Shown: one piece after another, positions 1 to 38,193 of the stretch
How the letters are laid out: every line of letters begins with the position of its first letter
Position numbering within the stretch: the stretch's first letter is position 1
DNA from: an uncultured Clostridia bacterium
GTDB taxonomy: Bacteria; Bacillota; Clostridia; Christensenellales; CAG-917
Direction: 5' to 3'
Assembly: GCA_947589635.1 (NCBI GenBank)
Contig: CANQCC010000003.1
Location: 1-38,193, forward strand
DNA: 38,193 nt
Translations under genes and position numbers: made by a program
The notes under the pieces: generated by a model
Database searches by the model: none
What the model was told of the DNA's origin: nothing
Seen by the model: only the letters and a program-made list of their open reading frames with translations

Positions 1-2
1 AT

Positions 3-878
3 TCCGACAAGCGCATAACCGCCTATCACGAAAGCGGCCATGCCATTATCGCCAAAAAGATGAAAAACTGCGACAACGTGCACGAGGTCAGCATAATTCC
101 GCGCGGCATGGCGGCGGGCTATACGATAACCACGCCCGAGACGGACGACAATCATATGACCAAGAGCAAGCTGCTTGACAACATCACGATGCTGCTCGGC
201 GGAAGAGCGGCGGAAGAGCTTGTGATAAAGGATATCTCCACGGGCGCGTCCAACGACATACAGCGCGCAAGCAAGATCGCCCGCAAGATGGTCACGGAAT
301 GGGGCATGTCCGAGACCCTCGGCAACATGTATCTCGGTGCCAGCGAGGAGGTTTTCCTTGGCAGAGACTATCAGACGCAGCTCAATTTCAGCGACGAAGT
401 GGCGGCGAAGATAGACGACGAGGTCAAGCGCATACTCGACGCGCAATATCAGGTGGCGCTGTCTATTTTGCGCGAGAACAGGCCCATCATGGACGCCATG
501 GTCAAGCTGCTGTTTGAAAAAGAAACCATCTATGAGGACGAAATAGACGCGCTGTTCGGCGAAGAAAACAACGATAAGGACGGCATATTCTCCTCCAAGG
601 TCAACCGCTCCGAGGCGAACGACAAGCCTATGGACAAGCCCGCCGAGGAAAAACCCGCCAAGGGCAGAAGAAAGAAGGCGGACGGAACGCCCGAAGTCAT
701 AATACTTCCCGCGCCCGAAGGGATCGTCGAGTTGGTTGAAGAGGCCCCCTTGCAGTCGGAAGGCGAAGGGCAGGATAAAGCGCCCGAAGAGGGCGAGCAT
801 GGCAAAGCTCCCGCGGCGGACGGCGGAAGCGCGGACAACGGCGCAGACGGCGTAGCGGATAAAAAGGATAACGAATAA
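3..878 (+). CDS. ftsH: ATP-dependent zinc metalloprotease FtsH, C-terminal part (5' end outside window)
   Basis: Frame is open from nt 3 (SDKRITAYHESGHAII; HExxH zinc motif), followed by peptidase M41 motifs VSIIPRG, LLGGRAAEE, STGASNDI, MVTEWGMS; ~100-aa acidic tail. Confidence 0.95.
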   Translation, partial: SDKRITAYHESGHAIIAKKMKNCDNVHEVSIIPRGMAAGYTITTPETDDNHMTKSKLLDNITMLLGGRAAEELVIKDISTGASNDIQRASKIARKMVTEWGMSETLGNMYLGASEEVFLGRDYQTQLNFSDEVAAKIDDEVKRILDAQYQVALSILRENRPIMDAMVKLLFEKETIYEDEIDALFGEENNDKDGIFSSKVNRSEANDKPMDKPAEEKPAKGRRKKADGTPEVIILPAPEGIVELVEEAPLQSEGEGQDKAPEEGEHGKAPAADGGSADNGADGVADKKDNE

Positions 879-923
879 GCTGAAGAAGGAGGGGCTTTTG
901 CCCCATACATAACGGAGGAGAGA

Positions 924-1640
924 GTGACTCTCAGGCAGGCTAAAAAAGAAGATCTGAAAATAATTATGGACAGCGATCCCGCCGCGCTCAGCGAGCGGCA
1001 GGTCAGGCGCACTTACGCGGGCTATAAGGCGCTCAGTCTTTATCGGCTTGCGCACGCGCTTTGGCTTAAGGGGCGCAAAAACCTTGCTCTTCGGCTTAGT
1101 TGGCGCGCGAAGAGGAAGACGGGCATCGACATACATCCCGCGGCGGACATAGCTCCCGGCGTGTTCATCGATCACGGCGTGGGCGTAGTCATAGGCGAGA
1201 CCGCCAAGGTGGGCGAAGGTTGCGTGCTCTATCAGGGCGTGACTCTGGGCGGCACGGGCAAGCAGACGGGCAAGCGCCATCCCACTCTTGAGAGGGACGT
1301 CATGGCGTCTGCGGGCGCGAAGATACTCGGTCCCGTGACCATAGGCGAGGGCAGCAAGATAGGCGCGGGCAGCGTAGTGCTTAAGGACGTGCCCAAACAT
1401 TGCACCGTCGTCGGCGTTCCCGGGCGCATAGTCCGTCAGGACGGCAAGCGCGTGGAGGAGCTGGATCAAGTGCGGCTTCCCGACCCCATGCTTGAGGAGA
1501 TCGCAAGGCTGAACGCGCGCATTTGCGAGCTTGAAAACAAGGCGGGCATACACTCCTGCAGGTATTCGCTTGCCGTGGATGGGGATAATGCTCCCGCGGA
1601 CGAACTTGCCAAAGTCTCGGCGGACGAAGCTAAAGACTGA
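924..1640 (+). CDS. cysE: Serine O-acetyltransferase
   Basis: DPAA, TGIDIHPAA, FIDHGVGVVIGET, GVTLGGTGK, RHPT, VVGVPGR hexapeptide-repeat motifs; GTG start after GGAGG; adjacent to cysS. Confidence 0.95.
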   Translation: MTLRQAKKEDLKIIMDSDPAALSERQVRRTYAGYKALSLYRLAHALWLKGRKNLALRLSWRAKRKTGIDIHPAADIAPGVFIDHGVGVVIGETAKVGEGCVLYQGVTLGGTGKQTGKRHPTLERDVMASAGAKILGPVTIGEGSKIGAGSVVLKDVPKHCTVVGVPGRIVRQDGKRVEELDQVRLPDPMLEEIARLNARICELENKAGIHSCRYSLAVDGDNAPADELAKVSADEAKD

Positions 1641-1701
1641 GAAGTTAAAGGCCGATCGGATAAATTGAAAACGCCCGGGGAGGCGCCTTAAAGGAAGAAA
1701 T

Positions 1702-3093
1702 ATGAAGATTTTCAACACGCTTACACGCTGCAAAGAGGAGTTTGTCCCTCTAAGAGAGGGCAATGTCAACATGTACGCTTGCGGCATCACGGTGTCCGGC
1801 GAGGCGCACATTGGGCATGCGTATCAGGCGCTTATATACGATATCATCCGCAAATATCTTGAAAAGAAGGGCTACAGCGTAAAGTATGCGCGCAACTATA
1901 CGGACGTCGACGACAAAATAATCGCCAAATCGCGCGAGACGGGTATCCCCGCGCTTGAGTATGCCGCGATGATGATAAAAAATATCGACGCGCTCATGCG
2001 CCGGTTTCAGGTGGACGACCCGACGATATGGCTTAAGGCGACCGAAAATATCGACAACATAATAGATTTTATAAGCAGACTTATCGACAGCGGGCACGCC
2101 TACGCGACGGAGCGCGGCGACGTATATTTTGCGGTGGAAAGTTTCCCGGGATACGGCAAACTTAGCGGGCGGCGCACCGAAGACGCGTACGAGAGCGTGC
2201 GCATAGAAAACGAGGAGAACAAGCGCGACCCACTTGACTTCGCGCTTTGGAAATCCGCCAAAGAAGGCGAGATATATTGGGCTTCCCCCTGGGGCAACGG
2301 CAGGCCGGGTTGGCACATCGAGTGCTCCGCGATGAACAGGCGCGCCTTTGGCGAGCAGATCGACATTCACGGCGGCGGTAGGGACCTCATCTTCCCCCAT
2401 CACGAAAACGAAATAGCGCAGACCGAGGCTCTCACGGGCAAGCCGTTCGCCAAATATTGGATACACAACGGACTTATCAAGGTCAACGGCCAGAAGATGA
2501 GCAAATCGCTTGGCAACAGCGTGCTGCTTAAGGACCTGCTTGACGAATATTCTCCCGAGACGGTCAAGTATGCTCTGCTGCAGACCAACTACCGCGGCGA
2601 TATCAACATCACGGACTCTCTCTTCCCGGAGGCGGACAAGCACATGTACGGCTTTTATAAGACGCTTGCGGACGTCGAGGCGAGCGGGCTTGAGGCGGAG
2701 GGCGGCGCGCAGGACATCGACGACGAGTTTGACAAGGCGATGGACGACGACTTCAACACCGCCAAAGCGCTTGCGGACTTGTTTGGACACTTCAAGCGCA
2801 TAAAGGCGAAACTTGCCGCGGGCGACGAGGGCGCGGTCCGCGACGCAAGGCAGATCAAAAAGACATACGGACTGCTTGGGCTTTTCAGGACGGAACCGAA
2901 AGAATTTATCGCCTATTACGAGGCAAAGTCAAGCGGGGATATCCCCGAGGACGTGCAGGAGTTAATAAAAGCGCGCGCGGAAGCGAAGGCTCAAAAGAAT
3001 TGGGCGCTTGCGGATGAGCTTAGGGCGAAGATAGGCGAGATGGGCTTTGCGGTCAAGGACACAAAGGAAGGCCCCGTAGTCACAAGAATTTGA
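1702..3093 (+). CDS. cysS: Cysteine--tRNA ligase
   Basis: YACGITV, HIGH, NYTDVDDKII, DFALWK, GRPGWHIECSAM, DIHGGGRDLIFPHHENE, KMSKS. Confidence 0.97.
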   Translation: MKIFNTLTRCKEEFVPLREGNVNMYACGITVSGEAHIGHAYQALIYDIIRKYLEKKGYSVKYARNYTDVDDKIIAKSRETGIPALEYAAMMIKNIDALMRRFQVDDPTIWLKATENIDNIIDFISRLIDSGHAYATERGDVYFAVESFPGYGKLSGRRTEDAYESVRIENEENKRDPLDFALWKSAKEGEIYWASPWGNGRPGWHIECSAMNRRAFGEQIDIHGGGRDLIFPHHENEIAQTEALTGKPFAKYWIHNGLIKVNGQKMSKSLGNSVLLKDLLDEYSPETVKYALLQTNYRGDINITDSLFPEADKHMYGFYKTLADVEASGLEAEGGAQDIDDEFDKAMDDDFNTAKALADLFGHFKRIKAKLAAGDEGAVRDARQIKKTYGLLGLFRTEPKEFIAYYEAKSSGDIPEDVQELIKARAEAKAQKNWALADELRAKIGEMGFAVKDTKEGPVVTRI

Positions 3094-3115
3094 CAATAAA
3101 GGCATTTTACGGCAT

Positions 3116-3143
3116 AAAAACGGCGGGATAAACCGTCGTTTTT
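3116..3143 (+). terminator. Intrinsic terminator after cysS
   Basis: AAAAACGGCGG-gataaa-CCGTCGTTTTT hairpin with T-tract 22 nt after the stop. Confidence 0.75.
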
Positions 3144-3205
3144 GTATATAAGGCAAAAAATTTATGCGTCATCGCGCCAATGGAAAAATCAGGCGGAATA
3201 ATAAA

Positions 3206-3234
3206 GAATAGTACGCCCAAAAGCGCGCATACTA
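3206..3234 (+). promoter_or_regulatory. Candidate sigma-G (forespore)-type promoter
   Basis: GAATA (3206-3210) - 17 nt - CATACTA (3228-3234) matches the B. subtilis sigma-G consensus GHATR-17/18-CATXHTA. Confidence 0.5.
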
Positions 3235-3261
3235 TCTGTAGCACATTAAGGAGGTGCACAT

Positions 3262-3498
3262 ATGGACGACAGAAATATTGTTAAAAAACTCGCTCAGCTT
3301 ACAAACATGAATGTGATGGTGCTGTTTGTGCTCATCGCGTTTTTGGCGTTGTCTATCGGGCTTGCGTTCTACTTTCTTGTCCCGGGCAGCGTGGGTTACG
3401 GCGTAGGGATCACGATGTTTGTCGTGGCGTCGCTTCTGTTTGTAATCGGCGAGGTAAACTACTTTATGAAGTCAAAGCGTATCGATTGGCAAAACTGA
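3262..3498 (+). CDS. Small hypothetical membrane protein (78 aa, 2 predicted TM helices)
   Basis: Strong SD AAGGAGGTG before ATG; two hydrophobic stretches; flanked by terminators on both sides. Confidence 0.75.
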   Translation: MDDRNIVKKLAQLTNMNVMVLFVLIAFLALSIGLAFYFLVPGSVGYGVGITMFVVASLLFVIGEVNYFMKSKRIDWQN

Positions 3499-3517
3499 GT
3501 AAGCCGATCGGACAAAG

Positions 3518-3547
3518 CAAAAGGGACTGCGAAGGCGGTCCCTTTTG
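3518..3547. terminator. Bidirectional intrinsic terminator
   Basis: CAAAAGGGACTGC-gaag-GCGGTCCCTTTTG between convergent genes. Confidence 0.8.
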
Positions 3548-3602
3548 TCATAATTTTAATGCGTAATTTTGCATGAAAACAAGCGGCACTTTCTTGCCCA
3601 CG

Positions 3603-3657
3603 ATATTTTGCCTGCGCAAGGCGTTAAAGCTCATTAACTTGTCGCAAGGCAAAATAT
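3603..3657. repeat. Imperfect inverted repeat carrying a dispersed intergenic motif
   Basis: ATATTTTGCCT (3603-3613) / AGGCAAAATAT (3647-3657) outer arms with inner GTTAA/TTAAC; the right arm recurs at 13645-13666. Confidence 0.55.
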
Positions 3658-3721
3658 AGCATTATCGTTTGTCGCAAGACAGCGATGTTTTGGCTTGCGA
3701 TTTGATGTGCGAGGCTTGCGC

Positions 3722-6532
3722 TTATGCCCAGGCGCTGCCGTTGAAGGTGTAGGTCTTGTCCGTCTGCATGTCTGCGTCGCCTATCGTCGCGTTGCACACG
3801 ATATCCGTCACTTTGTCGTTGGGGTCATTTTGAGACAGCAGCGGGAAGGTGGACGCGGAGCCCTCTTTGATGGTGATGGTCAGCGTGGTTTTTGGCGAGA
3901 CGATGACCGTCGCGCCCGCGACCTCGGAGGTTATCTTGCCGCCGAAGTACGCGCCGTTTTCTATGTGCAGAGTGCCGTTGACGATAAGTTTCGCCTCCCC
4001 TTTGTTGTGAGGATAGACCGGGTGGTTATATACCACCGACTCGTCCTGCCAACTGCCGTCGTAGACCGCCAGGGAACCGTAGGCCATGTTTTGATAGAGG
4101 CCTATATAAAAGTCTGCGCCCTTTTCCACGGTGAGTTTTGCGCCGGGCAGCAATTTGTATCTCATGCCCAACTTCAGCGAGTAGCCGGTATTAAGGGTTA
4201 TGTCGTACATATGCGGCACGGCAAAGTCGATCGCGCCCGTCGTTACAAGCTGCTCAAAGCCGGAGAAAGACACCTTCAGGCTGAGTTTACCGACAGCGAC
4301 ATCGCCCAGGATGTCCAATTTTGTGGAGGTCTTATATTTGTCGGCAAGCTCCATTTTGTTGTTGCTGAGCGTTATGCCGGCGTTATATTCGGACGAAACT
4401 TTCACTTTGAGTTCCCCGTTTTGCAGGTTTAGAAGTGCGCCCGTTTTGCCGACTATCAAAACCTCCGTATCGTTGTGTTGCTCGCCCGCGTAGATGGAGC
4501 AATATACAAACACTTTAGCGCCGTATTTCAAGGTCTGATATACCTGGATGTTGGGCATCTCATACTGATTGAATGGGCAGATTTCGTACGTCGTATAGAC
4601 CTGCGCGGTGTTGGATCCGCCGCGGAAGTCGCGCACCACAAACGGAGTGTAAATCGTGCCGCCGTCAAGCGCGATAAGTTGTCCGTCGCCCTTGATGTAG
4701 CCGTGATTTTGCAGGGTCCCGCCCGCCGCGACGGTTATGCAGGCGCCTTCGAGGATGTCTATCTGCGCGTACTCGCCCTGAGTTGCGCCCTGGAAGGTAA
4801 ACGTGTCCTTGCTGCTGCTTATGCCGCCCACTACGACAGCGCCGTTCACGGTGAGGTTTGCGCCATCTTTCAGCGTGAGCTTTCGCCTGAGATTGTTTTG
4901 CTCGTCGGAGATATCTATATAGAAGATGGTGGAAGTCACTTCAAGGTGCCCCGTGATGTGCGCGTCGTCATCCGAGCCGTCATAGGGCAGCACAAGTCTG
5001 GACAGCGCATTCAAGGTGTAATCGCCTTTGATAAGATGAGTGTCGCAAAGGGGAAGAATTATAAACGTATCGCCCGTCGCGTATCCCGAAACCTTCGTGG
5101 GGTCGACGGCAAGCGCGTCTTCCAAAGTGCGCTTCATCTGAGATTTTATATTGCCGGTCGCGTCCTTAAGGTATGTGGATACGCACCTTATCTTTATCGT
5201 CTTGCTGTCGCGCGCCTCTTTATAATGCGCGCTCTCCTTAAGCACCGCGGTAAGCGTGTACGTGCCGCCGTCCGTTATGGAGAATGAGGCGCCGTTTACG
5301 GGCTCGCCGTCAAGCAAAAACTCAAACTGAGGCGCATCTTTATAAGCTTGCGTAGTCACGGTTGCCGAAGCGGAGAAGGCCAGAGGCTCTCCCGTCCAAT
5401 CCCTCAAGCGCACGCTGTCGTCGATATTCAGCGAACAATTGGCGGGCAGCTTAGTCACATGCACCGTGAAAGAGGTAGACGCCATCGCGGTAGAGTTGTT
5501 TTCCGCCATCGCGGTAAGCTCGCACCTGAACTGATAATCTCCCACCTCGAGGCCGGATATATCATAATTTTCGCCGCTCGATTTAAGCTCGTCCGCGCCG
5601 TCCTCGCCCGTGCCTATGCGGTACCATGCCACGCTGTAGGTTATGCCGTTTGGCGCGACGGCAGAGGCGGCCCCTTTAAGGCGCAGCGTGCCTGTGTACA
5701 GCACCGAAAAGTCTGTGCCCGAAGTGCCTCCCAGCCCCGTGTCGGTTATGACGGGAGGGGCGGGTGCGTCCGCGTTGTATATGGGATAGTAGGTGGACTC
5801 ATAGTCGCCGACCGTAGTTGTGCCTTCGGCGTATACGGCTCCTCCGGTTCCCTTTTTCCAGCCCGCAAACGTGTGTCCCGCCTTTGCGGGAGGGTCGACG
5901 GGCGGAGGGGGCAACTGCTCGTTGGGATCGCCGGAATATCTGAACAGCGTTTCGCCGTTCGCGACGAAAGACGCGCATCCGCCCGCTTCCTGCAAGTCCG
6001 CCTGAATGGTCATATCGCTCTCGATGGCGGCGTCGCTTTCCCAGGTGTCGTTACCGCTTTTCCAACCGACAAATTTGTTCATTTTGGGGATTTTCATCCA
6101 GAAGTCGTTAAATTCGGGCGGGGTAGCCTCCCCTCCGTGCTCCACTTGTTGAGGATCGCACAGGTCTTTGGCACTGTCCCCGCTTCCAACGACGAAGCGC
6201 ACTGTGTAGACGTTTATCTCCCAGATAACATAAAGTTTCGAGCCGTCCGAAATCACGCTATTTTCCGAAATCGGCGGTTCGCCGTCCTCGTACAGCGAAA
6301 GTCCCGTCGCGTGATAGCCCTTGTACACATACGGGCACTCCCAGGAGGACAGCTCGGAGCGGAGCAGGGTGTAATCCTCGTGCGCGGAAGTGCCGTTGTT
6401 GGCGTAGATCGTGACGGTTATGGGCGTCTCTTTGGCCGTCTTGTTGCACGCAGCCAGCGTAAACGCAAGCGCAAGGATCAAAACAGCCGCTGCCGCAAGC
6501 CATATTGCGGTCTTTTTAAGGTAGCGTCGCAT
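3722..6532 (-). CDS. Large surface lipoprotein (936 aa): InlB B-repeat-like domains, Ig/MBG-like stalk, beta-rich C-terminal domain
   Basis: Basic N-terminus, hydrophobic core and lipobox LAAC (Cys29); three repeats with YTVxF...GY/FxGW...LY/TI pattern; GTYTLT..HY MBG-like module; repetitive LTV.GA.LTVNG strands; SD AAGGAG upstream. Confidence 0.8.
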   Translation of the reverse strand: MRRYLKKTAIWLAAAAVLILALAFTLAACNKTAKETPITVTIYANNGTSAHEDYTLLRSELSSWECPYVYKGYHATGLSLYEDGEPPISENSVISDGSKLYVIWEINVYTVRFVVGSGDSAKDLCDPQQVEHGGEATPPEFNDFWMKIPKMNKFVGWKSGNDTWESDAAIESDMTIQADLQEAGGCASFVANGETLFRYSGDPNEQLPPPPVDPPAKAGHTFAGWKKGTGGAVYAEGTTTVGDYESTYYPIYNADAPAPPVITDTGLGGTSGTDFSVLYTGTLRLKGAASAVAPNGITYSVAWYRIGTGEDGADELKSSGENYDISGLEVGDYQFRCELTAMAENNSTAMASTSFTVHVTKLPANCSLNIDDSVRLRDWTGEPLAFSASATVTTQAYKDAPQFEFLLDGEPVNGASFSITDGGTYTLTAVLKESAHYKEARDSKTIKIRCVSTYLKDATGNIKSQMKRTLEDALAVDPTKVSGYATGDTFIILPLCDTHLIKGDYTLNALSRLVLPYDGSDDDAHITGHLEVTSTIFYIDISDEQNNLRRKLTLKDGANLTVNGAVVVGGISSSKDTFTFQGATQGEYAQIDILEGACITVAAGGTLQNHGYIKGDGQLIALDGGTIYTPFVVRDFRGGSNTAQVYTTYEICPFNQYEMPNIQVYQTLKYGAKVFVYCSIYAGEQHNDTEVLIVGKTGALLNLQNGELKVKVSSEYNAGITLSNNKMELADKYKTSTKLDILGDVAVGKLSLKVSFSGFEQLVTTGAIDFAVPHMYDITLNTGYSLKLGMRYKLLPGAKLTVEKGADFYIGLYQNMAYGSLAVYDGSWQDESVVYNHPVYPHNKGEAKLIVNGTLHIENGAYFGGKITSEVAGATVIVSPKTTLTITIKEGSASTFPLLSQNDPNDKVTDIVCNATIGDADMQTDKTYTFNGSAWA

Positions 6533-6568
6533 ACGAATCTCCTTATATTTTATATCGCATATTATTTT

Positions 6569-9500
6569 TTACGGTTTATATCTGTACTCGCTTGTCGCGT
6601 CAAACATGACAAACCTGAAGTCCTCTTCTCCCGCCGCAAGCGGCAACAAGGAGCCTTGCATCGATATGTTTGCGTCGTAGGAATTTTCAAGCATGGACAG
6701 GTTCATCGTATAAGTCGACATCGGATAGAACGTGTACCCCGACATATCCAGCATATGATAATTTTTGCCGCCGCCGTAGAAGGCTATGCCGCCGTGCACG
6801 CATTTTTCGTCCCCATTGTCCCCCTTGACGACGTCTATCAGGTTGCCGTAGCGATCCTTGTCATACATGAACGCAAAGTCCACAAGCGCCTTTATGTCAA
6901 GCCGCAGGAAGGACGCCGCGCCGCCCGAGCCGGACAGCTCTATAAGCGTGCTGCTGTCCACGTTGTCGATGGGTTTCCAGTCCGCAAGCTCCACTCTTCC
7001 CTCGAGGTGCAGCAGCGCGGGGTAGGACGTGCCCGCAAGCCCCTTCCACGATTGCACAAGCGATGTTGCTATGCCCGCGGAGGGGCCGTCGGCAAGCATC
7101 TTGCCCGCAAAGTGGCTCTCCATGCCTATCGCAAACAGGCCGCTTGTGCTGAGAGTGCTGTCGCGAAGGGTGACCTCCGTCAGCAGGTAGCGGTTGATAA
7201 AATATTCGTCGTTGATATACTCGTCGCAAGCGGCGGAATTGAAGTTTGCATAATCGTTTCCGTTTGCGTCCTTAAGGGCGGGGGAGGGCGCGTTATAATC
7301 CGCGCTTCTAATTATGCGGTTGGTGCCCATCTTAAGCAGGAATTCGCGCGCGTTTTGCAGCGTGCAGCCCTCTATAAGCACGTTTATCTTTTCCTCTTCG
7401 ACGTTTACGGGACTGTCCGCGTCGACGCCCGCCTTGCCGAATATCCTGACTACCGTCCTTCCGTTAGCCACGCGGCAATTTCTTACGGTGGCGTCGTTCA
7501 TTATCTCAAGCGTCGTCCCGGTGTAGCTGAGAAGGGACAGATTGAGGGTGGGGTTTCCGTTGTCGTCCGCGTCGTACAGGCTTTGGTCGTCGCAGCCCTT
7601 AAGGGTCACGTTGTCCAGGGTCAATCCCTCTTCGCGCACGAGGAAGATTATGTTGTCCTGCCCCTTGACGGACGCCGTCTGCCCCGCCGCCACAAAGTCG
7701 AGAGGCCCCGAAAACACCGAGAACGTGGGCTTGTCCGTCTCGTCAAGCGTGTTGGTCAGGTATTCTGCGTTTATCTGATGCCCGTTGCCAAAGATGTCGC
7801 CTTTTATCTCAAGCGCGTACTTGACTGTGGGCTGCGCTTGTCCGTTGTTTTTGTAGAATTGCCAATCCCAGGTCGTGGGCAGTTCCTTGACGTAGCGGCG
7901 CTGTATGTCCAGCCCTTCGGAGTCGGACACTTTCTTTGCAAGCCGTCCGTTTCTTATCAGGCGTTTGCCGTCGGAGTCGCGCTCGTAGAGGTCCTCGCCA
8001 AGGTAGACGTCGCGCTCCAGCACCGTCTTTTTGCCCTCGTTCATGGCGCGGGTGAGGTCGTCTCTCGCCCTTTCGGGGGAGAGGTCTTCGCCAATGCTTA
8101 TGCCGTCCACCGCCATAAACGTCAGTTTTGCGGGGGATACGCCGCGCTTTTCGCCGTATTTCCAGCGCGCCGTGAGGGTCAACTGCCCATTCTTTTTGAC
8201 AAGCAGGGAAAGTTTTGCGTTTGCAATATCAATTTCGCCGCCCTCGTCGTCGGAAAGCTCAAAGATTATGTCGTCGAAGGACGTCGCCTGTTCGCCGCCT
8301 TTGCCCAGCGCGATAAAGCCGAGCTCGCGTGGGTTGTCAAGAATTTCGCCGTTTTGCCCATAGCGTTTGCCCGCTATCGCAAGCAGTCCCGCGCCGTGCG
8401 AACCCGCCGTCTCCTTGAAGGACAGCGACTCATAGGCGTGCGCGACAGTAAGTTTGCGCTCTATCACGCCCGAAGTCACAAGCTCGCCTTCCTCGTCCGT
8501 CTGAGTCCAATACACCTTGAGGGTGGCGTCTCCCACTCCAAGCGCGTCGATTATTGCTCGTTCGCCGTCCGCGCTTTTTACCGACGCGACTGTCGCGCCC
8601 GCCGAAATTATCTCCCAGCGGTAGGTCAGGCGATCGTTTTTGGGAGTCGCCGAAACCATGAACGTCGTGCTGTCGCCCAACATCATCAAAAGCTTGTCGT
8701 CGTCCGCGCGGTTGCCCGCCGAGTAGATCCTGAATCTGTATTCGGCAAATTCCACGTCGACCCGGAAAGCGGCTTCGCCCACGCCGAGCGTATACGTCTT
8801 GCGGCACTCCGCGTCCACGGACGAGGCAAGCCTCGCCTGCACTCTGAACGCGCCCGATATCCCCTCTATGGGAGATGAGATCACGTCTATGTTTGCGCCG
8901 GTCTCGTCTTTAAGCGTTATGTCGTTTGAGGAAGTCCCCGCGGGGGCTTGCAGGAAGAAGGAAAAGTCCGAAGAGCGCAAGGGTGCGGAAAGTTTTACGC
9001 CGCTTTGCGCGTCCTTGCCCTCCAGCGTGGTCCCGCCCGCCTTTGTCACGTTGAGTTTTATCGTGACGGGATCCGCCTTGCCTATCTTCATTGTGACGAC
9101 GGAGCTTCCGTCAAATCTCGCGCAGATATCGCCGCTGAGCGCGTCCACGCTAAGCCTCGTCTCGTCCGAAGAGGAGTAATTTATCTCGGAGGGGGACACG
9201 TCGGGGAAGCAGGTCGCGCCAAGGGTATAATCTCCGCTTACGACGTCCGCCTCGAAGTCCGCGTCCGCGCCCGCCTTGAGCTGCACCTTTTCACCGCTCG
9301 CGTCGCGCAGGTCGGGGGAGGCCTTTATGACGTCGCTCGCCCTTATCACAAATTGCACGCTTGCGGTAAACGCGCCGTCCTCGCTCGCGTAGGTTATCTT
9401 GACTTTGCCTATGTCGGTTATGTCGAAATATTTGCCGTTTTCGTCCTCCGCGAGGGCGACCGTCGTTGACGGCTCCCCTGTTTCGGCGTCCGTCACCGAT

Positions 9501-9748
9501 TGCAGATAGAAGTTTCTGTTGGCTGCCACCGAGGGCACCACCTCTATGCCGAGGTCGTCCTCGTACAGCGGGGAATCCTTATACCCGACAAGATCGAAAT
9601 AGAACGTACCGTCGTCGCCGCGATTGCCGATGACTATGCCCGTCGCGGGGATGTTGGCGGTGATCCTCGCCACGCTTGTTATCGCAAAAATCGCCACCAC
9701 GAAGATGAGCGGGAGTACGATTATAAGCGCTGTGACAAGTTTTTTCAT
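6569..9748 (-). CDS. Large membrane-anchored/secreted protein (1059 aa): Ig-like (Big_2-like) domains and putative right-handed beta-helix
   Basis: N-terminal hydrophobic segment KKLVTALIIVLPLIFVVAIFAI; Big_2-like YSSSDETRLSVDALSGDI; IFGNGHQI, LTLDNVTLKG, TVRNCRV, LIEGCTL, VTLRDSTL beta-helix-like rungs; starts 1 nt after the permease stop. Confidence 0.8.
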   Translation of the reverse strand: MKKLVTALIIVLPLIFVVAIFAITSVARITANIPATGIVIGNRGDDGTFYFDLVGYKDSPLYEDDLGIEVVPSVAANRNFYLQSVTDAETGEPSTTVALAEDENGKYFDITDIGKVKITYASEDGAFTASVQFVIRASDVIKASPDLRDASGEKVQLKAGADADFEADVVSGDYTLGATCFPDVSPSEINYSSSDETRLSVDALSGDICARFDGSSVVTMKIGKADPVTIKLNVTKAGGTTLEGKDAQSGVKLSAPLRSSDFSFFLQAPAGTSSNDITLKDETGANIDVISSPIEGISGAFRVQARLASSVDAECRKTYTLGVGEAAFRVDVEFAEYRFRIYSAGNRADDDKLLMMLGDSTTFMVSATPKNDRLTYRWEIISAGATVASVKSADGERAIIDALGVGDATLKVYWTQTDEEGELVTSGVIERKLTVAHAYESLSFKETAGSHGAGLLAIAGKRYGQNGEILDNPRELGFIALGKGGEQATSFDDIIFELSDDEGGEIDIANAKLSLLVKKNGQLTLTARWKYGEKRGVSPAKLTFMAVDGISIGEDLSPERARDDLTRAMNEGKKTVLERDVYLGEDLYERDSDGKRLIRNGRLAKKVSDSEGLDIQRRYVKELPTTWDWQFYKNNGQAQPTVKYALEIKGDIFGNGHQINAEYLTNTLDETDKPTFSVFSGPLDFVAAGQTASVKGQDNIIFLVREEGLTLDNVTLKGCDDQSLYDADDNGNPTLNLSLLSYTGTTLEIMNDATVRNCRVANGRTVVRIFGKAGVDADSPVNVEEEKINVLIEGCTLQNAREFLLKMGTNRIIRSADYNAPSPALKDANGNDYANFNSAACDEYINDEYFINRYLLTEVTLRDSTLSTSGLFAIGMESHFAGKMLADGPSAGIATSLVQSWKGLAGTSYPALLHLEGRVELADWKPIDNVDSSTLIELSGSGGAASFLRLDIKALVDFAFMYDKDRYGNLIDVVKGDNGDEKCVHGGIAFYGGGKNYHMLDMSGYTFYPMSTYTMNLSMLENSYDANISMQGSLLPLAAGEEDFRFVMFDATSEYRYKP

Positions 9749-9749
9749 A

Positions 9750-11438
9750 TCAGTTCTCCGCGTCGAGGTTGGAATATGTCTTCTTCAGGTTGATAAAGAA
9801 GAACGCCGCCGACAGTCCCAACAGTATGAGGGGGATGATAAGCGCGTATACATAGCTTAGCGTCCTGTTTGTGGCGGCGGCTACGGTGTTGGTAAGTATC
9901 GCGCGCACCGCGTTGAATAAAAGCAGCACGCCTATGATAAGGCACACTCCGAGGCCGATGACTATTATTGCGGACACCGTGGAGTTTGCCTCCTTTATCT
10001 CGCCGTCGTCCGTCTTTGAGAAGTGCGGGTGGTTGAGGTCCAGCCTTGTTGCAAGCGCTATTTGCGCGAGGGACAGCATGACGGCGGAGAAGAATGTCGC
10101 CGTCGCGTTCGCCGGAGACTCCAACCCCGTCGCCGAAAGCGCGATACAGCTTACGGCAATGCTCAATATGGACACCGCCGCGCCGAAAATCATTTTTGCC
10201 GAAAGTATCTGCGCCGGCGAATAGGGCATGGTCTTTTGCATCATTACCATATATCCGTCGCGGCTTATACTTGTGGAGCAGAATGTGTTTGTCAGCGTGC
10301 CGTACAGCAGCACGAGGAATGTGCATATCTCAAAGTCTATGTTGAGTTCGCCAAGCAGCGTACCTATAAGCGCGTTGCTGAGGCTCGCCGAATAATAGAC
10401 CATGATGGGCATGATTATCGCGGTCGTAAAGTACATGTAAGAATATCCCGGCGTGCGCAGCACAAGCGTGAACTCTTTTTTGATAAGGCTTAAAAGGCGC
10501 GGAGTCTTTCTGAAGTGGAACTCGCGGCGCTTTATGTGCGGGACGTAGGGCGCAAAGCCGCTTTGTGTGACGCGGATGAATATCGCGTGTATTATCGCGA
10601 CGCCTATCCCCGCCGAGCCGACAAGTATCGCGGCAAGTATGCCTATACTCTTGCCAAGGTCGCGCCCCAGCATTATATTCGCAAACAGATTGGCGGGATA
10701 ATCGTACGCCGAAAAGCGTATTATCTTGCGCATGACCACCTCGTTGAACAGCGAGGCGAGCTTGCCGGAATTGAGAAGGTTTTGCGCAAACGCAAACACG
10801 TACGAATACAGCACGCAGAACCCCGCCATTATAAGCGTCATCGTGACAAACGACAGCAGGTAGTGCGAATTTATAAACCGCTTGACATAATAGTATGGCA
10901 GCACGATGACGGACGCTATGCCAAGCGGGATTATGGGAAGGATAAGCGCGACGACTATCGTCATCAAGACGTTGTAGGCGTTTATAAGGTTTGTCGTCAC
11001 AAAGAAAGTCAGGTTTACGGGAAGCACAAAGACGAGGGACAGCACAAGCTGCCTGAGATATATCCCCGTCATCTTCGCCGAGAATATCTCAAGCGCGGAA
11101 AACGGCATGGAGATAAGCACGTTTATGTCGCTGTTTTCAAACAGCGTGTAACAAAGACGGTTGACTCCGCTGAGCACGCATATGACAAACAGCACAAAAT
11201 ACGCCATGGACATCAGCTCGAATTGTCTTGAGGCGATGTCTGGCACGCGGTTTATCTTTATCGCCGTGTATGTGGATGTGAAACGTGAAAAAATAAGCAC
11301 GAACGCCGCGATTATCCCCGCGACAAGCGCTGCCATAAGCGCCGCCGACACAAAAGAAGTCGCGCGGAATTTGCCCTTGCTGCGCGAAGGCAACATATCC
11401 GACAGCTGTTTTTTGAGTAGCAGCGCGTAATGCGTCAT
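9750..11438 (-). CDS. ABC-2-type exporter permease with two homologous halves (~562 aa)
   Basis: More than 12 hydrophobic helices; duplicated motif LISMPFSALEIFSAK / QKTMPYSPAQILSAK; start reassigned to ATG 11438, which overlaps the ATPase stop (ATGA). Confidence 0.85.
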   Translation of the reverse strand: MTHYALLLKKQLSDMLPSRSKGKFRATSFVSAALMAALVAGIIAAFVLIFSRFTSTYTAIKINRVPDIASRQFELMSMAYFVLFVICVLSGVNRLCYTLFENSDINVLISMPFSALEIFSAKMTGIYLRQLVLSLVFVLPVNLTFFVTTNLINAYNVLMTIVVALILPIIPLGIASVIVLPYYYVKRFINSHYLLSFVTMTLIMAGFCVLYSYVFAFAQNLLNSGKLASLFNEVVMRKIIRFSAYDYPANLFANIMLGRDLGKSIGILAAILVGSAGIGVAIIHAIFIRVTQSGFAPYVPHIKRREFHFRKTPRLLSLIKKEFTLVLRTPGYSYMYFTTAIIMPIMVYYSASLSNALIGTLLGELNIDFEICTFLVLLYGTLTNTFCSTSISRDGYMVMMQKTMPYSPAQILSAKMIFGAAVSILSIAVSCIALSATGLESPANATATFFSAVMLSLAQIALATRLDLNHPHFSKTDDGEIKEANSTVSAIIVIGLGVCLIIGVLLLFNAVRAILTNTVAAATNRTLSYVYALIIPLILLGLSAAFFFINLKKTYSNLDAEN

Positions 11439-12313
11439 TTCTCTTCGTCCTCGCTTTGCGCGTTTTGTATGGCGCCGTCCTCTATAGTATCCGCGCAAGG
11501 CTCCGCCGCGAGGGGCTCCTCATGCGACGCCTTTTCCTCCTCCGCCGCGCCTTCGAAGTCTGATCTTGTGCGGGACAGGAAATATGTCTCAAGGTCGACG
11601 CCTTCGTGCTCCTTGGCGAAGTCGGCAAACTCAAAATCGTCCGTCTTTACGCCGTGGTTTATAATGACCGCGCGCTTGCACAGCTTTTGCACGGAGACTA
11701 TGTTGTGCGAGGAAAACAAAATGCAATTGCCCTTGCTTGCGTAATCAAGCATAAAGTCGCTGACTCGGGCGCTTGTGACGGGGTCGAGGCCTATCATAGG
11801 CTCGTCCATTATCCAAAGTTTGGGGTGATGTATAAGGCTGCCCATCATGCAGACCTTCTGCCTCATGCCGTGCGAGTAGTTGCTTATCGGGTCGTTAAGC
11901 CTGTCGCCAAGGCAAAACACGTCGTCCAGCTCCGCAAGGCGGGACTTTCTGTCCGCCGCGCTCACGCCGTAAGCGTCCGCCATAAAGGTTACGTATTGAA
12001 TGCCCGTCATCTTTACAAACACGTCGTGCTTGTCGCTGACAAAACCGAAAGTGTATTTTGCTTTGACGGGGTTTTGTTTGATGTCGAAGCCGTTTATCTT
12101 TATGCTGCCCTTTTCAAACGGAAGCATGCCGGTAAGGCACTTCAGCGTCGTGGACTTGCCCGCGCCGTTGTGGCCGAGCAGACCTACGATCTCGCCGGGG
12201 TAGCAGGTCAGACTTAGGTCGTTTACGGCGGGCGACGCGGCGCGCGGATAGTGCTTGACAAGACGCTCGATCTCTATGGACGGAGTGATGATGTTGGCGG
12301 GTGAATTTTCCAA
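11435..12313 (-). CDS. ABC transporter ATP-binding protein (EcsA/ABC-2-like)
   Basis: Walker A GHNGAGKS, signature YSHGMRQK, Walker B WIMDEP, H-loop FSSH; TTG start with AAGGAG SD. Confidence 0.93.
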   Translation of the reverse strand: MENSPANIITPSIEIERLVKHYPRAASPAVNDLSLTCYPGEIVGLLGHNGAGKSTTLKCLTGMLPFEKGSIKINGFDIKQNPVKAKYTFGFVSDKHDVFVKMTGIQYVTFMADAYGVSAADRKSRLAELDDVFCLGDRLNDPISNYSHGMRQKVCMMGSLIHHPKLWIMDEPMIGLDPVTSARVSDFMLDYASKGNCILFSSHNIVSVQKLCKRAVIINHGVKTDDFEFADFAKEHEGVDLETYFLSRTRSDFEGAAEEEKASHEEPLAAEPCADTIEDGAIQNAQSEDEEK

Positions 12314-12411
12314 TAGCTCTCCTTGTTGACGGCTGCGTGCAGGCCGATACCGATAGTATTGCGCAAAATATATACTTATATAAATAACGTTACATAAACG
12401 CGCGTATCACT

Positions 12412-12441
12412 ATAATATCAAATTAACCGCAAAGTGTACAA
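12412..12441 (-). promoter_or_regulatory. Candidate sigma-A promoter of the ABC/surface-protein operon
   Basis: Minus strand TTGTAC-18-TATTAT with extended -10 TG (TGaTATTAT). Confidence 0.45.
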
Positions 12442-12562
12442 TCTTTTTATCTTAAACTTTCCTTATATTTGGCAATTTTCGGGCGGTTTTTCCAAAAACG
12501 GCGCGCGGGGCGGGCGAAAAATCGCTTGCTTTTTTCAAGTTCCGACGTCGTTCGACAGAGAT

Positions 12563-12680
12563 TTTTTATCGCGCAAGGTTAAATCCCTATACAAATTTTT
12601 TCATCGTCTCGCAAAGCGCAATTTTCTATGCAAAAAATTTTCACTGTCCCGCAAGGCTTAAATTCTTACGCAATGATTTT
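12563..12680. repeat. Three degenerate ~38-40 bp tandem units
   Basis: GCAA(G/A)G cores at 12573, 12611, 12651; units 12601-12640 and 12641-12680 match at 27/40 positions without gaps. Confidence 0.6.
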
Positions 12681-12742
12681 AACTGCCAAGGAAGGAGTGA
12701 GGGGCAGGGCGGCGCAAAAATGCACAAATCTTGTTTGCGCGC

Positions 12743-12771
12743 TTGAAAAAATGTCTGAGCGGCGTTATCAT
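12743..12771 (+). promoter_or_regulatory. Sigma-A promoter of pdxK (leaderless arrangement)
   Basis: TTGAAA-17-TATCAT, then 6 nt to ATG 12778; no SD. Confidence 0.65.
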
Positions 12772-12777
12772 ATGCAT

Positions 12778-13590
12778 ATGAAAAAAATTCTCGTCATCCA
12801 GGATATGTGTTGCGTGGGGCAGTGCTCGCTGTCCGTATCCCTTCCCGTGCTGTCGGCGTGCGGCGTCGAGGTCTGCGCTCTTCCCGCGCAGCTTTTGTCC
12901 ACGCATTCGGTAGGGTTCAAGGACTACGCGCGCGTCTCCCTCGCCGAGACGGGTGAGGAGATAATATCTCATCTTAAGAAGAGCGGCATAACCTTTGACG
13001 GGATGTTGACGGGCTATCTTGGCGGGATAAAAGAGCTTCGCCTCGCCTTACATGCCGCGCGAACTCTGCTCCACGAGGGCGCCCCGCGCATAGTGGACCC
13101 GTCCATGGGGGACTTCGGCGGGCTGTATCCCGACCTTAGCGGGGAGTTTGTCGCCGAAACGCGCTCGTTTGCAAGCGGAGCCGACGTCATTTTGCCAAAC
13201 TATACCGAGGCTTGCCTGCTTGCGCGCGAGGAATATGTCCCCCGCGACAGACACGGCATGGAAAACCTGATAAAAGAGGTCGCGGAAGCGTGCGACGCGC
13301 GGGCGGCGATCATGACCGGCATAGAACTTGAAGGTAAGATAGGGCTGTGCGCCTACGACAGAAAGGGGAAGATAAAATTTAAGCTGCACGAAAAGGCGGA
13401 CAGAGTCTGCCACGGCGCGGGCGACGTCTTTGCAAGCGCATTCACAGGCGTCTACCTCAAGGGGAAAAGCGTCTTCGAGGCGGCCGAGATCGCGGAAAAC
13501 TTCACGCTTTCGGCGATAAAAGCCACGGATAAGGACCATCTTTACGGCTTGCAATTTGAAAAATGCCTCTCCTCTCTTTCCTCGCTGTGA
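12778..13590 (+). CDS. pdxK: Pyridoxal/pyridoxamine kinase (ribokinase superfamily)
   Basis: KKILVIQD..CVGQCS, LLSTH, TGYLG, VDPSMGD.G.LY, LPNYTEA, HGAGDVFAS anion-hole motif; start moved from 12628 to 12778. Confidence 0.88.
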   Translation: MKKILVIQDMCCVGQCSLSVSLPVLSACGVEVCALPAQLLSTHSVGFKDYARVSLAETGEEIISHLKKSGITFDGMLTGYLGGIKELRLALHAARTLLHEGAPRIVDPSMGDFGGLYPDLSGEFVAETRSFASGADVILPNYTEACLLAREEYVPRDRHGMENLIKEVAEACDARAAIMTGIELEGKIGLCAYDRKGKIKFKLHEKADRVCHGAGDVFASAFTGVYLKGKSVFEAAEIAENFTLSAIKATDKDHLYGLQFEKCLSSLSSL

Positions 13591-13616
13591 CGAGGCTTAA
13601 GAGCAACGCAAAACCT

Positions 13617-13643
13617 AAAAAGCGTCCTTTCGGGGCGCTTTTT
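13617..13643. terminator. Bidirectional intrinsic terminator
   Basis: AAAAAGCGTCC-tttcg-GGGCGCTTTTT between convergent pdxK and the Nudix gene. Confidence 0.8.
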
Positions 13644-13807
13644 ATAACTTCGTCGCAAGGCGAAATTTTGCTTTGCATATGCCGGATATTGCTTTTGTAT
13701 ATACTTTCCGTGAGTCAGATAAATCGTGCCCAAGGCGAACGTTTTTGAATATAACTTCGCCGCAATGCAATGGAGTCGGCGGATTTGCGGGAGATGATTT
13801 GAACAAA

Positions 13808-14314
13808 TTACTCAAGGTCGAGGACGTATCGCAGGGTGGGGACAAACTCGCCCGAGGCAAACATCGCCTCTATGTCGGAGCGCGTCGCCCATTTTGTGCT
13901 GTCCACCTCGTCCGTCGTGGCGTCGGCGAGGTCCGCGTCGCAGACTATGACAAATTGCCAGACTTCCAGGATGTCGCGAAACACTCGTCCATCCTCGACG
14001 TCGCGCACTTTTTTGAAGAGGAGCTTGCCCTCTTTCGCGTCAAGTCTGACTCCGACCTCTTCAAAGACTTCCCGCACCGCGCCTTCAAGCCCCGTCTCTC
14101 CCTTTAGGACGGAACCGCCGGGGCACTCCCACATCAGCGGAAATTTGGGGCGGGAGGGGGCGCGCCGGGATATGAGATATCTGCCGTCCTTGTCCCTCAG
14201 CCAGATATGCACGGCAAGATGATATTCGCCCTCTTTAAGCTGTCGTCCTCCGTCGCGCACGAAGTCGGTGCTCACCTTATTGCCGTTCTTGTCGTAAATG
14301 TCCCAAAGCTCCAT
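13808..14314 (-). CDS. Nudix hydrolase (IDI/YfcD-like subgroup)
   Basis: Nudix box GGSVLKGETGLEGAVREVFEEVG; MELWDIYD..G and YHLAVH..RR..K..P.MW motifs; ATG 14314 preferred over TTG 14323. Confidence 0.88.
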   Translation of the reverse strand: MELWDIYDKNGNKVSTDFVRDGGRQLKEGEYHLAVHIWLRDKDGRYLISRRAPSRPKFPLMWECPGGSVLKGETGLEGAVREVFEEVGVRLDAKEGKLLFKKVRDVEDGRVFRDILEVWQFVIVCDADLADATTDEVDSTKWATRSDIEAMFASGEFVPTLRYVLDLE

Positions 14315-14405
14315 TTTATCCAAACAATGCCTTTAAGCGTTCAAAACGCGGGAATAAACGCCGCGTTTTGCATAAAATGTCGGCTTTGCAGCCGTATTTG
14401 GTTTT

Positions 14406-14855
14406 TCAGTTTTTGCCTGTCGAGCCAAAGCCTCCCGCGCCGCGCGAGGTGTCGTCAAGCCGCTCCGCAACTTCAAAAGAGGCCGCAAAGTAAGGCGTGA
14501 AAACTATCTGCGCCACGCGCTCCCCGTCCTCTATCGTCACTGGGGAGGAGGAGTGATTGTGCAGCGCCACGGTGATCTCGCCGCGGTAGTCGCTGTCCAC
14601 CACGCCCACCTTGTTTGCGGGTGCAAGTCCACGCTTGCAGGCAAGTCCGCTTCTTGCGTACACAAGCCCCACAAGCCCTTCGGGGATCTCAAACGCGAGC
14701 CCCGTATATACAAACGCCGTCTCGCCCGCCGGTATCGTAAGCGGATGTCCGCCCAGGCACGCGCGAAGATCCGCCCCCGCGGAGCAACTTGTGCCGTAGG
14801 AGGGAAGAGAGGCGCCCTCGCGCAATATCTTTACTTTGACTTTAATGTTTTCCAT
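14406..14855 (-). CDS. dut: dUTP diphosphatase (trimeric dUTPase)
   Basis: All five motifs: AGADL, ARSGLA, GVVDSDYRGE, GERVAQ, RGAGGFGSTG; start at ATG 14855 (MENIKVK). Confidence 0.95.
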   Translation of the reverse strand: MENIKVKVKILREGASLPSYGTSCSAGADLRACLGGHPLTIPAGETAFVYTGLAFEIPEGLVGLVYARSGLACKRGLAPANKVGVVDSDYRGEITVALHNHSSSPVTIEDGERVAQIVFTPYFAASFEVAERLDDTSRGAGGFGSTGKN

Positions 14856-14862
14856 ACCTGAA

Positions 14863-14891
14863 ATTATACACCGCGGGACAAAAAAACACAA
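14863..14891 (-). promoter_or_regulatory. Sigma-A promoter of dut (leaderless or near-leaderless)
   Basis: Minus strand TTGTGT-17-TATAAT, then 7 nt to ATG; no SD. Confidence 0.6.
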
Positions 14892-14990
14892 TAAAATTTT
14901 ATATGCAATGCGTATGCAAAACCGCGGGCGTTCAAGCCTCGTCGGCGGCAAGCAGAAAGCGGATATTTTAAGCGGTGGGCGAAGCAAAAG

Positions 14991-15028
14991 CATGCATAAT
15001 TATGCATAATCGTGCATAATTATGCAAA
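14991..15028. promoter_or_regulatory. Two tandem palindromes resembling ArgR/AhrC ARG boxes
   Basis: Perfect palindrome TGCATAATTATGCA at 14993-15006 and 15013-15026 (20-bp period); fits the TGNATWWWWATNCA ARG-box core. Confidence 0.55.
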
Positions 15029-15036
15029 ATCGAAAG

Positions 15037-15051
15037 AATTTTCAAAAAATT
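15037..15051. promoter_or_regulatory. CodY-like box
   Basis: AATTTTCAAAAAATT, 14/15 match to AATTTTCWGAAAATT. Confidence 0.5.
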
Positions 15052-15076
15052 TACGCAAATTTATGCAAAAATCTGT

Positions 15077-15105
15077 TTGACATGGCGCGCCGCAAGTGCT
15101 ATACT
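15077..15105 (+). promoter_or_regulatory. Near-consensus sigma-A promoter of glutamine synthetase
   Basis: TTGACA-17-TATACT with extended -10 TG (TGcTATACT). Confidence 0.85.
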
Positions 15106-15117
15106 TCGCGGGTAAGT

Positions 15118-15154
15118 AGGTGTTGCTTTATGTTTTGGCAACGCCTTATTTTTT
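15118..15154 (+). promoter_or_regulatory. Terminator-like hairpin in the 5' leader (possible attenuator)
   Basis: AGGTGTTGCT...GGCAACGCCT stem followed by TATTTTTT, immediately before SD AGGGAGG. Confidence 0.55.
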
Positions 15155-15166
15155 AGGGAGGCAGAT

Positions 15167-17251
<2,085 letters not shown>

Positions 17252-17297
17252 AATCGTCGTATTTTTGCAAAACAAACGCTTTAAGCATACAAAACGT

Positions 17298-17335
17298 AAA
17301 AATAAAACGGCTTTTTTGAAAGCCGCTTTATTTTT
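17298..17335. terminator. Bidirectional intrinsic terminator
   Basis: AAAAATAAAACGGCTTT..AAAGCCGCTTTATTTTT between convergent glnA and copA. Confidence 0.75.
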
Positions 17336-17348
17336 CATGCCTTTAAGT

Positions 17349-20183
17349 TCAGTCCTTTTTGCCGAACATTTTCTTGAAAAGTCCGCGTTTTTGGGGCGCC
17401 TCTTTTTCCTCGACGGACAGCACTTTATAGCCTTCCGCCTCTATTGCCTGTACGATGGGCGAGTAGTCAATGCCGTCCTCAAGCGTGACCTCGGTGGTCC
17501 CGCTCACGTGCGAGGAGTTTACGCTTTTGACATTCGCCGCTCTTCTTACGGCGTCGTTGACGTGCGCTTCGCAGTGGCCGCACATCATGCCGTCCACTCT
17601 CAAAATAAGTTGTTTCATGTTTATGCCTCCGCAAATATTATTTTCGTAATTTTTCTCGTTCTTAGCGGGAGTGTCGCTGCGATTTTCCTCGTCCTCGGCG
17701 GGAGTATCTTCGTCGCCGTCCCGATTGGGCAGAGCGGTTATTTGCTCGCTCTCATTTTGCTTCTCGTAAGCGGCGCAGTTACCCGTCGTATCCTGCGCGT
17801 CGTCCTTGTCCTCGGGCATATCCCGCTTGTCTTCTTCTCCGCTTGCCGAGTCCTGCAACGCGTTTTCGCTTTGGGAGGGAAGGGCGGAGCCGTTTGCGTC
17901 GATGCTCTCTTCGGGGATGGCTTTCTTTGGCTTGAACAGATTTATGGTCAGCGCGTTAAGCACCACCGATACGCTTGAGACGCTCATCGCAAGCGAGCCT
18001 ATCATGGGATTTATCTTCAGCGCGGGGTTAGCGTAGGACAGCGCGCCCGTGGCGAACACCACGCACACCAGATTGTAGAAAAACGCCCAGAACAGTCCGA
18101 GTTTTATCGTGGCGAGGGTGCGCTTTGACAGCGCTATGACGTTAAGCACGTCCATAAGGTCGTTTCTCAGCAGCACGATATCCGCGCTTTCCACTGCGAC
18201 GTCGCTTCCGCCGCCTATCGCTATGCCAAGGTCCGCCGCCGCAAGCGCGGGCGCGTCGTTGACTCCGTCGCCGACCATAGCGACAAGATGCTTGCCGTCC
18301 TTTTTCAAGCCGTTTATGACGTCTTGTTTTTCTTCGGGGCGGACGTCGGATATGACCTCGCTTATTCCCACTTCGCGCGCGATCGCCTGAGAGGTGGCTC
18401 TGTTGTCTCCGGTAAGCATTATCACTTTGACGCCTCGCTTTTCAAGTTCCCGCACGGCAAGAGCGGACGTGGGTTTGACCTTGTCCTTTATCGAAAGCAG
18501 AGCGGCAAGTTTGCTGTCTTTAAGCACGGCGAGAGGGGTCTTGCCCTCGTTTGCCCACGCGGTTGCAGCGCTCAGCTCCCGTTCGTTTATGCCCTCTTCC
18601 AGGGCGGCGGCGAGGTTGCCTATAAAGTAGGCGTGCCCGTCCACGTTTCCGCTTAGCCCTTTGCCCGCAAGCGCCTGATAATCGCGCGCGTCTTTTAAGT
18701 TCGCGCCGCGTGCGCGCGCGTATTGCACTATGGCAAGCGCAAGCGGATGTTCGGACATACTCTCTATCGAGTACAGCGCGCCGAGGGCGTCCTCGTCGAA
18801 TGCCAAATAGTCCACGACGGAGGGTTTGCCCACGGTGAGCGTGCCCGTCTTGTCAAGCACTACTGTAGTGATGAGATGCGCCATTTCGAGGATCTGAGCG
18901 TTTTTTATAAGCAATCCGTTTTCGGCGCCTTTGCCCGTGCCCACCATGATGGCGACCGGGGTCGCAAGTCCAAGCGCGCAAGGGCAGGCGATGACCACTA
19001 CGGTTATCGCGAAGTTGAGGCTTGCCTCGAAGCCCGCGCCGGCTATCATATTGGCTGCGAAAGTTATCGCCGCGATGATAAAGATTATGGGCACAAACAC
19101 GCCGGAAATCTTGTCCGCAAGGCGGGATATGGGCGCTTTGGAATTGCTTGCCTCGTCCACAAGGCGAATTATGTTTGCGATGGACGTGTCCTCGCCGACC
19201 TTGCTTGCGCGCATCGTGAAGTAGCCCGCCGTAACCATGGTCGAGGAAAATACTTCGTCGCCCTCGCCCCTGTATACGGGGACGCTCTCGCCCGTGATGT
19301 TTGATTGATCCAGCGATCCGCCTCCGCTTATCACCTCGCCGTCCACGGGGACAAGTTCGCCCGCGCGCACCGCGAGGATATCTCCTACGCGCACGTCTTC
19401 TGCGGGGACTTCGACCTCTTGCCCGTCGCGCAGCACGTTCGCGCGCTTCGGGGACAGGTCCATAAGGCGGGATATGGCGGCGGTCGTCTTGCGCTTTGAC
19501 AGCCCCTCGAGATATTTGCCGAGGCTGACGAGGGTAAGTATCATCCCCGCCGACTCAAAGTAAAGATTGTCGCAATATGTGTGCAGCGTATGTGTATATT
19601 TTTCTACGTTCACGCCGTTTGCTATGTTGGCTTGCGCGAAGGACAGCATGAACAGAGCGAATACGCCGTACAGCACGCTTGCCGTCGCGCCTATCGCGAT
19701 AAGCGAATCCATGTTCGGTTTGCCCTTGAACAGCTTTTTGAAGCCCGACCCGAAATAGCCGCGATATATGAACAATATCGGCAGCACAAGGACAAGCTGA
19801 ACAAGCGCGAACCCTACGGGATTTTTAACATGATCCAAAAACGCGGGAGCGGGGAAGTGCCACATCATGTTTCCCATGCTGAAATACATCAGGATGAGAA
19901 GCAGCACTACGCACGCAAGCAATTTTGCAAGCGGCGCGTACTTATTTTCCTCGCCTTCGGAAACGACGCTTTTTTCTCCTTCTACGTGCGCCTTATAACC
20001 CGCTTTTTTCACCGCCTTTTCAATTTCGGATACGCTTAAAGAGTCGTCAAAGACGACTTCCATGCTGTTCGCGAGCAAGTTGACGTTGACGCTCTGCACC
20101 CCGCCGAGCGCCTCAACCGCCTTTTGGACGTGAGCCTGACACGCGGCGCACGTCATACCCTCGACGGCGAACTTTTTTTTCAA
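17349..20183 (-). CDS. copA: Cu(I)-translocating P1B-1 ATPase with N- and C-terminal HMA domains
   Basis: GMTCAAC, TGES, CPCALG, DKTGT, SEHPL, GDGVND, YN and MxxSS motifs; C-terminal GMMCGHC after an acidic linker; TTG start overlaps the csoR stop. Confidence 0.95.
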   Translation of the reverse strand: MKKKFAVEGMTCAACQAHVQKAVEALGGVQSVNVNLLANSMEVVFDDSLSVSEIEKAVKKAGYKAHVEGEKSVVSEGEENKYAPLAKLLACVVLLLILMYFSMGNMMWHFPAPAFLDHVKNPVGFALVQLVLVLPILFIYRGYFGSGFKKLFKGKPNMDSLIAIGATASVLYGVFALFMLSFAQANIANGVNVEKYTHTLHTYCDNLYFESAGMILTLVSLGKYLEGLSKRKTTAAISRLMDLSPKRANVLRDGQEVEVPAEDVRVGDILAVRAGELVPVDGEVISGGGSLDQSNITGESVPVYRGEGDEVFSSTMVTAGYFTMRASKVGEDTSIANIIRLVDEASNSKAPISRLADKISGVFVPIIFIIAAITFAANMIAGAGFEASLNFAITVVVIACPCALGLATPVAIMVGTGKGAENGLLIKNAQILEMAHLITTVVLDKTGTLTVGKPSVVDYLAFDEDALGALYSIESMSEHPLALAIVQYARARGANLKDARDYQALAGKGLSGNVDGHAYFIGNLAAALEEGINERELSAATAWANEGKTPLAVLKDSKLAALLSIKDKVKPTSALAVRELEKRGVKVIMLTGDNRATSQAIAREVGISEVISDVRPEEKQDVINGLKKDGKHLVAMVGDGVNDAPALAAADLGIAIGGGSDVAVESADIVLLRNDLMDVLNVIALSKRTLATIKLGLFWAFFYNLVCVVFATGALSYANPALKINPMIGSLAMSVSSVSVVLNALTINLFKPKKAIPEESIDANGSALPSQSENALQDSASGEEDKRDMPEDKDDAQDTTGNCAAYEKQNESEQITALPNRDGDEDTPAEDEENRSDTPAKNEKNYENNICGGINMKQLILRVDGMMCGHCEAHVNDAVRRAANVKSVNSSHVSGTTEVTLEDGIDYSPIVQAIEAEGYKVLSVEEKEAPQKRGLFKKMFGKKD

Positions 20184-20791
20184 TGGCGATACCTCTTGTA
20201 CATGGTCAGAAATTCTTTTACGGCGTTTTCGTCTCCCGCCTTGATGAGGGGAGCGACGTCGTTTTGCAGGTGGTTTTCAAGCACATACTCGCACAGGTCG
20301 TCCACCGCAAGCCTTATGCCGTTTAGCTCGATGAGGATATCCTCGCAATAGGCGTCCTCGTTGACCATGGCGCGTACGTCCTCCACGCTGTCAAGGATCG
20401 CGTCGAGGCCGGCGATCAGATTTGTCTTGTAGTCTGCCGCGCGCTTGTCCGACCCCGCGAGAGAGGCGAGCTCTCCGCCCGTCTTCTTAAGCCTGAGCAA
20501 ACCGAGGATCTCCTTGACGGCGCCCTCGTCGTCCGCCCCTATGCGCGGAGATATGCAGTTTGTGAAATGGCGCTCGAGAAGCACGTCAGACATGCCTTTC
20601 GCCGCGCTGCGGATAGCGCTGAGTTGCACGAGGACATCCTCGCAATACCTGTCTGCGAGCATCATCTTTCTTACGCCGCCCGTTTGTCCCGCTATGCGAT
20701 TGAGGCGGGATGTCAACGTCTTTTTGTAGTCCGCGCTGCGAACCGTCTTTTTTCTGCCGCATTCGGGGCAGGCCGAAGTCGATTTTTTCAT
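20180..20791 (-). CDS. csoR: CsoR/RcnR-family metal-sensing repressor with two tandem CsoR domains
   Basis: Repeat 1 RLNRIAGQ...C50-x24-H75-x3-C79; repeat 2 offset by 99 aa with C149, H174, D178; directly upstream of copA. Confidence 0.88.
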   Translation of the reverse strand: MKKSTSACPECGRKKTVRSADYKKTLTSRLNRIAGQTGGVRKMMLADRYCEDVLVQLSAIRSAAKGMSDVLLERHFTNCISPRIGADDEGAVKEILGLLRLKKTGGELASLAGSDKRAADYKTNLIAGLDAILDSVEDVRAMVNEDAYCEDILIELNGIRLAVDDLCEYVLENHLQNDVAPLIKAGDENAVKEFLTMYKRYRH

Positions 20792-20843
20792 AGTTCCCTC
20801 TTTTTTGCGCCCGCATTCGAGCGCGTTTTATTTGCTATCAGAT

Positions 20844-20872
20844 ATCCTATACCAGTAATGGGTATAAGTCAA
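20844..20872 (-). promoter_or_regulatory. Sigma-A promoter with overlapping CsoR-type operator
   Basis: Minus strand TTGACT-17-TAGGAT; palindrome TATACC-agtaatg-GGTATA (20848-20866) fills the spacer, like the ATACC..GGTAT CsoR operators of Firmicutes. Confidence 0.8.
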
Positions 20873-21023
20873 GACTTTCTCGAAAATTTGTCAAATAATT
20901 TTTTCCTTTAACATATCAATTTATGCGGGACGGAGAAAAAAGTTTAATGATTTTTTAGGATTTTGGCGGTCTATATACGTATATTTATATGTATAACGTA
21001 AAATCGGAAGGTATAAGCGCAAA

Positions 21024-22790
21024 ATGAGTCAGGGTTTCACCCCGGAGTTTTTGGAAGAACTCAAATTCAAATGCGACATTGTCGAGATAATTTCCGGGTA
21101 CGTTCCTCTTCAGAAGAAGGGCGGGCGTTATTTCGGCTGTTGTCCCTTCCACAGCGAGAAGACCGGCTCTTTTTGCGTGAATCAGGCGGACGGGTTTTAT
21201 CACTGCTTTGGCTGCGGCGCAAGCGGCGACGTCATCAAGTTTATCATGGAGATAGAATCCGTCAGCTTTTTCGACGCGGTCAAGTATCTTGCGGCTAAGG
21301 TTGGACTTCCACTTCCCGAGATGAAGCTCGATCCCGACTACGGCAAGAAGAAGGAGCGCCGCGAAGTGCTTAAGGAAGCCATGCGCGAGGCTGCGAAATA
21401 TTATCGTCAAAACCTCCTTGACCCCGAAAAGGGCAAAGACGCAAGGGAATATCTGGCGTCCCGCGGCATCGACGACGAGGTGGCAAAGCGCTACGGCCTT
21501 GGGCTGTCCACGGACTATGACAGTCTTGTGCGCTATCTTCGCTATAAGGGATATAAACTTGCGGACCTTGCCGAGTGCGGGCTCATCGCAAGCGCGGATC
21601 ATCCGTCCGACGCCTTCGCAAACAGAATTATAGTGCCCATAATCAACTCCATGGACGAGGTCGTCGCGTTTGGCGGCCGCATTTATCACGGCGAGACGGA
21701 AGTCGCCAAATACAAAAACTCCACCAACACGCCGCTGTTTGACAAAAGCCGCATACTCTTTGGCGTAAACTACGTCAAGCGCGACCGCAAGGCGGGGGAA
21801 CTCAAGAAAGATTCGCTTATCCTTGTCGAGGGCTATATGGACGTCATCGCGCTTGGCGCTGCGGGCATACTCGGCGCGGTAGCGGGCATGGGCACGGCGC
21901 TTACCGAGGGGCAGGCGCGAGACCTCAAGAGGCTTACCGAGCGCGTGTATGTGTGCTATGACGGCGACGGCGCCGGGAGGAAGGCGGCGGACAAAAATCC
22001 CGACGTGCTTGTAGCGGCGGGAGTGGACGTACGCGTCGTGACTCTTCCCGACGGAAAGGACCCCGACGAGACCGTTCGCAGCGAAGGCGCGGCGGCGTTT
22101 GAAAGATATCTTGACGAGGCGCTTCCCGCGGTTGAATACAAACTTAAACGCATAGAAGACGCAAGCGAGCTTGCCTCTCTCGACGGCAGATCTAAGTACG
22201 CAAAGGCGGCGGCGCAGGTGCTTAGAGGCATATCAGACCCGTCTCAGCGCGCGGTGTACGTAGCGGAAGTCGCAAAAAAGAGCGGCCTTGGCGAGGAAAG
22301 ACTGGAGGCGCTGCTTGCAAGCTCCCGCCCCCGCGACGAGCATGCGCCGACTCCGCAAAAGGCGCCCGTCGACCCAAGGATAGTGCGCGCATCCCGCGTG
22401 GTCACGGCGGCGCTTATAAGAAAGGAGAGCTACGCCCCTAAGGACGGCGTAAAAGAGGAGTGGTTGGCGCTTCCCGAACACGCGCGCATTTTCGAGGCGC
22501 TTTTGACAAACGAAAACTTTTCCGTAGGCAGCGTTTTCAGCTATCTGGAGCCGTGCGAAGAGATCGACAGACTTATCGCGCAACAGCTTCCCGACGACCC
22601 GGCGACGGCGAAGAGGCTTTACGACGATTGCGTGCTGTGCATAGCCGACGGCTATATTGCCGCGCGACTAAGGGAGCTCAACGCCAAATACGGATCGCTT
22701 ACCGACCCCGCCGAGAAGAGAGCGACGGTAGAGGAGATAACAAAATTGCAAAAACAGCTCAAATCACGGTATCTTACCGACAAGCTTTGA
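21024..22790 (+). CDS. dnaG: DNA primase
   Basis: CHC2 zinc finger CPFH..EKT...HCFGC, NRIIVP, FGGR, KYKNS, TOPRIM VEGYMD and [13 protein letters not shown]. Confidence 0.97.
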
Positions 22791-22801
22791 TAGGAGGAGA
22801 A

Positions 22802-23848
22802 ATGGACAGAGAACAACTTCTTAAACAGGAGATCGACAAGATCGTAGCGGCAAATAAAGAGAGCGGCTCCGTCAGCGAGGACGAGATAATGAAGAGGCTG
22901 GAGCACCTCAATGCCACCGCCGAGGATATGGAAGTGGTGTTTAAGGCGCTCGGCGACGCGGGCATCACTCTTATAGAATCTCAGGAAGACGACGTCACAG
23001 ACATCAATACCATGGTGGACGGCACCGTGGACGACTCCGTCAAGATATACCTCAAGGAGATAGGCAAAGTGCCCCTTCTCACCGCGGAGCAGGAGATAGA
23101 GCTTGCAAAGCGCATGGAACAGGGCGACGAAGAGGCCAAGGCGACGCTCAGCGAGGCGAACCTAAGGCTTGTCGTGTCCATCGCCAAGCGCTACGTCGGA
23201 AGAGGCATGCAATTCCTCGACCTCATTCAGGAGGGCAACATGGGGCTTATGAAGGCGGTCGACAAGTTCGACTATACCAAGGGCTTCAAGTTTTCCACGT
23301 ACGCGACCTGGTGGATAAGGCAGTCCATAACCCGCGCCATAGCGGACCAGGCAAGGACGATACGCATCCCGGTACATATGGTGGAGACCATAAACAAGCA
23401 GGTCCGCGCCACCCGCCACTTGCTGCAACAGCTCGGAAGAGAGCCAAGCCCCGAGGAGATCGCCGAATATCTCAATTGCCCCGTGGAGCGCGTGCGCGAA
23501 ATACAGAAGATAGCGCAGGACCCCGTGTCCCTCGAAACGCCTATCGGCGAGGAGGAGGACAGCCACCTCGGCGACTTCATAGAGGACAACACCGCGCTCT
23601 CCCCAAGCGACGTCGCGGAAAGCAATATGCTTAAGGAACAGCTTATTCAGGTGCTCAACACCCTCACCCCGCGCGAGGAGAAGGTGCTGAGGCTTCGTTA
23701 CGGCCTCGACGACAGCCACCCGCGCACCCTCGAGGAAGTGGGCAAGGAGTTTAACGTCACGAGAGAGCGTATTCGACAGATAGAGGCAAAGGCGCTCCGC
23801 AAACTGCGCCACCCCAACCGCCTCAAGAGGCTGAAGGACTTCGACTGA
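22802..23848 (+). CDS. sigA: RNA polymerase primary sigma factor SigA/RpoD
   Basis: [59 protein letters not shown]; true start ATG 22802 after AGGAGG. Confidence 0.97.
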
Positions 23849-24513
23849 TGCCCATACGACTTGACAAACGGCTTTCTTTGATAGCGTCCCTCGCGGAGGG
23901 CGGCAGCGTCGCGGATATAGGCTGCGACCACGGCAAGCTAAGCTACTATCTGATAAGCACGGACAGGGCGACAAAGGCGATCGCAACGGACATAAGCGCC
24001 GCAAGCCTTGAAAAGGCGAGAGAACTTGCGCTTGCAAACGGAGTTGAGGACGCCATGATCTGCCGCCTCGGCGACGGGCTGGACCCGATAGCGAGCGGCG
24101 AAGTGGACGCGGTCATAATTGCGGGGCTCGGAGGCGACCTCATCGCGCGAATGATCCTTGCGGGATACGCGGGCGGCAAGAGGTTTGAAAGCTACATCCT
24201 GTCCCCAAACACCCACCCCGAAAAGGTGAGGCAGGCGCTTACCGACATAGGCCAGCGCATAGATTTTGACGAGGTTACCGAGTGCGGCGGCAAGCTGTAT
24301 ACGGTCATGCGCTCGCGCGCGGGCAGGCAAGATCTTGACGATATCCAGCTGCTGTTCGGCGCGTTCTATATGGACAGCGAGGACTTTCCCGCGCGGGCGG
24401 CGGCGGAGCTGAAATACCTTGAAGAGCTTATCTCTTCGGGCGCGGAAGGAAACGCGCGCGCAAGGGCGGAAATGCTTAAAAAGGCACTTTATAACATCAA
24501 AAACAGGGGATAA
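23848..24513 (+). CDS. trmK: tRNA (adenine(22)-N1)-methyltransferase
   Basis: RLDKRL, ADIGCDHG, RLGDGL, IAGLGG motifs; conserved position after sigA; TGATG overlap. Confidence 0.88.
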   Translation: MPIRLDKRLSLIASLAEGGSVADIGCDHGKLSYYLISTDRATKAIATDISAASLEKARELALANGVEDAMICRLGDGLDPIASGEVDAVIIAGLGGDLIARMILAGYAGGKRFESYILSPNTHPEKVRQALTDIGQRIDFDEVTECGGKLYTVMRSRAGRQDLDDIQLLFGAFYMDSEDFPARAAAELKYLEELISSGAEGNARARAEMLKKALYNIKNRG

Positions 24514-24516
24514 AGT

Positions 24517-25269
24517 ATGAAAATTGGCGATGTGATAGAAGTTTTGGAAAGGTTCGCCCCCACATCCGACGCCGAAGAGTGGGACAGGGTAGGGCTTATG
24601 GCGGGCAGCCGCGAGAGGGAGTGCTCCGCCGTCATGGTCACGCTGGACGTGACTCCCGCCGTCATAGACAAGGCGATAAGGGAGGGCGCAAACCTTATCG
24701 TGTCTCATCACCCGTTCATCTGGGACAGGCTTGCCTCTGTGGACGAGGACTCCCCAAAAGGCGCGATGATAGAAAAACTTATAAAAAACGACGTCGCGGT
24801 ATATTCCGCGCACACCAACCTTGACAAGGCGGAGGGCGGCGTAAACAGCCGTCTTGCCGTTATGCTCGGCGGGAGGAACATAGCTCTTGACGGCATAGGC
24901 GCCACATTTGAGGTGGGAGGGATATCCCTTGAAGACCTTGCGAGGAAAGTGGCGGACGTGCTTGGCGACGACACGGTGCTTTATGTCGGCGACGCGGGCA
25001 GGAAGATATTTAAGGCGTACGTCGTAGGCGGCGCGGGCGGCAGCGAGTACGCGCGCGCAAAGGAAGTCGCGGACGTGCTTATCACGGGCGAGCTTAAGCA
25101 TAACCAATACGTTGAGGCGGGCGCGGACGGCTTTTCGCTGATACAGTTTTCGCACTTCTTCAGCGAAAGGATAACGGAGGATATTTTGCGTGACGCGCTA
25201 AGTCACTGCGATATAAAAATAATCGGGGCGGCACAGGATTGCCCATTCAGGAGGATAGACAGGATATGA
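24517..25269 (+). CDS. Nif3-like dinuclear metal center protein (YqfO/YbgI family)
   Basis: AEEWDRVGL, LIVSHHP, YSAHTNLD, GVN, ITGELKH, HFFSE. Confidence 0.92.
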   Translation: MKIGDVIEVLERFAPTSDAEEWDRVGLMAGSRERECSAVMVTLDVTPAVIDKAIREGANLIVSHHPFIWDRLASVDEDSPKGAMIEKLIKNDVAVYSAHTNLDKAEGGVNSRLAVMLGGRNIALDGIGATFEVGGISLEDLARKVADVLGDDTVLYVGDAGRKIFKAYVVGGAGGSEYARAKEVADVLITGELKHNQYVEAGADGFSLIQFSHFFSERITEDILRDALSHCDIKIIGAAQDCPFRRIDRI

Positions 25270-25979
25270 AATTCGATACCATTCTCGAATATCAAAAGGT
25301 GGATCAGCAGCTTATGGCGCTTGAAAATTCCGCCGTCAAGAGCGCCGAAAGGCAGCGTCTTGTAAGCGTTACGCAAAAGGTCAATGCGGCGCAGGAGGCA
25401 ATAAAAAAGCTGACGCGCGAAGCGAGCGACCTTATGAACGCGTACGCGCAGGCGAAAAACAAACTTGCCTCTCTCGGCGAGGAGTTGGACGGTTTCGACG
25501 GCATCGTGGACGAAGTGCAGGACACCTTCGAGGCGGATCACTATATAAAATTGCTGACGGCGATAAGGGACGAGATTTCCGTGCTTGAAAAGACCGCCGC
25601 GTCCTGCTCGCAGAGGATAGACATGATAAGCGAGACATATCAGAAGACATGGGCGCAGGGCGTACAGCTTGCCGCGGAGCAAAAGGCAGCCAAGGCGGAC
25701 TATGACGCGATGATGGAAAAGATGCGCCCTCAGGTCGAGGAGATAAAGACGAAATTGCAGGCGCTTGCGGCGGACATCCCGGAGGGACTTATGAAGAGCT
25801 ACTCCGCGTTGCGCGCCTCGCGAAAATTGCCCGCGGTGGTGCCCTACGACGTCAAAAACAACATCTGCGGCGGCTGCCGTATGGAGCTTGCCAGCGACAC
25901 GCGCTCTAAACTTAAAAACCCCGGCGACTATGCGGAATGCCCCGATTGCAGGCGCATACTCTATGTGCCCGAGGGCTGA
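25266..25979 (+). CDS. Coiled-coil protein with C-terminal C4 zinc ribbon (DUF164/CT398-like)
   Basis: YQKVD N-terminus, long helical heptads, CGGC...CPDCRRILY; ATGA overlap with the nif3 stop. Confidence 0.85.
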   Translation: MKFDTILEYQKVDQQLMALENSAVKSAERQRLVSVTQKVNAAQEAIKKLTREASDLMNAYAQAKNKLASLGEELDGFDGIVDEVQDTFEADHYIKLLTAIRDEISVLEKTAASCSQRIDMISETYQKTWAQGVQLAAEQKAAKADYDAMMEKMRPQVEEIKTKLQALAADIPEGLMKSYSALRASRKLPAVVPYDVKNNICGGCRMELASDTRSKLKNPGDYAECPDCRRILYVPEG

Positions 25980-25997
25980 TATAAGGGAAAAGGATAA

Positions 25998-29048
<3,051 letters not shown>

Positions 29049-29135
29049 CCGACTTGCGGCCGAACAACAAAATATGCAAGATTTCCGGACAGGCCGCGCA
29101 CGGTTTGTCCGTAAGTTTATTAAGCGGAGGAGCCT

Positions 29136-29747
29136 ATGGCAAAAAGACGTAAGGCGCTTAAAATCGTCGCGATAATGCTTATCGTGATACTCGTCGCGTT
29201 TCTGGTCGCCTTTTTCACGCCGTTTTTCATAATGATAGCGGGGCGGGATGGCGACGTCCACGGCGATCCGCGCGTGATGATAGTCCTTGGCGGCATGCAC
29301 AACGGATACGAGATGTCCGCTTGCCTCGAGAGCAGGATGGAGGCCGCCCTCAAGTACATCCGGGAGCACGAGGGGATAACCGTCATAGTCTCCGGAGGCT
29401 TTGTGGACGACAAGCAGATGAGCGAGGCGGAGTGCATGGCGCACTACCTCGTCGAGCGCGGCGTGAGCGAAAGCGCCATCCTAAAAGAGGATCGCGCGAC
29501 CACCACTGTGGAAAATATCCGCTTTTCGCTTGAGATGATAGACGAAAAGGGACTTGACGTTTCGGGCGGCGTGATAGTCGTTACAAACGATTTTCATTTT
29601 GCCCGCACGCGCATGCTGTTTGCCCGCGCCGACGACGACATTGACTTGAGCACGCTGGCGGCGCCTACTCCGGCAAGCGAGAAAGCCGCCATATACTTGC
29701 GCGAACCCTTCGCCATGATATTCGACTTTTTGTCGGCGAAATTTTAA
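29136..29747 (+). CDS. YdcF/SanA/ElyC (DUF218) family membrane-anchored protein
   Basis: N-terminal TM helix; IVLGG, VSGG, SEA..M, EDRATTTVEN, VVTNDFH..R, LRE motifs. Confidence 0.88.
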   Translation: MAKRRKALKIVAIMLIVILVAFLVAFFTPFFIMIAGRDGDVHGDPRVMIVLGGMHNGYEMSACLESRMEAALKYIREHEGITVIVSGGFVDDKQMSEAECMAHYLVERGVSESAILKEDRATTTVENIRFSLEMIDEKGLDVSGGVIVVTNDFHFARTRMLFARADDDIDLSTLAAPTPASEKAAIYLREPFAMIFDFLSAKF

Positions 29748-29935
29748 GCGAAGCGTCGCGCGGATAATATCAAAATTTTGCCGACCGCATGCCGTATAAT
29801 GCGTGCGGCACAGATATAAAAGTTTGGGGGAAAGCCCGCGACTTCTTAAAAGAGGAGGATTTGGGCAAACCGGCAAAATATTATAGATTTCCTCTTTAGA
29901 TCAAAGACTTTGACGAGGGACAGACGGGGAAAGAA

Positions 29936-31396
29936 GTGGAGAGGACTGCAAAAAGACGAGAATACAATATGACGGAAGGTCCGCTTTTTACAAAGCTGAT
30001 CGCGTTTGCCATTCCTCTAGCGCTGTCGGGCATATTGCAGCTGCTTTTCAACTCCGCCGACCTTGTGGTCATAGGGCAATTTTCAAAGACGGGCACGGAA
30101 TCGCTTGCGGCGGTAAGCTCCAACAACGCGCTGATAAACCTCATCGTCAACGTGTCGATAGGGCTGTCCGTGGGCGCCAACGTCATCATGGCGCACGCGA
30201 TAGGCGCAAATGACTTCGATAGGGCGCAGCGCACTTTGCACACCTCCATATTGCTGTCCATAATCTGCGGCGTGGTCATGGGTATAATAGGCGTATTCAT
30301 GTCGCACACTTTCCTCGTGTGGATGAAGACGGATCCCGCCGTGCTTGAAAAGGCGACGGACTATCTGGGCATATATTTTATGGGTACCCCCGCAAACATA
30401 GTCTACAACTTCGGCGCCGCCATTCTCAGGGCGAAAGGGGATACAAAACGCCCTCTGATATACCTTGCGGCGGCGGGCGTGCTTAACGTAGGCCTCAATC
30501 TGATATTCGTGATATTCGCGGGGCTTGACGTCATGGGAGTCGCGCTTGCGACGATAATTTCGCAATATCTATCAATGGTCCTCGTGCTTGTCGCGCTGAT
30601 GAGGGAGAAGGGCTGTTGCAAACTGACCTGGCGCAAACTCGCGATGAAAAAGAGAGAACTGCTCGATATAGTGCGCGTGGGGCTGCCATCGGGCATACTC
30701 AACTCCTTTTTCGCAATTTCCAACGTGATAATCCAATCAAGCGTGAACGGCTTCGGCGCGGTAGTCATGGCGGGCAACGCTACGGGATCAAGCCTCGAGG
30801 GATACGTGTATACCTCCATGAACGCGGTTTCAAGCACCGCCACCACGTTTGCGGGGCAAAACTACGGCGCAAAAAAGTACGACCGAGTGAACACCGTCAT
30901 GTGGCAATGCATGCTGATAACCACCGCGATAAGCGTCGTCATGGGCGGAGCAATTTTGTTGCTTGGAAAGCCGCTTGCGGCAATCTACTCAAAAGACCCC
31001 GCGGTCATCGCCTTTTCGGTCGAGAGAAACAAAATAATTTTGCCCATCTATTTTGTGTGCGGCATGGTCGAGATCCTCGTGGGCTGTCTGCGCGGCCTCA
31101 ACTTTGCGATAGCGCCCATGATCCCGTCCTTCCTGTGCGTGTGCGTGTTCAGAATAATCTGGGTCTACACCGCTTTCAAAGCCACGCCGACCACGCTGGT
31201 GCTGTATCTCAGCTATCCCATCAGCTGGGTCCTCAACATCGTCATAGACGCCGTGCTGTACGCCGTCTTCTACCGCCGCCTCACCCGCCCAAGCAAAGCC
31301 ATGCTCGGATATATCAAAACCGCGGTCTACCGCCGCGTCCGTGCGACGGAAACAACCTCATCGGAAACCGCAATTTGCACAGAATCCGCGCTTTAA
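29936..31396 (+). CDS. MATE family efflux transporter
   Basis: MTEGP, FAIPL..LQLLFN.AD, ILRAKGDTKRP, GVALAT, GQNYGA; ~12 TM helices; start GTG 29936 or ATG 29969. Confidence 0.93.
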   Translation: MERTAKRREYNMTEGPLFTKLIAFAIPLALSGILQLLFNSADLVVIGQFSKTGTESLAAVSSNNALINLIVNVSIGLSVGANVIMAHAIGANDFDRAQRTLHTSILLSIICGVVMGIIGVFMSHTFLVWMKTDPAVLEKATDYLGIYFMGTPANIVYNFGAAILRAKGDTKRPLIYLAAAGVLNVGLNLIFVIFAGLDVMGVALATIISQYLSMVLVLVALMREKGCCKLTWRKLAMKKRELLDIVRVGLPSGILNSFFAISNVIIQSSVNGFGAVVMAGNATGSSLEGYVYTSMNAVSSTATTFAGQNYGAKKYDRVNTVMWQCMLITTAISVVMGGAILLLGKPLAAIYSKDPAVIAFSVERNKIILPIYFVCGMVEILVGCLRGLNFAIAPMIPSFLCVCVFRIIWVYTAFKATPTTLVLYLSYPISWVLNIVIDAVLYAVFYRRLTRPSKAMLGYIKTAVYRRVRATETTSSETAICTESAL

Positions 31397-31468
31397 TATG
31401 CAAAAACGAAGCGTTAAACCTCGTTTTCGGTTGGCGGCGCATACGCGCCGAGGTTGGTTTTGATTGGG

Positions 31469-32335
31469 TCAAAGCTCTATAAGTTCATAATCGAGTTCGC
31501 CTATGTTTAGGTCGGCGGCGCAATAGATGGTATGCGTGCCGTTGCGGCTTTCCACTCTTTCAAGGAAGTGTTTTTGTCCGGGGTCGTCCTTCGCGGCGTA
31601 AACGAGGTCTATGCATGCCTTGTCGATCGCGACGGGATCGAGGGAGGCAAGCACGCCGATATCCTTCATGCACGGGTCCTCCGCCACGGCGCAGCAGTCG
31701 CAGTCGACGGACATATTTTTCATGACGTTGATATACGCGGCGTTGTCCTTGAACAGGCGCACTACGGAAGCGGCGGCGTCCGCCATGGACTCCAGAAACT
31801 TGTCGTGGTTGGCGGTCCACATCAGGGCGGGATGGCCCGCGCCGTGGATGTACGCTTTGCCGTGGGAGGAAGCTATGCCGATGGACAGTTGCTTAAGCGC
31901 TCCGCCATATCCGCCCATGGGATGCCCTTTGAAGTGGGACAGCACAAGCAGGCTGTCATAGTTAAGCAGGTTTTTGCCCACATAGTTCTTTTTTATCACC
32001 TTGCCGTCCGGGATCTCCAGTACGGCGTCGGGGCCTTCCGCGTCCAGCAGGTCGAAGTCGAAGACGGTGCTCCAGCCGTGTTTTTCAATGGTTTTCAAGT
32101 GCTTTTTGGTGGTGTTGCGCTGCCCGTCATAGGCGGTATTGCACTCCACGACCACGCCGCCGACATAGTCCACGATAGGCTTGAAAAATTCCGGATGCAG
32201 GAAGTTCTGATTGCCCACCTCGCCCGAGTGCACTTTTACGGCAACCTTCCCGGGAAGCTCTTTGCCGAGCGCCTTATAAAGCCTCAAAACGCTTTGAGGG
32301 GTGATCTCCCTTGTAAAATAAACTTTCGCCGCCAT
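31469..32335 (-). CDS. DUF362 domain protein (putative Fe-S protein)
   Basis: AVKVHSGE, ECNTAY.G.R, SHFKGH..GYGGALKQL, DCDC, DIGVLASLDPVAID; start ATG 32335 after GGAGG. Confidence 0.85.
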   Translation of the reverse strand: MAAKVYFTREITPQSVLRLYKALGKELPGKVAVKVHSGEVGNQNFLHPEFFKPIVDYVGGVVVECNTAYDGQRNTTKKHLKTIEKHGWSTVFDFDLLDAEGPDAVLEIPDGKVIKKNYVGKNLLNYDSLLVLSHFKGHPMGGYGGALKQLSIGIASSHGKAYIHGAGHPALMWTANHDKFLESMADAAASVVRLFKDNAAYINVMKNMSVDCDCCAVAEDPCMKDIGVLASLDPVAIDKACIDLVYAAKDDPGQKHFLERVESRNGTHTIYCAADLNIGELDYELIEL

Positions 32336-32365
32336 AAAAACCTCCAAAATCAAATGTACATAACA

Positions 32366-32394
32366 ATGATAATATATTTTTCGCCCGTTTTCAA
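32366..32394 (-). promoter_or_regulatory. Candidate sigma-A promoter of the DUF362 gene
   Basis: Minus strand TTGAAA-17-TATCAT. Confidence 0.5.
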
Positions 32395-32517
32395 GCGGAA
32401 ATTGCGCTTCGAGGGCAAGTTGCGGATATATAAATATAATAATATAAACTTAAATTTATTTCAATATAAAATATGGGCTTTCATAGGGGGACTATTATCG
32501 CCGGCGCAGGCTGCCGT

Positions 32518-32582
32518 CTTTATGCAATCTTAATGCGAGAGGCGTCATCTTTATGCTCATTTAATACGCGGAGTGCGATAAT
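32518..32582 (+). promoter_or_regulatory. Tandem direct-repeat boxes (OmpR/KdpE-type) plus extended -10 of the ktr operon
   Basis: CTTTATG(32518)/CTTAATG(32529) and CTTTATG(32549)/TTTAATA(32560), each pair with 11-bp period; TGcGATAAT at 32574-32582. Confidence 0.6.
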
Positions 32583-32600
32583 TATCGAAAACGAGGGGAT

Positions 32601-33920
32601 ATGAAGGGCATACTCAAAAGACTTACAAGCGCGCAGGTCATAGCCATCGGCTTTGCCGCCGCAATACTTATAGGCACGCTGTTGCTGCTGCTGCCTTTCG
32701 CGACGAGAAGCGGCAAGTGCGCCGGTTTTATGAATGCGTTTTTTACCTCCACGTCCGCGATGTGCGTTACGGGGCTTGTCGTGCAGGACACCTCGACGTA
32801 CTGGTCGGCGTTTGGGCAGGTGATCATCCTCATACTAATTCAGATAGGCGGCATGGGGGTCGTGTCGTTTGCGGCGCTCATCTCGTTGCTTGCGCGCAGG
32901 CGCATAGGCCTTCTCGAGCGCAGCACTCTTCAGGAGGCGATCTCCGCGCCCACGATAGGCGGCGTGGTGCGCCTTACGGGATTTGTGCTTATCTTCACCG
33001 CCATAATGGAGTTTTTGGGCTTTATAATGTTGCTCCCCGCGTTTTGCAAGCAGTTTGGCGCGATAGGGATATGGTACAGTCTTTTTCACTCCGTCTCGGC
33101 GTTTTGCAACGCGGGCTTCGACATAGTGGGCGAGGGTTATTCCTCTCTCACGGCGTATGCCGCAAATCCCCTGATCAACATAACGATAGTCATTCTGATA
33201 GTCGTCGGCGGCATAGGCTTCACCACCGTTTACGACATAGTCAAGCACCGCCATCACCTTGGCGCCTACAGCCTGCAGAGCAAAGTAGTGCTGATAACAA
33301 ACGCCTTTTTGCTTGTGTTGCCCGCGCTTTACCTGTTCTTCTTTGAGTTCAAGGGCATGCCCGCGGGAGAGCGCGCCTGGGTGGCCATATTCCAATCCGT
33401 CACGACAAGGACGGCGGGTTTTAATACCGCGGACCTCACCTTGCTTAACGACAGAGGCAAATCGCTTATGATATTTTTAATGCTTGTAGGCGGCTCCCCG
33501 GGGTCTACGGCAGGCGGCATGAAGACGACTACTCTTGCTGCGCTTGTCATCACCGCGGCGTCCGTGTTCAGGCGCAAGGACTATACAAAGTGCCTCAATC
33601 GTCGTCTCAGGGACGACACGGTAAAAAACTCCATCGCCATACTGATCCTTTACTTCTCGCTGTTCTTCGTGGGCGGCATGGCGATAAGCGCAATAGACGA
33701 CAGACCTCTTATCGATTGCCTGTTCGAGGCCGCCTCCGCCGTCGGCACGGTAGGGCTGTCGCTTACGGGTACGGCGACGCTGTCCGTCGGGTCGCAGGTC
33801 ATACTCGCGCTGCTTATGTATCTGGGCAGAGTGGGCGCGCTCACGCTTGTGTTCGCCGCGTTCACCTCAAGAAATAACGTTGCCGCTAAGCCTCCGGAAG
33901 AGAAGCTTACGGTAGGATAA
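32601..33920 (+). CDS. ktrB: Ktr/Trk potassium uptake membrane subunit (KtrB-type)
   Basis: Four pore-loop motifs CVTG, CNAG, RTAG, GTVG; GGSPGSTAGGMK; MYLGRVG. Confidence 0.9.
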   Translation: MKGILKRLTSAQVIAIGFAAAILIGTLLLLLPFATRSGKCAGFMNAFFTSTSAMCVTGLVVQDTSTYWSAFGQVIILILIQIGGMGVVSFAALISLLARRRIGLLERSTLQEAISAPTIGGVVRLTGFVLIFTAIMEFLGFIMLLPAFCKQFGAIGIWYSLFHSVSAFCNAGFDIVGEGYSSLTAYAANPLINITIVILIVVGGIGFTTVYDIVKHRHHLGAYSLQSKVVLITNAFLLVLPALYLFFFEFKGMPAGERAWVAIFQSVTTRTAGFNTADLTLLNDRGKSLMIFLMLVGGSPGSTAGGMKTTTLAALVITAASVFRRKDYTKCLNRRLRDDTVKNSIAILILYFSLFFVGGMAISAIDDRPLIDCLFEAASAVGTVGLSLTGTATLSVGSQVILALLMYLGRVGALTLVFAAFTSRNNVAAKPPEEKLTVG

Positions 33921-33928
33921 GGAGAAAT

Positions 33929-34576
33929 ATGAAAAACATCTTGCTTATAGGGCTCGGCCGTTTCGGACGGCACATCGCGGAGGAGTTAAACCGCATGGGA
34001 CATCGCATAATGGCGGTCGACAGCGACGAAAACAGGGTCAACGCCGTGCTTGCCTACGCCTCCAACGCGCAGATAGGCGACAGCACGGATCGCGCTTTTC
34101 TCACCTCGCTCGGCGTGGACAACTATGACGCGGCGATAGTCGCGATCGGCGACGATTTTCAAAGCTCTCTCGAGACCACGTCCCTGCTTAAGGAGCTTGG
34201 CGCAAGGCACGTGATATCCCGCGCGGCGACTGAAGTGCATGAAAAATTTCTGCTCCGCAACGGCGCCGACGAGGTCGTCTATCCCGAAAAGGAGCTCGCG
34301 CGCTGGACGGCGGTCAGATGCACCTCGGATCACATCCTCGACTACATCCCGATAGACGGCGACATCTCCATATTTGAGACCACCGTCCCCGACGGCTGGA
34401 AGGGCAAGAGCATAATAGCCCTCGACGTGCGCCGCCGCTACGGCATAAACATAATAGGCCTCAAGAAAAACGGCGCCATAGAACTCGGCATAAACCCCGA
34501 GACCTTGCTCGACGGGGATATGTCCCTGTATATGGTAGGCGACATCAAGGCGATAAAGAAGTGCCTGCACTTCTAA
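33929..34576 (+). CDS. ktrA: Ktr/Trk regulatory RCK subunit (KtrA-type)
   Basis: IGLGRFG nucleotide-binding motif, GADEVVYPE, single RCK_N plus RCK_C, 215 aa. Confidence 0.9.
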   Translation: MKNILLIGLGRFGRHIAEELNRMGHRIMAVDSDENRVNAVLAYASNAQIGDSTDRAFLTSLGVDNYDAAIVAIGDDFQSSLETTSLLKELGARHVISRAATEVHEKFLLRNGADEVVYPEKELARWTAVRCTSDHILDYIPIDGDISIFETTVPDGWKGKSIIALDVRRRYGINIIGLKKNGAIELGINPETLLDGDMSLYMVGDIKAIKKCLHF

Positions 34577-34586
34577 GGAGGCCGAT

Positions 34587-34928
34587 ATGAAGCGCCACGA
34601 CAACGTAATAGACGTCGACGTAGACGACAACGAACTTGTAAGGGCGCTTGCGGAGCTCCCCGACAGATGCAGAAGCCTCAATCCGTTTTTGCGCTGTACC
34701 GTCAGTTACGCTCCCGCAAGCGAGATCCCCCCGAGACTTCGTCGCCGCATAAGCGATATCGCCGTGCTTTCGGGGGCGGAGACTCCGCGCGGAGTCAAGT
34801 GCGTGTCCGTCGCGGGAAGACGCGTCATGTACGGCGCCAAAGAGGCGAACGATCCCAAGATCGGATGGATTTTGGACATTATTATCGATCTTTTGAATAA
34901 TTTTTCGTGCGTCGGCGCCAAAGTGTGA
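34587..34928 (+). CDS. Hypothetical 113-aa protein resembling half of a LysR substrate-binding domain
   Basis: Strong SD AAGGAGG; lies within the operon; spacing RCRSLNP..R.....E....LRR..DIAV..G....G follows the LysR effector-domain N-terminal pattern. Confidence 0.6.
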   Translation: MKRHDNVIDVDVDDNELVRALAELPDRCRSLNPFLRCTVSYAPASEIPPRLRRRISDIAVLSGAETPRGVKCVSVAGRRVMYGAKEANDPKIGWILDIIIDLLNNFSCVGAKV

Positions 34929-34934
34929 TATAAT
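34926..34934 (+). promoter_or_regulatory. Extended -10 promoter for kdpDE (leaderless arrangement)
   Basis: TGaTATAAT, then 6 nt to ATG 34941; no SD. Confidence 0.6.
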
Positions 34935-34940
34935 TTCGTT

Positions 34941-36886
34941 ATGGACGTCATGACGGAACAAAATTCACGCGTGCAGGAGCACATCCTTGTCTGCCTTTCT
35001 TCCGCCCCTTCCAACGCGAGCATAATCCGCACCGCCGCGCAGATGGCAAAGGCATACGGCGGGAGGTTCACCGCGCTTTTTGTTGAGACGGCAAATTTTT
35101 CTAAGGCAACTCCCGCGGACAAAGCCCGCCTTGCGGAACACATCGAGCTTGCCAAAAGCCTTGACGCGGAGATCGAGACTGTTTTCGGCGACGACATCGC
35201 CTATCAGATCGCGCGATTTTCCGAAGAGGCGGGAATTACCAAACTTGTCATAGGCAGAAGCACTTTTACAAAGCGGCGCCTCTTTTCAAGATCCAACCTC
35301 ATCGACAGCCTTCTTTCGTACGCGCCCGAAGTGGAGATCCACATAATCCCCGACAAAAACGCCGACGCGCCCTACGTCCCCAAAAGATCGGGCGGCGGGT
35401 GGCTTAAAATTTTGATAAACGCGGGCATAAGCCTTGCGATACTCGGCGTGGCGACGCTGCTTTGTTACCTCTTTCAACGCCTCGGCTTTGCGGACGCCAA
35501 CATGATCATGGTCTCGGCGTGCTTGTGACTTCGGTCGCGACGTCAAGCATAGCGTTCAGTCTGTTGTCCTCTCTGGCGGGAGTGCTGCTCTTCAATTTTT
35601 TGTTCACGGTGCCGCGCTTTTCGCTTACGGCGTACGGCACGGGATACCCGGTGACCTTCCTCATAATGTTTATCACCGCGGGCGTATCCGGACTGCTCGC
35701 GCAGAGGTACAGAAGCCAGGCGAGCGGCTCGCACAAAACCGCTCATCGTTTGAAACTTCTGCTTGACACAAACAAGCTGTTGCTCAGCGAGACGGACGGG
35801 GACAAGATCCTAACTCTTGCGGCAGGGCAGTTAAAGAAACTGTTTAAGGCGGACGTCATAATCTTCGACGCGGACATGAACGTAAAGTATTTCCCCGCCG
35901 ATACGACAAAACCCGCTGTTTATGACCTCGAAACAGAAAGAAAAAGTGCCGAATTTGTGATAAACGGCAGTCAAGCTCCCGCCGAAAAGGCAGAGGCAAA
36001 ACCCAAGTTTTTCTATCTTCCTCTCAGGGTGGAAGACAAATGTTTCGGCGCGATAGGGATCCCCGACGACGCGCTTGGAGCCTTTGACAGGGACACGTTT
36101 ATGTCCGTCGCGCTTGAATGCGCGCTCGCGCTCGCCAACGAGCAGAACAGGCGGGAGAAGGAAAAAGTCGCCATAGTCGCAAGCAACGAACAATTGAGGG
36201 CGAACATACTTCGCTCCATATCTCACGATCTGCGCACGCCGTTGACGTCCATTTCCGGGGGCGCCGCCAACCTGCTTGAAAACGGGGATAAGCTTGACGA
36301 GGAGACAAGAAAAAGTTTGCTCCGGGACATCGTCAAGGAGTCCGAAAGGCTTTCCGAGCTTGTGGAAAACGTGCTTGCCTCCACGCGCATGGAGGACGGC
36401 GAATTTAAGTTGCGCCTCTCCGACGAGCTGATAGGCGACATCGCCGACGCCGCGGTAAACTACTGCTCCAAGAGGACGGAAGGGCGCTCGCTCTCGCTGG
36501 TTTCGGACGAAGGCATGTGCTTCGTAAGCGCGGACGCCAAGTTGATAGTGCAGGTTATCGTCAACCTTATAGACAACGCGATAAAGTATACGCCCGCCGG
36601 CTCGCACATCGAGGTGAGAGTGGAAGACGTCGGCAACAATGTGCGCGTAAGCGTGGCGGACGACGGCTACGGCGTGGCGGAAGAGGATAAACCCCACATC
36701 TTCGAAAAGTTTTTCAGAGGGACAAACGGCATATCGGACAGCAGGCGCTCGCTCGGGCTCGGGCTGTACCTCTGCAAGGCGATAATCGAGGCGCACGGCG
36801 GCGCCATCCGCCTCGAGGACAACGTGCCTCACGGCGCAAAATTCGTATTCGAACTTGCTAAAAAGGAGATAAAGATAAATGAATAA
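34941..36886 (+). pseudogene. kdpD: KdpD-type sensor histidine kinase (Usp-DUF4118-GAF-like-HisKA-HATPase), split by a frameshift near 35514
   Basis: Frame 1: EHILVCLSSAPSN Usp domain and first TM, ending ANMIMV; frame 2 resumes LGVL..FNFLFTVPR, SISHDLRTPLTSI, NLIDNAIKY, DDGYG, GLGL. The junction lacks 1 (mod 3) nt. Could be an assembly error. Confidence 0.8.
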
Positions 36887-37571
36887 ACCGCTCATTCTTG
36901 TCGTTGAGGACGATCCCTCCGTGCGCAACCTGATCGCCACTACCCTAAAAGCCAACGATTTTGGCTATATTTTGGCGGAGAGCGGTTCGGACGGCGCGGC
37001 GCAGGCGGCGACGCACAATCCCGATATAATCCTGCTCGACCTCGGCCTCCCCGACATTGACGGCATAGAGGTTATAAAACAGGTGCGCGGCTGGGCGATC
37101 ACTCCCATCATCGTCATAAGCGCGCGCAGCGAAGACTCCGACAAGATCGCGGCGCTCGACGCGGGCGCGGACGACTATTTGACCAAACCCTTTTCGGTGG
37201 AGGAATTGCTCGCTCGCCTGCGCGCTACCCAGCGCCGCCTCGCCTATACAAGCAGCGCCTCCTCAACTTCCGTATTTGAAAACGGCGGACTCAGAATAGA
37301 CTACGCCGCAGGCTGCGCCTCCCTCGACGGCGAGGAGCTCCACCTGACCTCCATCGAGTATAAATTGCTCTGCCTGCTCGCGCAAAACGTGGGCAAAGTC
37401 CTCACCCATAAGTTCATCACCACAAACGTCTGGGGCAGCAGCTGGGATAACGATATCGCCTCCCTGCGCGTCTTTATGGCCACCCTCCGCAAAAAACTCG
37501 AGAGCGCCGACAAAGAAAGACAATATATCCAAACCCATATCGGCGTCGGCTACCGCATGGTCAGGTTGTAA
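36879..37571 (+). CDS. kdpE: KdpE-type OmpR-family response regulator
   Basis: ILVVEDD, LLDLGLPDIDG, PIIVISAR, ALDAGADDYLTKPF, KVLTH, LRVFMATLRKKLE, IQTHIGVGYR. Confidence 0.92.
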   Translation: MNKPLILVVEDDPSVRNLIATTLKANDFGYILAESGSDGAAQAATHNPDIILLDLGLPDIDGIEVIKQVRGWAITPIIVISARSEDSDKIAALDAGADDYLTKPFSVEELLARLRATQRRLAYTSSASSTSVFENGGLRIDYAAGCASLDGEELHLTSIEYKLLCLLAQNVGKVLTHKFITTNVWGSSWDNDIASLRVFMATLRKKLESADKERQYIQTHIGVGYRMVRL

Positions 37572-37623
37572 ATGGCTTTGGATATACGCGCGGCTGCTCG
37601 CCCCGCTTACAATTTGCAAAGGA

Positions 37624-37820
37624 ATGTTATTTTGTACGGCGTCCCACCCTCGCTTTCGCTCGGTAGGGACGCCGTTTAATTATTATTTATGTACGGCGCT
37701 CCGCTCCGCGCTTTCGCTCGGAACGAAACGCCGATATGTTATTATTTATGCAGGGCTCCTCGCACCGCGTTCATGTGGGCTCCTCGCCCACACCTCGGCA
37801 AAGGGCGTTACGCCCTTTGC
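37624..37820. repeat. Cluster of REP-like GC hairpins with repeated AT-rich linkers
   Basis: Units with 57-59 bp period starting (A)TGTTATT(A)TTT(A)TG(T/C)A(C/G)GGC; perfect stems ACGGCGTCCC/GGGACGCCGT (37636-37675) and GCAAAGGGCG/CGCCCTTTGC (37798-37820); loop CGCTTTCGCTCG twice. Confidence 0.7.
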
Positions 37821-38072
37821 AAACCCGTGCTAAAAACGCGAGCTCGGCAAATCCTTGCCTTCCCTTGCGTTTTTGGGTTGGTAAATGGTCATAACTCCTG
37901 CGGGAAACTTTGATTTTTGCGTTTGCGAAGTCTGAACGTGACGTAAACTATGTCATGCAGGAGTTATAGTAACGCTCGCCGGGCCGGAGTTATGATAACC
38001 TTTGTCCGAGCGGTCGTTTTATACGGGACCCCCACCACCGCTGCTCTGCCGCGGAGCCTCCCCCTATATATC

Positions 38073-38193
38073 ACCCCATAAAACTCGCTACGCTCCTTTC
38101 TATGGGGACTCCGATCCATTACCCCACAAACTCGCTACGCAATTTTGCGGGGACCCCGATCCATTACCCCACAAACTCGCTACGCAATTTTGC
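38073..38193. repeat. Tandem ~45-bp palindromic repeats truncated by the window end
   Basis: Unit ACCCCACAAACTCGCTACGCAATTTTGCGGGGACCCCGATCCATT at 38121, partial identical copy from 38166, diverged 48-bp copy at 38073. Confidence 0.85.

Follow-up and report, generated by a model that had tools for sequence, protein, structure and literature searches.

A conserved gene set of Clostridia joining an ABC transporter to a membrane-anchored beta-helix protein

The window analysed here, a 38,193-nucleotide stretch of DNA from an uncultured rabbit-gut bacterium, contains at positions 3722-12313 four genes on the minus strand, coding for an ABC ATPase, a permease, a 1059-aa anchored protein and a 936-aa lipoprotein. 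The original prediction of four co-oriented reading frames with tight junctions was borne out at exactly these coordinates, and each junction was seen. The first gene (12313..11435, minus strand) encodes a 292-aa ATPase of the DrrA/ABC-2 type with an acidic C-terminal tail and begins with a TTG codon preceded by AAGGAGAG. Its stop codon overlaps the ATG of the 562-aa ABC-2-like permease (11438..9750, minus strand) in the sequence ATGA. A single T separates the permease TGA from the ATG of the gene for the 1059-aa protein (9748..6569, minus strand), and a 36-nt spacer containing AAGGAG lies ahead of the lipoprotein gene (6532..3722, minus strand). A promoter-like site (TGTACA, 17 nt, TATTAT; 12412..12440, minus strand) with a TG before the -10 hexamer is located 99 nt upstream of the ATPase start and agrees with the consensus at 9 of 12 positions. 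Since the region has hardly more of these sites than shuffled sequence does (12 versus 7.0 +/- 2.6), it counts as a consensus match only. Common to the operon and a convergent 78-aa gene is a GC-rich hairpin with a 14-bp stem (3517..3548), 174 nt after the lipoprotein stop and a candidate two-way terminator. The promoter and terminator that had been predicted can thus be placed as candidates, both of them consensus matches. No gene for a solute-binding protein, a two-component system or a GntR regulator adjoins the operon, in agreement with the original prediction as far as the immediate surroundings are concerned; a histidine kinase and a response regulator in the window, at 35462-37571, are 23 kb away.

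The ATPase was recognized by the Pfam family ABC_tran (E 3.5e-27), and its best NCBIfam match was drrA (TIGR01188) with 171.1 bits, below the cut-off of 312.45. ATPase relatives within the loci share 42-80% identity. The permease is more divergent from described families. Its match to Pfam ABC2_membrane (PF01061) had an E value of 0.0049 and 16.9 bits, under the cut-off of 26.9, and a comparison with PDB sequences returned no match at E <= 10. Among Atlas clusters the nearest ones, at a score of 0.98, carry PF16949 and PF09847; the permease of the window had no PF16949 match at E <= 0.1. Nine Pfam families in total were matched by any of 47 permease relatives; weak matches were found to PF16949 in one (5.3e-5), to PF09847 in two (2.2e-5) and to ABC2_membrane_4 in three of them. 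To our knowledge, PF16949 (ABC_tran_2) and PF09847 (12TM_1) comprise 12-helix permeases of Bacillota with no known function. A hydropathy scan gave 13 overlapping peaks merging to about 10 segments; the figure of 12 helices used below does not come from this count but from the naming of the nearest Atlas families (PF09847, 12TM_1). Alignment of the N-terminal to the C-terminal half with hhalign (E 2.7e-4, probability 42%) suggests that the permease is probably an internal 6+6 duplication.

The 1059-aa protein has a single N-terminal hydrophobic segment (residues 5-23), which confirms the predicted anchor. It lies in a membrane helix (residues 1-27; 9668..9748, minus strand) with the consensus MKKxVxALxxVLPLIFL, in which M1, L8 and P13 do not vary among 19 sequences. 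The helix is followed by an Ig-like stalk of the Big_2 type (residues 28-544; 8117..9667, minus strand) and by a C-terminal head (residues 545-1059 and the stop codon; 6569..8116, minus strand). The stalk is the least conserved part of the protein, with a mean pairwise identity of 0.27 in the family, compared with 0.51 for the helix and 0.47 for the head. The family profile matches the Big_2 domains of PDB chains 7quz and 8s83 at profile positions 61-132 and 170-233, and Big_2 is matched by 11 of 19 family members but not by the protein of the window itself. Thus, the prediction of Ig-like modules holds through the family profile rather than through a direct match. For the head, an AlphaFold2 model with a pLDDT of 93.7 and a pTM of 0.94 shows a right-handed beta-helix where beta-helix-like rungs had been predicted. 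Its best VIA-align matches were 7chu (Z 15.6, rmsd 3.3, 224 aligned) and the alginate lyase 6kfn (Z 15.3). Tailspike depolymerases and pectin enzymes ranked next, and the fold is common to pectin-lyase-fold enzymes and tailspike depolymerases (7chu, 6kfn, 6c72, 8ja4, 1xg2). Foldseek gave no match for this head at E <= 1e-3. Among 65 sequences the head has 39 invariant columns, many of them polar and spread along the helix, including Q153, D154, N155, N218, R220, R224, E258, K381, H441 and N452. The head domain forms a family of 417 clusters among 1.84 billion representatives and is C-terminal in every case, in proteins of the same build.

The 936-aa protein begins with a signal peptide (6446..6532, minus strand) that reads ...LAFTLAAC and ends at Cys29. 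We take its L-A-A-C to be a lipobox; most relatives with a clear start carry a similar L/V-A/G-A/G-C box behind a hydrophobic stretch, in line with the predicted lipoprotein. The stalk (residues 30-436; 5225..6445, minus strand) resembles Listeria-Bacteroides repeats and PKD/Ig-like domains. It gave a Flg_new match at residues 188-244 (E 1.3e-5; 25.6 bits, under the cut-off of 27) and a K319L-like PKD match at residues 272-357 (E 9.5e-4, likewise under the cut-off). The repeat-like modules of the original prediction are therefore seen at sub-threshold level, and the MBG-like modules were not detected in this protein; MBG modules occurred in one of 52 C-terminal slices of its relatives. Stalk length is highly variable in the relatives, with whole proteins of 862 to 2514 aa. 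The second head (residues 437-936 and the stop codon; 3722..5224, minus strand) was modelled as a beta-helix with a pLDDT of 91.3, so that a different beta-rich head, as predicted, is present here. Its VIA-align matches were Vag8 (7akv, Z 11.0), TibA (4q1q, Z 10.0), Ag43 and tailspikes, and its best Foldseek match was TibA (8.6e-4); it has its fold in common with autotransporter passenger domains (Vag8 7akv, TibA 4q1q, Ag43 7kob). Its conservation is much lower than that of the head of the 1059-aa protein, with a mean column identity of 24% and two invariant columns. Neither head has a Pfam or PDB sequence relative that we could find, and the structural alignments of both show 6-15% sequence identity. 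Beta-helix proteins made up nearly all of the best 50 VIA-align matches for each, Z reaching 15.6, and from the models we are confident that both heads adopt a right-handed parallel beta-helix fold. The original view of two stalked beta-helical proteins is consistent with this result.

Comparison of 80 loci with homologues of the 1059-aa protein revealed that ATPase, permease and 1059-aa protein are a strict unit. Of 73 loci with more than 2 kb of upstream DNA, 72 have the permease gene immediately upstream and in the same orientation. The preset case against the original prediction, namely that a neighbourhood search would find these homologues mostly without the ABC pair, thus failed. The permease family profile matches 73 of the 80 loci; in six of the other seven the contig end is too near the gene, and the seventh is locus L005. 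In the L005 genome the ABC pair and the beta-helix-lipoprotein pair are on different contigs, and therefore adjacency is not absolute. The distance between the permease stop and the start that follows could be measured in 61 loci; it falls between -4 and +4 nt in 60 of them and is +12 nt in one. Judged from this spacing, which is kept among relatives with only 30-46% identity, the junction of permease and 1059-aa gene is translationally coupled across the family. Five genomes have the beta-helix protein in duplicate; of these 10 copies, 8 lie beside a permease of their own, and the remaining two have no permease on the same contig. The lipoprotein is linked less tightly. Its head domain was found in 53 of the 80 loci and was absent genome-wide from all five genomes checked that lack it at the locus (positive control 5/5), and therefore the lipoprotein is not an essential client. 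By its distribution it is a frequent but dispensable, not an obligate, fourth part; of the predicted four-gene set, the core triad stands and the lipoprotein is optional. No gene for a solute-binding protein, a regulator or glycan synthesis is co-conserved with the set in the 80 loci, and among the 81 sources compared every other gene cluster was limited to 20 at most.

A second module of like build occurs in the same genome, where an ATPase and a PF16949 permease are encoded with an anchored Big_2 protein of 971 aa, and one relative's genome also has such a second module. Both sister permeases exceed the PF16949 cut-off (33.6 and 42.9 versus 25.7 bits). The surface proteins of these modules are Big_2 proteins of 971 and 981 aa, possibly with a BspA-type LRR protein about 1 kb downstream. 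Altogether, the 1.4-Mb genome contains three modules of this build, and a paralogue of the 971-aa protein is an orphan without an ABC pair beside it.

We could find no described system in our searches that matches this gene set, in which an ABC transporter is conserved with an anchored beta-helix partner and often with a second stalked lipoprotein. Membership of EcsAB, NosDFY, GldAFG and Toastrack was tried, and all four failed. EcsAB of Bacillus, also from Bacillota, likewise consists of an ABC-2-type ATPase and a permease with multiple helices. No EcsB-family match was obtained for the permease or for about 47 relatives, which led us to reject an EcsB-family permease and leaves the label "EcsAB-like" of the original prediction unsupported; we know of no beta-helix proteins adjacent to EcsAB. 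The GldA equivalog TIGR03522 reached 153 bits versus a cut-off of 402.6. For the Toastrack-ABC operon, there was no match to DUF4097, DUF2154 or DUF2807 and no GntR gene among the neighbours. Moreover, Toastrack is a single-stranded beta-helix predicted to be intracellular by its paper, whereas the head described here is of the pectin-lyase type and sits on an extracellular Big_2 stalk.

The closest likeness in composition is to NosDFY-NosL (PDB 7o0y), in which an ABC ATPase and an ABC-2-type permease likewise work with an elongated right-handed beta-helix protein, located on the outer face, and with a lipoprotein. In the available account of that system, the beta-helix protein NosD takes copper from the lipoprotein NosL and hands it on in an ATP-driven cycle, and the ABC cycle performs conformational work outside the membrane rather than solute import (PMC13685413). 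There are clear differences. In the permease, a single fused 12-helix chain takes the place of the NosY dimer, and the beta-helix protein is tethered to the membrane and carries an Ig stalk. The lipoprotein, unlike the small copper chaperone NosL, has 936 aa or more and its own beta-helix, and the host is a gut fermenter. Neither large protein matched NosD (PF05048) at E <= 0.1, nor did any of 19 relatives of the 1059-aa protein or any of 52 lipoprotein heads at E <= 0.01. A NosY-type permease (PF12679) and NosL were rejected for want of a family match, and no nos gene occurs among the window's 24 scanned neighbours. NosD is absent from the best 50 VIA-align matches listed for the 1059-aa head (lowest Z listed 10.8). 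The lipoprotein head aligns to NosD of NosDFY (7o0y_A) at rank 18 with Z 8.2 (rmsd 5.9, 250 aligned), a value in the generic beta-helix range, and one Atlas cluster with 23% NosD members scored 0.93, which is a lead only.

Plainly observed are the genes with their strict linkage and coupling, and likewise the folds and the pattern of conservation. Tentatively, we read the operon as coding for an ABC-driven surface complex analogous to NosDFY, a reading that we consider possible. It draws support from the linkage, the coupling, the joint duplication, the conservation of membrane helix and head, the gene context with its lack of co-conserved regulator, solute-binding or glycan-synthesis genes, the second module and the NosDFY-NosL analogue; the missing sequence relation to NosD, NosY and NosL, the generic structural Z scores, the separate contigs in the L005 genome and the five genomes that lack the lipoprotein head speak against it. 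In such a complex, for which we infer physical binding, stoichiometry, direction of work and substrate, two copies of the DrrA-type ATPase would power one 12-helix, internally duplicated ABC-2-like permease, and the permease would hold the bitopic 1059-aa protein through its conserved N-terminal membrane helix. ABC transporters working with a bitopic or extracytoplasmic partner include LptB2FG-LptC and FtsEX with PcsB or EnvC. In Lpt, the partner's membrane helix is seated in the transporter; the ATP cycle of FtsEX switches on an external enzyme. Both belong to other ABC classes, and their partners are not beta-helices. As NosD is not known to be membrane-anchored, the idea of an anchor in the permease leans on the LptC analogy. 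By analogy to NosDFY-NosL, ATP binding and hydrolysis would be converted into conformational work on the external face of the membrane, either switching the beta-helix head between states or loading it with substrate passed through the permease. The pectin-lyase-like fold and the long row of invariant polar residues suggest that this substrate would most likely be a carbohydrate or another envelope polymer, and the stalked lipoprotein with its adhesin-like head may be an optional client or partner. The observation behind the original interpretation is confirmed and the interpretation itself partly supported; its proposal that the complex may export or remodel a glycan, a lipid or the proteins themselves is among the weaker points.

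An enzyme would account for the strongly conserved polar residues of the head as well as a switchable adaptor does, and it would need no ATP-driven motion. In a different, in our view doubtful, explanation, the ABC-2 pair exports a surface polysaccharide or teichoic-acid-like polymer, as Wzm/Wzt and TarGH do, the anchored beta-helix protein matures it outside as a lyase, epimerase or trimming enzyme, and the lipoprotein binds the product. The DrrA/ABC-2 type of the ATPase would suit such an exporter, as would the head's nearest structures, which are polysaccharide lyases, epimerases, esterases and phage depolymerases (Z 12-15.6), and the invariant polar residues along the helix, reminiscent of a sugar-binding groove. 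However, no gene for a glycosyltransferase, a polymerase or sugar-nucleotide synthesis is co-conserved in the 80 loci or located beside the operon, the ATPase has its acidic tail but no carbohydrate-binding extension, and the permease is a 12-helix fused form with marginal ABC2_membrane similarity. Furthermore, three modules in a genome of 1.4 Mb would imply three exported polymers.

The pairing of one permease with each anchored protein, even after duplication, would also be expected if the ABC pair inserted, extracted, released or quality-controlled the N-terminal helix of its neighbour, as a device dedicated to placing or shedding one surface fibre, with the lipoprotein as a separate surface protein. 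The conserved anchor helix, the tight gene coupling and the sister modules, which combine related permeases with other surface proteins, agree with such a role. We regard it as unlikely, given the orphan 971-aa paralogue without an adjoining ABC pair and the unlinked partners in the L005 genome; it also leaves unexplained why the beta-helix head is so highly conserved, and we know of no precedent for an ABC-2 transporter acting on a signal-anchor helix. That two surface adhesins or carbohydrate enzymes for gut attachment or foraging merely share a transcript with an ordinary drug, peptide or lipid exporter to which they are unrelated appears very improbable. DrrA-type ATPases do often serve resistance exporters, to go by their family names, the lipoprotein head is similar to passenger domains of adhesins (Vag8, TibA, Ag43), and the lipoprotein is dispensable. 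Nevertheless, the linkage in 72 of 73 loci, the start-stop coupling kept at such low identity and the joint duplication of beta-helix protein and permease argue against coincidence, as do the small size and uniform build of the beta-helix family and the lack of a regulator or immunity gene nearby.

The gene set is present in 54 of 401 genomes of the order. Its designation as lineage-specific in the original prediction is therefore fair, with the qualification that the distribution is patchy. Gene order varies as well, since in one lineage the lipoprotein gene is located upstream of the ATPase gene instead of downstream.

The candidate operon lies on the minus strand at 12313..3722, where ORF inspection of the window found four genes arranged head to tail. 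The original prediction of four co-oriented genes and of their junctions was borne out by the open reading frames and the junction sequences. The ABC ATPase (292 aa, 12313..11435, minus) has a TTG start with AAGGAGAG upstream, and the start of the permease (562 aa, 11438..9750, minus) overlaps the ATPase stop as ATGA. One base separates the permease TGA from the ATG at which a 1059-aa protein starts (9748..6569, minus), and the gene of a 936-aa lipoprotein (6532..3722, minus) is preceded by a 36-nt spacer with AAGGAG. A 14-bp hairpin (3517-3548), situated 174 nt past the last operon stop, is common to the operon and to a convergent gene for a 78-aa two-helix membrane protein (3262-3498, plus) with its own AAGGAGG site. 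A promoter-like site was found 99 nt ahead of the ATPase start, such sites being hardly enriched in the region (12 versus 7.0 +/- 2.6). Housekeeping genes occupy both flanks of the operon: those for FtsH, a hexapeptide transferase and CysS lie on one side, and those for a pyridoxal-kinase-like protein, dUTPase, glutamine synthetase III, CopA, CsoR, DnaG and RpoD on the other. The scan of the neighbouring genes in the window revealed neither a solute-binding protein nor a regulator nor a gene for glycan synthesis next to the operon, in agreement with the earlier claim that a solute-binding protein and a GntR regulator are absent. Opposite both large genes runs an arginine- and alanine-rich antisense frame of 1176 aa (5348-8878, plus), apparently a mere shadow of the GC-rich coding strand and not a gene; it misled longest-ORF picking of the window's large genes.

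Among 8000 scored candidates, 447 database relatives of the 1059-aa protein were detected at E <= 0.001. Nearly all of the 120 relatives listed (119) measure 1012-1085 aa, one being a 668-aa partial sequence, and the six with a source name are all called 'hypothetical protein'. Scanning one genome per species yielded 262 encoding stretches, the best 80 of which were kept as loci. The permease profile matched 73 of these 80, and in six of the seven misses the contig end was too close to the gene. In 72 of the 73 loci whose upstream sequence exceeds 2 kb, the permease lies directly upstream on the same strand; homologues standing mostly without the ABC pair, which the original prediction had named as evidence against itself, are thus not what the relatives present. 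The gap between the permease stop and the ATG that follows it, measurable in 61 loci, was +1 (24 loci), -4 (16), +2 (10), +4 (4), -1 (3), +3 (3) or +12 (1). Because near-zero gaps recur throughout these loci, the coupling between permease and 1059-aa gene is, as far as gene arrangement tells, conserved across proteins that are only 30-46% identical. The sole unlinked case of the 73 is locus L005 of genome G401, where a near-identical ABC pair resides on another contig without an adjoining beta-helix gene. The placement of the ABC pair on one contig and of the beta-helix and lipoprotein genes on another (L005 and L086) may reflect a rearrangement or a binning error. Five genomes contain the beta-helix gene twice, and a permease of its own adjoins eight of these ten copies; as only two candidates were scored per genome, the copy counts are minimum values. 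Clustering of flanking ORFs from 81 sources, with the window's own row ignored since its large genes had been mis-called for antisense frames, gave three module clusters present in 76, 73 and 51 sources. The next cluster was FtsH (20 of 81 sources), and no further conserved neighbour emerged beyond the module genes.

The four-gene co-conservation originally suggested held for ATPase, permease and 1059-aa protein and broke down for the lipoprotein, whose head profile matches only 53 of the 80 loci, in every case on the same strand. The lipoprotein gene occupies one of two positions, either directly following the beta-helix gene, where it encodes proteins of 862-2220 aa, or, in a Borkfalkia-like group, directly preceding the ATPase (1339-2514 aa). 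A lipobox-like signal is found at the start of most relatives. In all five genomes whose locus is devoid of the lipoprotein head, none was detected elsewhere in the assembly, which may be incomplete, and the same search recovered it in five of five control genomes. Judging from these gene contents, the lipoprotein is a frequent but optional partner. In the window, Cys29 closes its lipobox-like LAAC motif, and the protein further shows Listeria-Bacteroides-repeat and PKD-like stretches, both sub-threshold, and a second predicted beta-helix head (pLDDT 91.3). This head was likened to autotransporter passengers (Vag8, Z 11.0; TibA, Z 10.0; Ag43) and also to tailspikes, while NosD of NosDFY scored Z 8.2. 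A PDB sequence search with the lipoprotein-head profile returned nothing meaningful. Another protein with this type of head, a 2484-aa open frame (E 2.9e-73), is encoded in G401 (G401:C6:17492-18868), about 11 kb away from the second ABC module of that genome.

The 1059-aa protein comprises a single N-terminal hydrophobic helix, Big_2-like Ig stretches and a C-terminal head of 515 residues predicted to form a right-handed parallel beta-helix (pLDDT 93.7). Foldseek gave no match to the head at E <= 1e-3. VIA-align aligned it with 7chu (Z 15.6), the alginate lyase 6kfn (Z 15.3) and many tailspike depolymerases, pectin esterases and lyases, matches that show the fold of the predicted head and assign no family. 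The Atlas offered generic beta-helix clusters only, with recognition under the usual mark, the family profile matched nothing but its Big_2 stretches in the PDB sequence search, and neither head has a Pfam family. Among 1.84 billion proteins, the head family comprises 417 representative clusters at E <= 0.001, 292 of which reach E <= 1e-30, and the head is C-terminal in all 150 proteins listed; by these searches it is a small and closed family. Most full-length members measure about 940-1160 aa and four about 1935-2243 aa. Some relatives encode a much longer beta-helix protein, for instance a 2013-aa open frame at L065:6554-12592 and others at L064, L057 and L072, the source records being labelled Bacilli or Clostridia MAGs.

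Conservation within this family is unevenly distributed. Mean pairwise identity is 0.51 for residues 1-27, 0.47 for the head and 0.27 for the Ig stalk, meaning that the anchor is conserved like the head and about twice as strongly as the stalk. M1, L8 and P13 of the anchor are invariant, and the head contains 39 invariant columns among 65 sequences, many of them polar. From a plain signal anchor, such tight conservation would not be expected. It is the main hint that the membrane helix may contact something specific in the membrane. The predicted complex of the permease with residues 1-135 scored 0.28 against a mark of 0.32, was run without controls and is neutral on binding.

The ATPase contains an ordinary ABC domain (Pfam, E 3.5e-27) and is nearest to the DrrA subfamily, yet falls under every NCBIfam cut-off. 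As it is of the exporter type and comes without a solute-binding protein, an importer was rejected. Its C-terminus (residues 250-292; 11435-11560, minus) is an acidic low-complexity tail of about 40 residues, which is poorly conserved since most tblastn matches of relatives end near residue 250. The permease matches ABC2_membrane marginally (E 0.0049), and its hydropathy peaks merge into about 10 segments. The search of PDB sequences with the permease profile gave nothing meaningful, leaving the permease without a sequence relative there. Two uncharacterised families, PF16949 and PF09847, occur in the Atlas clusters nearest to it (score 0.98) and are matched by one and two of 47 permease relatives, respectively, all weakly. 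The two halves of the permease align in register (hhalign, E 2.7e-4, probability 42%), which faintly suggests a 6+6 internal duplication.

The host genome (G000) harbors further arrangements of this kind. On contig C26 (L092:5412-10984, minus), adjacent genes encode a 310-aa ATPase, a permease of 569 aa scoring above the PF16949 cut-off (33.6 versus 25.7 bits) and an anchored Big_2 protein of 971 aa. A third ATPase forms a pair with a 589-aa permease on contig C50 (L093:4834-9794, plus), after an MgsA-like gene and with a 421-aa BspA-type LRR protein about 1 kb downstream. Both arrangements recur in G401, the third in the same order on contig C12 (L088), and the tail of a 981-aa protein of G401 is distantly related to the 1059-aa head family (hhalign, probability 72%, E 3.4e-5). 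Taken together, the sequences of these sister modules thus show this permease type repeatedly paired with an anchored surface protein. Contig C61 of G000 carries an orphan 998-aa anchored Big_2 protein (L083:4616-7612, plus) with no ABC pair alongside. Its 42% identity with the 971-aa protein places it in the sister family, and it was rejected as a second 1059-aa copy. Pairwise BLASTP between the 998-aa and 1059-aa proteins was not significant, and they have only the build and 92 N-terminal profile positions in common (E 1.9e-9). The orphan gene is flanked on one side by hydrogenase-type genes and on the other by the gene of a germination protease (Peptidase_A25), a protease that hints at possible spore formation in this organism.

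No described system fitting the module was found in Pfam, NCBIfam and PDB sequence searches, nor was the module described in the literature searched, subscription journals being outside its coverage. The EcsAB-like label of the original prediction did not hold up, as membership failed, and GldAFG membership was likewise considered and failed. In the Toastrack-ABC-GntR-lipoprotein operon, a printed context that comes near, the beta-helix is of another type and predicted to be intracellular (PMC11237479). Membership failed here too, the window operon having neither Toastrack nor GntR. The nearest described logic is that of NosDFY-NosL, with an ABC pair, a beta-helix protein and a lipoprotein partner in both. 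There, the ABC pair is reported to carry the beta-helix protein NosD, which receives copper from the lipoprotein NosL and hands it on in an ATP-driven cycle (PMC13685413). As membership in NosD/NosY passed no sequence test, the likeness is one of function only, an analogy. ABC transporters that work with a partner outside the cytoplasm are a known kind; one in which an ABC-2-like motor is paired with a beta-helix that is anchored and enzyme-like appears to be an undescribed variant.

By this analogy, we tentatively favor, at somewhat less than even confidence, a dedicated ABC complex that would hold the anchored beta-helix protein and perform ATP work at the outer face; its binding, stoichiometry and substrate we infer. 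The ATPase dimer and the fused permease, called 12-helix after the names of its nearest Atlas families, would grip the beta-helix protein by its conserved membrane helix. ATP would be spent at the outer face of the membrane, to switch the head or to load substrate onto it, and the lipoprotein would be an optional client. A glycopolymer exporter accompanied by an outside processing enzyme we consider unlikely; that no synthesis gene is co-conserved counts against it. The ABC pair might instead be a device placing or releasing the anchored protein itself, which we judge more improbable still, and that genes so regularly coupled form a coincidental operon is hardly credible. Returning to the outer-face complex, its extension to a general, undescribed class is less likely than not: each PF16949-like 12-helix permease and ATPase would serve one anchored protein in gut Clostridia, and the host genome alone would have three such modules. 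The permease would grip the conserved membrane helix, and ATP would be used on an extracellular beta-helix enzyme or fibre, to switch, load or release it.

NosDFY, FtsEX, LolCDE and LptB2FG are examples of ABC transporters whose work is done outside the cell and is not solute transport; not many are known, and a new mechanism has been learned from each. If the complex is real, a function would be defined for the orphan Pfam families PF16949 and PF09847, and ATP-controlled handling of surface or dietary polymers by gut anaerobes would be indicated. Should the general class hold, NosDFY-type outside-directed mechanotransmission would reach single-membrane cell surfaces and carbohydrate-type effectors. 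None of the large proteins has an assigned family, and up to three modules per 1.4-Mb genome are a large investment for the small genomes of these uncultured gut Christensenellales.

The host assembly comprises 1.41 Mb and is 81% complete. Near-identical DNA occurs in 10 public runs from three studies, all of them DNA from rabbit-gut and gut metagenomes with no RNA run among them. Within the host's order, the 1059-aa protein was found at E <= 1e-20 in 54 of 401 sampled genomes (52 of 345 high-quality genomes); it is present in 16 of 20 genomes of the host's own family and patchy elsewhere. According to their titles, the kept loci come from uncultured Clostridia and Christensenellales of the gut of rabbits, mice, chickens, ruminants and humans.

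Follow-up and report, generated by a model that had tools for sequence, protein, structure and literature searches.

Within the window (the whole stretch of 38,193 nt of DNA that was analysed, from a gut Clostridia bacterium) lies a csoR gene that encodes two CsoR protomers fused in a single chain. The tandem gene is real. Comparison with related genomes places its origin in a duplication that is lineage-specific and arose within the genus. The product is probably a functional two-repeat pseudo-dimer, acting as a Cu(I)-responsive, autoregulating repressor of the bicistronic csoR–copA operon; it would have only half as many DNA faces and canonical metal sites as is usual.

The two-repeat gene and its operon

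The elements of the locus are itemized below, starting with the gene and its parts.

20180..20791, minus strand: tandem csoR gene, 203 codons and a TGA stop, with PF02583 twice
20480..20791, minus strand: repeat 1, residues 1–104, with helices at 20–45, 50–85 and 89–104
20432..20479, minus strand: linker, residues 105–120, GGELASLAGSDKRAAD, of low model confidence and without Cys
20183..20431, minus strand: repeat 2, residues 121–203, with helices at 121–144, 149–184 and 188–202
17349..20183, minus strand: copA, encoding a P1B-type ATPase of 944 aa that contains a CPC motif; it is the operon's second gene and presumed regulated target
20795..20800, minus strand: Shine–Dalgarno-like GAGGGA, 3 nt upstream of the ATG
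20848..20866, minus strand: candidate CsoR-type operator, the inverted repeat TATACC-cattact-GGTATA (N7)
20844..20872, minus strand: sigma-70-like promoter, TTGACT (20872)–17 nt–TAGGAT (20844), the operator filling the spacer

The 203-aa protein matches PF02583 (CsoR/RcnR, DUF156) in two stretches with 117.7 bits, against a cut-off of 22.8. Scored singly in the genome, repeat 1 (20495–20725) reaches 77.8 bits and repeat 2 (20195–20428) 43.6 bits, the latter about twice the cut-off. When the chain is aligned with itself, without gaps and shifted by 99 residues, the same amino acid recurs at 37 of 104 positions; the runner-up offset gives 14, and none of 2000 shuffles reached 37. The corresponding offset of 297 in the DNA gives 152/312 identical nucleotides (48.7%), compared with 27.8 ± 2.7% at the remaining in-frame offsets. 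The internal duplication was first proposed from the sequence alone, and the original prediction of a real, in-frame two-repeat CsoR with a canonical repeat 1 and an ungapped 99-residue offset is upheld. The residues that it named (C8, C11, C50, H75, C79, C149, C167, H174 and D178) are all in place, as are RLNRIAGQ in repeat 1 and GLDAILDS in repeat 2.

Repeat 1 begins with a CPEC tail and carries a complete DNA face (R29, R32, G35, Q36 and Q56) together with the sensor set Y49–C50, H75, C79 and E94; the net charge of its core is +7. Repeat 2 retains Y148–C149, H174 and E193 and has an extra cysteine, C167. Its DNA-face positions are now G128, A131, D134, S135 and E155, the Cys at position Z has become D178, the cysteines of its former N-terminal tail are gone and its core has a net charge of −10. 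Separate translation of repeat 2 was considered and rejected: no stop codon separates the repeats, and Met is absent between residue 67 and M141.

The csoR stop codon overlaps the TTG start of copA (TTGA), and the identical overlap occurs in G016, a genome of the same genus. CopA matches E1-E2_ATPase (200 bits), Hydrolase and two HMA domains, and contains the motif ACPCALGLATP. The csoR–copA operon has no separate copZ.

A promoter scan of 20700–21050 returned a single site with 9/12 matches (shuffles 0.8 ± 1.1), and is weak by itself. The relatives conserve the position of the promoter and its −35 element, and homologous operators occupy the same promoter position. The closest relatives have the operator ATACCC-N5-GGGTAT with a TATAAT −10 element; here one G of the right arm is replaced by T and the −10 element is weaker. 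With that qualification, an operator within the promoter spacer, as originally proposed, stands. Regulation of csoR–copA may be leaky, since the operator has one G:C pair fewer than in the relatives and the −10 element is weak. The pattern ATACC-N5-9-GGTAT occurs twice in the 1.41-Mb genome, one occurrence being that at 20848–20866, and seven times in the reversed control; the count alone is no evidence for the operator. The same genome-wide scan gave no sign of a wider regulon, and no RNA runs carrying the sequence were listed in a search of sequencing runs.

DNA face, metal sites and predicted assembly

Residue conservation was counted over 159 single-domain CsoR rows. R29 and G35 are kept in all 159, Q56 in 158, Q36 and C50 in 157 each, H75 in 153, C79 in 152 and R32 in 141 (with Lys in a further 10). 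At the equivalents of R29, R32, G35, Q36, C50, Q56, H75 and C79, repeat 2 has G, A, D, S, C, E, H and D respectively. The RLxR motif and the helix-2 Gln of the DNA face are thus present in repeat 1 (R29, R32 and Q56) and absent from repeat 2 (G128, A131 and E155). Excerpts of the studies of NreA (PMC12724321) and Streptomyces lividans CsoR (PMC3902906) report that Ala at the equivalents of R29, R32 and Q56 abolishes repression or DNA binding. These are positions that are replaced in repeat 2, in agreement with the proposal that the second domain lacks DNA-binding residues.

The x-C-H-C fingerprint is intact in repeat 1 (C50/H75/C79) and broken in repeat 2 (C149/H174/D178). The second-shell Tyr and Glu of the Cu(I) site, called ‘nearly invariant’ in an excerpt of PMC11672702, align as Y49/E94 in repeat 1 and Y148/E193 in repeat 2. 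In the family, ligand X comes from one subunit and ligands Y and Z from its partner (PMC5016687 and PMC11672702, both in excerpt). Because of this rule the tandem would have a canonical site made up of C149, H75 and C79 and an altered site made up of C50, H174 and D178, an assignment, the same as in the original prediction, that holds only if the four-helix bundle is built from the repeats of a single chain.

The AF2 model of the monomer (pLDDT 89.6, pTM 0.84) has six helices arranged as two sets of three. Repeat 2 is modelled with pLDDT 94–98, and residues 101–120 with 61–68. In Foldseek searches of the PDB each repeat superposes on CsoR 4m1p (TM by target 0.82; rmsd 1.8 over 88 columns, 35% identity) and on InrS 5fmn (0.85), with a TM by target of 0.76 for 2hh7; the E-values are all >0.001, the best being 0.02. 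No solved PDB chain of the two-repeat form was found by Foldseek at E ≤ 0.001. The compactness of the predicted monomer fits a single-chain pseudo-dimer. A two-copy complex prediction gave a median of 0.40 against a mark of 0.42, with controls at 0.00, and counts neither for nor against the proposal. Known CsoRs are described, in the excerpt of PMC11672702, as D2 homotetramers of ~90–100-residue protomers. The present chain is of 203 aa, and since its two repeats are unlike D2 symmetry is impossible.

In the proposed arrangement the two repeats of one chain would pack as an antiparallel four-helix-bundle ‘dimer’, and two chains would form a disc-like pseudo-tetramer. Repeat 1, present in two copies, would supply a single electropositive DNA face where the family normally has two. 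The particle would have two canonical Cu(I) sites (C149 with H75 and C79, beside the CPEC tail) instead of four, and two further, degenerate Cys/His/Asp sites. Free of metal, the protein would occupy the operator TATACC-N7-GGTATA within the promoter spacer, and it would be released when Cu(I), the presumed specific ligand, binds at the canonical sites. Repressors of the CsoR family have no classical DNA-binding motif and bind DNA in a mode that the excerpt of PMC12724321 describes as still poorly understood.

Among the closest known systems are the BsCsoR-type Cu(I) sensors (CsoR of Bacillus subtilis, S. lividans and G. thermodenitrificans, 4M1P). Repeat 1 has their full set of RLxR-I-x-GQ, Y–C, Q, H-x3-C and second-shell Glu, the gene likewise lies upstream of a P1B-1 CopA, and the promoter spacer contains an inverted-repeat operator. 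The present protein differs from them in having two protomers in one chain, the second without a DNA face or the Z Cys, so that at most half of the sites are canonical. There is also an analogy, and no more than that, with the functional asymmetry of CstR and the half-of-sites adducts of FrmR (PMC8643695, in excerpt), a non-equivalence that the tandem would make permanent. In CstR and FrmR the asymmetry is dynamic among identical subunits (PMC8643695, same excerpt), whereas in the tandem it is fixed in the sequence.

In a homotetramer each mutation appears four times, which makes it hard to ask why the family uses four sites with two faces and whether all the sites are equivalent. The tandem would be a naturally occurring asymmetric form of a regulator that is otherwise symmetric, with its halves genetically separated, one repeat having the DNA face and the two sites differing. 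It offers a scaffold for dissecting individual sites and faces, a way to learn if copper control of copA can be achieved with one face and two sites, and a compact asymmetric module for engineering.

Origin and fate of repeat 2

A careful tree, built from 44 rows, groups repeat 1 with repeat 2 as sisters (91/72). The pair lies beside the single-domain CsoR of G016 (90/67), within a starred five-row clade that also includes G007 and G008 (97/94). The branch lengths are 0.09 for G016, 0.88 for repeat 1 and 2.68 for repeat 2, the longest in the tree. A horizontal origin of repeat 2 was rejected, because its best match anywhere is repeat 1 (41% identity). Inspection of 19 same-genus loci revealed no tandem, both halves of the query matching one and the same ~90-aa place in 19/19, and the 400 other genomes of the order (401 sampled) have single domains only. 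Among 1.84 billion representatives only the protein itself was retrieved at E ≤ 1e-30, with no tandem orthologue, and its 90% cluster has one member on one contig. A homologue search with the single protein returned itself and three single-domain proteins of ~112 aa only. The related-locus search gave 10 loci, all of single-domain size, in MAGs of Clostridia, Actinomycetes and Chloroflexota. The gene would therefore have originated inside the genus by in-frame tandem duplication of ~297 bp of an ordinary csoR of ~104 aa.

At least nine other tandem PF02583 proteins, all from metagenomes, were found (P0005, P0006, P0011, P0015, P0018, P0029, P0102, P0143 and P0154), with two PF02583 stretches in 174–241 aa. 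The best 120 of 8000 scored candidates in a tandem-alignment search were mostly single-domain; four were tandem, P0154 being the sole new one, and these numbers are no measure of frequency. All nine are <35% identical to the present protein, and on the evidence of the 401 sampled genomes this order is the source of none. Most derive from separate duplications, the two repeats being each other's sisters in five or more of the nine. The ESM Atlas yielded only ~100-aa PF02583 clusters (score 0.83, no more than a lead) and no large two-repeat cluster. That no CsoR of this architecture had been described was part of the original prediction. It is true of the papers, as far as the available portions of the literature go: none was found that describes a CsoR in tandem, fused or two-domain form, and supplements may list examples (e.g. 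the sequence-network tables of PMC8643695). It does not extend to the databases, which hold these nine or more.

The likeness among the tandems lies in what is lost. Counting the present protein, a single-domain HMM scores repeat 1 above repeat 2 in 10/10, and repeat 2 is always the more diverged. The DNA face is mostly lost from repeat 2 (residues kept in repeat 1 versus repeat 2: R29, R32 and G35 each 10 vs 2, Q36 9 vs 3, Q56 10 vs 4), and the sensor residues are retained (C50 10 vs 8, H75 8 vs 9, C79 9 vs 8). D178 and C167 are specific to the present protein among the 10. There are no grounds to call D178 conserved: besides the lack of a tandem orthologue in which to find it, the equivalent residue in the nine others is Cys in eight and Trp in one, so that none has Asp at Z of repeat 2. 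The recurrence of one pattern of loss in independently fused relatives suggests a general rule for how the fold tolerates symmetry breaking. A broader reading is possible, and we put it forward tentatively. Fusion of CsoR protomers may be a recurrent route, taken in at least five to eight independent duplications, each giving a ‘one-faced’ repressor. The N-terminal repeat would keep the DNA face, while the C-terminal repeat, the start of its helix 1 being tethered by the linker, would lose it and stay a sensor and bundle partner, so hard-wiring half-of-sites asymmetry. The present gene would be the most extreme seen, with a face of −10 against +7 and one canonical Cu(I) site per chain.

The same divergence could also mean that repeat 2 is a passenger, a redundant C-terminal copy drifting in early decay after a recent in-frame duplication. 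Only repeat 1 would then work, repeat 2 being at most an obligatory bundle partner, and D178, C167 and the acidity would have no function. The long branch (2.68 vs 0.88), the disappearance of six near-invariant residues and the status of the gene as a singleton lacking an orthologue are in keeping with decay, as is the greater divergence of repeat 2 in the nine other tandems, which is expected if the C-terminal copy is generally less constrained. We nevertheless consider decay rather unlikely. The frame of repeat 2 is free of stops and indels across 99 codons, whereas of 3000 simulations without constraint, run to an equal divergence, just 110 (~0.04) stayed stop-free, a comparison that ignores a possible benefit of translational coupling to copA. 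The identity between the repeats at codon positions 1, 2 and 3 is 0.53, 0.52 and 0.41, so that the first two are more conserved than the third. Repeat 2 is also modelled with confidence. The losses are selective, removing the DNA-face residues and sparing Y148, C149, H174 and E193, and tandems that arose independently show the same selectivity. Moreover, the swing in charge to −10 exceeds what mere loss of basic residues would give.

Improbable, and less likely than decay, is a role for repeat 2 as a second input, suggested in the original prediction as the sensing of another metal, in which the C50–H174–D178 site, perhaps with C167, would sense Zn, Ni, Co or a thiol-reactive signal and make the protein a two-signal repressor. 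The precedent is Salmonella FrmR (Cys35/His60/Glu64), which likewise has a carboxylate at Z with an X Cys and a Y His; according to the excerpt of PMC5016687, Glu64 is a putative ligand and FrmR binds Co(II), Zn(II) and Cu(I) in vitro. The restriction of D178 and C167 to this protein among the tandems also favours a special role. Yet the sole other gene of the operon is a Cu-type CPC ATPase, and the N-terminal His or Pro ‘W’ ligand of the Ni/Co and formaldehyde sensors is missing beside this site because the linker has no His, Cys or Pro. C167 is 7 residues from H174 on a continuous helix, and is probably too distant to share a metal.

The marks of other sensor classes are also missing from the chain. 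FrmR is a formaldehyde sensor that relies on an N-terminal Pro2 beside the X Cys; the tandem has Lys as its second residue, lies in a copA context and scores 51 with the NCBIfam FrmR model (cut-off 133). RcnR and InrS have an N-terminal His ‘W’ (H-C-H-H or H-C-H-C), and the present N-terminus, MKKSTS, has no His (NCBIfam RcnR 54.1 vs 138). CstR (x-C-x-C) has a non-His wedge at Y, where both repeats have His. The score for RicR (NCBIfam NF052430) is 77.2 bits against a cut-off of 175.

Assembly evidence for the fused gene

The gene probably encodes the single-chain copper repressor set out above, and its fusion is seen in other assemblies. In run X4, from another sample of the possible source study, a 693-nt contig covers 20373–21000 with no gaps and one differing letter, and therefore bridges the linker. 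In study P2, contigs of X5 (20098–20373) and X6 (20129–20324) join the C-terminal part of repeat 2 to copA; further contigs cover 20614–21000 and 20689–20944, leaving 20374–20613 uncovered.

An in silico join of two csoR alleles or of paralogues, made during assembly or binning, is very improbable, even though the source genome is a MAG (81% complete, in 141 contigs) and the only run to bridge the junction belongs to the study that is the possible source. The repeats share only 48.7% of their nucleotides, too little for any assembler k-mer to link them. The junction keeps the reading frame and has a linker of 16 residues, repeat 2 is closest to repeat 1 among 15 billion proteins, independent contigs in two studies carry repeat 2 fused to the start of copA, and the single-domain versions of other organisms appear in the same runs as separate contigs that are 297 and 293 nt shorter. 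The coverage in X8 (study P3) is confined to 20050–20091 and 20716–20970, with the junction outside. The GC3 values of repeat 1, repeat 2 and copA are alike (0.71, 0.75 and 0.69 respectively).

Organization of the csoR-copA operon

The chain of the tandem CsoR comprises repeat 1 (residues 1-104), a linker (105-120) and repeat 2 (121-203). The features of its locus in the window, all on the minus strand, are as follows.

20180..20791, minus strand: tandem csoR, an open reading frame of 203 codons with an ATG start
Preceding the csoR ATG, minus strand: GAGGGA, read from the sequence
17349..20183, minus strand: copA, 944-aa P-type ATPase with a TTG start, identified by Pfam and motif
20872-20844, minus strand: promoter-like site TTGACT-17-TAGGAT, the only one upstream in a motif scan
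20866-20848, minus strand: putative operator TATACC-cattact-GGTATA in the promoter spacer, read from the sequence

The TGA stop of csoR overlaps the TTG start of copA. The ATPase matches Pfam E1-E2_ATPase, HAD-hydrolase and two HMA domains and contains the motif ACPCALGLATP, and is therefore a copper-type CopA. The ORF that follows copA is convergent, so that the operon consists of csoR and copA. The second HMA (GMMCGHC) is seen by eye at the extreme C-terminus of CopA, beyond an extended acidic region of low complexity, an arrangement suggestive of a copZ fused onto copA; a separate copZ was not found in the operon. A two-HMA CopA of ~900 aa is also present in two relatives of the genus, G016 and G007 (L023, 1901-4606, and L024, 1775-4468, both minus strand), and is thus a feature of the genus, not confined to the source genome. 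Upstream of csoR and divergent from it are ORFs of 588 and then 462 aa (window 21024-23848, plus strand). Judged by eye, their translations resemble DnaG primase and a sigma factor of the RpoD type, the usual dnaG-rpoD gene pair.

The 203-aa protein matches PF02583 with 117.7 bits (cut-off 22.8 bits) in two stretches, of which the N-terminal scores 77.8 and the C-terminal 43.6 bits. At an ungapped offset of 99 residues the repeats share 37 of 104 residues, a number attained by none of 2000 shuffles; the second-best offset gives 14. The two-repeat CsoR of the original prediction is thus borne out, and all the residues named there are found at their positions. The DNA identity is 48.7% at an offset of 297 nt, against 27.8 +/- 2.7% for other in-frame offsets. 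The likeness becomes detectable at about residues 18 and 117, the first 20 codons of repeat 1 being no more similar to the linker than background.

Taken alone the promoter scan is weak, with 0.8 such sites in shuffles. At the same position the closest relatives (csoR loci L004, L005 and L006) have TTGACA-c-ATACCC-N5-GGGTAT-ATAAT, with consensus TTGACA and TATAAT elements and a perfect operator, and more distant members of the genus carry TATACCCC-N-GGGTATA close to their csoR starts. The layout matches that described for NreA, with the operator in the -35/-10 spacer (PMC12724321). An intact operator had been predicted for the tandem gene; it does lie in the promoter spacer, but its right arm (TGGTAT) has one G to T change relative to the relatives, so that it is slightly less symmetric than theirs, and the -10 element TAGGAT is weaker. 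Repressor and operator may have changed together. The whole genome contains two ATACC-N5-9-GGTAT sites, the other being at 12915-12929 of contig C6 (ATACCGATACGGTAT).

The source genome is a MAG of 1.41 Mb at 81% completeness, in which the window makes up one entire contig. Raised with the original prediction, the possibility that the fusion is an assembly artefact has the evidence against it. Sharing just 48.7% of their nucleotides, the repeats are too unlike to have been merged by an assembler via shared words, and GC3 is alike in repeat 1 (0.71), repeat 2 (0.75) and copA (0.69). A 693-nt contig from public run X4 (another sample, of a study that is possibly the source) spans 20373-21000 without gaps, and thus bridges the linker and the repeat junction. 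In a second study, contigs from runs X5 (20098-20373) and X6 (20129-20324) join the C-terminal part of repeat 2 to the start of copA, and further contigs carry repeat 1 and the promoter end; the junction is bridged in X4 alone, not in this study. The sole joints among the run contigs are of low identity and from other organisms, with the interval between copA and csoR motifs shorter by 297 or 293 nt; these are ordinary single-domain versions. In X5 and X6, short conserved motifs in the csoR-copA junctions of other organisms match window 20050-20653 at 90-95%; the shorter junctions in these gut samples indicate that single-domain relatives co-occur with the tandem-bearing species. The gene is a genuine, lineage-specific, single-chain two-repeat CsoR.

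Origin of the duplication and other tandem proteins

The protein finds a match in 20 of 24 same-genus genomes, and at each of the 19 loci inspected in relatives the two halves of the query fall on a single place of ~90 aa. The relatives' CsoR is a single-domain protein of roughly 100-115 aa, in most cases with copA directly after it. In an IQ-TREE domain tree of 44 rows the two repeats are sisters (91/72), adjoined by the single-domain protein of G016 (90/67), within a well-supported clade of five rows comprising the repeats, G016, G007 and G008 (97/94). The highest identity of repeat 2 to any sequence is 41%, with repeat 1. The duplication was therefore internal and occurred within the genus. 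The branches leading to the repeats are greatly accelerated: the lengths are 0.09 for G016, 0.64 for the stem, 0.88 for repeat 1 and 2.68 for repeat 2, and G016 is 72% identical to G007, 52% to repeat 1 and 36% to repeat 2.

PF02583 occurs in 183 of 401 genomes sampled from the order, 26 of which, including the source genome, match it more than once. Of the 25 besides the source genome, all but one have their matches at separate loci. The exception is G336, whose two complementary part-matches (contig C86, 27-143 and 422-526, minus strand; model positions 27-65 and 1-35) are separated by 279 nt at the end of one contig and look like a single csoR that has been interrupted or broken, not a tandem. 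Two adjacent in-frame PF02583 domains were found in the source genome alone among the 401. A HMMER search of 1.84 billion representatives returned 2769 matches at E <= 0.001 and no orthologue of the tandem, E <= 1e-30 being reached by the protein itself only.

Other two-repeat proteins do exist. The best 150 of the 2769 matches include eight (174-241 aa), and a profile search added P0154; each of these nine has two PF02583 stretches. All are of metagenome origin, and those listed by the profile search fall in clusters of 1-4 members. The architecture is thus not unique, but the original prediction's remark that no such CsoR had been described stands in that no paper describing tandem or fused CsoR proteins was found in full-text searches of the literature. 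In a tree of 107 rows the repeats are sisters in P0018, P0143, P0102, P0029 and P0006, P0011 and P0015 share one common duplication, and the tandem label requires eight changes for nine rows. Most of the fusions were therefore independent. Repeat 2 has the longer end branch in all nine, and against a single-domain HMM it scores below repeat 1 in 10 of 10 tandems, the present protein included.

Residues 94-160 of P0029, in repeat 2, also match Pfam PF10372 (40.6 bits, cut-off 27.2), as does P0011 weakly (21.3 bits). This family is CdaS_N, the N-terminal domain of the diadenylate cyclase CdaS, and the matches hint at either a relationship or a cross-match of the CsoR helical hairpin with CdaS_N.

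Divergence of repeat 2

Conservation was counted over 159 single-domain rows and the 10 tandems. Repeat 1 of the present protein has all eight residues listed.

Conservation of DNA-face and sensor residues (numbering of repeat 1; equivalents in repeat 2 at +99)
Residue; role; kept in single-domain rows (of 159); kept in repeat 1 (of 10 tandems); kept in repeat 2 (of 10 tandems); residue in repeat 2 of the present protein
R29; DNA face; 159; 10; 2; G
R32; DNA face; 141 (+10 K); 10; 2; A
G35; DNA face; 159; 10; 2; D
Q36; DNA face; 157; 9; 3; S
Q56; DNA face; 158; 10; 4; E
C50; sensor; 157; 10; 8; C
H75; sensor; 153; 8; 9; H
C79; sensor; 152; 9; 8; D

As the tandems form a small set that includes some non-independent cases, the bias is presented as a pattern and not as a statistical test. 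As predicted, repeat 2 is without the DNA-binding residues, having G128, A131 and E155 where R29, R32 and Q56 stand in repeat 1. The equivalents of these three have been tied to DNA binding by mutagenesis of NreA (PMC12724321) and of Streptomyces lividans CsoR; in the latter, operator binding needs the RLXR motif as well as Q81, which is fully conserved (PMC3902906). The net charge of the core is +7 in repeat 1 and -10 in repeat 2, against a mean of +0.9 for the single-domain rows. Repeat 2 retains C149 and H174 at the X and Y positions of the sensor fingerprint, Y148 before the X-Cys and E193 in helix 3. C149 and H174 correspond to first-shell ligands, and Y148 and E193 to the second-shell residues described for CsoR as 'nearly invariant Tyr and Glu' (PMC11672702). 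Conservation of D178, at position Z, did not emerge among the tandems: Asp occupies this position of repeat 2 in the present protein alone.

The main alternative, in which repeat 2 does no more than drift as a partner in the helical bundle, is unlikely. Contigs from other runs vary from the source by 0-1 letters and there is no orthologue for comparison. Repeat 2 has no stops and no indels over 99 codons, a stop-free frame being obtained in 110 of 3000 unconstrained simulations at the same divergence. Repeat-to-repeat likeness at codon positions 1, 2 and 3 is 0.53, 0.52 and 0.41, AF2 pLDDT block means across repeat 2 are 94-98, and its residue losses are selective rather than random. Together these favour selection for a folded repeat 2, but are not conclusive.

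Predicted structure and comparison with known sensors

The AF2 model, built from a 68-row alignment, has six helices (20-45, 50-85, 89-104, 121-144, 149-184 and 188-202), with mean pLDDT 89.6 and pTM 0.84, so that the mutual placement of the repeats is confident; it is uncertain in the linker only. Either repeat can be superposed on the structures of Cu(I)-CsoR (4m1p; TM by target 0.82) and of InrS (5fmn; 0.85), and the comparison found no two-repeat chain among solved structures. The repeats of one chain would most naturally pair as CsoR dimers do, in an antiparallel four-helix bundle. In the CsoR family one subunit supplies X, and its partner supplies Y and Z together with the N-terminal region (W) (PMC5016687; PMC11672702). 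If the intrachain bundle holds, this geometry fixes the composition of both sites. Site 1 would be fully canonical, formed by C149 of repeat 2 with H75, C79 and the CPEC-bearing N-terminal tail of repeat 1. Site 2 would be degenerate, with C50 of repeat 1 facing H174, D178 and the Cys-free linker. With this composition the losses of the Z-Cys and of the tail Cys both strike site 2, and C149, the sole ligand from repeat 2 in the canonical site, is retained.

A Cys-rich N-terminal tail with 2 to 5 or more Cys (CC, CGC, CCC or CxxCCxCC, for example) is present in all 18 complete same-genus or same-order CsoRs inspected (L004-L021), and P0007, another PF02583 database protein, has a long repeated extension containing CC. 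These tails may provide additional Cu(I) binding. The tail Cys of the tandem are those of CPEC (window 20759-20770), on repeat 1; the linker has none.

Each face of the CsoR tetramer holds two complete monomeric elements, with an electropositive tract from helix 1 to helix 1', and one operator is bound by two tetramers, one face each (PMC3902906). Both copies of repeat 1 can therefore share one face in a dimer of tandem chains, which would be a particle with one basic and one acidic face. In every case the DNA face is lost from the C-terminal repeat, and a plausible reason may be that the linker joins the start of helix 1, the site of RLxR. On balance the tandem probably functions as a Cu(I) repressor of copA, with a single DNA face and a single canonical site in each chain.

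The route from symmetric oligomer to pseudo-dimer by duplication and fusion is familiar in evolution. New here are such a fusion in the CsoR family, the consistent degeneration of repeat 2, and its extreme form in the present protein. The words fusion, tandem and two domains are absent from the main text of a 2021 network analysis of 32,476 PF02583 sequences (PMC8643695).

Repeat 1 has every sequence feature of a BsCsoR-type x-C-H-C copper sensor, with a fitting CopA and operator context. The whole tandem departs from the family description of a ~90-residue protomer in a D2 homotetramer (PMC11672702). It is distinguished from RcnR and InrS by the lack of an N-terminal His, from FrmR by the lack of Pro2, from CstR by His at Y, and from RicR by NCBIfam score; all NCBIfam scores are well under their cut-offs. 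Salmonella FrmR also has a carboxylate at Z, Glu64 (PMC5016687), where repeat 2 has D178. Sites within one dimer are reported to be non-equivalent in CstR, as a dynamic property, and in FrmR, where half-site adducts form (PMC8643695); in the tandem the sequence itself would encode this non-equivalence.
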